Below are positions 1-64,000 of a DNA stretch of 64,000 nucleotides, in pieces. Position numbers and translations under genes: made by a program. The notes beneath the pieces were generated by a model, which ran no database searches, was not told the origin of the DNA, and worked only from the letters and a program-made list of their open reading frames with translations. This stretch comes from Eledone cirrhosa (lineage: Eukaryota). Positions within the stretch are counted from its first letter, which is position 1; each line of letters begins with the position of its first letter. The stretch lies in the NCBI GenBank assembly GCA_964016885.1, contig OZ024747.1, positions 67,828,001-67,892,000 of the forward strand. The letters run 5' to 3'.

Positions 1-310
1 TGTACATCCTGGTTTTGCACTGTAATCTGTTTGTTTGTGTTAAAGACATTTCCAGGCAATAATCCGGATATGACGTAACACAGACCCACACAACCACACA
101 TATGGTGATACTCACACATTCACATGTTAACACTCTCTTTCAGGCACACACACGTACGCACACACACACATATATATATATACATATATATATATGTGTG
201 TAGTCTCCTACAAACACATATTGAGATACACACACACACTCACATTCACATACTAACAAATCCTCATGCTCATACTCCATCGTGCGTGTGTGTGTATGTA
301 TGTATGTATG

Positions 311-2735
311 TTTTCTCTTTCTCTTAATTTCGAGTATATTTTTTTGACCGGCCACCTTCTTGGTGGCAAGGTTGTAAAAGAAAAGAAATTGTCATCCCTT
401 GAATCGCAAAAATGTTTTGCAAATTTTGAAGGTGCCAGCTATCGCAGCCATTTGTAGACTATGAATTAGGGAGCTGCGCTTTTTGTCCGCAAATCCAAGT
501 TCAGTCATACTTTGGTCCAAGCGGGTTGGTATATAACCCGTAGCACCAATAATGATGGGTATGAAGCTAAAGGTGTATCTTGGATACTGGATTTGTAAGC
601 TCCTCATCAATGGTCCGTAGATGTCCTCCTTCTCCTGTATTTTTCTGACAACGTTTACATCAAGTGGGCAACTGATCTCCACAACAGAACACGTTTTCAA
701 TGTGTGGTCCCAAGCAACAATATCAGGCCGGTTGTGCTTTAATTTGGTGGCAGTTTTATTTTCAGGTTCCACCAGTATTCCTTAGTGCCATCTGTCTCAA
801 TATATTCTTCCTCGTTTGTTGTTAATTTTGTTTTCCGAAGTGCGTTCCAGATGATTCTAGCTATCCCATCGTGTCTCATGGGGAGGTAGTAGCGAGATGA
901 CATTCTTTCGCAGATAGCAACAATGTGGCTTACATCCTCGATCTTTGTTTTACATAGCCTACATTTATTGTCAGCTGCTGGCCCTCCTCTTTTGTGCAGC
1001 AGATATTTGGTAGGGAGTTCTTGTTCCTGTATTGCATAGAGATATCCCTCAAGGTGTGATGTCATAAACTTGTCGGAACTCCATGCCAGGCTTTTTGAGT
1101 GGTTTATCCCCTCTATGGTCTGTGTTTTACGTCTCAAGTATCCATGCACAACTTTTTCTGTAAATTGGTCAATTTTTTCATCTTGTTTGAACATTGAATA
1201 GGATCTTCCGATTTCTCTGGGTGAGAGATTTATATCAGGCTTTATTCCATATCTCTCCTCCAGATCAGTCGCTATTCTAATGATATTTCTTTTTTCATGG
1301 TCATAAACCTGGGCAAGATGGTTGCCAACCTTTTTCCTCTGTTGAAGGTGTTGCTTCAGTGTTACTATCCGGGTCTCATATGTTGTTAATATTGATTTTA
1401 GACCCCGGCCACCTTCCTTGCGTGAGAAGTATAGCCTATCCACATCACCATTGATGTTAAAGTTCCCAGTAACACTGAGAAGCTTTCGAGTTCTAACATC
1501 CATCTCACTTAGTTCTTGCAATGACCAGTTCAGTAGGCCAAATGTTGGCGTTAGAATTGGCACAGCATAAGTATTGTGGGCAATGTATTTGTTGTATGCT
1601 GACAGTTCTGATGACCAGTTCCGGTTCTCTCTTTATTTATGGGTCCATCATATCTGACATTCTCATCCTGTCCAAGATATCTGTAGTTGTCACCTGACTG
1701 CAGAGGTTGTATTGTCAGGCCATTCATCTCTAGAGTTCTAGAGGAGGGCACAGCTCTTCCACGTTTTACTGCCAAATATGCACACTTGGACTCACCAAAT
1801 TTCATTTTGATGTCGGTTGAAAATTGTGTAATGAGGTCCAATTGTTTCTTGATGTCATTGATATTTGGCCCATACAACTTCAGGTCATCAACAAAGAAAA
1901 GATGGGTGATACTTCTGGGCCCGCTTCTTTGTCCACCTTGTTTCCTGAGTAGGTAAGATAGTGGATTCAGTGAGAGAACGAAGAGTAGCACTGACAAGCT
2001 ATCACCCTGAAAGATGCCCTTCTGGTAATGTATCTTATCAGTCTTAACCTGCTCCTTCTCACCTCTAAGGATCAAACTGGTGTACCAGTTCTTGGTCAGG
2101 CGTTCAACAGCAGCTACCAATGGTTGTGGGACTTTAGCTAACTGTAAAGCCTTAACAATCCACCCATGAGGTACACTATCAAATGCTTTTTGATAGTCCA
2201 GCCACACGACAGTCATGTTTCTGCGATTCTTTGTTGTTTTTTCCTGAATCATTTTGTTAGTTAGTAGGTGATCTATGCAACCCCACACCTCCCTCTTTCC
2301 ACCAGCTTGCTCAGGTGTTATGATGTTGTTGGTAGCACAGTGATCCTGTAAGAACAGGTTAAGGCACCCAGTATATAATTTATACATGATGTTTTGGCAG
2401 GCAATTGGGCGGTAATTTTTAGCAAGGGTGGTTTGGCTATTTTTGGGAATGAGGAGAGTAGAGGCAGTTGATAACCATCTGGGCAGTTCTTGTGTGCCCT
2501 TAATGGTTTCTGTAAACAGCCGTATGAGATCTTGCCGATAGAAAGTGAAATTATTCAACCAGTATCCTGTAATGAGGTCTGGGCCTGGTGATTTCCTATT
2601 CGACATTTTCTGTAGAGCTGTTTCCAGTATTGACCCATCTATGTCATATTGTTTTGTCTGGACATGTTGGCAGTAGTCCTGTTCCAGTTCTTTTAGCCAA
2701 TTAGCTTGTCTGTTGAATCCGTCATCCGTTTCCCA
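311..2735 (-). mobile_element. 5'-truncated R4/Dong-like non-LTR retrotransposon (RT + CCHC + restriction-like endonuclease)
   Basis: RT motifs (KSPGPD, NYRPIAC, WLDYQKAFDSVPH, GIFQGDSLS, HLFFVDDLKLY, YRYLG), CRLC..H..C..RHD zinc knuckle and RLE motif HNRPDIV..EISCP..K..Y. Short 3' UTR with a GCCACC/GGTGGC hairpin. Both ends abut (TATG)n. Confidence 0.9.
392..2735 (-). pseudogene. Frameshifted RT-RLE polyprotein (pieces 1551-2735, 739-~1620, 392-772)
   Basis: Three overlapping ORFs form one RT/thumb/CCHC/RLE protein. Frameshifts at ~1620 and ~760; copy 2 is in frame at the latter (WWNLKIKTATKLKHNRPD). The N-terminus of ORF 1551..2840 is translated microsatellite. Confidence 0.88.
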
Positions 2736-2941
2736 TGTATGTATGTATGTATGTATGTATGTATGTATGTATGTATGTATGTATGTATGTATGTATGTAT
2801 GTATGTATGCACCCATGTATGTATGTATGTATATACGCAAGTAAGTATGTATATATATATGTATGTCTGTATGTATATATGTATATATGTCTGTATGTAT
2901 ATATGTATGTATGTCTGTCTGTATGTATATATGTATGTCTG
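2736..2941. repeat. (TATG)n microsatellite between the two R4/Dong-like copies
   Basis: Directly visible tetranucleotide tract; similar tracts at 4001-4135, 4607-4672 and 5769-5838. Confidence 0.95.
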
Positions 2942-4000
2942 TTATCTCTTTCTCTTAATTTCGAGTATATTCTTTTGACCGGCCACCTTCCTTGTGGCAA
3001 GGTTGTAAAAGAAAAGAAATTGTCATCCCTTGAATCGCAAGAATGTTTTGCAAATTTTGAAGGTGCCAGCTATCGCAGCCATTTGTAGCCTATGAATTAG
3101 GGAGCTGCGCTCTTTGTGCGCAAATCCAAGTTCAGTCATACTTTGGTCCAAGAGGGTTGGTATATAACCCCTAGCTCCAATAATGATGGGTATGAAGCTA
3201 AAGGTGTATCTTGGATACTGGATTTGTAAACTCCTCATCAATGGTCCGTAGATGTCCTCCTTCTCCTGTATTTTTCTGACAACGTTTACATCAAGTGGGC
3301 AGCTGATCTTCACAACAGAACACGTTTTCAATGTGTGGTCCCAAACAACAATATCAGGCCGGTTGTGCTTTAATTTGGTGGCAGTTTTTATTTTCAGGTT
3401 CCACCAGTATTCCTTAGTGCCATCTGTCTCAATATATTCTTCCTCGTTTGTTGTTAATTTTGTTTTCCGAAGTGCGTTCCAGATGGTTCTAGCTATCCCA
3501 TCGTGTCTCATGGGGAGGTAGTAGCGAGATGACATTCTTTCGCAGCTGGCAACAATGTGGCTTACATCCTCGATTTTTGTTTTACATAGCTTACATTTAT
3601 TGTCAGCTGCTGGCCCTCCTCTTTTGTGCAGCAGATATTTGGTAGGGAGTTCTTGTTCCTGTATTGCATAGAGATATCCCTCAAGGTGTGATGTCATAAA
3701 CTTGTCGGAACTCCATGCCAGGCTTTTTGAGTGGTTTATCCCCTCTATGGTCTGTGTTTTACGTCTCAAGTATCCATGCACAACTTTTTCTGTAAATTGG
3801 TCAATTTTTTCATCTTGTTTGAACATTGAATAGGATCTTCCGATTTCTCTGGGTGAGAGATTTATATCAGGCTTTATTCCATATCTCTCCTCCAGATCAG
3901 TCGCTATTCTAATGATATATTTTTTTCATGCTCATAAACCTGGGCAAGATGGTTGCCAACCCTTTTCCTCTGTTGCATGTGTTGCTTCAGTGTTACTATC
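2942..4000 (-). mobile_element. Second, more 5'-truncated copy of the same R4/Dong-like element
   Basis: Highly similar to 311-1370, with the same 3' UTR. The truncation point at 4000 abuts (TATG)n. Confidence 0.92.
3023..3826 (-). CDS. C-terminal CCHC + RLE endonuclease part of the non-LTR element ORF (267 aa, truncated)
   Basis: CKLC..H..C, RHD, HNRPDIVVWD and KIQEKEDIY motifs in one open frame. Confidence 0.8.
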   Translation of the reverse strand: MFKQDEKIDQFTEKVVHGYLRRKTQTIEGINHSKSLAWSSDKFMTSHLEGYLYAIQEQELPTKYLLHKRGGPAADNKCKLCKTKIEDVSHIVASCERMSSRYYLPMRHDGIARTIWNALRKTKLTTNEEEYIETDGTKEYWWNLKIKTATKLKHNRPDIVVWDHTLKTCSVVKISCPLDVNVVRKIQEKEDIYGPLMRSLQIQYPRYTFSFIPIIIGARGYIPTLLDQSMTELGFAHKERSSLIHRLQMAAIAGTFKICKTFLRFKG

Positions 4001-4006
4001 TGTATG

Positions 4007-4040
<34 letters not shown>

Positions 4041-4671
4041 TGTATGTATGTATGTATGTATGTATGTATGTATGTATGTACGCAAGTAAGTATGTATATA
4101 TGTATGTATGTCTGTATGTATATACGTATGTATATATTCCCTGGAGAGATGTTATATCGTGCGATGGCCATACTCGATAATGAAGAGGCAGCCATCATGT
4201 ATGTATGTACGTGTGCATGTGGGGAGACGCTGCTTGGTGGTTATAATGTTCGGCTGACGGTCGTACGGTCGTGTGTTCAATTCCTACTAGAGCGCTAAAC
4301 ACTTTATTTCACGCTGCTTCTGTCCATTCAGTTGGAACAAATTAGTTAACCCTTTAATTCAAAGGGTGAGTCTTGTCACACATTGTTCACGCTCAATATC
4401 ACTGATAAGTAATTTAAGCCCGAGGTGTCGAGAATGATTTGTCATTTGCTCGTTAATTTCATGAGCAAGCTGTTCCGTTGATCAAACAACTGGAATACTC
4501 ATCACCCTAACCGGTGGAGGTCCATTCCATACCTCTATTCAAATGTACGGAGCTCCTCTTCAGTAAATGTTTGAATGCTTTAATTACACTGGTATATAAA
4601 AAAGATTGTATGTATGTATGTATGTATGTATGTATGTATGTATGTATGTATGTATGTATGTATGTATGTAT

Positions 4672-5798
4672 GTTTGGACATCCTGCAGGACTAAAAACAA
4701 AACCTGTCAAAGGGCAAAGGAGCTCTTAAGAGTCAATGGCCATCCAAAATCACCGGGAGAGATGACCCATTAGCCTTTGTCAAGGCAGAATTCTAGGAGA
4801 AGGAAAACTCTGATATAACACCTGCAACTCTGATGGTATCCAATGATGTTGACTTGTTCTTCTTTTTGTTAAATATCATCTTGGTTAAGAGAGTGGGACT
4901 GGCTTTGTGCAGTGCCTTTGCTCACTATAAAAGCTTCACGGCACAGGCATTGCTTTATATCTGGAGATCTCTCTGCACTTGTCGTCACATGGTACCATGG
5001 GCCCAGCAATATGTATCAATAATTGTCACAAGTGCAGTGTTTGTACCAGAGTTTTCAAGTCGCTAGCTGGACTAAAAAGTCACACTCGTTCAGCGCATCA
5101 GTAGGGGTTCTCCTACATGGATATGAAGTAGTGGCCGTACTCGAAAACGAGTTGGCAGCCGCCATGTATGTATGGTGCTACTGGTAACATGTATCCCAGT
5201 ACAACCTGTCTCATGGTCGGGTTGTTGGCGACTAAACTGGCAATCCCACCAAGGTTTCTTGGGGAGGAGGGTGACTTTGGACATCCTTCAGGACTAAAAA
5301 CAAAACCTGTCAAAGGGCAAAGGAGCTCTTAAGAGTTAATGGCCATCCAAAATCACCGGGAGAGATGACCCCTTAGCCTCTGTCAAAGCAGAATTCTAGG
5401 AGAAGGAAGGCTCTGATATAACACCTGCAACTCTGATGGTATCCAATGATGTTGACTTGTTCTTCTTTTTGGTAAATATCATCTTGGTTAAGAGAGTGGG
5501 ACTGGCTTTGTGCAGTGCCTTTGCTCACTATAAAAGCTTCACAGCACAGGCATTGCTTTATATCTAGAGATCTCTCTGCACTTGTCGTCACATGGTACCA
5601 TGGGCCCAGCACTATGTGTCAATAATTGTCACAGGTGTAGTGTTTGTGCCAGAGTTTTCAAGTCGCTGGCTGGACTAAGAAGTCACACTCGTTCAGTGCA
5701 TCGGTAGGAGTTCTCCTACATGGATATAAAGTAGTGGCCGTACTCGAAAAACGAGTTGGCAGCCACCATGTATGTATGTATGTATGTATGTATGTATG

Positions 5799-5832
<34 letters not shown>

Positions 5833-6433
5833 TGTATGTTGGTGCTACTGGTAACATGTATCCCAGTACAACCTGTTTCATGGTCGGGTCGTTGGCGACT
5901 AAACTGGCAACCCCACCAAGGTTTCTTGGTGAGGAGGGTGACTTTGGACATCCTGCAGGACTAAAAACAAAACCTGTCAAAGGGCAAAGGAGCTCTTAAG
6001 AGTCAATGGCCATCCAAAATCACCGGGAAAGATGACCCCTTAGCCTTTGTCAAGGCACAATTCTAGGAGAAGGAAAACTCTGATATAACATCTGCAACGC
6101 TGATGGTATCCAATGATGTTGACTTGTTCTTCTTTTTGGTAAATATCATCTTGGTTAAGAGAGTGGGACTGGCTTTGTGCAGTGCCTTTGCTCACTATAA
6201 AAGTTCACGGCACAGGCATTGCTTTATATCTGGAGATCTCTCTGCACTTGTCGTCACATGGTACCATGGGCCCAGCACTATGTGTCAATAATTGTCACAA
6301 GTGTAGTGTTTGTACCAGAGTTTTCAAGTTGCTGGCTGGACTAAAAAGTCACACTCGTTCAGCGCATCGGTAGGGGTTCTCCTACATGGATATAAAGTAG
6401 TGGCCGTACTCGAAAACGAATTGGCAGCCACCA
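4672..6433 (+). mobile_element. Three tandem copies of a ~595-bp non-autonomous RTE-like retroelement, each ending in (TGTA)n
   Basis: Copies at 4672-5164 (5'-truncated), 5174-5768 and 5841-6433. The 5' part has GTCG..GGCGACTAAA and CTAGGAGAAGGAAAACTCTGA, resembling RTE 5' UTRs. The 3' part encodes a remnant C2H2 finger (CSVCTRVFK..AGLKSHTR) like RTE ORF ends. Confidence 0.65.
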
Positions 6434-6964
6434 TGTATGTATGTATGCATATACGCAAATAAGTATGTATATATGTATGTATGTCTGTATGTATATATAT
6501 GTATGTCCGTAGGTAGGTAGGTGCAAATTAAAAACTAGTTCCATCTTCGATGAAGTTACATAATTGTTAAAAAGAAATAATATAAGAGAGATTTAGAGAT
6601 AGAGGAAGAAGAGGGAGAGAAATAAGACATTAAGAGAGAGGGTGTGGAGGGAGAGTTGAGGAGAGTAGTAAGGTATAGACTGTGGAATGAAGGAGGGTGG
6701 TGGGAAGGAAGAAAAGGAAAAAGGCAATGTGTTTTTTTCGAAACCGTGGGGTCGGGGTGGTATGAGAAGGGGGAAGAGATGGTATAAGAAGGGGAAGATG
6801 AGGAGGGGAAGGATATGCAAAAGAACGAGCCAGAGAAGGGGAGTAGGAAGGGGAGTAGGAAAATGAAGAAACAGTACAGATATAGACATGCATATGTATG
6901 TATATATATATATTATATATAGTATACACACATATATATATATATATGTATGTACATACAAACG

Positions 6965-6998
<34 letters not shown>

Positions 6999-7420
6999 AT
7001 ATATATATCATATATATATAAATTATATATATATATACATACAAACGCACACACACGCACATATATGTATGTATGTGTGTCTGTGTGTGTGTGCGATCGT
7101 GTGTGTGTGTGTGAGTGTGTGTATGCGAGTGTGTGTGTCTGTTTGTGTAAGTGAAAAAGTAGTGAAGAAAGTGACTGAGAAATGGGAAAGAAGGAGACAA
7201 TCACCGAAACGACATATCTCGCCAGCATTCACAACAGCCTCTCACTATTCCTAGCTACGTAAGCATATTACAGGATATGGGAATTTGGTGAAATAAAGTG
7301 AAATATGTTGAGTTCACTGAAAACTTTGTGAGGGCACTGAGTACTTTGTGATACTTTTCTAAATATATGTATACTTTCAATACATAGGTTACGTGCATCT
7401 GTGCATGCTGTGCACATATG

Positions 7421-7469
<49 letters not shown>

Positions 7470-7472
7470 GTG

Positions 7473-7651
7473 TGTATAATGGTAGCTATGGTGCTTCCAG
7501 TGAGAAAATCTGCTCCGAACGAATTGCCTGTGTCCGAAGGAACCTGCAGCCGTAGAATCTGGCTGATTCTACGGCTTCAGGTTCCTTCGGACACAAGCAA
7601 TTCGTTCGGAGCAAATTTTCCCACTGGAAGCACCATAGCTACCATTATACA
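7473..7651. repeat. Near-perfect hairpin (87-bp arms, 5-nt loop) next to (TA)n
   Basis: TGTATAATGGTAGCTATGGTGCTTCCAGTG...GTAGAATC tggct GATTCTAC...CACTGGAAGCACCATAGCTACCATTATACA. Confidence 0.9.
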
Positions 7652-7900
7652 TACAGTGATCATGTCTCGAGCTACCTGCCGGCGAAACAATTGTAACACG
7701 CAAAAAGTGAAATAGCGTAAAAATAAAGGCTTCGTTGGTTTAAGCTATTTTTATAAAGGATGCCACAGAATGTACGATATATAATGATTACAATATTTTT
7801 TAGCAACAACTCTAGTCCCACACTTTTGAAGGTTTATTATAACATTCTGTGGCACTTTTGAGCTTGCGCATTTTTCATGTCTAGTTTATTATGGCTAAGT

Positions 7901-7949
7901 CTTGTTACTCTGGAGTCTCACCTGCATACTTACAGGATCATCAGACAAG
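7901..7949 (-). ncRNA. Type I hammerhead ribozyme motif (GAGA variant)
   Basis: Minus strand: CTTGT-CTGATGA-tCCTG taagtatg CAGGt-GAGA-CTC ca GAG-TA-ACAAG. Same family at 47646-47693. Confidence 0.6.
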
Positions 7950-8050
7950 CTCACCAATAGCCATAATAAATGAATATATTTATATATATCCCAAGGCTCT
8001 AAAACCATCAACACCATAAACACAGAGCTGGCATATCTAAGAACTGACTA

Positions 8051-8106
8051 ACTGCCTGATGAGGTCATAGCCATTCAATAGCTATCATCGAAATATATAT
8101 AGCAGT
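8051..8106 (+). ncRNA. Type I hammerhead ribozyme motif with palindromic minimal stem III
   Basis: ACTGC-CTGATGA-ggtcATAGC..GCTATcatc-GAAA-TATATA-TA-GCAGT. Confidence 0.7.
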
Positions 8107-8476
8107 AAATAAAGGATTATGAGTTCATGCAATTGACTTATGTTTCGTCACTATATATATTTGTATTAATCTCCAGAGTCTAGCTATTGACCAGTTAATT
8201 TTCTTGATTCTTTTAGTTAATTCTATTGACTGATTAATAGCTCTTGTTAATTTTAAAACCATTCTGTTGAGAGCTTAATTCGTTTTGTGATATTTTGCAA
8301 TTCTGCAATAACACACATACTGAATTCATCCGCCAAAACTAAGGGTGCCCCCCTTGTCAAGCCCACGTGGGTTTTGATAACGGTCAGTCCTTGGCACTGA
8401 ACTAAAAGCCTGTTGAGAAAGTGACTTCCTTGTTCGATCATCATACCAAAAGCTTAACATTATTTGTCTAAGCAGA

Positions 8477-8662
8477 TTGGTGGTGGATTGGCAGTATCGG
8501 TAGAGAGTCGGACGCCATGCTTTCCAGCATAGTTACGTCCCTTTACGATCTGAGTTCAAATCCTGCCGAGGTTGACTTTGCCTTTCATCCTTACGGGGTC
8601 GATAAAATAAAGTACCAGTAATGCACTGGGTAATTGCTGGCCTTGTGCCTAAAGTAGAAACA
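8477..8662 (+). mobile_element. tRNA-derived SINE, family A, with 18-bp TSD
   Basis: A/B boxes (TGGCAGTATCGG, GAGTTCAAATCC) and core TTTGCCTTTCATCCTTACGGGGTCGATAAA. TSD ATTATTTGTCTAAGCAGA at 8459-8476 and 8663-8680. Confidence 0.88.
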
Positions 8663-8957
8663 ATTATTTGTCTAAGCAGACAGTACTTGATTTAGGAGTT
8701 GCAGAAACCCCATGCTGGATATTACCAACCTTCCAGGGGTCCGGGTATTATTTTCAATCATATTTTATGTGTTTGACCCGAATTACTTGGTCGTTTCTAT
8801 GGTAGTGTGGATAATGGTTTAACCATCGTCTCGGTGTTTGGCCTTTTAACTTATGTTGTTGCTCTAGTTCACTAGCTTCTATGGAGCGCTTGCCACACAT
8901 CGCGGAAGTTGTTTTTCGCTAATTTCCAATAGCCGAAATACGATTCTCGCTAATTTA

Positions 8958-9030
<73 letters not shown>

Positions 9031-9355
9031 AACAAGGTTAGAGGAATACTGCGTGGTTGCACATGGGTTACATATTATAAAATTAGTCCCTCATCAGTGA
9101 TTTGCCAACCATCATTGGTATTTCATCGAATTAAAAATCAGATACCTCAGGTTGGTGCGAGCAATAACTAAAATAAGCTATTGGGACAAGTGAGTCGCGT
9201 AAAGCGAGTGAGACAAGTAAACAACATAGAAGGATAAAAGCAAACCGAAGATAGGAAAAATGTGTGTGTGTGTTTATGTTGGGTTCAATCGGGGGTAACC
9301 ACAGTAAGTAAGGTACTCAATACAAAGCAGAGTATAAATATTTAATATAGAAAAG

Positions 9356-9450
9356 AGCTTCTACAGGATTAAAACTGTTTCATTCGTGAGAAATCATCAG
9401 GAACTTCCTGATGATTTCTCACGAATGGAACAGTTCTAGTCCTGTGGAAG

Positions 9451-9452
<2 letters not shown>
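9356..9452. ncRNA. Back-to-back pair of hammerhead motifs forming a hairpin
   Basis: Minus: TTC-CTGATGA-tTTCtcacGAAt-GAAA-CAG ttttaatc CTG-TA-GAAGC. The plus copy has GGAA and TG changes. Same family rearranged at 13594-13915. Confidence 0.65.
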
Positions 9453-9539
<87 letters not shown>

Positions 9540-9564
9540 ATATATATATATATATATATATATA

Positions 9565-9617
<53 letters not shown>

Positions 9618-9696
9618 ATATATATATATATATCTATATATATATATATATCTATATATATATATATATCTATATATATATATATATATATATATA

Positions 9697-9729
<33 letters not shown>

Positions 9730-9754
9730 ATATATATATATATATATATATATA

Positions 9755-9833
<79 letters not shown>

Positions 9834-9856
9834 ATATATATATATATATATATATA

Positions 9857-9904
<48 letters not shown>

Positions 9905-9956
9905 TTTATATATATATATATATCAGATATATATATATATATCAGAGATATATATT

Positions 9957-10744
9957 GAGTTAGAAACTCAAAATAGTCTCTTAAAATTAAATAGCTCAAA
10001 GAAAGAGGTTTTTCTGAGGCGTGTAATATAATAATATAATTGAATATAAAAGAAAGATAAACACGGATTTAAACATATATGTGTTCAAATCGTAAAGGAC
10101 CAGATTCGCTAGGGTGAAAATACTAACTGTTAATAATAGGATTTGCCAGACTCAATTTAAAATAATAAATCAAGAAAAAAAATACAAACCGATATTGAGC
10201 AACTGACATCCAGACAGCATTTGGTATGGCTGTTTCGCAATTTTAGCTGAGGGAATTACCAAATTCTTTGCTCATCAGTGGGTGTAAAATTAGTAGATCC
10301 TTCACTTCTAAGTATCTGAGAAGACTGAATAGTGTGCGAATATAAAATAACGCACATGGCATCAGAACCTAGCGTGTCACGTAAACGTACGCTACTAAAA
10401 ATAGCAGCCAAGTTTACACGACATTTAAATTAGCTCACCAAAATTGAAGGAGCCGACTATATCAAAGGTATATATCGAGTTACAAACTCAAGAGTCTCTT
10501 ACAATTAAATAGCTCAAAGAAAGAGGTTTTTCTGAGCCGTGTGATATAATTGAATATAAAAGAAAGATATAAAAGATATAAAATAAAGATATAAAAGATA
10601 TAAACGAAAGATATAAAATAAAAGAAAGATAAACACAGATATAAACATATATGTGTTCAAATCAAATCTCACCCTAGCGAATCTGGTCCCTTACGATTTG
10701 AACACATATATGTTTATATCTGTGTTTATCTTTCTTTTATATTC

Positions 10745-10750
<6 letters not shown>
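9957..10750 (-). mobile_element. Non-coding Penelope-pLTR-like element: ~1.3 tandem units (period ~520 bp) plus inverted segment, in (TA)n
   Basis: Direct repeat starts at 9957 and 10477; 10669-10750 is the inverse of ~10035-10117. Flanked by (TA)n on both sides and contains an HHR. Confidence 0.75.
10207..10284 (-). ncRNA. Type I hammerhead ribozyme with complete stem III
   Basis: CACCCA-CTGATGA-GCAA...TTGC-GAAA-CAGC cataccaaat GCTG-TC-TGGATG (GUC cleavage triplet). Confidence 0.8.
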
Positions 10751-10808
<58 letters not shown>

Positions 10809-10908
10809 TATGTGTTGGTTGTTTACCGACACCTCAGTATGCAGGTTGGAGCACTCGATGAAGTACGCAGGTTGGTTTGTTTACTCCGTAGTAATGTAAA
10901 ATAAGTAA

Positions 10909-11198
10909 GTCAAACATGTTTGGCTTCGTTTATTATAAATTCTCTGCTATCTATATTTCAGTGTCAATTCATCGATATGTCCAGAATCATATGATTCCAG
11001 TTCCGCGGAGGACTAACAGCACACCCAGGAGCTGGACATATCGATGAATTGACAGAGTGGAACACATTTCAACACCATGTTTACCTGTTCTTTTTACATT
11101 AATTCGTACTGTCTGATGAGGTCACACCCAATAATAGCTGTTACTGAAATATAGCAGAGAATTTATAATGAACGAAGTCAAATTTAACATGTTTGACA
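10909..11198 (+). mobile_element. Fold-back element with HHR motif at 11109-11157
   Basis: 10909-10984 is an internally deleted inverse of 11032-11198. HHR: CTGT-CTGATGA-ggtcaca..tgttact-GAAA-TA-TA-GCAG; same family as 8051. Confidence 0.65.
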
Positions 11199-11199
11199 T

Positions 11200-12075
11200 C
11201 TGATCCACCGAAACTCGGCCATTTCGGACCATACCAAAATCAACATACTGATTGCGGATTTGGTACGGGTGATGAGAAATGTGTCCCGCATGTGCAACCC
11301 CGAAGAACTAGAGAGACACATACAACACTTCATCCACCGTATGCAGTTCTCTGGCTACAATCAGAGAGATAGAATCAGAGTGTATAAAGGAGCCAGAACC
11401 AAATGGGAAAAAATGGTAAATAATGACATAAATGGGACCTGCCCCTTGTATAGGAGCAAATTTTGGAATAGAATAGAAAGAACTAAGAACAAAGCCAATA
11501 GAATAAACTCATGGTATGATAGCAATAAATACCAGAGTGTAATGTTCATCAATACAACCCCTAGAGGCGAACTAGCCTACAAATTTAGAAGGGCCCTAAA
11601 GAAACATAATCTCAATATTAAGATAGTAGAAAGACCTGGTACCTCCGTAAAAACACTTATTAGCAAGACATACCCGTTCCAAAGACCCTCATGTATAGAT
11701 AAGAAATGTATAACCTGTAAAATAAGCCCCCATATTAACTGTAAAACTAGAAATGTAGTATATAGCATAAGATGTACTGAAGGACAATGTAGAAACAAAA
11801 ATATAGTGTACATAGGTGAGACAGCTCGTAGTATAGGGGAACGAATAAATGAACACTGGCGAGACCTCCAAGATAGTAAAGAATCATCTGTGCTCTACCA
11901 ACATGCTAAGATAGAACACAGGGGTAAATTAGAGAGCATAGAAATAAAAATAGAATCCACACACAAGAAAGACGCAATGTTTAGGCAAATTACAGAGGCA
12001 GTAAGCATAAAAGAATTAAAACCAAAATTAAATAGAAAATATGAGTGGAACAGCAACATCACAACTTACAATTAA
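11200..12075 (+). CDS. Penelope-like retroelement ORF, 5'-truncated (RT thumb/linker + GIY-YIG endonuclease)
   Basis: Open frame from LIHRNSAIS..: SGY motif, C-x4-C-x2-C-x7-C linker, NVVYSIRC, YIGETARSIGERINEH, H..H, EAVSI..KPKLNRK.EW. Confidence 0.88.
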   Translation: MIHRNSAISDHTKINILIADLVRVMRNVSRMCNPEELERHIQHFIHRMQFSGYNQRDRIRVYKGARTKWEKMVNNDINGTCPLYRSKFWNRIERTKNKANRINSWYDSNKYQSVMFINTTPRGELAYKFRRALKKHNLNIKIVERPGTSVKTLISKTYPFQRPSCIDKKCITCKISPHINCKTRNVVYSIRCTEGQCRNKNIVYIGETARSIGERINEHWRDLQDSKESSVLYQHAKIEHRGKLESIEIKIESTHKKDAMFRQITEAVSIKELKPKLNRKYEWNSNITTYN

Positions 12076-12372
12076 GGACAAAATGAAAACACACACACAC
12101 ATAGAACAAACAACTTACAATTGAAAACACACACAAAATGAAAACACACACAAGACAAAATGAAAACACACACACACATAGAACAAACAACCAACCAACA
12201 ATAAATAAATAAATAAACAAACAAATATAAATAGAAAAATAGAAAAATGAACACAAACACACACAGACACCCGGATGTGGCGCATGCGCAAACTGAGCAC
12301 GCAACCCACACACAAACAAAATGGCGTAGGATAGAAGAAAGGAAAGGCACAGAAACGAAGAAAGAAATCCCC

Positions 12373-12417
12373 AGTCACTGAAGAGGTCACAGAGTGTGTG
12401 ACGAAAGAACTATGACT
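12373..12417 (+). ncRNA. Hammerhead motif in the 3' pLTR of the Penelope-like element
   Basis: AGTCA-CTGAAGA-gGTCACA..TGTGAC-GAAA-GAAC-TA-TGACT, followed by (TA)n. Confidence 0.7.
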
Positions 12418-13106
12418 ATATATATATAAACAACTATCTGGTTGTGGAACCAACCAACCAACCAGAAATTTATAAATTTGTAAATTTATAAATATATATT
12501 AAATTAAATTGAAGTGAAAGCAACTGGTGCGTGTGTTTCTTATTGGCAACATGACCCTCCCAAAGTATAACAATATCGGTTTCAACACACGATTTCAGAT
12601 AAAGAATCTTGCTAAACAAATTCAGAAACGAAATATATATATATATATATATGAGATGACTAAATTGGATATGATACCAGTTTCTTATCAAATGCGAAGA
12701 AGCTCGATGTATTAACTCCTTAGGAAAGGGCACAGAGCATAATTTTTTTTAAAATTATATATATACAGTGGTGGTGGAACTGGAGGGGGTTATGCCCCTC
12801 TCCAATAATTATGTTTTCCCAAACTACCAAAACACGCATCGATTTGGATATGCGCTACAATTTATGTACATGTATGCTTATCGCATAACGAACTTTCTGA
12901 CCCTTTTAGAATGCAAAGAGCTAAACTAATCTCTACAATTAAATTGTCCAAATTTGCGCCCCCCCCCCCCCCCCCCAATCGCCATTCAGAAATGCTTTCA
13001 CCACCCCTGAAAACATAGGTTAACTTCACGTGTAGGCTGTTTCCTTCACCAAAACAACGGGAACACTCGTCTTCAGAATCAACGGAGGATGAGTTACAAC
13101 ATACAT

Positions 13107-13200
13107 TGTGTGTGTGTATTTGAGTGTTTGTGTGTGTATTTGAGTGTTTGTGTGTGTATTTGAGTGTTTGTGTGTGTATTTGAGTGTTTGTGTGTGTATT
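13107..13200. repeat. 20-bp minisatellite (TGTGTGTGTATTTGAGTGTT) x~4.5
   Basis: Directly visible tandem repeat. Confidence 0.85.
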
Positions 13201-13553
13201 CATGCCTATGTATGTATCTCTATAGAGAGTGTATGCATCTACGTGTTTGCACGTGGAGCATGGGTGTATCCGTTTAAGGGTGTGATTTGCAGCCTTTTGT
13301 TTATATACAATACATATACATGGTATAGTCAACTAACTTCCGCTGATATAGTAAATAGTGGACACATATATACATTCACTTGCACATACAACCCCCCCCC
13401 CCCACACACACGCACATATATATATATATCTATTTTTAGATACATTCAAACAGCCTTATGTATATATATATATACATGCATGAATACACACATATTTACA
13501 TACAAACAGCTACCTACCTTCCCACATACATACAAACCTATACGCACACACAC

Positions 13554-13593
<40 letters not shown>

Positions 13594-13595
<2 letters not shown>

Positions 13596-13918
13596 GGCTT
13601 CTAAAGGACTAGAACTGTTTCATTGGTTGATGGATTTAAAGAAAAGGGAATTCTTTAAAAAATGTTCTGCCTTTGTTACTCTAAATATAGTTTTTAAAGA
13701 ATTCCCTTTTCTTTAAATCCGTCAACCAATGACTTACCCCCTCCTAATCACCTCCCTCTCCTACCACCAGGAAAGGTATAAATACCACCATATTACTTGG
13801 ACAGTCGGCTTCCTGATGATTTCTCCTGAATGAAACATTTCTATATTAAATATTTATACTCTGCTATGTATTGAGTACCTTACTTACAGTGGTTACCTCC
13901 AATTGAACCCGGGATAAA
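13594..13918. mobile_element. Rearranged pLTR-like element between (TA)n tracts with internal hairpin and broken HHR
   Basis: Hairpin at 13621-13730 (CATTGGTTGATGGATTTAAAG.../...CTTTAAATCCGTCAACCAATG); GCTTC-CTGATGA..GAAACA at ~13808. The 3' part is the inverse of 9281-9352. Confidence 0.6.
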
Positions 13919-14129
13919 CTTATATATATATATTATATGTATATATATATATATATATATATTATATGATGAAAACACAAATATTATTGCATGATGATGT
14001 TTGTTTTTGAAATGCGCATAATAAAATACATGGAACTCCTTTAACCATCTTTTGATCTTATATATATATATATTATATATATATATTATATATATATATT
14101 ATGAAATACTGTTGGCTTCTAGCACACAA

Positions 14130-14202
<73 letters not shown>

Positions 14203-14207
<5 letters not shown>

Positions 14208-15717
14208 TTAGTTATACTATTTATGGTTATGTAAACACAAAACCTTAAGCAGTTGTAAGTATTTTACACACACCCTAAATAGTGGTAGGCAGTAATGTAT
14301 TACTACCTTATTACCAGTAAGTTAAGTAGCTCAATGTAAAAACATCAGATGATTTACAGAGCAGTTATATGAAATATAAGAATCAAAGAACTGTTCAAAA
14401 CATTATTGTGCTTACAGCTGTTTCTTCCAAACCGAGGTTTGGATTCTTCGGAGCAATTTATTAATGCATGGACAGTTATATGACCTCCTTTTCAGCCGAG
14501 AGACATACCAACACATATTCAAACATTGATACATATTCAAACATTGTGGGTCAACATTCATTACAGAATTTAGAGTGGCAGTACACACTTCTAGATTACA
14601 TTTATATTAATAGGTACAATCAAAAATCAAAGATATAGGTTAAAGTACAACATGAAGATAAGTGGTTATATAGTGCAAATGTTATATGTATGGCACGCAT
14701 GTGCGTCTTGTTTATATAGTGTGGCAGAGAGATATGTGTGGTAGAGGCACTTAGGTAGGTAAATAAGAGTGTTAGGTTGGTAGATCTGGTGGCAAAGTCT
14801 TTATATGATTGATATAGTCTGTGTGTGGAGAAATATTATAAGCATTAAAGATAGTGCAAGCATTAAAAGTGTTATAAGTATTGGAGATGCACAGGGCAGG
14901 GATGTCAAGAAATTCGTGTACTTCGGCATTTTCATGGTCAAGGGAGTGTATATTTCGATTATATGCCTTTCACATAATCCACGACAATCCAGTTAGAGAT
15001 CGTAGTCTGGTGTTCTTTAGTTCGATACAGGTGGTTGTTACGTTTCGAGAAACGCCATTCGTAACAACCACCTGTATCGAACTAAAGAACACCAGACTAC
15101 GATCTCTAACTGGATTGTCGTGGATTATGTGAAAGGCATATAATCGAAATATACACTCCCTTGACCATGAAAATGCCGAAGTACACGAATTTCTTGACAT
15201 CCCTGCCCTGTGCATCTCCAATACTTATAACACTTTTAATGCTTGCACTATCTTTAATGCTTATAATATTTCTCCACACACAGACTATATCAATCATATA
15301 AAGACTTTGCCACCAGATCTACCAACCTAACACTCTTATTTACCTACCTAAGTGCCTCTACCACACATATCTCTCTGCCACACTATATAAACAAGACGCA
15401 CATGCGTGCCATACATATAACATTTGCACTATATAACCGCTTATCTTCATGTTGTATTTTAACCTATATTTTTGATTGTACCTATTAATATAAATGTAAT
15501 CTCGAAGTGTGTACTGCCACTCTAAATTCTGTAATGAATGTTGACCCACAATGTTTGAATATGTATCAATGTTTGAATATGTATTGGTATGTCTCTCGGC
15601 TGAAAAGGAGGTCATATAACTGTCCATGCATTAATAAATTGCTCCGAAGAATCCAAACCTCGGTTTGGAAGAAACAGCTGTAAGCACAATAATGTTTTGA
15701 ACAGTTCTTTGATTCTT

Positions 15718-15730
<13 letters not shown>
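14203..15730. mobile_element. Penelope-like fold-back element: 1.36-kb palindrome (arms 14366-15042 / 15060-15730) between (TA)n tracts
   Basis: Mirror-image ORFs in the track and a 17-nt spacer. HHR-like motifs at 14409-14455 (-) and 15640-15686 (+): TGCT-CCGAAGA-aTCCAAACC tc GGTTTGGAa-GAAA-CAGCTG-TA-AGCA. Homologue at 49133-49440. Confidence 0.8.
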
Positions 15731-15790
<60 letters not shown>

Positions 15791-15863
15791 TAGGGTGTGG
15801 TAAAAAAACCAGGTGGACCATAACCCACCAGAGTACTCGATACTTGGAGTAGTAGAGTGGGTA

Positions 15864-15988
15864 ATATGAAAAGATTCAGGACCCCTACGGCTGAGCTCCG
15901 GCCGTTTCGACAGCTAGATCCGAACAGCTCGGATCTCACTATCGGTACGGCCAGAGCTCAGCCGTCGGGGTCCTGAATATTTTCATAT
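15864..15988. repeat. GC-rich imperfect hairpin beside (TA)n
   Basis: ATATGAAAAGATTCAGGACCCCTACGGCTGAGCTC...AGATCCGA acagc TCGGATCT...GAGCTCAGCCGTCGGGGTCCTGAATATTTTCATAT. Confidence 0.85.
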
Positions 15989-16259
15989 CTATATATATAT
16001 GTGTGCGTGTGTGTGTGTATATATATATACATACATGCGTCAAAAGCCAAGTCACTCAACCTACTAGAAAGAGCAGCCTAATCACTCACAAATCGCAAAT
16101 ATGAAGGCACAACTTCGTCCTCACTACTGTTGACATACAAGACCATCAGCTATAATAGCTATTTTGCTTTCGAGCAAGTGGGACATCCATTCACTGTTGA
16201 ATATAACCATGGTTACTCGCCACCCCATGTAGGATGGCAGTAATAACTTCTTATTGGAG

Positions 16260-16500
16260 GAGCGTATTTATCAGGCCTCTTTTTCAATGTAGGATAAGTT
16301 TACTAGTACCTCATTCTGCTTCCATTTTCTGATCTACCAAATGTAACCCTGAACAATCTTCAATCCTGTTTCAACTTCGGTTGAAGTAGGGTTACAAATC
16401 CTTCTGATTTTTCTGAGAATACATCTGTATGAATAGTTCAAATGTTGGCTTTTCCACGCCTGTCTCCGACGAAGTGTACATGTCACCTCGTAAAGTACTG
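16260..16500 (-). pseudogene. Possible highly decayed CR1/L2-like LINE 3' end
   Basis: Minus-strand fragments LRGDM, RKW..EV and LKKRPDKY resemble CR1 ORF2 C-termini; heavily disrupted. Confidence 0.3.
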
Positions 16501-17005
16501 GTCTAGTGTTTTGGGGTTTTTTTCTGAAGACTCATAATTTACAAACTATTGACCTCGGAAAGCTGACAGGCAAAGTTGTCCTCTGAGAGGGACTCGAGGT
16601 CATCATTTCTTTTGTATGTGTGTGTAAGGGGGGGGGGTGGAGAGGAGGCTAGTTTATTTAACAAAGATCAGTATCTGACGTGTACTTACTTTATTTACTC
16701 CGGTAGGATAAACAACAAATTAAACCACGGTGAGATTTGAACTCAGAACATCTAAAAAAGACGTAACTGAATACAACAAACCAGCATGGATAAGTAACAG
16801 TATTTTTTGCTGCTGTTTCATTATTATTGTCATTATTATTCAGTCATTCATTCGATGTTTCTTCCACTTTCCCTCTACCAAGACATACCGGATTTTTCTA
16901 AGATTATTTTCATATGAATATAGCTCCGCCCTGTTTCAAATTCTTAGAATTTCTCTATGGAAAAAAAACAAAAATGAAATCAAAAATAAAATAAATATTC
17001 GCATA

Positions 17006-17061
<56 letters not shown>

Positions 17062-17587
17062 ACAATAATAATGGTCATAATAATAATGATGGTGGTAGTG
17101 CTGCTGCTGCTGATGATGATGATGATGACGGTAATGGTGATGGTGGCGATGGGAAAATGCAAAGTTGTCGACGCCCATTTAATTTCGCTTCTGTGAATGT
17201 TATTGATACCCTTAACCCCACCCCACCACCACCACCACCACCAACACCAACACCATCACCACCACCATTCTAGCATGGTCGGTTAGTTGAGAATGTCTAA
17301 AACCCTGTGGGAGATTATAAACTGGTCACCAACACCACGTTACTGTAAAAATATAGTCTTTATATAATTAAAAGGAAATTAATAGTACATAGCAAGATTT
17401 AGTTTCGGTCTCTTCTGTTCTGTTGTGTTATAGAAATAACAAAATACTGTGTCAGTAAGATTTTAGATTTATTTATTTATCTATTTATTTATTTGTCTGG
17501 TGAATTCTTTATCGAACTAATAACACATATTTAACCACATTTCGTTCGTGTTTCATTCAGCAGTGCTATATATATATATATATAAAT

Positions 17588-17622
<35 letters not shown>

Positions 17623-19809
17623 GTGGTGGTGGTGGTGGTATTGTTGTTGTTGTTGTTGTTGTTCTTTTGCTTCTTCTTCTTCTTTTGCTTCTTCTTATTT
17701 TTATTGGCGATTTACGTGTGGAAATGTATAATTGTGAGCTCCAGTAAGCTTGTTGTTTTAAGCTTAACCCATTATTTCTTAAGTTATTTTTGTTTTACGG
17801 GAATCGTAAGACGTAGGTCTTTCCCTAAAAAAAAAGAGAGACCCTATAACATCTGGCTCAAATATTTGTACTTTATTTTTATTTCGACACCTACAAAGCG
17901 TTAAAAAGAAATGGAGATATGCCACCCTTCGCGAGCCAGCTCTCACGTGACTCTGACACAAAGGTCGACAGTAACGTCACCATCTCCACCACCAAAAATA
18001 ACTTCACCACGGTTACCATTACCACCACAAGAGATAACAAAGCCACCGTCGCCAACGACAACAAAAACAACAGCCACAACGGCAGCGACAACAACAGCAA
18101 CAGCAACAACAAGAACAAGAACAACGACTACAAAAGAACAGCATCAACAGCAGCAACGGCAACAACAGCAACAACAACAACAACAACAGAAACAACTGCA
18201 AAGGCAACAACAGCAGCAGCAACAACGGCAGTGACAACAGCAACAGCAATAACATGAACAAAATCACATTTTCAGCTACGGCTGCGAAAACCACGGAATT
18301 ATTCCATATGGACTTGAGAAAGATGAAAGAATTTGTGGCTGAGGCAGCCAAACTTGTAAAAGTGGACAAAATCTGGCCCAACATAAGTGTTGTTCCTGAG
18401 GTATTGGCAGCAACAGAGCGAAAAATCACAGCCGGCCCCAGCATCCCAGACGAAGGCTGCTCTGAAAGGCTTAATACCAGACACACACTTACGTACATAC
18501 ACCTATATATGTATCTACCGTTTCACTCTACTTTTAAATTTACAGTGGCTAGCTATATAAAACAAGGATATCGTAACTGTATATAACGGTGCCTCCAGTG
18601 TTGAAATAGTGTTTGTTCAGTAGCTTCTCATCAACGGTACATCCAGTATTTAAATAGCGTTTGTTCATTAAATTCACTAGCAGAAAAACTATCCATCGGG
18701 TGGTTTTCTGTTAGCATGTGTAGTGTGCATATTGATATTATATGCAAATATATATTCATGTAGATATAATACGTCAAATGAAATCGTAATTGACAATATA
18801 CACAGAAATTAAAGAGAGACTGTGTTACACTGTCTTCTGTAATCAGTGAAGTAATCTATGATACATTTAAAAGAGACGATATTATATATAAACTGCATTA
18901 CGGCAAAATTTTATGAAAACGAAAAAGGAGAAAATAGACGTTATATAACGATGCAAATATATGAACGTTTATTTAAGCGATATAATATAGAGTCCATTAT
19001 ATCATAACCGGAAGTGTTGACATTTGAACATTTTAAAAGAAGTGAATTTTGAAATAAGCAATAAAATTATTTATATTTAATCAAGAGATACGAAATTTAG
19101 TAGATAAATTATGTAATATTCATTCATTATTTATTCAAAGTAATCCAACTTATTTTACAAACGGGATAACAAAATATATTCAGGACGCAGTCCCGCACTC
19201 CTCCTTTTATTATATTATGATTGTTTTCAAAGTGACAGCGTATAACGTTACAATCTATTGTCGAAATAACGTTTCTTTAAAGCATTTGAATCACTTTGAA
19301 ATAAATATTTCTTTAACTTCTTCTCAACAATGCACTTCCATTCGGTTAACAGACTATGTTGTTTGTTCACTAATAGAAGGTTTCGATATGGTTGAGGTAA
19401 GATTTTCGAGTCACATTGAGGTAAAGAAACAGTTAATAGACAACTGGAAAATGAAGAGTTGATCTTCATACCAGTTTGCTTCGGCCTAGTAACAAAAATA
19501 AAAGTAATCGATGTCCCACAATAAATTGGTATTTGCTGACTGGTGACAGTCTACTTGGCATGAAATGAAGAGAACGTAGCAATTCTCGAAGTGCACAGGC
19601 TTCGCAATCGCAAAGAGAACTGGACACACATGGAGATGGAGCGCCTGATCCAAACAGACCAAGAGACTCTGGAAGTCATCCTCGGCCTTATCAACCTGCC
19701 AAATGGCACTCAACTGTCCGAAGTGGGATAGGAGCTTGAAAGCTCAGGTAAAAAAACCTCACTGGTATCAACACCTCACATACAGCAACAACTGCATCTA
19801 CTTTCCAAA

Positions 19810-19970
19810 TACCAATAATAACAACAACAATCACATCAGCAACAACAATCACATCAGCAGCAACAACAACCACATTAGCAACAACAACAATCACATCAGC
19901 AGCAACAACAACCACATCAGCAGCAACAACAACCACATTAGCAACAACAACAACCACACCAGCAACAACA
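19810..19970. repeat. Minisatellite of 18-21 bp units (AGCAACAACAA(C/T)CACAT(C/T))
   Basis: Directly visible tandem units. Confidence 0.8.
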
Positions 19971-20065
19971 GTTACCAGAATAGAAACAATAACCTGACAC
20001 AAAGTTCCTTCATGTTTGAAGTTAGTTTATTTTAAAGATATGTTATATCTTCTCATTATATTTGG

Positions 20066-20247
20066 GTAGATTGGCAGTGCTGGTAGAAGGTCGGACGCCA
20101 TGCTTTGACGCATAGAGTTAAGGCCCTTGCCATTCTGTGTTCAAATCCCGCCGGGGTTAACTTTGCCTTTCATCTTTACGGGGTCGATAAAATAAAGTAC
20201 CAGTAATGCATTGGGTAATTGCTGGCCTTGTGCCAAAAGTAAAAACA
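20066..20247 (+). mobile_element. SINE family A with 11-bp TSD
   Basis: Homologous to the 8477 copy; ATTATATTTGG at 20055-20065 and 20248-20258. Confidence 0.85.
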
Positions 20248-20589
20248 ATTATATTTGGCATTGCTTCTGATGATATGTTATGAAAACCCGAATATAGCCA
20301 AGTAAAAAGACTCACTAAGCATGATAAAAGTACTTGAATGATATTCTGGATAAGGGTGAAGCTGAATAGGGGGGGGGGAGTTGAATATCACTTTAGCTTC
20401 TCAATCAAGTAAAGAAATTACGGACACTACAAAGAAAAACATATTTCTCATTTAGAGATACACAGGAAAATATATTGATTATATTATAATAAAGATAAAA
20501 AAAATAGATGGGATAGAAAACTTTGAAGCAGCATTAACCAGATCAATTCCTCACAAGGAAAAATATTTCCATCAGTTTCTCCAACGTTT

Positions 20590-20850
20590 AAATGTCGCTG
20601 GTACTTCTATCTTACTCTACGGATACGAACAATGGACACTTACAGTGAACAAAGAATCCAGGTTTTCGAGCACAAGTGTTTCAGAAAGCTGGTACTCATC
20701 TCATACACAGTGATCCAGACAGCCAGTTTTATCTTGCAGAAAATCGCTAAATATTCTGCTACAGTGAAAGGATGAAGACTCTCCTCGTACGGAAATTAGC
20801 TTCTCCAGAAGAGCGGGGAAGAGGCAGACAAAGAATGTCTGATTTGACAA
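20590..20850 (+). pseudogene. Decayed RTE-clade LINE RT C-terminal fragment
   Basis: Translates as SILLYGYEQWTL..RIQVFEHKCFRKL across a frameshift. Confidence 0.55.
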
Positions 20851-20999
20851 CAGACCTCAACACTGGGAATATAACGAGATTATAGGGAATATTCGCCATA
20901 AATCCGTTTGCTTACTCAAAGTCTCAGATTGCTATGTGGCATTTGCATTTGTATATATATTTTAATCAGTTTTACTATATGTATATATCTAAAGTCTGT

Positions 21000-21356
<357 letters not shown>

Positions 21357-21397
21357 TAGGAATAACCAAAGAGTGCTTAGAAATACATTGTTTTATT

Positions 21398-21445
21398 AGC
21401 TAACAGTGTTTCATCCGTACCCTAAGGCAGGAATCATCAGAGTCT
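21398..21445 (-). ncRNA. Hammerhead-like motif in a ~200-bp insert between (TA)n tracts
   Basis: CTGATGA-tTCCTGCC..GGTACGGAt-GAAA-CACTG-TT-AGCT; stem I is weak. Confidence 0.5.
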
Positions 21446-21709
21446 ATAAACAAGAGTATATCAATAGTTGCATGCTCCATCAAGCTGCGTCACCAGAACA
21501 CTGTCATACCAAGGGCAATATATCTGCGTGTCTGGGCACATTGATACATTTGTCAACGAAACTATATATATATATATATATTATACATATATATTATATA
21601 TATATATATTATACATATATATTATATATATATATATTATATATATATATAATACATATATATTATATATATATATATATTATACATATATATTATATAT
21701 ATATTATAC

Positions 21710-23516
<1,807 letters not shown>

Positions 23517-23519
23517 ATA

Positions 23520-24160
23520 CTAGCCGAATTACCCATGCCTTGCTGCGGTTCACACATTTTTTTTTTGTAAGAAAATGATGATTGATTTTAAATCAGTGAT
23601 ATAATTTATTGAGAAAAACTCTGCATTTCAATGCTACTCAATGTAAAATGTAATGCATGAAAAATTGGAAAACATTACTTTTTGTAATATATCAAATCAA
23701 AATTACATTATTAAATCTTATTCTTATTTTGTTTCTTGTAAATAATTTTTTTCAAAATATCAATTCAAAACTTGATCATTTCATTTTTGTGTAAAGCATT
23801 ATTTTCAAATTAGAAATTCAAAGTTTAATTGTTTATTTTTTAACATAATAAATACATGAAAATATATTTTATACTTTGTCTTAATGAAGAACTTCAGGGT
23901 AAACAACATTTCTTGTCTTTCTTTGATTGGCTAAAATGTAAAGATTTTTTGATGTTCCAGTCCTTGAAACAGCCACATAAAACATGCCATGACTGAAACA
24001 TGGGTTTGTCAAATCTATACCAATAGTTTTGAAATTTTGACCTTGTCTCTTATTGATGCTCATGGCAAAGCATGGCTTCGCTGGACACTGCAGCCTCTTA
24101 AATGTAAAGGCACCTCGCTATCACTTGGTATAAGTGGAATCCTCGGAATGAGAAGAGCCA
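23520..24160 (-). mobile_element. Helitron 3' fragment (PIF1-like helicase C-terminus and CTAG end)
   Basis: IPRIPLIP..AMSINKRQGQ..GIDL..PCFSHGMFYVAVSR..TRNVVYPEVL*. The minus strand ends in an imperfect GC hairpin followed by ...TTCGGCTAG|T at 23520. Confidence 0.85.
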
Positions 24161-24280
24161 AGCACTCGACAATGTATAGATCTCAGAGTAATAACATACA
24201 GTTTAAAGGGCTTTGCAAAATGAAGCCAGCAATCGGTAATATATATAGAAATGTAATCTGAGTTTTTCGAATATTAATAA

Positions 24281-24466
24281 TTGTTTCTACTTTAGGCACA
24301 AGGCCAGCAATTACCCAGTGCATTACTGGTACTTTATTTTATCGACCCCGTAAGGATGAAAGGCAAAGTCAACCTCGGCGGGATTTGAACTCAGATCGTA
24401 AAGGGACGTAACTATGCTGGAAAGCATGGCATCCGACCCTCTACCGATACTGCCAATCCACCGCCC
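24281..24466 (-). mobile_element. SINE family A
   Basis: Reverse complement of the 8477 copy; flanked by TTTTCGAATA(T/A)TAATAA. Confidence 0.85.
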
Positions 24467-24785
24467 TTTTCGAATAATAATAATAACATTCGATTCGTTT
24501 GCAATTTTGCAAATAAGCCTCAATTTTATAGCCATGTCAGTAGAATGAACCCTTCATTCTTGCTCTTGCCGGAGGTTCAATCCTTGCTGGGAGATACATC
24601 TAAGGTGTCCTATTAAACTTTTTTCAATTTTCGTTTTACGTCTCTTAGAAAAAAACTGAAAAACTTTGGTGAGAACCCCAATGTCTATTTATCTTGTTTT
24701 ATTTTATTTATTATGTTTAATTTGAATAATTTAATTTAATTTAATTTTTATTTTAGTTAAATTGTCGAAACCACTGGCGATCTAA

Positions 24786-24852
<67 letters not shown>

Positions 24853-26182
24853 GATGTTTATGAGAGTGTATGTATGTTTGTATGTATGTATGCATGCATG
24901 TATGTATGTGTGTGTGTGTGTATATGTGTATGTATGTATGTATATATGTATGTATGTGTATGTGTGTATGTATGTGTGTGTATGTATGGAGTGAAAGTGG
25001 GTGGTATCAAGAAATAAATCAACATTAATTACGTTAAAAAATCATTTTTAATGGAAGCATATTTACAAGTAATTTACATACACACGCGTCCACACACTCA
25101 CACATGCCTACATGCATACATACATACAGGCATGCATACACACACACATACATACATTCATACATGCACACGCATACACATACATACATACATTCATACA
25201 TATGTACACGCATACGTACATAATAAATACCTACATACACCTACACACACATACAAAAACACGCACACATGCACACGCACACATACACACACACATATAC
25301 ACACACACACGCATACATACGAACCCACATTTATATATATATATATATATATTCATATAGGTATGGGTACATACATATGTGCATGCTAGATGCTGCATGC
25401 ATTACATATGCCTGATGTTCTGAGAGAAGATAATAACGCGTTTTTATGAAACCAGCTAACAATTCACAGTGAATTGTAATTATAAGTTTGTTAAAAATAA
25501 ATAAATGTTCGTTGTCAACCGAAGGAGAATAACAAGAATGAAATGAAATGCAAAAAAAATTATAAGATTTTTATCAGATATTTTTTTAATGTTTCTACAT
25601 TGTGAAATGCCCCGATTATAGTTTAAATTATACCAGATGTTTAAATTACCATTTAAAAAGTCCGATTGTTAAGTTAGTTCATTATTTACTGCTGAATTAG
25701 CAATTTTTAGCTGCAGTACTTATCTTTGTATTAAATATCAAACTACATCGTTCGCTCTCACTACACCGAACGAAAGATGTATGTTGGCCATTTTGAAGTG
25801 ATATTAATATAATTAGTAGAATGAATGTGTGTTGGAAGGTCGTCAGTTCCGGAGAAGCGTGTTGCCACTGTTCAAACTACATGCGAGTGGCTGAATATTC
25901 CGCAGACACGCGCATCCTTAGCACACTTTTCAGTATTATTCATCATGACACTGTGTGACAAGGCTGATCTTTTGAATTAGAGGTACAATACATTTCTTTT
26001 TAAGCGGTGAGGACTGGAGGAACATAAAATATAGTGTTTTGCTCAATGACACAACGACCCAACGGAAATCGAATCCATGATCTTATGATCATGGGCCGAA
26101 CAACCTAACCGCTAAGTTACGTGTCTTCACAGTGGAAGAAATAGAGTGATAAAAAGTGATCACATGTTGGAAAAGTTGGTAA

Positions 26183-26460
26183 TTCTTCTTCTTCTTCTTC
26201 TTCTTCTTCTTCTTCTTCTTCTTCTTCTTCTTCTTCTTTTTCTTCTTCTTCTTCTCCCCTCCTCCTCCTCCTCCTGAGAAGGTCGTGGGGGCAGAGTCCT
26301 CAAACACTCCTTCCTGCAAGTCCTGTCAGAAGCAACCATCTCCAACTGATACGGCTGGATCCCCAAGCGTAACTAGCCAAGCTCATGGATGTTATCCAAC
26401 CATCTTGCTCGGGGTCTACCCCTGGGTCTCCTACCTGTTGGTTTTGCCCAGGCGCCTTTC
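26183..26460 (-). mobile_element. RTE-clade LINE 3' end with (GAG)/(AAG)n tail
   Basis: AKPTGRRPRGRPRARWLDNI..LEMVASDRT..LRTLPPRPSQ followed by a trinucleotide tail; homologue at 46203-46445. Confidence 0.75.
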
Positions 26461-26645
26461 TAAATATGTTACTATGCCCACTAAAATAGTCTCTTAAAAA
26501 TAGAAGTGAGAGTAATGAATGTTTTCTAGAATTCACACCAGAATACTTCAAGTGATATTCTTACAATATGTCGAGGTTTTTTCTTACAACTTAGTCATGA
26601 TAGTTTCCTCCAAATACAATGTGGAGAGACACAAATTAAGAAATC

Positions 26646-26690
26646 AGTCACTGAGGAGGTCACAGAATGTGTGACGAAAGAGCTTTGACA
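26646..26690 (+). ncRNA. Solo hammerhead motif, same family as 12373
   Basis: GTCA-CTGAGGA-gGTCACA..TGTGAC-GAAA-GAGC-TT-TGAC. Confidence 0.65.
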
Positions 26691-26899
26691 ATATATAAAC
26701 AACCATCCGGTTATTGTGTGTGTTTGAGTGAATGTATGTGTGTGTGTTTGTATGAGTGTGTATTTTTGTAAATGCGTCTGTTTGCACGTTTATAATTATA
26801 TACTCATACATATAAATGTATGCATATGCACATACACATATGCACATACATACACACATACGCGTCAGCATATGAAAAAAATCTAGTAATCATACATTT

Positions 26900-27590
26900 C
26901 TGAGTCGGGCCTCAATCTGTGTAATCTTGAGCAAGTGATTTTTTTTATAGCGGCTGGTCGACCCAAGCTTTTTTAGTGAGATTTGCTAGATGGAAACTGT
27001 GTGGAAGCCTGTCGGATGTATTGTACCTATAACTCAAAAGTCCAGCCATGTCATACAATGTGGAATGCTGAATCTTCCTGAGAATTACTGGGAATTACTT
27101 TTAGGGATACATGCATCTGTGGAAGAACTGGTCATACACTTTATTTTCTTGGTTTGATCTAACGATCGGTTCCTTTCGCTTTTTTTAAAGCATTAATGTC
27201 AATAAATAGAGGTCATTACCTGACCATTAGTTGGCCAGAGAAATCTATAGATCAATGGATTGGAATACAGAACATAAAGGACCATAACTATAAGTGTAAA
27301 ACATTTTGTCCGACGCCTTAATTATTGTTATGTGGGGTTTTAAGAGGATAGTAAAATTGAATGAACAGAAACTGTTTGGAGGCCCGTCGGACGAACTGTA
27401 CCTGTAATTCTAAGACATAGTTTTGTTATACACTGTATAAAGCTGAATATCCCTTAGAGTTACGTAAAAGAACACGTTTCTGTGGAATACTCAGTCACTA
27501 GCACGTAAATTTCACGAGTAGGCCGCCGTTCCTTTGATCGTAAAGCTGGAAAACGCTTCATTAAAACCGACTGAGGTCCATTCTATCTTT
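26900..27590 (+). mobile_element. Two decayed copies of interspersed repeat family C (SINE-like)
   Basis: Shared TGTACCTGTAATT..GCTGAATC..GAGAA..TACACGTGTCTGTGGAA..AATTTCACGAG. Also at ~4360-4530, 25870-25990(-), 31340-31440, 42690-43140 and 45750-45860(-). Confidence 0.6.
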
Positions 27591-28891
27591 GAACATTTGA
27601 ATTAATGTTGATGCAAAAGCTTTTGGTGTCAATTTTGATAGGCATTTGAGTGGGGTTTGTGGGTGAGCGTCTGGGTAAAGATTCACGAAAAAGCCAGTCA
27701 CATCATATATGAGAAAAGTCGACATTTTTAATAAATGGTTATTTCAGAATGTAGGCTCATTTAATTATTTAGAAGGCGTTTAAAAATAATAAAGCGTAGA
27801 GAAGGACAGGAAGGTAAAGAGAGAATGAGAAAATATACATAAACAAATATTCCCTTTTTATTTTATTTTAAAGAGAAAAAATCTGAAAAATGGGAGCAAA
27901 GTGTTTTTAGAACTGTTCTTAGCATAATCTACACATCTGGCTTTGTTGTTTATTTAAAGGACGATTCAGCAGACAATAGGGAAAGGAACGGCTGATTGTG
28001 CTGTTATTGTTCTTAATAAGACCCTTTTCTTAGTTGTATCAATGGAGTTTATTTTAATTTTTAATCTTTTTTCTTACTCGGCTCTTTTTTTTAATTTACA
28101 ATATTAATAACTCTCCGTTTTATTTCAGTCCACTTTTCAACAATATACGAATTAAAAAAAAAAAAAAATTGCTTCGCCATCAAATCTTAGTCTCAAACCG
28201 ACGAGACTTTTTTTTTCACCTTTCAAGCGAACAACGCTATATTAATCATTCCTGCTTTCTAATTAGTAAATAATCTTCATTTCCTGTTAATGTTTGCGAA
28301 ACGTTTCGTTTCATTTCTCCTTCTCTGATTCTCTTTCTCTCTCTGTTTTTGTCCAATTATTAATGATTTCATTCACCCCATATTGACAAATATAATTATT
28401 TAATCCAATAGGCGCAATTGAAATATTATCATGCTTAAAACAGATTAACCCCTTCCATGATATTTGTTAAAAATAATCTCATATTATTGTGTTTTCTCTG
28501 TCAATCCCACGAGTCAACTCTCTCTATATATCTATCTATCCTTCTTTCTCCCCCTCTCTCTCAAACCCACCCACCCCCACACAAACACATGCACACGAAC
28601 ACACACACAAACACATATATACACTCAAACTCTCTATCTCTCTTTCCGTCTCCCGTTTTATCTGTCAACAATATACCCACCTGACTCATAATTGGCTTTA
28701 GCGGAGTCAATTCCATTGTTAGCATTCGGCTCTCCGGTCTGCGGATAACATCTATTCTCCAATCACGGAGACCCTGAAATGGATCATATATGCTGCCTTC
28801 CCTTTCTTTGTTATACCATTCAATCATAATCCGCAATTTCGATTATAACCAACGTTTTCAAGCAGGATTTTGATTTGTGTGTTTTTTTATT

Positions 28892-29174
28892 TTCTATGGA
28901 TGCAATTTGGGATATTTCTCAAGATGGCAATTCGATGCGTAGTTTTAGCAAAATATTATGGTAGCCCTCTATGATGCAAAGGTTGTAGGGTTATTATTCT
29001 TCTCATACTTCATTTAAGGTGATATGGGAGGTTAATGTTGTTTGTTTTCTTTTGTTAGGGTTCCTAAAGGAATGTGCGTACTAATAGAATGTTGATTTTA
29101 TGGGGTTTGATGGGTCCATGTTTTGCTAAAACCACCTTATTAAATAGCAAAGATCCCAAATTGCACCCACAGAA
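28892..29174. mobile_element. MITE with terminal and subterminal inverted repeats
   Basis: TTCTATGGATGCAATTTGGGATATTT / AAAGATCCCAAATTGCACCCACAGAA, plus internal GTTTTAGCAAAA / TTTTGCTAAAAC. Confidence 0.6.
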
Positions 29175-29684
29175 CATTTAAAATATAAATTTTCCCAACC
29201 AAGCAACTTCTACATGGCTAACACTCGCTTATATTTCTAGATCCGCTTGTGCTAATGTGCAAACAAAATAGTAGTATTAGTATCTCAACAGCATATATCT
29301 GATGTTAACACGATATTGCATCTGGGATGCAATTACTGTTGAAACATATTATATGGTATATAATGGTGGATAATTGAGAAGCAGGGGTAACCATTATTAA
29401 ACCGGGAATAGTGGATGTAGTGGTGAACATTCGATACTGTTTTGTCTCTCTGACTTTCTGTCTCTCTCTAATGCACTCTTTCTCTTTCTCTCACTCTCTC
29501 TATCTTACGTTCTCTTTTTCTCACTCTCTCTATCTTGCATTCTCTCTTTCTCACTCTCCCTTGCTCTTCTTTGCCCTCTCTTACTCTCTCACTTACTTTC
29601 TCCCTTTCTCAAGCTACCCCCATTTAGATACTAATAGCTGCATATTGAATTGCAAAACACTGTTATTGGTGTAATAGGTTTCAT

Positions 29685-29781
<97 letters not shown>
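29685..29781. repeat. Self-complementary compound microsatellite (ACT)n(AGT)n
   Basis: Switch ACT|AGT at 29733/29734, with about 16 units on each side. Confidence 0.9.
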
Positions 29782-29957
29782 CACTATTACTGTTTTTGTG
29801 GTTGTCATGGCATAGGCCATATTTGTTAACATCGTTAATGCTAATTGTTGACAATATTGTGATTCCTGTTGCTAGTACTAATGATTTTTCGGTTCTTGTT
29901 GCAGTTTTGGCAACTGCTTCTGTCGTTGCAAATGTTGTTGTTGTTGTTGCTGCTGCA

Positions 29958-29988
<31 letters not shown>

Positions 29989-32219
29989 GTAGTATTATTA
30001 TTGTCATTATCATTATCATCGTTGTTGTTGTTGTTGTTGTTGTTGTTTGTATCCGAAGTAGTTGTCACGCATACTTTTGTTCCGCAAGTTTTGTTGATTT
30101 TCACTTGTTTGCATCACGTTCCTTGTTAACATTTTTTTTATAAATTGTAAATAGGGCGCCATACAATCCCCTCAGAAAAAGCGACCCCATAATATCTGGA
30201 CCTTGACTCAAATATTGCAATTATATTTGAAAATTATGCCCATAAAATTCTGTTAGAAATGTCGACGAACATCCCTTCCCATCCACAGGACAGAACAGGG
30301 AATAAGACCAATGTCACCACCGCCACCACCTCCACCACCACTACAACCACCACCGCCACTACCACCACCACCACCATCACCACCTCCACCGCCACTACAA
30401 CCACCACCGCCACCGCCACAATCACTAACACCAATACAATGCCGAGGTTATCTTTGCCTTTCATCATTACGGGGTCGATAAAATAAATCACCAGTAATGC
30501 ACTAGGGTCGATTTAATCGACTTCCTCTCCCCAAATTGCTGGCCTTGTGCCTATAGTAGAAACCATTATCATTGTTGTTGTTGTTGTTGTTATGTGTTGT
30601 TTCTGTTGTTTTATCCCTCAAACTAATCCTGATTGAGCACCTCTATAGTTACAGAAGTTGTATCCTTTTTCTTTTCTTGCATGTCCATAGAATTAATGTC
30701 ACTGGATTTAATATTAACAGCTGAACCTTTCATGACTATATCCTTGTCTTTTCTCTTGCATGGTTATGGGCACTAACAAAATGTCACCTAGTATCAGTTT
30801 TATATTAAATGAAATTTCTGAATAAAGAAATTCATAAAGATCTAACGGAAACGCTAACTAAAAATTTGTTTTATTTTACATAACTCTTTCAAACATTAAA
30901 AAAAAACATTTTGAAACAGGAAAAAAGGGATTTGTTGGATAAAGAACATACAAAAATGCGTATCATAAAAAAATACATAAAATAAAAATAAAAAATAAAT
31001 ATATAAAAGTGTACACATTTTACAGTCGTATGTGTGGGTGGTCGTTAAACGAGATGGTCGTTAAGTGAGAAATGGCTGCCTATTCTAAACTGCTGGTTTC
31101 ATTTACATTCGTCTGTTGTTTTATTGAGAGAACGAGTACAACCCACACGTCAAAACTGACAGCTGTTGTAAGATCAGAACGAGATATGAAGACAATTATC
31201 TTATATTTGCAACAAACCTCGCTTTTGGGGATTATTTGAGTCTTCTATTTTAGTTGTTGCTTGAGAAGTGGTTAGGGTGTTCAGCTCGCGATTGTAAGAC
31301 TGTGAGTTCGGTTCCTGGTAGCGTGTCTACTCTGAGTTGTATCTGTAATTCAGAGAGCCAAGCTTAACAGTCTGTGTCACGCTGAATCTCCCTGAGAACT
31401 ATATAGGTACACGTGTTTGGGGAGTGTTCAGCCACTTTCCCAAGCAGTCATTTCCCTTTCTGAAGTCGATACTGATTAAAAAACAGGAATCACACAAGTT
31501 AAAGAGGAGGATTTCTTTTTACTGATTGCTCATGGAAGGAAAGACAGTGTGTATGGTCATTTACAGGTACTGGTAAACTAGAGAACTTACCTGAATAGAG
31601 TAGACTACACTAAATTCACTTAATGGCTATGTGAGATGTTAAAACAGGATTAATCTATAGTAAGATTTGAACCACGGTGAGATTTAAACTCAGAAGGCAA
31701 AAAATACTGAAGCTAACACCACAAGGTATCTGATCCGACGCGTAAACAATTTAACAACTAAGTAATACTAAACAACCTACATGAATATGTTAAAATAGGA
31801 TCCACATGTTTTAATCTTGAATTTTTGGATAGAATCTTTACTACAGAAAACGGAAGACTAATTGTAAAATATATATAACGTTCAGATGATTCACTTAACT
31901 TCATCAGTGTCATAGCTCAAACTGAACAGTTCAAGGTTATAAAACAGAGACAGCATATAAAACCAAAATATTAAAATATTTAAATTAGCGTTAAAATATT
32001 TAGTGCGAGGACTATTAAAAGGTCAGCAAAAAATAATTATATGGCGACGAAAGGTAAACAGAGAGACAGACAGTTAAGATAGCGTTAATACATTGAATTG
32101 TTGGAAGTTTTAGACAGTAAACGGTTAAATTATTAGAGAGCCAATTTCTTCTAGAAGAGAGAGAGAGAGAGAGAGAAAAGAGAGAGAGAGAGAAAGTGAA
32201 AAACATATATAGATGAAGA

Positions 32220-32752
32220 ATCGACCCCAGTCCTTGGATTGGCACTATATTTATCCTCCCCGAAAGTTTGAAAGACAAAGTTGATCTCGGCGCGATTCGA
32301 ACTAAGATTGCAGAGAGCCAGAACAAATACTGCAGAATAGTCTACTAGATCTCCTAACCACTCTGCCAAAGCTATATTAGTCAACGACTAGCAATGTTTT
32401 CATTATTTCGGCGGGTAGAGGGTCGGACGCCATGCTTTGCACCATAGAGTTACGGCCCTTTATGGTCTGAGTTCAAATCTTGCCGAGGTTAACTTTGCCT
32501 TTCATCCTTACGGGGTCGATAATATAACACATCAGTAACGTACTGGGGTCGATTTAATCGACTACCCCCCCCCCCCCAATTACTGGCCTTGTGCCTATAC
32601 TAGAAATCGTTATTTCGGCGGGTATTGGAGACATCTATGGACATGTTTCTACATTATTATGGCCTCAACGGGGTCGATAAAATAAAGTACCAGTAATCTA
32701 CTGGCTAATTGCTGGCCTTGTGCCTAAAGTAGAAACAATTATTATGGCCTCA
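32220..32752. mobile_element. Cluster of three SINE family A-type copies
   Basis: Older minus copy ~32220-32370; plus copy 32418-32609 (TSD TTATTTCGGCGGGTA); truncated plus copy 32668-32737 (TSD ATTATTATGGCCTCA). Confidence 0.8.
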
Positions 32753-32791
32753 TAAGTGAAGCATAAATTTCACTGTACTTACTGTTGTAAA

Positions 32792-33096
32792 CAAGGGCCT
32801 TGTTTTAGGGGGGTACCAGGGGACAAGCCCCCCCCCCCCCACCACCACCACCACCACCCCCACGCTTTTTCAAACGTCTATGTTTTATTTTTTGTTTATT
32901 TGATATAATAAATTCTTTTTAAGTTTATTTTTTTATATCCGAACTTCATTTGAATATATAAAATTTAATTAGCGTAAAATGTTGCTTTGGTGATAGGGTC
33001 CAGGAAAGGCACCTTAAGCAATACTAACATGCTCCTTTAAGAATCAACAAATGTTGGTTTGTCCCCCTCACATTTTTAAGGCAAACGAGGCTCCTG
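32792..33096. mobile_element. hAT-like MITE
   Basis: Imperfect TIRs CAAGGGCCTTGTTT / AAACGAGGCTCCTG; flanks GTTGTAAA / GTTGTAGT resemble a decayed 8-bp TSD. Confidence 0.5.
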
Positions 33097-33426
33097 GTTG
33101 TAGTTATCGAAGAATCATGGTTGTAGACGGGTTGGCATAGAAAAATAGGATCGTTTAGATACTTTTGTTAATTATACGAGCTGTTGAGCTGGTAGTTCCG
33201 TTTGGAACAAAAACAAAACATTCGGTTTCATGTGTTATTTTGTTGCTACTGAGGTTTAACCGAATCTGACCTATGACTAATCTCATTCCAACCATAACAA
33301 CACAGGTTATATTTTTTCAGAAATAGTGAATCTAGGTAGACTGTGCTTTGAGAAAGCCGACTTGTATTTCTAGCCGCTCCTTAGAGCAGTGATTCCAAAA
33401 CTATTTTTATTTATGGTGCTCTTGTG

Positions 33427-33575
33427 AAGGCGCATGGCTTAGTGGTTAGAGGATTGGGCTTGCGATCGAAAGGTTGTGAGTTCGATTCTCAGACCGGGTA
33501 ATGTGTTGTGTCCTTGAGCAAGATACTTTTTTTCACGTTGCTCCAGTTTACTCAGCTGTAGAAATGAGTTGCGAT
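33427..33575 (+). mobile_element. tRNA-derived SINE family B (head and core)
   Basis: GGCGCATGGCTTAGTGGTTAGAG (A box), GAGTTCGATTC (B box), GTGTCCTTGAGCAAGATACTT..CACGTTGCTCCAG. Confidence 0.8.
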
Positions 33576-34485
33576 CCTGCCAAATCAATGGGTGGCAGTA
33601 GTTCCAGCTGCACGCATCAAAAGACTGGTGTAGTGGTTCTGAGAACAATGCGGCTTTGCAGATGATCAATGTAAATTGACAATGGAAAGGCGCTGCCGCT
33701 CGAGTTAGAAGAGAACTATTGACCTTCAGGACAAGCGGTGACCCCTGATTGTATTCAGCAACCGAAACAAATATGAAGTACACCAAATCCAATGATCCTA
33801 GGGGCGGCCCTGGTTCTTCTTATTTGCGAGTGTAAACTCGGCCAGATTAGATTAGATTAGATTGTGAGCAAACAAAAATGTTTTGACATACTTTGTGCAT
33901 AAAGTAACAAAAATGTATAAAATAAAGTTATTTATATATATATTTAATCCATAAATATAAATAATTTAGCTACAGAAAATTATTAAGTACTTACATCTTT
34001 ACTCAATAAATGAAGCATACTTCGCAAGATTTTATATTTAGAATTTCCGTTTTTATTTTTCCGAATAAGGATTCCCACCCCTCAAAATATTGGGCTTTAT
34101 GTCGTTGTTAGAAATCAATATTTTCGTGGTGTACATAGCTGCATCCGGCAGAACTTGTAGGGTATTTAATTTAACGATCAATTTTGTCGAACTGCTACGT
34201 TACGAGACATAAAAAAGGTGTTAAATATATGCACATACACACGTACACACACACACGCACACGCACACGCACACGCACACGCACACGCACACACACACAC
34301 ACATATATATATATATTTTCAGTGTGGTTCACACTTGGTGGGTCTGATAGTATACAGTTATATAACTGCTATAGATCAGACAATATGTCAATATGATCGA
34401 CCCTCCGAAACGATCGTAAAACAATGATATGAATAGGTAAAATAACTTGACTTTGTTGTTTTTATTTTCTTTGTTAATTTAATAC

Positions 34486-34591
<106 letters not shown>

Positions 34592-34594
34592 TGT

Positions 34595-34634
<40 letters not shown>

Positions 34635-34986
34635 GGCTTTCTACACAGTTTCAGTCAAGCAAATTTTACTCACAAGAGAGTCAACTGGAGGATTTAGCAG
34701 AAGACACTCAACCAGGCTGAGACGCAGTGGGAGTGAACTAGTAACTACGTGACGGTTGCCAAGCGAGCTCTTTTACCACACACCCATTTCTGTGCATATC
34801 TCCACAATTGTATGAATAGTTACATAAAAACAGAAATATGTTTGCTGAGGGGCATATATCACCAGATTTCAACACAATAGCCAAACTATAAAAAGAAGTG
34901 AACCTTTTTAAATGTCTTGCTTATAACAGCATCTTTTATTCTATGCGTGTTAAACAAACGTAAATTATAACCTAATTTACACACAT

Positions 34987-35043
<57 letters not shown>

Positions 35044-35083
35044 TAAATATACACGGGTGTGTATGATTGTGTATAGAAGATTA

Positions 35084-35463
35084 TATTAATAAGAGAAATT
35101 CCAACTTTGTCTGATTTACTCGTTTTATTTACAATCCTTTAAAATTTATAATGGTATTATAATGAAATAGTATGATAGAATATTAAATTCTAAGTGTTAA
35201 TTGAACAAGTACTTTCATGCTTTCGCAATCTTCAGGTTCATAATATGTGGTGACAGTCAGGTTTGCAATTTTTGAAAATTGCAAACTTGACTGTCACCAC
35301 ATATTATGAACCTGAAGATTGCGAAAGCATGAAAGTACTTGTTCAATTAACACTTAGAATTTAATATTCTATCATACTATTTCATTATAATACCATTATA
35401 AATTTTAAAGGATTGTAAATAAAACGAGTAAATCAGACAAAGTTGGAATTCCTCTTATTAATA
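35084..35463. mobile_element. Fold-back element: 190-bp arms, ~2-nt loop, one HHR per arm
   Basis: Centre at 35273/35274. HHR at 35307-35345 (+): TGAAC-CTGAAGA-tTGC gaaa GCAt-GAAA-GTAC-TT-GTTCA; mirror at 35202-35240. Confidence 0.85.
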
Positions 35464-35470
35464 CATATAA

Positions 35471-35501
<31 letters not shown>

Positions 35502-35706
35502 CATATATATATACATATATATATATATACATATATATATACATATATATATACATATATATATATATATACATATATGTACATATATATACATATATAT
35601 ATACATATATATATATATACATATATATATACATATATATATACATATATATATATATACATATATGTACATATATATACATATATATATACATATATAT
35701 ATATAC

Positions 35707-35739
<33 letters not shown>

Positions 35740-35747
35740 CATATATA

Positions 35748-36195
35748 TACAATATTAAATAAATGGAAACTATATTTATAAAACCATATTTATTTCATTA
35801 TATATATTTCGGGGATATCATATTAACAATATGCTATACCTTCCTCAGACAAAATACAATATAAACAGTTTTATAGATAAATAGATTCGACATACCGTAA
35901 CAACACCGACTTGCATTTGAAAAGGTTGCTTTTCAAATGCAAGTCGGTGTTGTTACGGTATGTCGAATCTATTTATCTATAAAACTGTTTATATTGTATT
36001 TTGTCTGAGGAAGGCATAGCATATTGTTAATATGATATCCCCGAAATATATATAATGAAATAAATATGGTTTTATAAATATAGTTTCCATTTATTTAATA
36101 TTGTAAATATACTCCAAATATTTGTCGAGTGCTTTTATATCAGTTATAAATATTTACTAGTTGTAACCCAACAATTTTAAATATAACTTTCCATA
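35748..36195 (+). mobile_element. Fold-back pLTR element (arms 35748-35924 / 35929-36105) with HHR in each arm
   Basis: Loop GTTG. HHR at 36001-36060: TTGT-CTGAGGA..GAAA-TATATA-TA-ATGAAA. Same family as the pLTRs at 21812-21940 and 49480-49740. Confidence 0.82.
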
Positions 36196-36198
36196 TAC

Positions 36199-36230
<32 letters not shown>

Positions 36231-36316
36231 ATATACATATATATATACATATACATATATATATACATATATATATACATATACATAAATATATATACAT
36301 ATATATATACATATAT

Positions 36317-36357
<41 letters not shown>

Positions 36358-36400
36358 TATATACATATACATATATATATAAACATATATATATATATAT

Positions 36401-36700
36401 AAACGTTTGTATATGTATAATAAAGCCAAAACAATGCAGGTATAGACATAGAATAAAGAATGCAAATGCAAAAGATATTGTTGACAATTAGTCTTTTACC
36501 TTAGATTTATTTAAATGTCCTTAATTTTCGAGATAATATCTCTTCTTCAGAGGGAAGTAAAGCTGTTAATCCAGTGTTCTAAATAGCTTGCCAAGTCATG
36601 CTGACAGGAATGGACGTAGAATAAAGAATGCATTTGCATTCTTTATTCTATGTCCATACCTGCATTGTTTTGGCTTTATTATACATATACAAACGTTTAT
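36401..36700 (-). mobile_element. Fold-back element with internal HHR motif (36518-36554, minus)
   Basis: 36401-36470 is inverted at ~36633-36700. HHR: CCT-CTGAAGA-aGAGAT att ATCTC-GAAA-AT-TA-AGG. Confidence 0.65.
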
Positions 36701-36739
36701 ACCTCATTACACAATGCTTCAAGTGAACTATAATCTCCT

Positions 36740-36785
<46 letters not shown>

Positions 36786-36800
36786 AGTTTATATATATAT

Positions 36801-36958
36801 AATTATTAGTTTTTACATACATATTTAGAGAGGAGAGTTCATATCTCTGTCCGAGGTTGTCCTTCGTTCTCTGTCAACCAACTAACAGAGAACGAAGGAC
36901 AAACACGGACAGAGATATGAACTCTCCTCTCTAAATATTTATGTAAAAACTAATAATT
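36801..36958. repeat. Hairpin with ~75-bp arms following (TA)n
   Basis: AATTATTAGTTTTTACATA...CCTTCGTTCTCTGT caaccaacta ACAGAGAACGAAGG...TATGTAAAAACTAATAATT. Confidence 0.85.
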
Positions 36959-37184
36959 TTTCTTCCCCTTTTTATTATTCGTATAAATATTCAACTTAAC
37001 TGCATGATGCACATCCGCCGTTGAAAAAGCATACAATGCTGAAACCGGTACCATTATTAAATGCGGAAATACCCACTTTATAAATAAATGTTTTAATATC
37101 ATACTGAAAAAATCTCTCCACCATTTTCTACTGAATGTTTTTCCGTTTTACTATTTGTTTATATATACATATATATATATATAA

Positions 37185-37385
37185 ACGTAAGTCGGCTGAA
37201 AAGTTCATAGGCTGTCCAAGTTACTCTCATGGAATAACTAAATGAGATTTATTTTTCAACATAGTCCCTGGAAAGAAACAATGCGGTTATTAATTAGAAG
37301 ATTTGCAATTAATGCATGTAATATTTCACAGCTCTAGCATCAGTCCTCCATAGCCAGCCTATGAACATTTCAGTTCACACACGTA
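37185..37385. mobile_element. Mariner-type MITE
   Basis: TIRs ACGTAAGTCGGCTGAAAAGTTCATAGGCTG / CAGCCTATGAACATTTCAGTTCACACACGT. Confidence 0.6.
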
Positions 37386-37490
37386 TAGGCAATTAGAAGC
37401 AAAAGATGACTCCGTACTAGAATAGTTAGTGTATTTTATTTAGTAGCTGGGTATTCTTTCAGTTCATAATGACCATCCTCCCATTCCGCG

Positions 37491-37927
37491 GTGGCAAACC
37501 CCTCGTCTGCCACTTTCAACGACATTTTCTCCAGCCTTAAACTGGTGCAGTCTGCGACTAACCCAGGTTTTGCTGCACTTCGGGCTGAGGAGGGCAAACT
37601 CTCCAAGTATCGGTCGCTCTCCGACAGGTTTGCGGTCGTTCCCCTAGTAGTGGAGACTTCTGGTATCCTTAGCCCTAGGGCTACCTCCCTACTTACCACC
37701 ATAGGCGCTGAGCTCGCTAGCCGCAGGGGTGAGCCTCGCGAGATGGAATGGCTCTTCCAGCGCATCTCCTTTACCATCCTCTGGGGAAACGCCTTCTCCA
37801 TTCTGTCCGCCGGAGCCATGAGGCGGCTAGCACGTGGGACACCATTTGCTCATAATACAGAGAGATGGGGAGGATGAGAGAGATGGAGGCGATGACAGTG
37901 GGAATTCGGCCCTTCCGTGTTCGGACA
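37491..37927 (+). mobile_element. CRE-clade non-LTR retrotransposon 3' fragment (RLE C-terminus + 3' UTR)
   Basis: GFAALRAEEGKLSKY..FAVVPLVVETSG..IG..RGEPRE..WLFQRIS..GNAFSIL matches the CRE-type RLE C-terminal pattern. Confidence 0.72.
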
Positions 37928-38405
37928 CATTTATCAGACTGTAGGCTTTATGTACTTGTTATGCACGTTTTATTCAATTTGAGATCATGCAGAATTGCAC
38001 TTCACACGGAGGTATCTTAAAATCTACACTTGGCTCGAAGAGAAAATACCTTTGTTGTCAGTTTCACCCTTCCTTTTAAAATCCACCCATGTTTGTTCTT
38101 AAAGGGAATTTCTAGACATTACTTGAAGAACCGTCGAAGGATGAAAATAGTTACGAAAGTTGAACTCTGATTGTAAAGAGTGAAACTAATACCGCAAAAT
38201 CTTTTTATGCGACGATTATGACAATCCACCACGCTAATACTTGTATGTAATAGTAATCGAGTAGAAGAAACTTCCCCATGAAACGCCTATTTAAAAATGT
38301 AATTGCGTACTTGAGTATGTCTTCGCAGAGAAAGCCCATATAGCTGTCAAACTTGAATATTGTTTTTTCTTGTCTGCTGATCCAAGTAAGGATTTTTGAT
38401 ATTAG

Positions 38406-38510
<105 letters not shown>

Positions 38511-41500
38511 AGTTGTTTAAAAGCCCTCAATTTACACAAAAGAGAAGTAAAAAGGTGGTGAATGTAGTCGTCGCCGTATATTGATACTACCACCAAAAAC
38601 TAAGAATTGCTTTCGAAGGACTCTTGGGAGTAGAACTTACGACATTCTTTTAACATTTTTAATTTTTTCATTATTTAATCTTTAAAGGTAGAGGGGTGAG
38701 TGTAACGTACTAAATGTTTGATGGAATTAGCTACCGCCCTTTACGTTGTGAACCGAAATCCCATCAGGATGAATTTAATCCCTGAGGCTGTCGATAAAAT
38801 AGATAAGAGTTAACTATTTTGTCAACTACACGTCTTTCCGCAACAAATTTGTGTCCATTTGCTAATATATGAAATATATATCTCATTTGTAAAGTCAGTA
38901 GTATGTTAAGTGACATGGACTATGTTAAAATCTCCAAACGACGAAAGATACAGATCAGACTTCGATTCCCAGTAGAGGTCAATTCACTTCACTTTATTAC
39001 GATGATTAATGTTCTTAAGAAAGGTATACAAGTCATACAATACCATTCATCACATCCCACCTCTTTATATATTTATAGATTTGTATCTAAGTTACATAAT
39101 CCATAATTGAAATGGAAGTGGCGATGGAGAGACAGGTTAAACACCTACTATTCTGTTACACCTGTTTACGGTGTCAGTTCAAATCCTACCGCGGTAGGAT
39201 GAGATAAAAACCAGACATGGATTGTGGTCAGGAATTTGTTTCTGCTCTTGTTGCAATAATTAAAGTGGCAGACTTAATCCAAAATCAGTTCTAACACCAC
39301 CATCTAGTTCTTCAGTAATTTTGGCAAAGTTTAATCTGTTGGAAAAATTTGGGCTACGATTCTGTTCAGAGAATACCTTCCCCTCAAAAGTCTTGGAAAT
39401 CCTGTGAATGATCATGGAGGCTGCAGTTCATCTATAAAAATTGACAATAACTTCGAAGTTTCACCGGTCGATGCTTGATCGACGAAACTTGATCGAAGTC
39501 ACTGTTGATAGAAAATATAAATATTTTATCGACACATGTATTGAGACTTTTATCCAGTCAGTGTAAATAAAGAGAGTTTTGATTATGTAAAAATAAGTGT
39601 GTGTGTGTGTGTGTGTATGTGCATGGGTACTTGTGTATGCGAGTAACTATGGAGAGAGGGGTTGTTTTAAAAAAGTACAAAAGCATAAATAGCATGAGAA
39701 AATAATTTCTTTTTAAATAGGGTAACTAATAAGAAACAACAGAATAGAACCATAGAGGAGGAGGGGGAGGGCTGATAAAGGGGAATACGTTAATAGATAA
39801 AGATGGAGTAAGAAATAGTGAACGAGTGGGGTAAGTGAATGAATGAGAGACTGAGAGAGAAAGACACACAGACGAAGGGGAGAGAGGGAGAGAGAGAGAG
39901 TGTGTGTGTATGTGTGTGAGAGAGAGAGAGAGAGAGGAAGGGAGAGATAGGGAGAGATAGGGAGAGATAGGAGAGAGGGGGGAAGACAAACAGACAAAGA
40001 GTGAAGGGGAGAAGGTAGGATGATAGAGAAAAAAGTATGAGATATAGCAAACGTTGCAGGAGACATGTCATACAATTCTAAGAGGAGACTGAGAAACCTC
40101 GAGAAAATTGAAGGTTATCTATGAAATAAAATTTAAGAGGGAAGCAGAGACAGGGACACAGAGAAATAGTGAGAGAAATAGAGGGAGGGAGGGAGATAGA
40201 TAGATAGATAGAGGGAGAGGGAGAGAGAGAGCTCCACATAGTGACACTTTCAGACTGCAGACGTCTGCTTTATTATAAATATGGTTGCCGTGTCATACTT
40301 TTAGTGCACCAACTTTGACGTTCTGTTTCGAAAACTATGGGACCACTGGAAAGATGCATTCGTGTCTACAAACATACAAACGCACGCACCACACACATAG
40401 ACATATATACAAACACACACACACATACATGCATACATGCATACATGCATACATACATACATACATACATACATACATACATACATACATACATGTATAC
40501 ATACATATATGCATATATACATAACATAAAAAACTGGCACTCCGTCGGTTACGACGACAAGTATTCCAGTTGGTTCTATCAACGGAACACCCCTTACAAC
40601 TTCTGTTATTCACATATACACACTTATCGATTCAAAGTTAATTTCAAGATCCTCTCTTTGTGCATATAATTGTATATATTTATAATTTTCTGAAGTTATG
40701 ATTTACCCCTTTTTATCTTTGAGTGGAACTCTTTACGAATTATGAACATTATTCCTAAAGTAACGGATTTATTTTTCTTTAAATATATCCTTGCGTCTAA
40801 CCAGAGAGGTCAGTTTTAGAACCGCTATTCCACTATACGGTGGTAGTCGAAACTGGACCTCGAAAACTAAGGTTGCGCATAGATGTTAAATGTATGAACT
40901 TTAATATAAACTATATATATATATCAGAGGATGGGATTGGTCGATTAAATCGACCCCAGTACTTGTATGGGCCTTTATCTTAACGACCCCAGGAGTATGA
41001 AAGACATGCCGGTATCTGAACTCAGAAGGTAAAACAAAACGTTACAAATATTGCCAGAAACTTTGTCCGACACTTTAGTGATTCTGCCAGTTCAACACCC
41101 TCGATTCATCAATTTAATGGTAAAAAGTGTTTTGTATCCCATTATTATGAAGGCGCGTAGCTTAGTGGCCAGAGAACTGGAATCTCAACCGCGAAGTTTC
41201 GAGTCCGATTACCGGATCGGGCGATGCGTTATGTCCTGGAGCAGGACACTATATTTCACGTTGATCTTTCATCCAGGAGTTACAACCGGTAGATGGTATC
41301 AGCAATGGAAAGGCGAATGGAAACATGGTTTCCTTGCTCCAGTTTGACGAGTTCCACCCCACTCAGTCAGATCTTGTCGATCGATAAGAGCCTTAGTGTG
41401 TCAAAATTGATGGAACATCGTAGAGAATAACCTGCGCTGTTTCACTTCGTTCCCTCTGTATTACAAGTTCAATTTCCAAGGTCAAAAGTGACCATTCGTT

Positions 41501-42247
41501 TTTCTGGAGCCATTGAAATATATAACAACAAACGACAAGTGGTCGATATAAATACGACATAATTGACCATGTGGATGCAGCATGGTCGAATGTTAAGAAA
41601 TTCGTTTCAAAATCATTAAATACCTGATGCGATCCCACTGTGTGGCATCTTGGTCAGTGGTCATTTACCATAGCCACTGGTTGATCCAGTAAAATTGGAT
41701 AAATTGAAACTCTTTGGAAGCCCGTCAGATGGACTGAATTTGTAATGCAAAGGACAAGTATTATTACACATCGTGTTACACAGGATATCCCTGACAATTA
41801 TGTTATGGATACAGATTTTTATGGAATTCTTAACTTCGTACACATTAATTTCATGAGCAGACTGTTCCGATGATCAAACATCTGGAACACTTATCATTGA
41901 AACAGACGGGGTTGTTTCATTCTGTTCCAGTCCAATCGACTATATCCTCTTAAAATTTGCTGAACTGAAGAAATTCTTTTCTGATATTTCCTCTGAAAAC
42001 TGAATTATTTCAACCCTGGCTGTGTCAAGCAATCTGCAGCAGCTGCTTCCTGCTGATGTCAACTAATTCGTCATTTCAATTCTCAACAATATTTTTTTTC
42101 TTTCCCTTTTCCATTTTTTTAGTCTCTGAAAATCGTGTCAAATTTAACAAGAGTTTTCTCCTTCCCACTATTGTCTATAAACCAAGCTATGCCACCTTCC
42201 AATACAGCCTCTACTGTAGCGTAACTTCATTATTAAATTTCCGTGTA

Positions 42248-42538
42248 GGGCGGTGGATTGGCAGTATCGGTAGAGAGTCAGACACCATGCTTTGCAGCAT
42301 AGAGTTACGGTCCTTTACGGTCTGAGTTCAAATCCCGCCGAGGTTAACTTTGCCTTTCCTCCTTACGGGGTCGATAAAATAAAGTACTAGTCACGCACTG
42401 GGGTCTGTTTAATCGACTTTCCCATCCCACCAAATTACTGGCCTATACTAGAAATCATTATTAAATTACGGGGTCGATAAAATAAAGTACCAGTAATACA
42501 CTGGGATAATTGCTGGCCTTGTGCCAAAAGTAGAAACA
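42248..42538 (+). mobile_element. SINE family A with duplicated 3' part and 19-bp TSD
   Basis: TSD ATTATTAAATTTCCGTGTA at 42229-42247 and 42539-42557; ACGGGGTCGATAAAATAAAGTAC occurs twice. Confidence 0.88.
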
Positions 42539-43542
42539 ATTATTAAATTTCCGTGTAATATTTCCTAGTGAACGCAGTATGGTCATGTGTTCGATCCAAT
42601 CGTGTTGCATCGTGGACAAGTGTCATTTACAATACAGTTTATTACGATTTTGAACCATTTGAATGAACACAGCTAGGACAAATGGCTAAAGATTTTACTG
42701 CAAAATCATGAGGCATCAAGTCAAGTCTCACTGTGTGGAATCTTGGGCAAGTGTATTCTACTGTAGTCTCGAATCCACTCGAGCATTTTGAGTGAAATCT
42801 GTTAGATGTAAACTGCGCGGAAGCCTTTCGGGGATGTATTGTACCTGTAATTTAAAGGTCCAGCCTTGTCCCACATTGTGTTACGCTGAATCCTCCCGAG
42901 AATTATGTTATGGGTACACGTGTTTGTGGAAAGCTCAGCCATTTATACTATAATGCATGATGGACTGTATGTGCAAATAAAAGGTCCAACCTTCTTACAC
43001 ACTGTTAGCTATAATCTCCGTAAGAATTAGGGGTACACATGTCTGTAGAATGTTCAGTCACTTGTATGTGAATTTCACGAGTAGCTTCTTTCATTCATCA
43101 AACAACTGAAGCACTCATCATTGAAACCGATTGAGATCCATTCAATTCATTTAATATTTCTCAAAATAAGAAGAGAATTTCTCTAGAATCTCTCTTTCTA
43201 AGCGGCAAACACATTTCATTTTCGACTTCGTCATACTACCATGAAATTTGGATCCAGTGGAACCCTTTCATGACCGTATTCCCAATGAAATACATTCCAT
43301 ATCAATTAATTAATGAAGAATTTTGAGGAATTTACTTAAATTATTCATTATTTCATTACTAAGATAGTAACTTAACATATGGTTCTTATTTATGTAAGAT
43401 TTGAATTTAAATAGAAACTCTTTAAAAGAGAAAGTTTGAACACGAAGTGAAAAAGAATCTAACATTCCGAACACTTGTCTTCTTGGAGGAGGAAGAGTGT
43501 GAGAAAGAGAGAAAGAGACAGAGAGAGAGAGAGAGTGTGTGT

Positions 43543-43585
<43 letters not shown>

Positions 43586-44127
43586 GGTGCTGTCAGATTT
43601 CTGAGATGGATTTGTTTGGCAAGTGACTTGATCTAAGACCGTCTGTTGAAACTAATGCAATTACATTTCTGGAGAGTCATTTTAGCCATTAAAAAACACC
43701 CCACTTAAGCTTTTAAATCCACTTTACATTTATCATTTATTTCTTGACGTCAACATGTTTGTCACTCTGTTTGTGACCTGGTCACAGACACAGTTTCCTA
43801 TTAATCTAGCAATTGCGACAAGGAAAATTTGTGAGAAAGAAAGTGAGAATGAGATATAGAAGAAGAATCGGCCGCAGGGAGGGTACTTTATTTATCCCCC
43901 TCTAAAGGAGGCAAAAGAATATTGTCCTCGGCGTGATTTAAACTTAGAGCGCAAAGAGCCGGACCGAATACCACGATGTATTCTATCCGACATTTTAACG
44001 ACTCCAGTGATTCAGTACCCATATTATCTATCCTAGCTAGATTATTAATTTCTTTACCATTTGTTGAACTGTTCCTCAATGTGTAATGACAAAAATATCA
44101 ATCGGGTAAATATGACAACTTATACGA

Positions 44128-44441
44128 CACAAAATTGGAATCGAGTAACAAGTGTCACGAATTTCATTACTGCACCAGGGCTTGATGAACACAACCACAA
44201 GGAGATGGTCCGAACGTGGAAGAGCCAAACTCCCACTGTCATCGCCTCCATCTCTCTCGCCCTCCCCATCTCTCCGTATGGTGAGCAAATGGAGTCCCAC
44301 GTGCTGGCCTCCCCACAGCCCCGGCGATGACAGTGAGATTTCGGCTCTTCCACGTTCGGACCATATCCTTGTGGTTGTGTTCATCAAACCCTAGTGCAGT
44401 AATGAAATTTGTGACACTTGTTACTCGATTCCAATTTTGTG
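44128..44441. mobile_element. Fold-back copy of the CRE-like element 3' UTR (arms 44128-44246 / 44323-44441)
   Basis: 119-bp inverted arms; the minus strand of ~44208-44310 matches 37826-37927. Confidence 0.75.
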
Positions 44442-46202
44442 AAGATTTTTTTTTTCTTGCATTAAATATTTTATCCAGTTTAAACCATTTTAAGTTATTT
44501 TGCGTGACAGAGTACTGAAACGTTTCTTAAAGTAATTGAGTACCGACATATCTTCTGCTAAACATATCCAATATAAAATTATAAAAGATGTATAAAAGAA
44601 AGGGAAGGGAGAAAGTTGTATTTTTCCCAAGGGAAAAAATCTTCAACAAACGGTTTAGTAAACAAGAACTCGATTTAGTACTTTATTACTAAGTTAATAT
44701 TTCTCAGTATAAAGTAAAAGATATGTTGTCATGTTATAGGTTGTCTAATGTTTCGGGGAGATGGAACATGTGCTGACATTTCTTTTGGAATGCTATAAGT
44801 AACATCAAAAAAGGAAAAAAGGGAAGAAACTAAGAGATATTCTCACTGTCATAATGTTACGTTATAGAACTATCTCAAGCTTAGTTGTCACTTATATAAC
44901 TCCGTTTTTCGTTTTTCTGTTCTATTTTCACGAGAATTCAGTTGTTATTGTTGTTGTTAATTTTTTCTCATGCATTGATAGTGTCTCGTGTAAGAACCGA
45001 TGCTTCAGTATTTAGAACCTTGGGCTAGCTCTACAGTGTGCACCTATATACCTAGTTATGCGCCCATTCGTCTAAACAATAATTTTAGTTTTCTGTTTAG
45101 TAACTTCTTACTCTGACCACCCGAAGAAAATTACTAAGCCTCCATTTTCTACTACACAGTTCACACTTACCCTGGCTAAATCATGTGATAGAGCATAACA
45201 CCATACGAACCTCTCCACCATATTAGATATATCTATAACCCAGCTACACAGCAAAGATATTTAGTGATTTTTTTTTTTTATTGCTCATAGAAAATTATTA
45301 TATATCTATATTTTGCCTGTCTGTTAGCTTGTAAGCTGCTACAACGCAGGTTTGACTATTAAATAGTTGAACAATTTGGACACATGAAACCATAGAGGCG
45401 CAAAAAACTGGACATGTCACCTGTACGAATCGAACTCGCATGTGCCTTACAATTGTTTCTTTATTTATATACTTGATTTAATTATACAAATTTGTATAAA
45501 ACTGTGATCCTTTAAAGTTCAGTAATGCATCATGTTAAGCAAGGTTTAATAATAACGAATATAAAAAATGTATTTTCAACAGCGACATGACATGTAGATA
45601 AAACGATTATCGGCTAGTTTAAGTACAGATTAATTTGTTTCCTTAACTATTAATTATAACAGTAAATATTCAATGAAATTTATCGTAATTGCTAATTTAT
45701 CAGAGGATTCAAACCTGAAAAGGTATTCTACATATGTGTGTGTGTGTATTGGAACTCTGCTGGTTCCGTCAACGCGTGTTCCAGTTGTTCGATCAATGTA
45801 GCAGACAACTCGTGAAATTAAGATCCAAGTCGCCGAGTATTCTACAATCACTCAATGTCGAATCAGTTACGGTAAAGCATCCTATCCAACTCTTAAACGA
45901 TTCCGCCAATCTGCCACCCCTGGACAGGTTGTACTTCGAAAGAATGAAAATCGAAATTAAATTCACTGGGATTTAGACTCAGAGCGCAGAGAGCCAGAAT
46001 AAATAACAAATACATTTAATCTGTCGCCCAATGACTCTACCAAACAATTCGTTGTCTAAATGTTGGATGTAAATGTTTTCAAAACCTTATTGATTGTTGT
46101 CCTGTATTTCAACTCCGATAAGAAAAGAAAAAACAACTTAACCTTGTAATCTAAATTGCTATAACAGCATACGTCTTCGGTATTTACTACTCTTCGCCCA
46201 CT

Positions 46203-46445
46203 TGAGAAGGTCGTGTGAGCAGAGTCCTCAAAGACTCCCTCCAGTGGGTCCTGTCTGAAGCAACCGTTTCCAACTGATACAGGTGGATCCTCAAGCGAGA
46301 CCAGCCAAACTCATGGATGTTATCCAACTATCTTGCTCGGGATCTACCCCTGGGTCTCCTACTTGTTGGTTTTGCCCGTAAGATCTGTTCAGCAATTCTT
46401 TCCTGAGACATTCTAAGCCCATGCCCATAGTATCGGAGCTGTGAT
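46203..46445 (-). mobile_element. RTE-clade LINE 3' fragment
   Basis: ERSQLRYYGHGLRMSQERIAEQILRAKPTSRRPRGRSRAR; same family as 26276-26460. Confidence 0.78.
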
Positions 46446-46715
46446 CTCTCAAAACAATTAATTTCAAGGTTAATAAGTGCAAGTATGGTTCTGTGGCTAA
46501 GAAGTTCTCTTTCCAACCACGTAGATTGAAGTTCGGTCGCACTGCGTGGTACCTTGGAGACGATCAATGTTAGGTGCCATAATTCTGCTCGTTCGGGGCT
46601 AATTAGAGAACAGCAACAACACCACCATCACCCATTTCTTTTAGGAAACAGGAACATTAATTGACTTAACTATGACTCAACTTCTTCAACGACATATATG
46701 TTCTATATACTGTTG

Positions 46716-46772
<57 letters not shown>

Positions 46773-47116
46773 AAGCAAATACAATTTCAATGATACGAAA
46801 GATTTCCTGGTGAGAGTTCAGGTATACTCCGAGTAGGTATCCAGTTTTGGGGTAAAAATCCAATTAGAAAATCCAACGAATTTGAGAGGTCCACGAAAGT
46901 GTTGATATGTTGATATATATATATATATGTAAAAGGCCCCCCCCCCCCCACACACACACATATATATATATATATATTCAATTTTGGTGATTCACCACTG
47001 GATACAACTGGTCATTCCGTATAGTTAACCATGTCGAGTTAGTAACTCTCAATCTAAGCTCGAGAAACATATTCCGAGCTCTATAATCAATCACATATAT
47101 TTATGTGTATTTCTAT

Positions 47117-47213
<97 letters not shown>

Positions 47214-47402
47214 TATATTTGGGGAGGGTCATATTGTTATAATATTGCCAGAAATAATAACAGAACACACTCACTGTTTGGTTTGGATTGGTTTTGATTT
47301 CTGTATCTTTTATATCTCCATAGTTAATTTATCTGGCAATCGATGTTTATCATTGATTGACCAACGGTTAAAAATACATATATAAATATATATACATAGT
47401 CT

Positions 47403-47444
47403 ATCAAAGTTCTTTCGTCACACATCTGTGACATCATCAGTGGT
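47403..47444 (-). ncRNA. Hammerhead motif, family of 12373/26646
   Basis: CCA-CTGATGA-tGTCACA..TGTGAC-GAAA-GAAC-TT-TGA. Confidence 0.55.
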
Positions 47445-47619
47445 ACCACGAAACAAAAAACTAGTCAAAACTGTATATATATATATATATCATAGAATTA
47501 ACGAAGATCTCCGGCCAGCGTTCAGCTCACTCAGTGAATCTGCAGAATTGCAGTAATGCAGTTGCAATCAGCCGCTCAGAGTGCACAAATTTAGTTAATA
47601 GCTGTGTTTTGGTAGAGAG

Positions 47620-47726
47620 AAAGGTAAATATATATATATATAGTTCTTGTCTGATGACCCTGTGAGAAACAAGTAAAACTCCAGAGTAACAAGACTTACT
47701 ATTTAACCTTAATAAAATTAATATTT

Positions 47727-47771
<45 letters not shown>

Positions 47772-48166
47772 AATATAATTTCAGCGAGATCGTATTTCGG
47801 CGGGGGCCAAAAATAAAACGAAACGCAATCTTCGAGATATGCGGCAAGCGCTCAATGGACTAAAAGAAGACCAGAGCAGTTAACATACGTTATAGAGGCC
47901 AGATAAAATGAAAACAGTGGTCGTAAAGTCATCAGCCACCGGAGCCCCCAAAACGAAGCAAGCTAAACAGGTTAACAAAAGAATTTATATATATATATAT
48001 ATGTGTGTGTGTATATATCTATATATATATCCGTATCTAGTTGACGGCCGAGAAAGATGTTTACTCAATACCGATGTAGAGTTTAAATATTCATTTTATT
48101 AAGGTTAAATAGTAAGTCTTGTTTCTTACAGGGTGATCAGACAAGAACTATATATATATATTACCT
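47620..48166. mobile_element. Inverted pair of ~100-bp HHR-family segments enclosing TA-flanked sequence
   Basis: 47620-47727 versus 48083-48166 (inverse, with a deletion). Decayed HHR at 47646-47693: CTTGT-CTGATGA..AAAA-CTCCAGAG-TA-ACAAG. Confidence 0.6.
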
Positions 48167-49043
48167 TATATATATATATATATAATTTACTGCATTTTAT
48201 GTCGTGGTCTATCAGCGCCATCTAGCGCCATATTTTTGGTTAGGGGCGTTTTCCCTCCATTAGCAAAAGCCATTAGCAACAGTTTTACTGGAAGTAGAGA
48301 AGACTAAGAACAGACTCCAATATTTTTTTTAATCTCGAGATAAGATTCTGTAATTCTGCAGATGCATATTAACAACTGCATTTTGTACATTTGTTTCTTT
48401 TTTACTTTACTTTGCATTTTTTTCTTTATATTTCACTTACATTTTATATTATTTGCATTATTTTTCTTTTGTTTAATTACTTACCTTATTTTGCCCTATT
48501 TATTTGCTTGCAAACATTAATATTGAAGGTGAATGACCCATTAGTTAAGGTGTTGGAATCATGACCATAAGATCGTGGGTTTGATTACTGCAATGTGTTT
48601 GTTGAGTGCTGTGTTCTTAAGCAAGATGCTTCATTTCACGTATCTTTTCTTGACAAGACTGGGGTACCTATCATTAAAATATCTTGAGATGCAGCCTGAT
48701 AGAAGGCTAGTTAATTCTGCATAAGTGTGAGCTGTAGATTTCACGTATGACAGTGAATTTGTAGAGTTGATAATATTTGTTCAGGGCCTCTTTGCTCTGA
48801 GTTCAAATCGCACCAAAAGCATTTTTCCTTTCATCTTTTCAGAGTCAACAAATAGGACGGTGAATCGGTGGAATTGTTAAAGAATCAGTTTTGTGATATC
48901 TGATCCGGCTCTGTGTGTTCTGAGTTCAAAGTCCGCCTCTTGTTTTGCTAGGATGTAATGTTATTGGGAAATATAAAAATATATTCGAGTGCTTCGTATC
49001 TGTTATGAACATAACTCAATTGATTACATATCAACGAAGACTT

Positions 49044-49132
<89 letters not shown>

Positions 49133-49138
<6 letters not shown>

Positions 49139-49740
49139 TTAAGGATACTATTTATGGTTATGTATATACTAAAACCTTTTATAGTTATATATATTGTAAA
49201 CCCTAAATAGTGAAAGACAGTAATTTATTACTATCTTATTACCAGTAAGATAAATAGCTCAATGTAACAACATCAGTTCTTTTACAGAGCAGTTATATAG
49301 AAATTACATGAATCAAAGTTCTGTTTAAATCATTTATTTGCTTGCAATTGTTTCTTCCAAACCGATGTTTGGTGTCTTCGGAGCAATTATTCAGTGATTT
49401 TTTCATACTTGACCTCCTTTTCAACACAAGAGACATATAGAAACATATAAATATATATATACATATATATGCAAAAGTTTTATTTAAAATTGTTGGGTTA
49501 CAACGAGTAAATATTTTATAACTGATATAAAAGCACTCAACAAGTTTTGGAGTATTTTACGATATTAAACAAATGGAAACTACATTTATAAAACCATATT
49601 TATTTCATTATATATATTTCAGGGATATCATATTAAAAATATGGTAAGCCCTCTTCAGACAAAATACAATATATAAACAGTTTTATAAATAAATTTGACA
49701 TACCTTAAAACTTTACAACTTCCATTTAAAAAGTTTTTAT
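49133..49740 (-). mobile_element. Two adjacent pLTR-like fragments, each with an HHR motif (49339-49385 and 49603-49664)
   Basis: 49133-49440 is homologous to 14203-14510; 49480-49740 is homologous to 35748-36195 and 21812-21940. Confidence 0.7.
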
Positions 49741-49970
49741 GGTAGTGAAAATGTTAAGGACAGTTAGAAAGAAAGACGAAGAGGAAAAAAGAAAGAAAGT
49801 GTATAGTGCTAAGGACTGTTAGAGAGGAAGGTGAAGAAAATGAAGAAATGTATGTAAAGAAAAAAACAACAGAGCGAGATAGAGAGAGAAAGATATGGGA
49901 GAGAGAAATATTGAGGAGGTGAAAATGAATAACGTACAAATGAGAGATTTAGGAGAGAAGGGGGTACTGT

Positions 49971-50003
<33 letters not shown>

Positions 50004-51194
50004 GTTATAGTGTTAAGGATACGGAGAGAAATAAAAATAAAAATAAAAATAAATAAAGAGAGGTAGAAAGAGATATAGGTGGTGGGAGAAAAGAGGTAGA
50101 TCGAGTAATATCTATTATACGAGGTGGGAGAGATAGGGGAGGGGTGAGATACAGGAGGTAGAGTTAAAACAGCCGATACATAAGTCCCGTCAAGTGTAGA
50201 GGGAGGAGGAGAAGAGATATATTCAGAAATAAAGATGATAGTTTTAAAATATTATGTTTCATCAGTCTATCAATTCTTATGAATTAGGTATTATAATGTA
50301 AATATCAATATTCATTAATGAGACACATATCAATAATGTGTGAAAGAATAATGACTATATGTTTAGTTTAAAATTTTTAGGTTTATAATCAAAATCTGAG
50401 ATAAAACTTCAAAAAAATACTGAAATATATAAGTATATATGTATTTTCATGAAAAAAGAAAAAGAAAAAAGAGAAAGAAAAAGAGAAGGTTATCTCAAAT
50501 TCAAGTTGACATTATAGACACACATGTGAGCTTACGTGATCAGCTCTGTAAATTTTTATTTCACATGAAAATCTTCATTGCGTTACAAAAGATTCTACCA
50601 TACATATATGTACATACATATATATATACATAAAATATATATTATTAATAATAATATTCTTGCCCTCTCTTACATGATTATCGTTCAAGCATAGAATAGA
50701 ACAGATATCAATATATTAAAAACGCCAAGAATATTTCACTCCCCAGAGTATCTAGGGCCGTAATAAAACACAGTGTGCCCGCATATCAATCACAGAAATC
50801 AACCCTTCCAATTTATTTGACAATATATTGCCAAGTTCATTAGAAGCGATCAGAATCAAAAGCAAACAAAACCAAAATTATTCAACAAAACTTATCTAGT
50901 AGAAATCATTCAAAAAAAACTTTAGGATACCCGGTTGTTCTACAGATGCTCTTATATTTATTATAGAAGTTTATCTAGCTTAACAATTTTATTCAATAGA
51001 TTGGGAGTATCACCATTTTAAGGTAGTTTAATTACATCATTAATTATATACTCATGAAGAAGGTTTAAAAAATTGAAGGAATCGAAAGATTATCGCCAAG
51101 TTTCATAAATAATTAAAAATCTAAAGTAAATATACTACATTTTAAATTTATATTTATATTTAAAAGTTGAGTTCAATCTATGTCTGCAGCAACA

Positions 51195-51751
<557 letters not shown>

Positions 51752-52047
51752 ATAAAAACAAATAACGAAACGAAATTAAACTTCGTTTCGTTTGTAACTC
51801 ACTTTTGTATGACTGACGCTTAAACAATTAAGTTAAAGATGTACATCCATATATGTATACTGAAATACTAGTATGTATATGAATACACACACGTATACAT
51901 ATGTAGATGTACCAAGTTTTTTCACTGGTCACTTTATTGTGAGTGGCCAGCTATTCTGTATGTTAACACACAGACAAACCGGTTTTTAGAGTCATACTGG
52001 TTTTTGAGGAAACACCTTTCCTCTATTCTCCAGAAAGCCAGACAAGG

Positions 52048-52092
52048 AATATTGAACTAGTTTCGTTGTTGTTACAACTCATCAGCAATATT
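52048..52092 (-). ncRNA. Type I hammerhead ribozyme (inverted unit)
   Basis: Reverse complement of the 52262 motif. Confidence 0.8.
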
Positions 52093-52261
52093 TACCTATC
52101 TTCCGGCCTCTCTAGAGAATCGTAAAAGCACATATCGTTATATGCTTTTTCTATGAAAATCACACTCTATGCAAATTAGTCTGCCCACTACTAATTTTCA
52201 TAGAAAAAGCATATAACGATATGTGCTTTTACGATTCTCTAGAGAGGCCGGAAGATAGGTA

Positions 52262-52306
52262 AATATTGCTGATGAGTTGTAACAACAACGAAACTAGTTC
52301 AATATT
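52262..52306 (+). ncRNA. Type I hammerhead ribozyme (unit 1)
   Basis: AATATTG-CTGATGA-GTTGT aaca ACAAC-GAAA-CTAG-TT-CAATATT: 7-bp stem I, 5-bp stem II, palindromic stem III (AACTAGTT). Confidence 0.85.
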
Positions 52307-52728
52307 CCTTGTCTGGCTTTCTGGAGAATAGAGGAAAGGTGTTTCCTCAAAAACCAGTATGACTCTAAAAACCGGTTTGTCTGTGTGTTAACATACAGAA
52401 TAGCTGGCCACTCACAATAAAGTGACCAGTGAAAAAACTTGGTACATCTACATATGTATACGTGTGTGTATTCATATACATACTAGTATTTCAGTATACA
52501 TATATGGATGTACATCTTTAACTTAATTGTTTAAGCGTCAGTCATACAAAAGTGAGTTACAAACGAAACGAAGTTTAATTTCGTTTCGTTATTTGTTTTT
52601 ATCGTCTCCGTTGAACCGGTACTTACTCACACTCTATGCAAATTAGTCTGCCCACTACTAATTTTCATAGAAAAAGCATATAATGATATGTGCTTTTACG
52701 ATTCTCTAGAGAGGCCGGAAGATAGGTA

Positions 52729-52773
52729 AATATTGCTGATGAGTTGTAACAACAACGAAACTAGTTCAATATT
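52729..52773 (+). ncRNA. Type I hammerhead ribozyme (unit 2)
   Basis: Identical to 52262-52306, offset +467 bp. Confidence 0.85.
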
Positions 52774-53195
52774 CCTTGTCTGGCTTTCTGGAGAATAGAG
52801 GAAAGGTGTTTCCTCAAAAACCAGTATGACTCTAAAAACCGGTTTGTCTGTGTGTTAACATACAGAATAGCTGGCCACTCACAATAAAGTGACCAGTGAA
52901 AAAACTTGGTACATCTACATATGTATACGTGTGTGTATTCATATACATACTAGTATTTCAGTATACATATATGGATGTACATCTTTAACTTAATTGTTTA
53001 AGCGTCAGTCATACAAAAGTGAGTTACAAACGAAACGAAGTTTAATTTCGTTTCGTTATTTGTTTTTATCGTCTCCGTTGAACCGGTACTTACTCACACT
53101 CTATGCAAATTAGTCTGCCCACTACTAATTTTCATAGAAAAAGCATATAACGATATGTGCTTTTACGATTCTCTAGAGAGGCCGGAAGATAGGTA

Positions 53196-53240
53196 AATAT
53201 TGCTGATGAGTTGTAACAACAACGAAACTAGTTCAATATT
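53196..53240 (+). ncRNA. Type I hammerhead ribozyme (unit 3)
   Basis: Identical to 52262-52306, offset +934 bp. Confidence 0.85.
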
Positions 53241-53468
53241 CCTTGTCTGGCTTTCTGGAGAATAGAGGAAAGGTGTTTCCTCAAAAACCAGTATGACTCT
53301 AAAAACCGGTTTGTCTGTGTGTTAACATACAGAATAGCTGGCCACTCACAATAAAGTGACCAGTGAAAAAACTTGGTACATCTACATATGTATACGTGTG
53401 TGTATTCATATACATACTAGTATTTCAGTATACATATATGGATGTACATCTTTAACTTAATTGTTTAA

Positions 53469-54976
<1,508 letters not shown>

Positions 54977-55662
54977 TACATTATGAAGAGAGAGGAAACA
55001 TTTAGATATAGTTAGTAATAAAAAGTATCATACCTAAGCTGCTCCTAAATTCCTCGACTACGTAGTTTCGTGGCATAAACAAAAACAATATATCAAAGAT
55101 ATAGAGTCCTTGCGAGGTCTGCCGACTTATCAAGAGGATACCTCATTTTACTAGTCTCAAGAACGCGTCTACACGACGTGAGAAAGAATCCCAAAAGGCG
55201 GAGGGGGAGATAGTCACGCGATATAACGGTCGAGAAACAGAGCTAAGCCTCTTATAACCACGAAGAAAATACCACGGAGGCGGAGGGGGTATTCATATCG
55301 AGGCCGTAGAAGAGGTGGTGAAGAAGGCGAAAAGTATGAGTAATGGAAGCTTTCCAGTTGTCCCCACACTTCAAAGATTGCTCGACCAGAGGGAGTTATT
55401 AACAATATATTTAGAAACACACAGATACATGCGGACACACACATATATACATGAATGCATCCGCACCCAACTGTGAGTTAAGGGTGTCAACTTCACCGAT
55501 GTTGCTCAATGAATGACTGGGACAGACCAATTCAGTTGAACTAGACTGAACCAGTATCAGAGTTAAAAATACATTATGAAGAGAGAAGAAACATTTAGAT
55601 ATAGTTAGTAATAAAAAGTATCATACCTAAGCTGCTCCTAAACTCACAGTTGGGTGCGGATG

Positions 55663-55665
<3 letters not shown>
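54977..55665 (-). mobile_element. pLTR-like element: ~1.1 tandem units (period 593 bp) + short inverted end, with variant HHR (55051-55138)
   Basis: 73-bp direct repeat at 54977 and 55570; 55641-55665 is the inverse of 55455-55479. HHR: TCCTC-TTGATAA-GTcGGCA..TGCCAC-GAAA-CTACGTAG-TC-GAGGA. Confidence 0.7.
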
Positions 55666-55737
<72 letters not shown>

Positions 55738-55762
55738 TAGAATTGTAGCTCTGAAATAGCAA

Positions 55763-56051
55763 TATATATATGGATGTAAATATAATGTATTTTGCAATAC
55801 ACTTTATGTTTAATTAAAAGCATTTTGAAGACCGTAAGCTATTGTTTTAAAGTAGTGACAAATTCACTCACTTCGTAGTTGGCCTTGATAAGCTTCAACA
55901 AAAGCGAAACATGTCATGTCGGCTTATCTCCTCCTGTTTGCTGAGATCGAAGTGAGTGAATTTGTCACTACTTTAAAACAATAGCTTACGGTCTTCAAAA
56001 TGCTTTTAATTAAGTATAAAGTGTATTGCAAAATACATTATATTTACATCC

Positions 56052-56060
<9 letters not shown>
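55763..56060 (+). mobile_element. Fold-back element (113-bp arms) with variant HHR in its loop (55881-55924)
   Basis: Arms 55763-55875 / 55948-56060. Loop: GGCC-TTGATAA-GCTT..AAGC-GAAA-CATG t CATG-TC-GGCT. Confidence 0.78.
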
Positions 56061-56098
<38 letters not shown>

Positions 56099-56127
56099 CA
56101 CACACACACATACATATATATATACAT

Positions 56128-56162
<35 letters not shown>

Positions 56163-56165
56163 CAT

Positions 56166-56270
<105 letters not shown>

Positions 56271-57277
56271 TGGTAGCCTTGTGAAGCTGATGAATGCTTC
56301 TTTAAAATGTAGTGTAAAGATTACGTACACTAGGAAGAGTAGGTATGAATCCAAGGAATTCCTTTCTGCAATCTGAATTATGAAATAACCTGGGACATCG
56401 ACGATACACCAGCACTTCAATTGCTGCTGCCACCAACACGATCACCCGCTCCATCCCCAAAGTGTGTGCAGCCCCAGAGTGTGTGCGTGTAGGCCTGTCT
56501 ATGTGTGTATACATGTGTGTTTGTGTGCTCATATGCATGTGTGCATGTTTGTTGGGGTGTGATTGGGAAGAATATGAGGATAATAAGCGGTGACTAGTTT
56601 TTGTTTGAGTTGAATCCCACCCCTCCCTTTCATGCATACATTAACATGTTTATCTTTATCTGGTTTAAAGGCAACGTAAACGCTAAGGCTTGCCTGAATT
56701 CTTTCATATAAAAATACGAGATATAATCTTGATAAACTCCCACCACCAACATTACCACCCTTTAATACAGTATTGAAACAGTCAACATTTTGATGAGTTA
56801 AGTTCTTTTGATGAAATTTAGATTCATATTAAATAACACTGTTGAACAAAGAAAATAATTCAAGAAAAGAGTTATTGAGTAACCTTTATTTATTCAAATC
56901 TGTTGATAAATCCGATAAACCATTTTTCAATGCCACACATACATTTTTTGAAAATCTTTTTTTCAAAATCGTTCTCGTCTACAAATCTAAGTATATTATA
57001 ATTCCTTGACAAATTGTAATTCAATTAAAGAATAAATTTAAATAAAATCTCTCTTCTGACTAGCAAATCTATTTAATGATAATATTAAGTCTCTAATATC
57101 AATTTTTCAATGCTACTGTTACGTTATCTGAAAATCTATTGCATGAGCGTTCCAGTATTGCCGCGACCTATTGTTTGGAGTAAGTAAAAAACAAGTCTCT
57201 ACATAAAATAATATAGCTTTCAATAATAACATTTTCTGTTAAATTGTAATTCAATTAGAGAAGAGATTTAAATGTGT

Positions 57278-57347
<70 letters not shown>

Positions 57348-57549
57348 TCTCTCTCCCTCTCCCTCTCTCTCTTTCTCTCTCTTTCTCTCTCTCCCACTCT
57401 GCCCCTCCTTCACTTGATTGGCTAAATCTATTTAAGGAAGTTTCTTATCATAGTTTGTTTGTAAATAACGGAATTTTTATATTACATAACTGTCTGACTT
57501 TTGTACATATTAGAGTATGACGCATCGTATCTACGTGCAAGTATGATAC

Positions 57550-58400
57550 TGACTACTTCTGCTATATTTCTTGTGAAATGACTTCATTAAAGTACAGAAG
57601 ACCTCATTAAGAGGATGTATTTTGCATATTTCGTAGACGCTGTTGATGATCAGGACAAAATGTGGGGGTCTTCAAATTCGTTGCTTGAAATCTATTAACA
57701 AATTTGATAAGTGGCTTTCAAGAGGAAAAGACTTTATATGACATTTGGTGTGTCTATGTTTGGAGGGGAAAGAGAATCAGAAAACAAAATGATATTTTTG
57801 AATGTCTAAGATAGAAAGACATGTGAAACAACACAAAAGTATTTCGTGCTCAAATGTGCATACTACTATTTGCCCTATACAACATTATAATGCTCTGCCT
57901 GTACCTAAATTACCTTCTAATCTTCCTGATAATCGAGTCATAGTGAAACTCTGGAGTGTGAGTTTGAGCTAGATTAAGGAAATTAGAATACGCCCAAATC
58001 TAGACCTCCAATAGAACTTAAATGATCTCGTTTAAGTTAAACTTGCTCAAGAAAACCAGCGAGCTTCTGGTTTATCTTTTACGACAGTGGAACTTATGGA
58101 ACACAGGAATTAACGTAACCGATTATCATCAAATGTCGCTTTGATTATCTTCAAATCCACCGCTTTCTGAAAGGAATGTAAGATATGCGCCATTTTGTTA
58201 TTTTACGACACATTAAGGTGCTAATGACGGGAGATATTTCATAAATAAACCAAGACAAAACATTAAATTACATATTGCTCATATCTTTCCGTACATACCA
58301 GTTGTATATTGAACACCACTAAATGCAAAGTTATATTCGATTGAATTATAACAATGCAAACTAGTATATTGCTGTTAAAGGTTGTGACCAACGTAGCATG
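57550..58400 (+). pseudogene. Decayed DNA transposase, Chapaev3-like N-terminal region
   Basis: Fragments FCYISCE..RR, YFAYF..DDQDKMW, MTFGVSM, LPVPKLP and NDLV..ELL follow the order of this family's conserved blocks; many stops and frameshifts. Family name assigned from motif recall. Confidence 0.55.
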
Positions 58401-58762
58401 ATATTTTTACTGATTAGTATAGATGGGAATGGTAGGGCATGTTACAATTTTTAAGGCCTCCAAGAGGAAGAAAAGTACACTCAAACCAGAGATATTGCCT
58501 TACTTTCAACAGAACAAACTCCATTGAAGGCCTCCAAAAGCCAAGTGGATTAAGTCGAACAACAAAGTGTGATGAAAGACTGACGTCCGATACGTTGAAC
58601 TTCCCTTTTACTTTTTGAAGCATGAATCTAATAAGACTATTGTTGTGCTATCTCTATTTTAAACCACAATCACACCCGCACACACACACACAAACACTCA
58701 CAAACACACACACACACATACATACAGACAGACATACAGGCACACACCCACACCCCACCCAC

Positions 58763-62040
<3,278 letters not shown>

Positions 62041-62717
62041 ACATTCTTATTTGCATGCGCATATATGTATTTTTATATTCAGATATAAATACCCAAACAT
62101 ATATACACCTACCTACATATATATTCATACATACACGCTTACAAACACAGATGATAATAGTATGGGGGAAAGGGGGGGGGTGGAGAAGGGGGTTATAGTA
62201 AATATATGTTTCAAGAAACATAGAATATTATCTGTATCTGGATCCAATGTATGTTTTTACATAGTTTCAGTGTTAGGAAATACAAGAAATAAGGCAAAAT
62301 TTATGCATTTCAAAATAAGTATACCATTAATTATATGTTAACTAAACTAAAGATAGTTAACATATTGATTTCTAAGGTGTAAATTAGTTAGGTTTATAAT
62401 ATTTGAAGCAGAATTTTGAAGTTAAATAGTAGTAGAGTATTAATTATAGTATAACTAAATTAAAGTTATTAACGTTATGGTATCAATATTAGGAAATGAA
62501 TTTAGTAATAGGGAAAAACCAAATAAAGTATTACATCGGTAGTAGAATATAAATTATAGGTTAACTAAATTAAAAATTATATATTAATTTCTATAGTATA
62601 TGTTAATTAGGTATATAATAAATAAAACAGATATTGTATTTTATCAATAGCAGAATATAATTATATGCAAATAGAAATCAAAATTAATACATATACATAT
62701 ACATATACATACACATA

Positions 62718-62749
<32 letters not shown>

Positions 62750-63263
62750 CATATATACACATATACATACACACATACACATACATATACATACATACAT
62801 ATACATATTTTTTCAAAAATTGCAAAGAATATATTAACTAGGTATACATCCAAAACACATCCCATTCTATGATTACATGACACTCTGCAATCCGTCTGTA
62901 TAAGGATACTAATTTTAAGCCAATTAAATTAAATTTTTAGGTTGACTAAATTTAAAACCAAATTATAAATATATTTCTAAAATGTATATTAATTAGGTCT
63001 ATAATACTAAAAATTATTTCTCTGTCATTGGATACACGATATTTTGTTATATTTTATCTGTAAAGGAATTTTAATAAAAGGTTTAAATAAATTAAAATTA
63101 ATCTATAAATTAAATTACTAAGTATATATTAGTAATATTTAAAGGTTTTTCACAATTTATGATTACACAATATTTTATATTCTCATCTGTAGTAGAATTT
63201 TAATTAAATTAAATTTATAGGTTAACTAACATTTAAATTAAATTAATTTCTAAAATAATGTTA

Positions 63264-63998
63264 TTAATTAGGTTTATAATATTTAAATGTTTTTTTTAGT
63301 TTATGATTACACGATATAATTAATTCCTGTCGTTTATTTAATAGGATATCCTTAGATTTCATTATTTCAAATAGTTCTTGGGAACATAATCTACATTCAT
63401 TTCTATTATTTTGATAAGGGGTGGCTCTTTTGAGCACACTCCAGGTCAAATCATATTCTATATTCTTATTTTTATAACTATTGATTTTTTCTGCTAGAGA
63501 TGTTGTATTAGCCAGTGCGGCATTTTTAAAACTATGCTTGTGGGTATTAAACCTTGTCTTAAAATTGTTAGAGGTAGCTCCTATATATGAGCAAATAGAA
63601 TCTTTAGTTTTAACATTACATTTATAGACTATGTTGTTAACAAGACAATTCCCTTTTAATGGGCAGTTTGCTTTGTTTCTACAGTTACAACCTTTCGTTA
63701 ATTCTGTATTTGAGGAGATATTATGGTTAATTTGATGTACTGGTGGTATACTTATGGTTTTCTTACATTTATATGCATTATAGGCACTTATATTTTGTTT
63801 TATGTTATTTGTTGTAGAGTATGAGAATTTAACTGTAGACCTATTTAAGATTTGATGGTATTTGTGGTTTGGCGGTAAGTTTTTCTCTAGGATATAAAAA
63901 AAATTTTTAGCAATATTATCCTTAATTTGTAAATTAAATGGAGCATTATACCAAGTAACCCGTCTATTACGGTTTCTATGTTGTTTATTATTTTTATT
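63264..63998 (-). CDS. Neptune-type Penelope-like retroelement ORF, C-terminal ~244 aa (continues beyond window)
   Basis: Open from the window edge: RRVTWYNAPFN..LPPNHKYHQILNRSTVKFSYS..GCNCRNKANCPLKGNCL..NIVYKC..YIGATSNNFKTRFNTH..CRLC..LNKRQELIISCNH. The ORF track reports only the last 61 aa. Confidence 0.9.
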   Translation of the reverse strand, partial: NKNNKQHRNRNRRVTWYNAPFNLQIKDNIAKNFFYILEKNLPPNHKYHQILNRSTVKFSYSTTNNIKQNISAYNAYKCKKTISIPPVHQINHNISSNTELTKGCNCRNKANCPLKGNCLVNNIVYKCNVKTKDSICSYIGATSNNFKTRFNTHKHSFKNAALANTTSLAEKINSYKNKNIEYDLTWSVLKRATPYQNNRNECRLCSQELFEIMKSKDILLNKRQELIISCNHKLKKTFKYYKPN

Positions 63999-64000
63999 AT

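Follow-up and report, generated by a model that had tools for sequence, protein, structure and literature searches.

A locus in the 3.0-Gb genome of Eledone cirrhosa is a young insertion and probably a new animal non-LTR retrozyme, the insertions of which provide genomic evidence for the circular RNA template that has been hypothesized for such elements.

Organization of the 467-bp array

The window, a 64,000-bp stretch of contig OZ024747.1 (assembly GCA_964016885.1, positions 67,828,001 to 67,892,000 of the forward strand), contains the array between two (TA)n tracts (Table 1). The first-pass annotation had described 2.8 head-to-tail units and an inverted 409-bp unit, and this description is exact. 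TRF detects the tandem arm with a period of 467 bp (99%), and the inverted arm is 100% complementary to 52194–52602. In a unit numbering that starts with u1 at 52160, the single base that is common to both arms, the inverted arm is a perfect copy of u35–443. The arms diverge from a junction of their RNA 5′ ends. The units had also been called virtually identical, with one substitution noticed; the sole difference between them is indeed that C>T at 52684, which is located in a CpG and likely arose after insertion. In agreement with the earlier placement of the array inside long TA tracts, (TA)n repeats flank both arms (51194–51754 and 53469–54978 in TRF). The (TA)n flanks are very long and patterned at some insertions, reaching up to ~3 kb, as in the tracts 51194–51751 and 53469–54978 of the window and at loci L065 and L089; such flanks may have expanded during or after insertion.

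Table 1 Features of the retrozyme locus and its flanks (positions in the window).
Feature	Coordinates	Strand	Basis
Left (TA)n target tract	51194..51751	.	TRF, sequence
Inverted arm, u35–443, ending on its outer side at the long (tailed) priming site u443	51752..52160	-	sequence; commonest family end
PLE-type tail u376–443, at the end of the inverted arm only, with the hairpin AACGAAACGAA/TTCGTTTCGTT inside	51752..51819	-	
Type I hammerhead of the inverted arm; predicted cut 52055/52054	52048..52092	-	
Tandem arm of 2.8 units, ending on its outer side at the short priming site u375	52160..53468	+	TRF, sequence
Octamer-like hairpin block ATGCAAAT, conserved in sister families B and C	52168..52202	+	
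Type I hammerhead 1, palindromic stem III (ACUAGU); predicted cut 52299/52300	52262..52306	+	
Predicted 467-nt cut-to-cut monomer (template RNA)	52300..52766	+	inferred from motifs, fold
Single C>T at CpG	52684..52684	+	
Type I hammerhead 2; predicted cut 52766/52767	52729..52773	+	
Type I hammerhead 3; predicted cut 53233/53234	53196..53240	+	
Right (TA)n target tract	53469..54978	.	TRF

The unit is non-coding, as had been noted from the sequence: the longest frame starting from ATG in the circularized unit is 38 residues long, and the longest frame free of stop codons has 62 residues. Its GC content of 35% is below the 45% that limits non-LTR retrozymes. A comparison of the unit with Rfam yielded no match at the gathering score. 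The claim of one hammerhead with a canonical core and a palindromic stem III per unit is borne out by four type I motifs, which start at +52262, +52729, +53196, and -52092. They have the order AATATTG-CUGAUGA-stem II-GAAA-CUAG-UU-CAAUAUU, with a proximal stem I of 7 bp, a stem II of 5 bp, and ACUAGU as stem III. Cleavage is predicted to occur after GUU, between u140 and u141. The cut-to-cut monomer has a predicted folding energy of -155.4 kcal/mol, which relative to shuffled sequences corresponds to a z-score of -8.9 for the linear form and -11 for the circular form.

Among seven related sequences, six of the 17 base pairs of the ribozyme are altered on both sides, in a comparison in which kinship of the sequences inflates the shuffle control, and the core is invariant except for position 7. 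Among 545 motif hits, some of which are counted twice in overlapping stretches, G never occurs at position 17, where U, A, and C are all found. These patterns support, without proving, that the ribozyme is under selection.

Abundance of the family and its relatives

A 33-nt string from the ribozyme has 4,997 exact matches in the genome, whereas the reversed string has none; therefore, the ribozyme motif is not a product of chance. The first 100 matches belong to 27 loci, and extrapolation to all 4,997 gives an estimate of ~1,350 loci. The family is dispersed over many contigs. Given its abundance and the type I hammerhead of every unit, it conforms to the retrozyme identity that had been proposed from one locus. 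A unit that was only the pLTR of a full PLE would have contradicted that proposal; no PLE ORF joined to the unit was found in 67 stretches scanned for ORFs, nor among the ORFs listed for 20 further stretches of the superfamily. The independent amplification of the 467-bp unit is evident.

Two sister families, B and C, have the ribozyme in common with the 467-bp family, as well as its octamer-like block at the 5′ end, and the three together account for 21,141 pattern matches. The units of B and C (~430–480 bp; L056 500–3200 and L115–L133) likewise form two arms with a homologous tail. The genome additionally contains a 310-bp hammerhead tandem family near position 66 of L033. Further hammerhead families number at least eight, and some of these reside in the pLTRs of PLEs. 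The G allele at u414, which marks a young subfamily and is present at position 52573 of the window, has less than 1% of the contig depth in run X1 of organism A, which hints weakly at a lineage restriction of the youngest burst.

Newt satellite 2, a tandem hammerhead repeat that acts as a dimer and resembles the 467-bp family in this respect, has an internal promoter containing an octamer. A literature search returned no paper on that promoter. The octamer-like block may represent a promoter of the snRNA type. All three U2 genes of E. cirrhosa that were read lack an octamer within 600 bp, unlike the newt promoter, and the one U6 gene that was read has an octamer at -76.

Insertions have two arms and two fixed ends

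Two sets of loci were compared. Set 1 consists of 65 loci: besides the window, it includes 36 taken in order of similarity, 26 taken in chromosome order, and two others. The replicate set of 39 loci is drawn mainly from an older subfamily. In two of the three locus samples, similarity to a query determined the ranking of the loci, so that these samples are non-random. The divergent two-arm layout is present in 75 of the 104 loci, 62 of which pair an end near u443 with one near u370. In set 1, a script identified 46 loci as two-armed, a number that includes one false call (L089), and 41 of them combine an end near u443 with an end within u363–376. The corresponding numbers in the replicate are 29 of 39 loci and 21 pairings. 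Several loci classified as one-armed have a second arm shorter than 40 nt.

The two 3′ ends are fixed and ~70 nt apart, which gives the family a tail of 68–77 nt. Position u443 is the commonest arm end (54/109), and 103 of 106 arm ends adjoin (TA)n. By contrast, the central junctions are freely variable; overlaps by microhomology, mostly of 1–5 nt, are present at 28 of 50. A T>A change three bases from the ends occurs in 25 of 137 terminal units and in none of 944 internal ones. Because the change is confined to terminal units, the (TA)n target primer likely anneals to the RNA. An inverted 5′-truncated copy with a tail at one end and a (TA)n target are features of PLE insertions. The first-pass annotation had read the inverted end as a PLE signature, and the recurrence of the two ends across the family strengthens this reading. 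It is very likely that the family depends on PLEs for its mobility.

At least one cut site is crossed by 144 of 157 arms (97/106 in set 1 and 47/51 in the replicate). Therefore, a single linear monomer that is read once is not the usual template, and the template must be a circle, a monomer with a jump between its ends, or an uncut multimer. The number of units in an arm does not record the laps of the RT, because many long arms contain mosaics with periods of two to four units, largely restricted to one arm of the locus (L041, L065, L086, J090, L166, L188, J199, and L201), which are products of DNA-level duplication. Arm length is thus in part the result of later expansion of the DNA, which an earlier reading had missed. 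Dimer circles were considered as the origin of arrays with a period of two and set aside, since L086 is a plain duplication of 934 bp, although they fit L041 loosely. An origin of the family by DNA-only rolling-circle or satellite amplification was also rejected, since it explains neither the fixed tail ends nor the A>G changes on the RNA strand. At L059, 600 nt of the tandem 3′ region of another repeat (3176–3775) are trapped between the arms; the repeat from which this segment derives is one-directional, and the segment does not represent a partner element.

Putative footprints of ribozyme cleavage

Two loci terminate at the predicted cut. Locus L094 begins exactly at u141 and joins u141 to u113 and to u112, by one jump each, and L170 ends at u139 against (TA)n. 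Of 158 5′ ends, 20 are located in u141–170 and one in u111–140, a window that was selected after set 1 had been viewed, and the skew is weaker in set 2 (6 versus 1, n = 58). Among the units that span the cut, 287 of 289 have no indel there. The two loci and the skew of the 5′ ends suggest that the predicted cut is used in vivo. The two differing junctions of L094 and a shift in editing near the cut in L059 show that linear or nicked templates and jumps occur. Next to the cleaved 5′ end of L094 (4285–4734, minus strand) are five to six copies of a CCTTGT-like repeat, which may have been produced by slippage of the RT and are reminiscent of telomerase-type reiteration.

A>G changes are fixed within insertions

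Variants were scored on the ribozyme strand and were called fixed if all copies of a locus carried them and none of the five nearest loci did. Unit positions 244–252 and 268/270–281 were masked, and 30 nt and 10 nt were trimmed from segment ends. Fixed variants of set 1 include 26 A>G and 3 T>C changes (n = 42), and those of the replicate 11 and 1 (n = 17), or 9 and 1 without J199, which has no close neighbors and was left out of the pooled count. By contrast, variants within arrays have no such excess: there are 10 A>G and 16 T>C in set 1 without L059 (n = 139), 27 and 28 in the replicate (n = 250), and 37 and 44 in the pool without L059. Inclusion of the hyper-edited L059 changes the count of set 1 to 52 and 16 (n = 183). 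The contrast between fixed and within-array variants has a pooled Fisher p of 2.6e-6, or 0.002 with L059, where the fixed variants are not independent because some form clusters and L050 and L095 are sister loci; counted by locus, A>G prevails 23 to 4 (p = 1.4e-4). Since the two arms lie on opposite DNA strands, the excess of A>G is not a sequencing bias. The private variants of 30 autonomous PLE copies, a control diluted by mutation after insertion, show no excess of A>G (25 versus 35).

Fixed variants are found on both arms in 30 of 42 cases in set 1 and in 10 of 17 in the replicate, even in short arrays such as L048. In L077, each of the 19 copies that were scored, on either arm, carries three A>G changes within 6 nt. 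An A>G pattern that avoids a 5′-G is typical of ADAR-like editing. At L059, 42 of 44 changes are A>G and none follows a G, which indicates that ADAR-like editing reaches the retrozyme RNA. The fixed A>G sites are weakly depleted of a 5′-G (p = 0.08), and 17 of 25 are paired in the fold, a non-significant difference from the 92 of 149 other A residues. Because the excess of fixed A>G is absent within arrays, the simplest reading is that editing occurred on one monomer RNA, which was then copied repeatedly, so that an A-to-I edit of a single monomer would be transmitted to all units of both arms when the insertion was born. The arms of L073 differ in haplotype, and L036, L167, and L188 contain haplotype patches. 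A template of one monomer for each insertion is likely.

Candidate partner elements

A near-complete young PLE at L070 (5240–8980) has a 727-residue frame starting from ATG with a YRDD motif, a C-terminal Cys and GIY-like region, an inverted pLTR, and a hammerhead with the palindrome TGCGCA. Neither Pfam nor PDB gave its protein a name, and we take it to be a PLE protein from its YRDD and Cys/GIY-like motifs. The family of this autonomous element is young, with 150 matches of 94–100% identity, and inserts into (TA)n with short and long ends as the retrozyme does, with a tail of ~95 nt. From this common footprint we infer that a PLE protein mobilizes the retrozyme, and the L070 family is a candidate partner. 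The tail of the retrozyme can be aligned with the L070 element in register with its short end, at an uncorrected p of ~0.02 that is non-significant among 21 ends, and an unrelated end scores as high. Low-stringency BLAST, a census of hammerheads, an HMM of the tail, and a catalog of ends abutting TA identified no partner PLE with clear homology.

The window itself contains a 5′-truncated PLE (10800–12630) with a GIY-YIG-like ORF (11197–12075, plus strand), a hammerhead near 12378, a hammerhead-like piece at ~11106, and a short and a long 3′ end of its own. Two partial copies of a non-LTR retrotransposon of the RT/REL type are located at 392–3925 on the minus strand.

Model of insertion and alternative templates

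The reading that we favor is that one 467-bp retrozyme insertion is produced by a borrowed PLE RT and endonuclease, as two cDNAs of one monomer RNA, probably a circle. A retrozyme array would be transcribed, and dimeric hammerheads would cleave the transcript after u140. A host ligase would close the monomer, which may at times undergo A-to-I editing. The PLE protein would cleave both strands of (TA)n, and each (TA)n 3′ end would pair over 3–4 bases at u443 or near u370. Each RT would then circle the template over a variable distance, and microhomology would join the two cDNA ends. DNA-level duplication would later extend some arms.

That the template is covalently closed is the more probable form of this model, although an unlikely variant differs from it in one step only: the ends of a nicked linear monomer would be held by stem I, and the RT would jump from u141 to u140. 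The paired ends of the monomer in the fold, the jumps of L094 from u141 to u113 and u112, and the clustering of 5′ ends directly past the cut agree with the variant, which predicts the fixation of A>G equally well, and a precise jump of this kind is indistinguishable from a circle in the DNA. The two jumps that were observed are nevertheless imprecise, whereas nearly all units that span the cut have no indel, and circles are documented for other animal retrozymes (PMC7229834). Somewhat less probable again is an uncleaved linear multimer transcribed from master arrays, with uniformity of the units achieved later by duplication and conversion of the DNA. Duplications are frequent in long arms, L059 and L073 are heterogeneous, cleavage was dispensable for one PLE in vitro (PMC11167929), and eight of nine Xenopus dimers remained uncleaved in vitro (bioRxiv 10.64898/2026.07.22.740005). 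Edits of a multimer should, however, start in single units, and the corresponding excess of A>G within arrays is absent outside L059; DNA turnover is moreover mostly limited to one arm, whereas the fixed variants of both sets are predominantly found on both.

It is very improbable that the unit belongs to a rare autonomous PLE as its pLTR, with the arrays as truncated products of that element. Such hammerheads are present in PLE pLTRs (PMC4209133), Xenopus retrozymes match pLTRs (bioRxiv 10.64898/2026.07.22.740005), and the stretches that were read represent about a tenth of the estimated loci. Set against this are the seamless unit-unit joins, the lack of an ORF joined to the unit in the scanned stretches, and the nearby PLEs, which carry pLTRs of their own. 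An assembly artefact has a negligible probability: the fixed ends and variable junctions recur over ~100 loci, variants follow the strand of the element on both arms, and the unit is present in sequencing runs of four other organisms. Unit-bearing contigs of sequencing runs do not bridge the junction of the locus, which proves neither view.

Relationship to known elements

The comparisons that follow refer to the open-access main texts of the cited papers. Non-LTR retrozymes have been described from coral, mussel, and axolotl (Cervera and de la Pena 2020, PMC7229834) and from vertebrates (Li, Clavereau and Pollet 2026, bioRxiv 10.64898/2026.07.22.740005). They are likewise tandem repeats of low GC content without ORFs, every unit of which contains a type I hammerhead, and are dispersed in thousands of copies; Amex1 of axolotl has a weak palindromic stem III similar to that of the 467-bp unit. 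Units reported previously are 170–400 nt (PMC7229834) or 51–972 bp (bioRxiv 10.64898/2026.07.22.740005) long. RNA circles have been shown in animal retrozymes (PMC7229834), whereas the 467-nt family is known here from DNA. Newt satellite 2 was the first animal hammerhead repeat (PMC7229834). Retrozymes of plants, which have type III hammerheads, LTRs, PBS/PPT, and a 4-bp target site duplication, were rejected as a class for the locus, since its hammerheads are of type I and its units are in tandem without a pair of LTRs.

Mobilization by PLEs has been proposed for them (PMC7229834, bioRxiv 10.64898/2026.07.22.740005), and a circular template has been proposed but not shown (PMC7229834, bioRxiv 10.64898/2026.07.22.740005, PMC4209133). 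The word "inverted" is absent from the available text of PMC7229834, and neither a two-arm (TA)n footprint nor fixed A>G is described for retrozymes in the open-access main texts; supplements may list such families. Searches of the open-access literature likewise yielded no report of such a footprint or of an editing signal in retrozymes. Insertions of EN+ PLEs include a truncated copy in inverted orientation, and a tail is present at just one of their ends (Craig et al. 2021, PMC8557442); a PLE studied in vitro has two adjacent RT start sites that bound the tail and primes both DNA strands (Frangieh et al. 2024, PMC11167929). The 467-bp family shares with EN+ PLEs the inverted 5′-truncated copy, the tail at one end, the microsatellite target, and the hammerhead, and its footprint matches the two start sites and the priming of both strands. 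Unlike EN+ PLEs, it has no RT or endonuclease ORF, can have many units in both arms, and has a tail of 68–77 nt rather than 30–40. Target homology of 3–4 bases is indicated here, whereas the start site of the anole PLE is described as non-homologous. An autonomous PLE was rejected as an identity for the locus, since no ORF combining RT and GIY-YIG is present there or joined to the unit in the scanned stretches. Chlamys elements such as MRC1 (PMC8557442) are non-autonomous, PLE-dependent, and multicopy in head-to-tail order, as here; however, their 3′ ends are similar to that of their partner and most of them have no hammerhead, whereas the 467-bp family has no clear homology to a partner.

Implications for retrozymes and PLEs

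The role of PLE hammerheads has been called unclear (PMC8557442), and the use of animal retrozyme circles as templates of the PLE RT has to date been a hypothesis (PMC4209133, PMC7229834). The 467-bp retrozyme is replicated genomic evidence bearing on this unsettled mechanistic question. It provides a DNA-level test of the circle-template hypothesis, in which two exact priming sites and the target are named. Owing to the youth of the family, the 467-nt RNA, the (TA)n substrate, and a resident PLE protein could be assayed together. The family suggests an origin of the tandem-plus-inverted structure of PLEs, and also that RNA editing is inherited through a retroelement. The chances are about even that each insertion is the fossil of one ADAR-edited RNA circle read by two Penelope RTs simultaneously, that more than a thousand such single-molecule records exist, and that editing is the chief source of heritable change in the family. 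If this is true, the genome archives rolling-circle TPRT together with RNA editing in the germ line.
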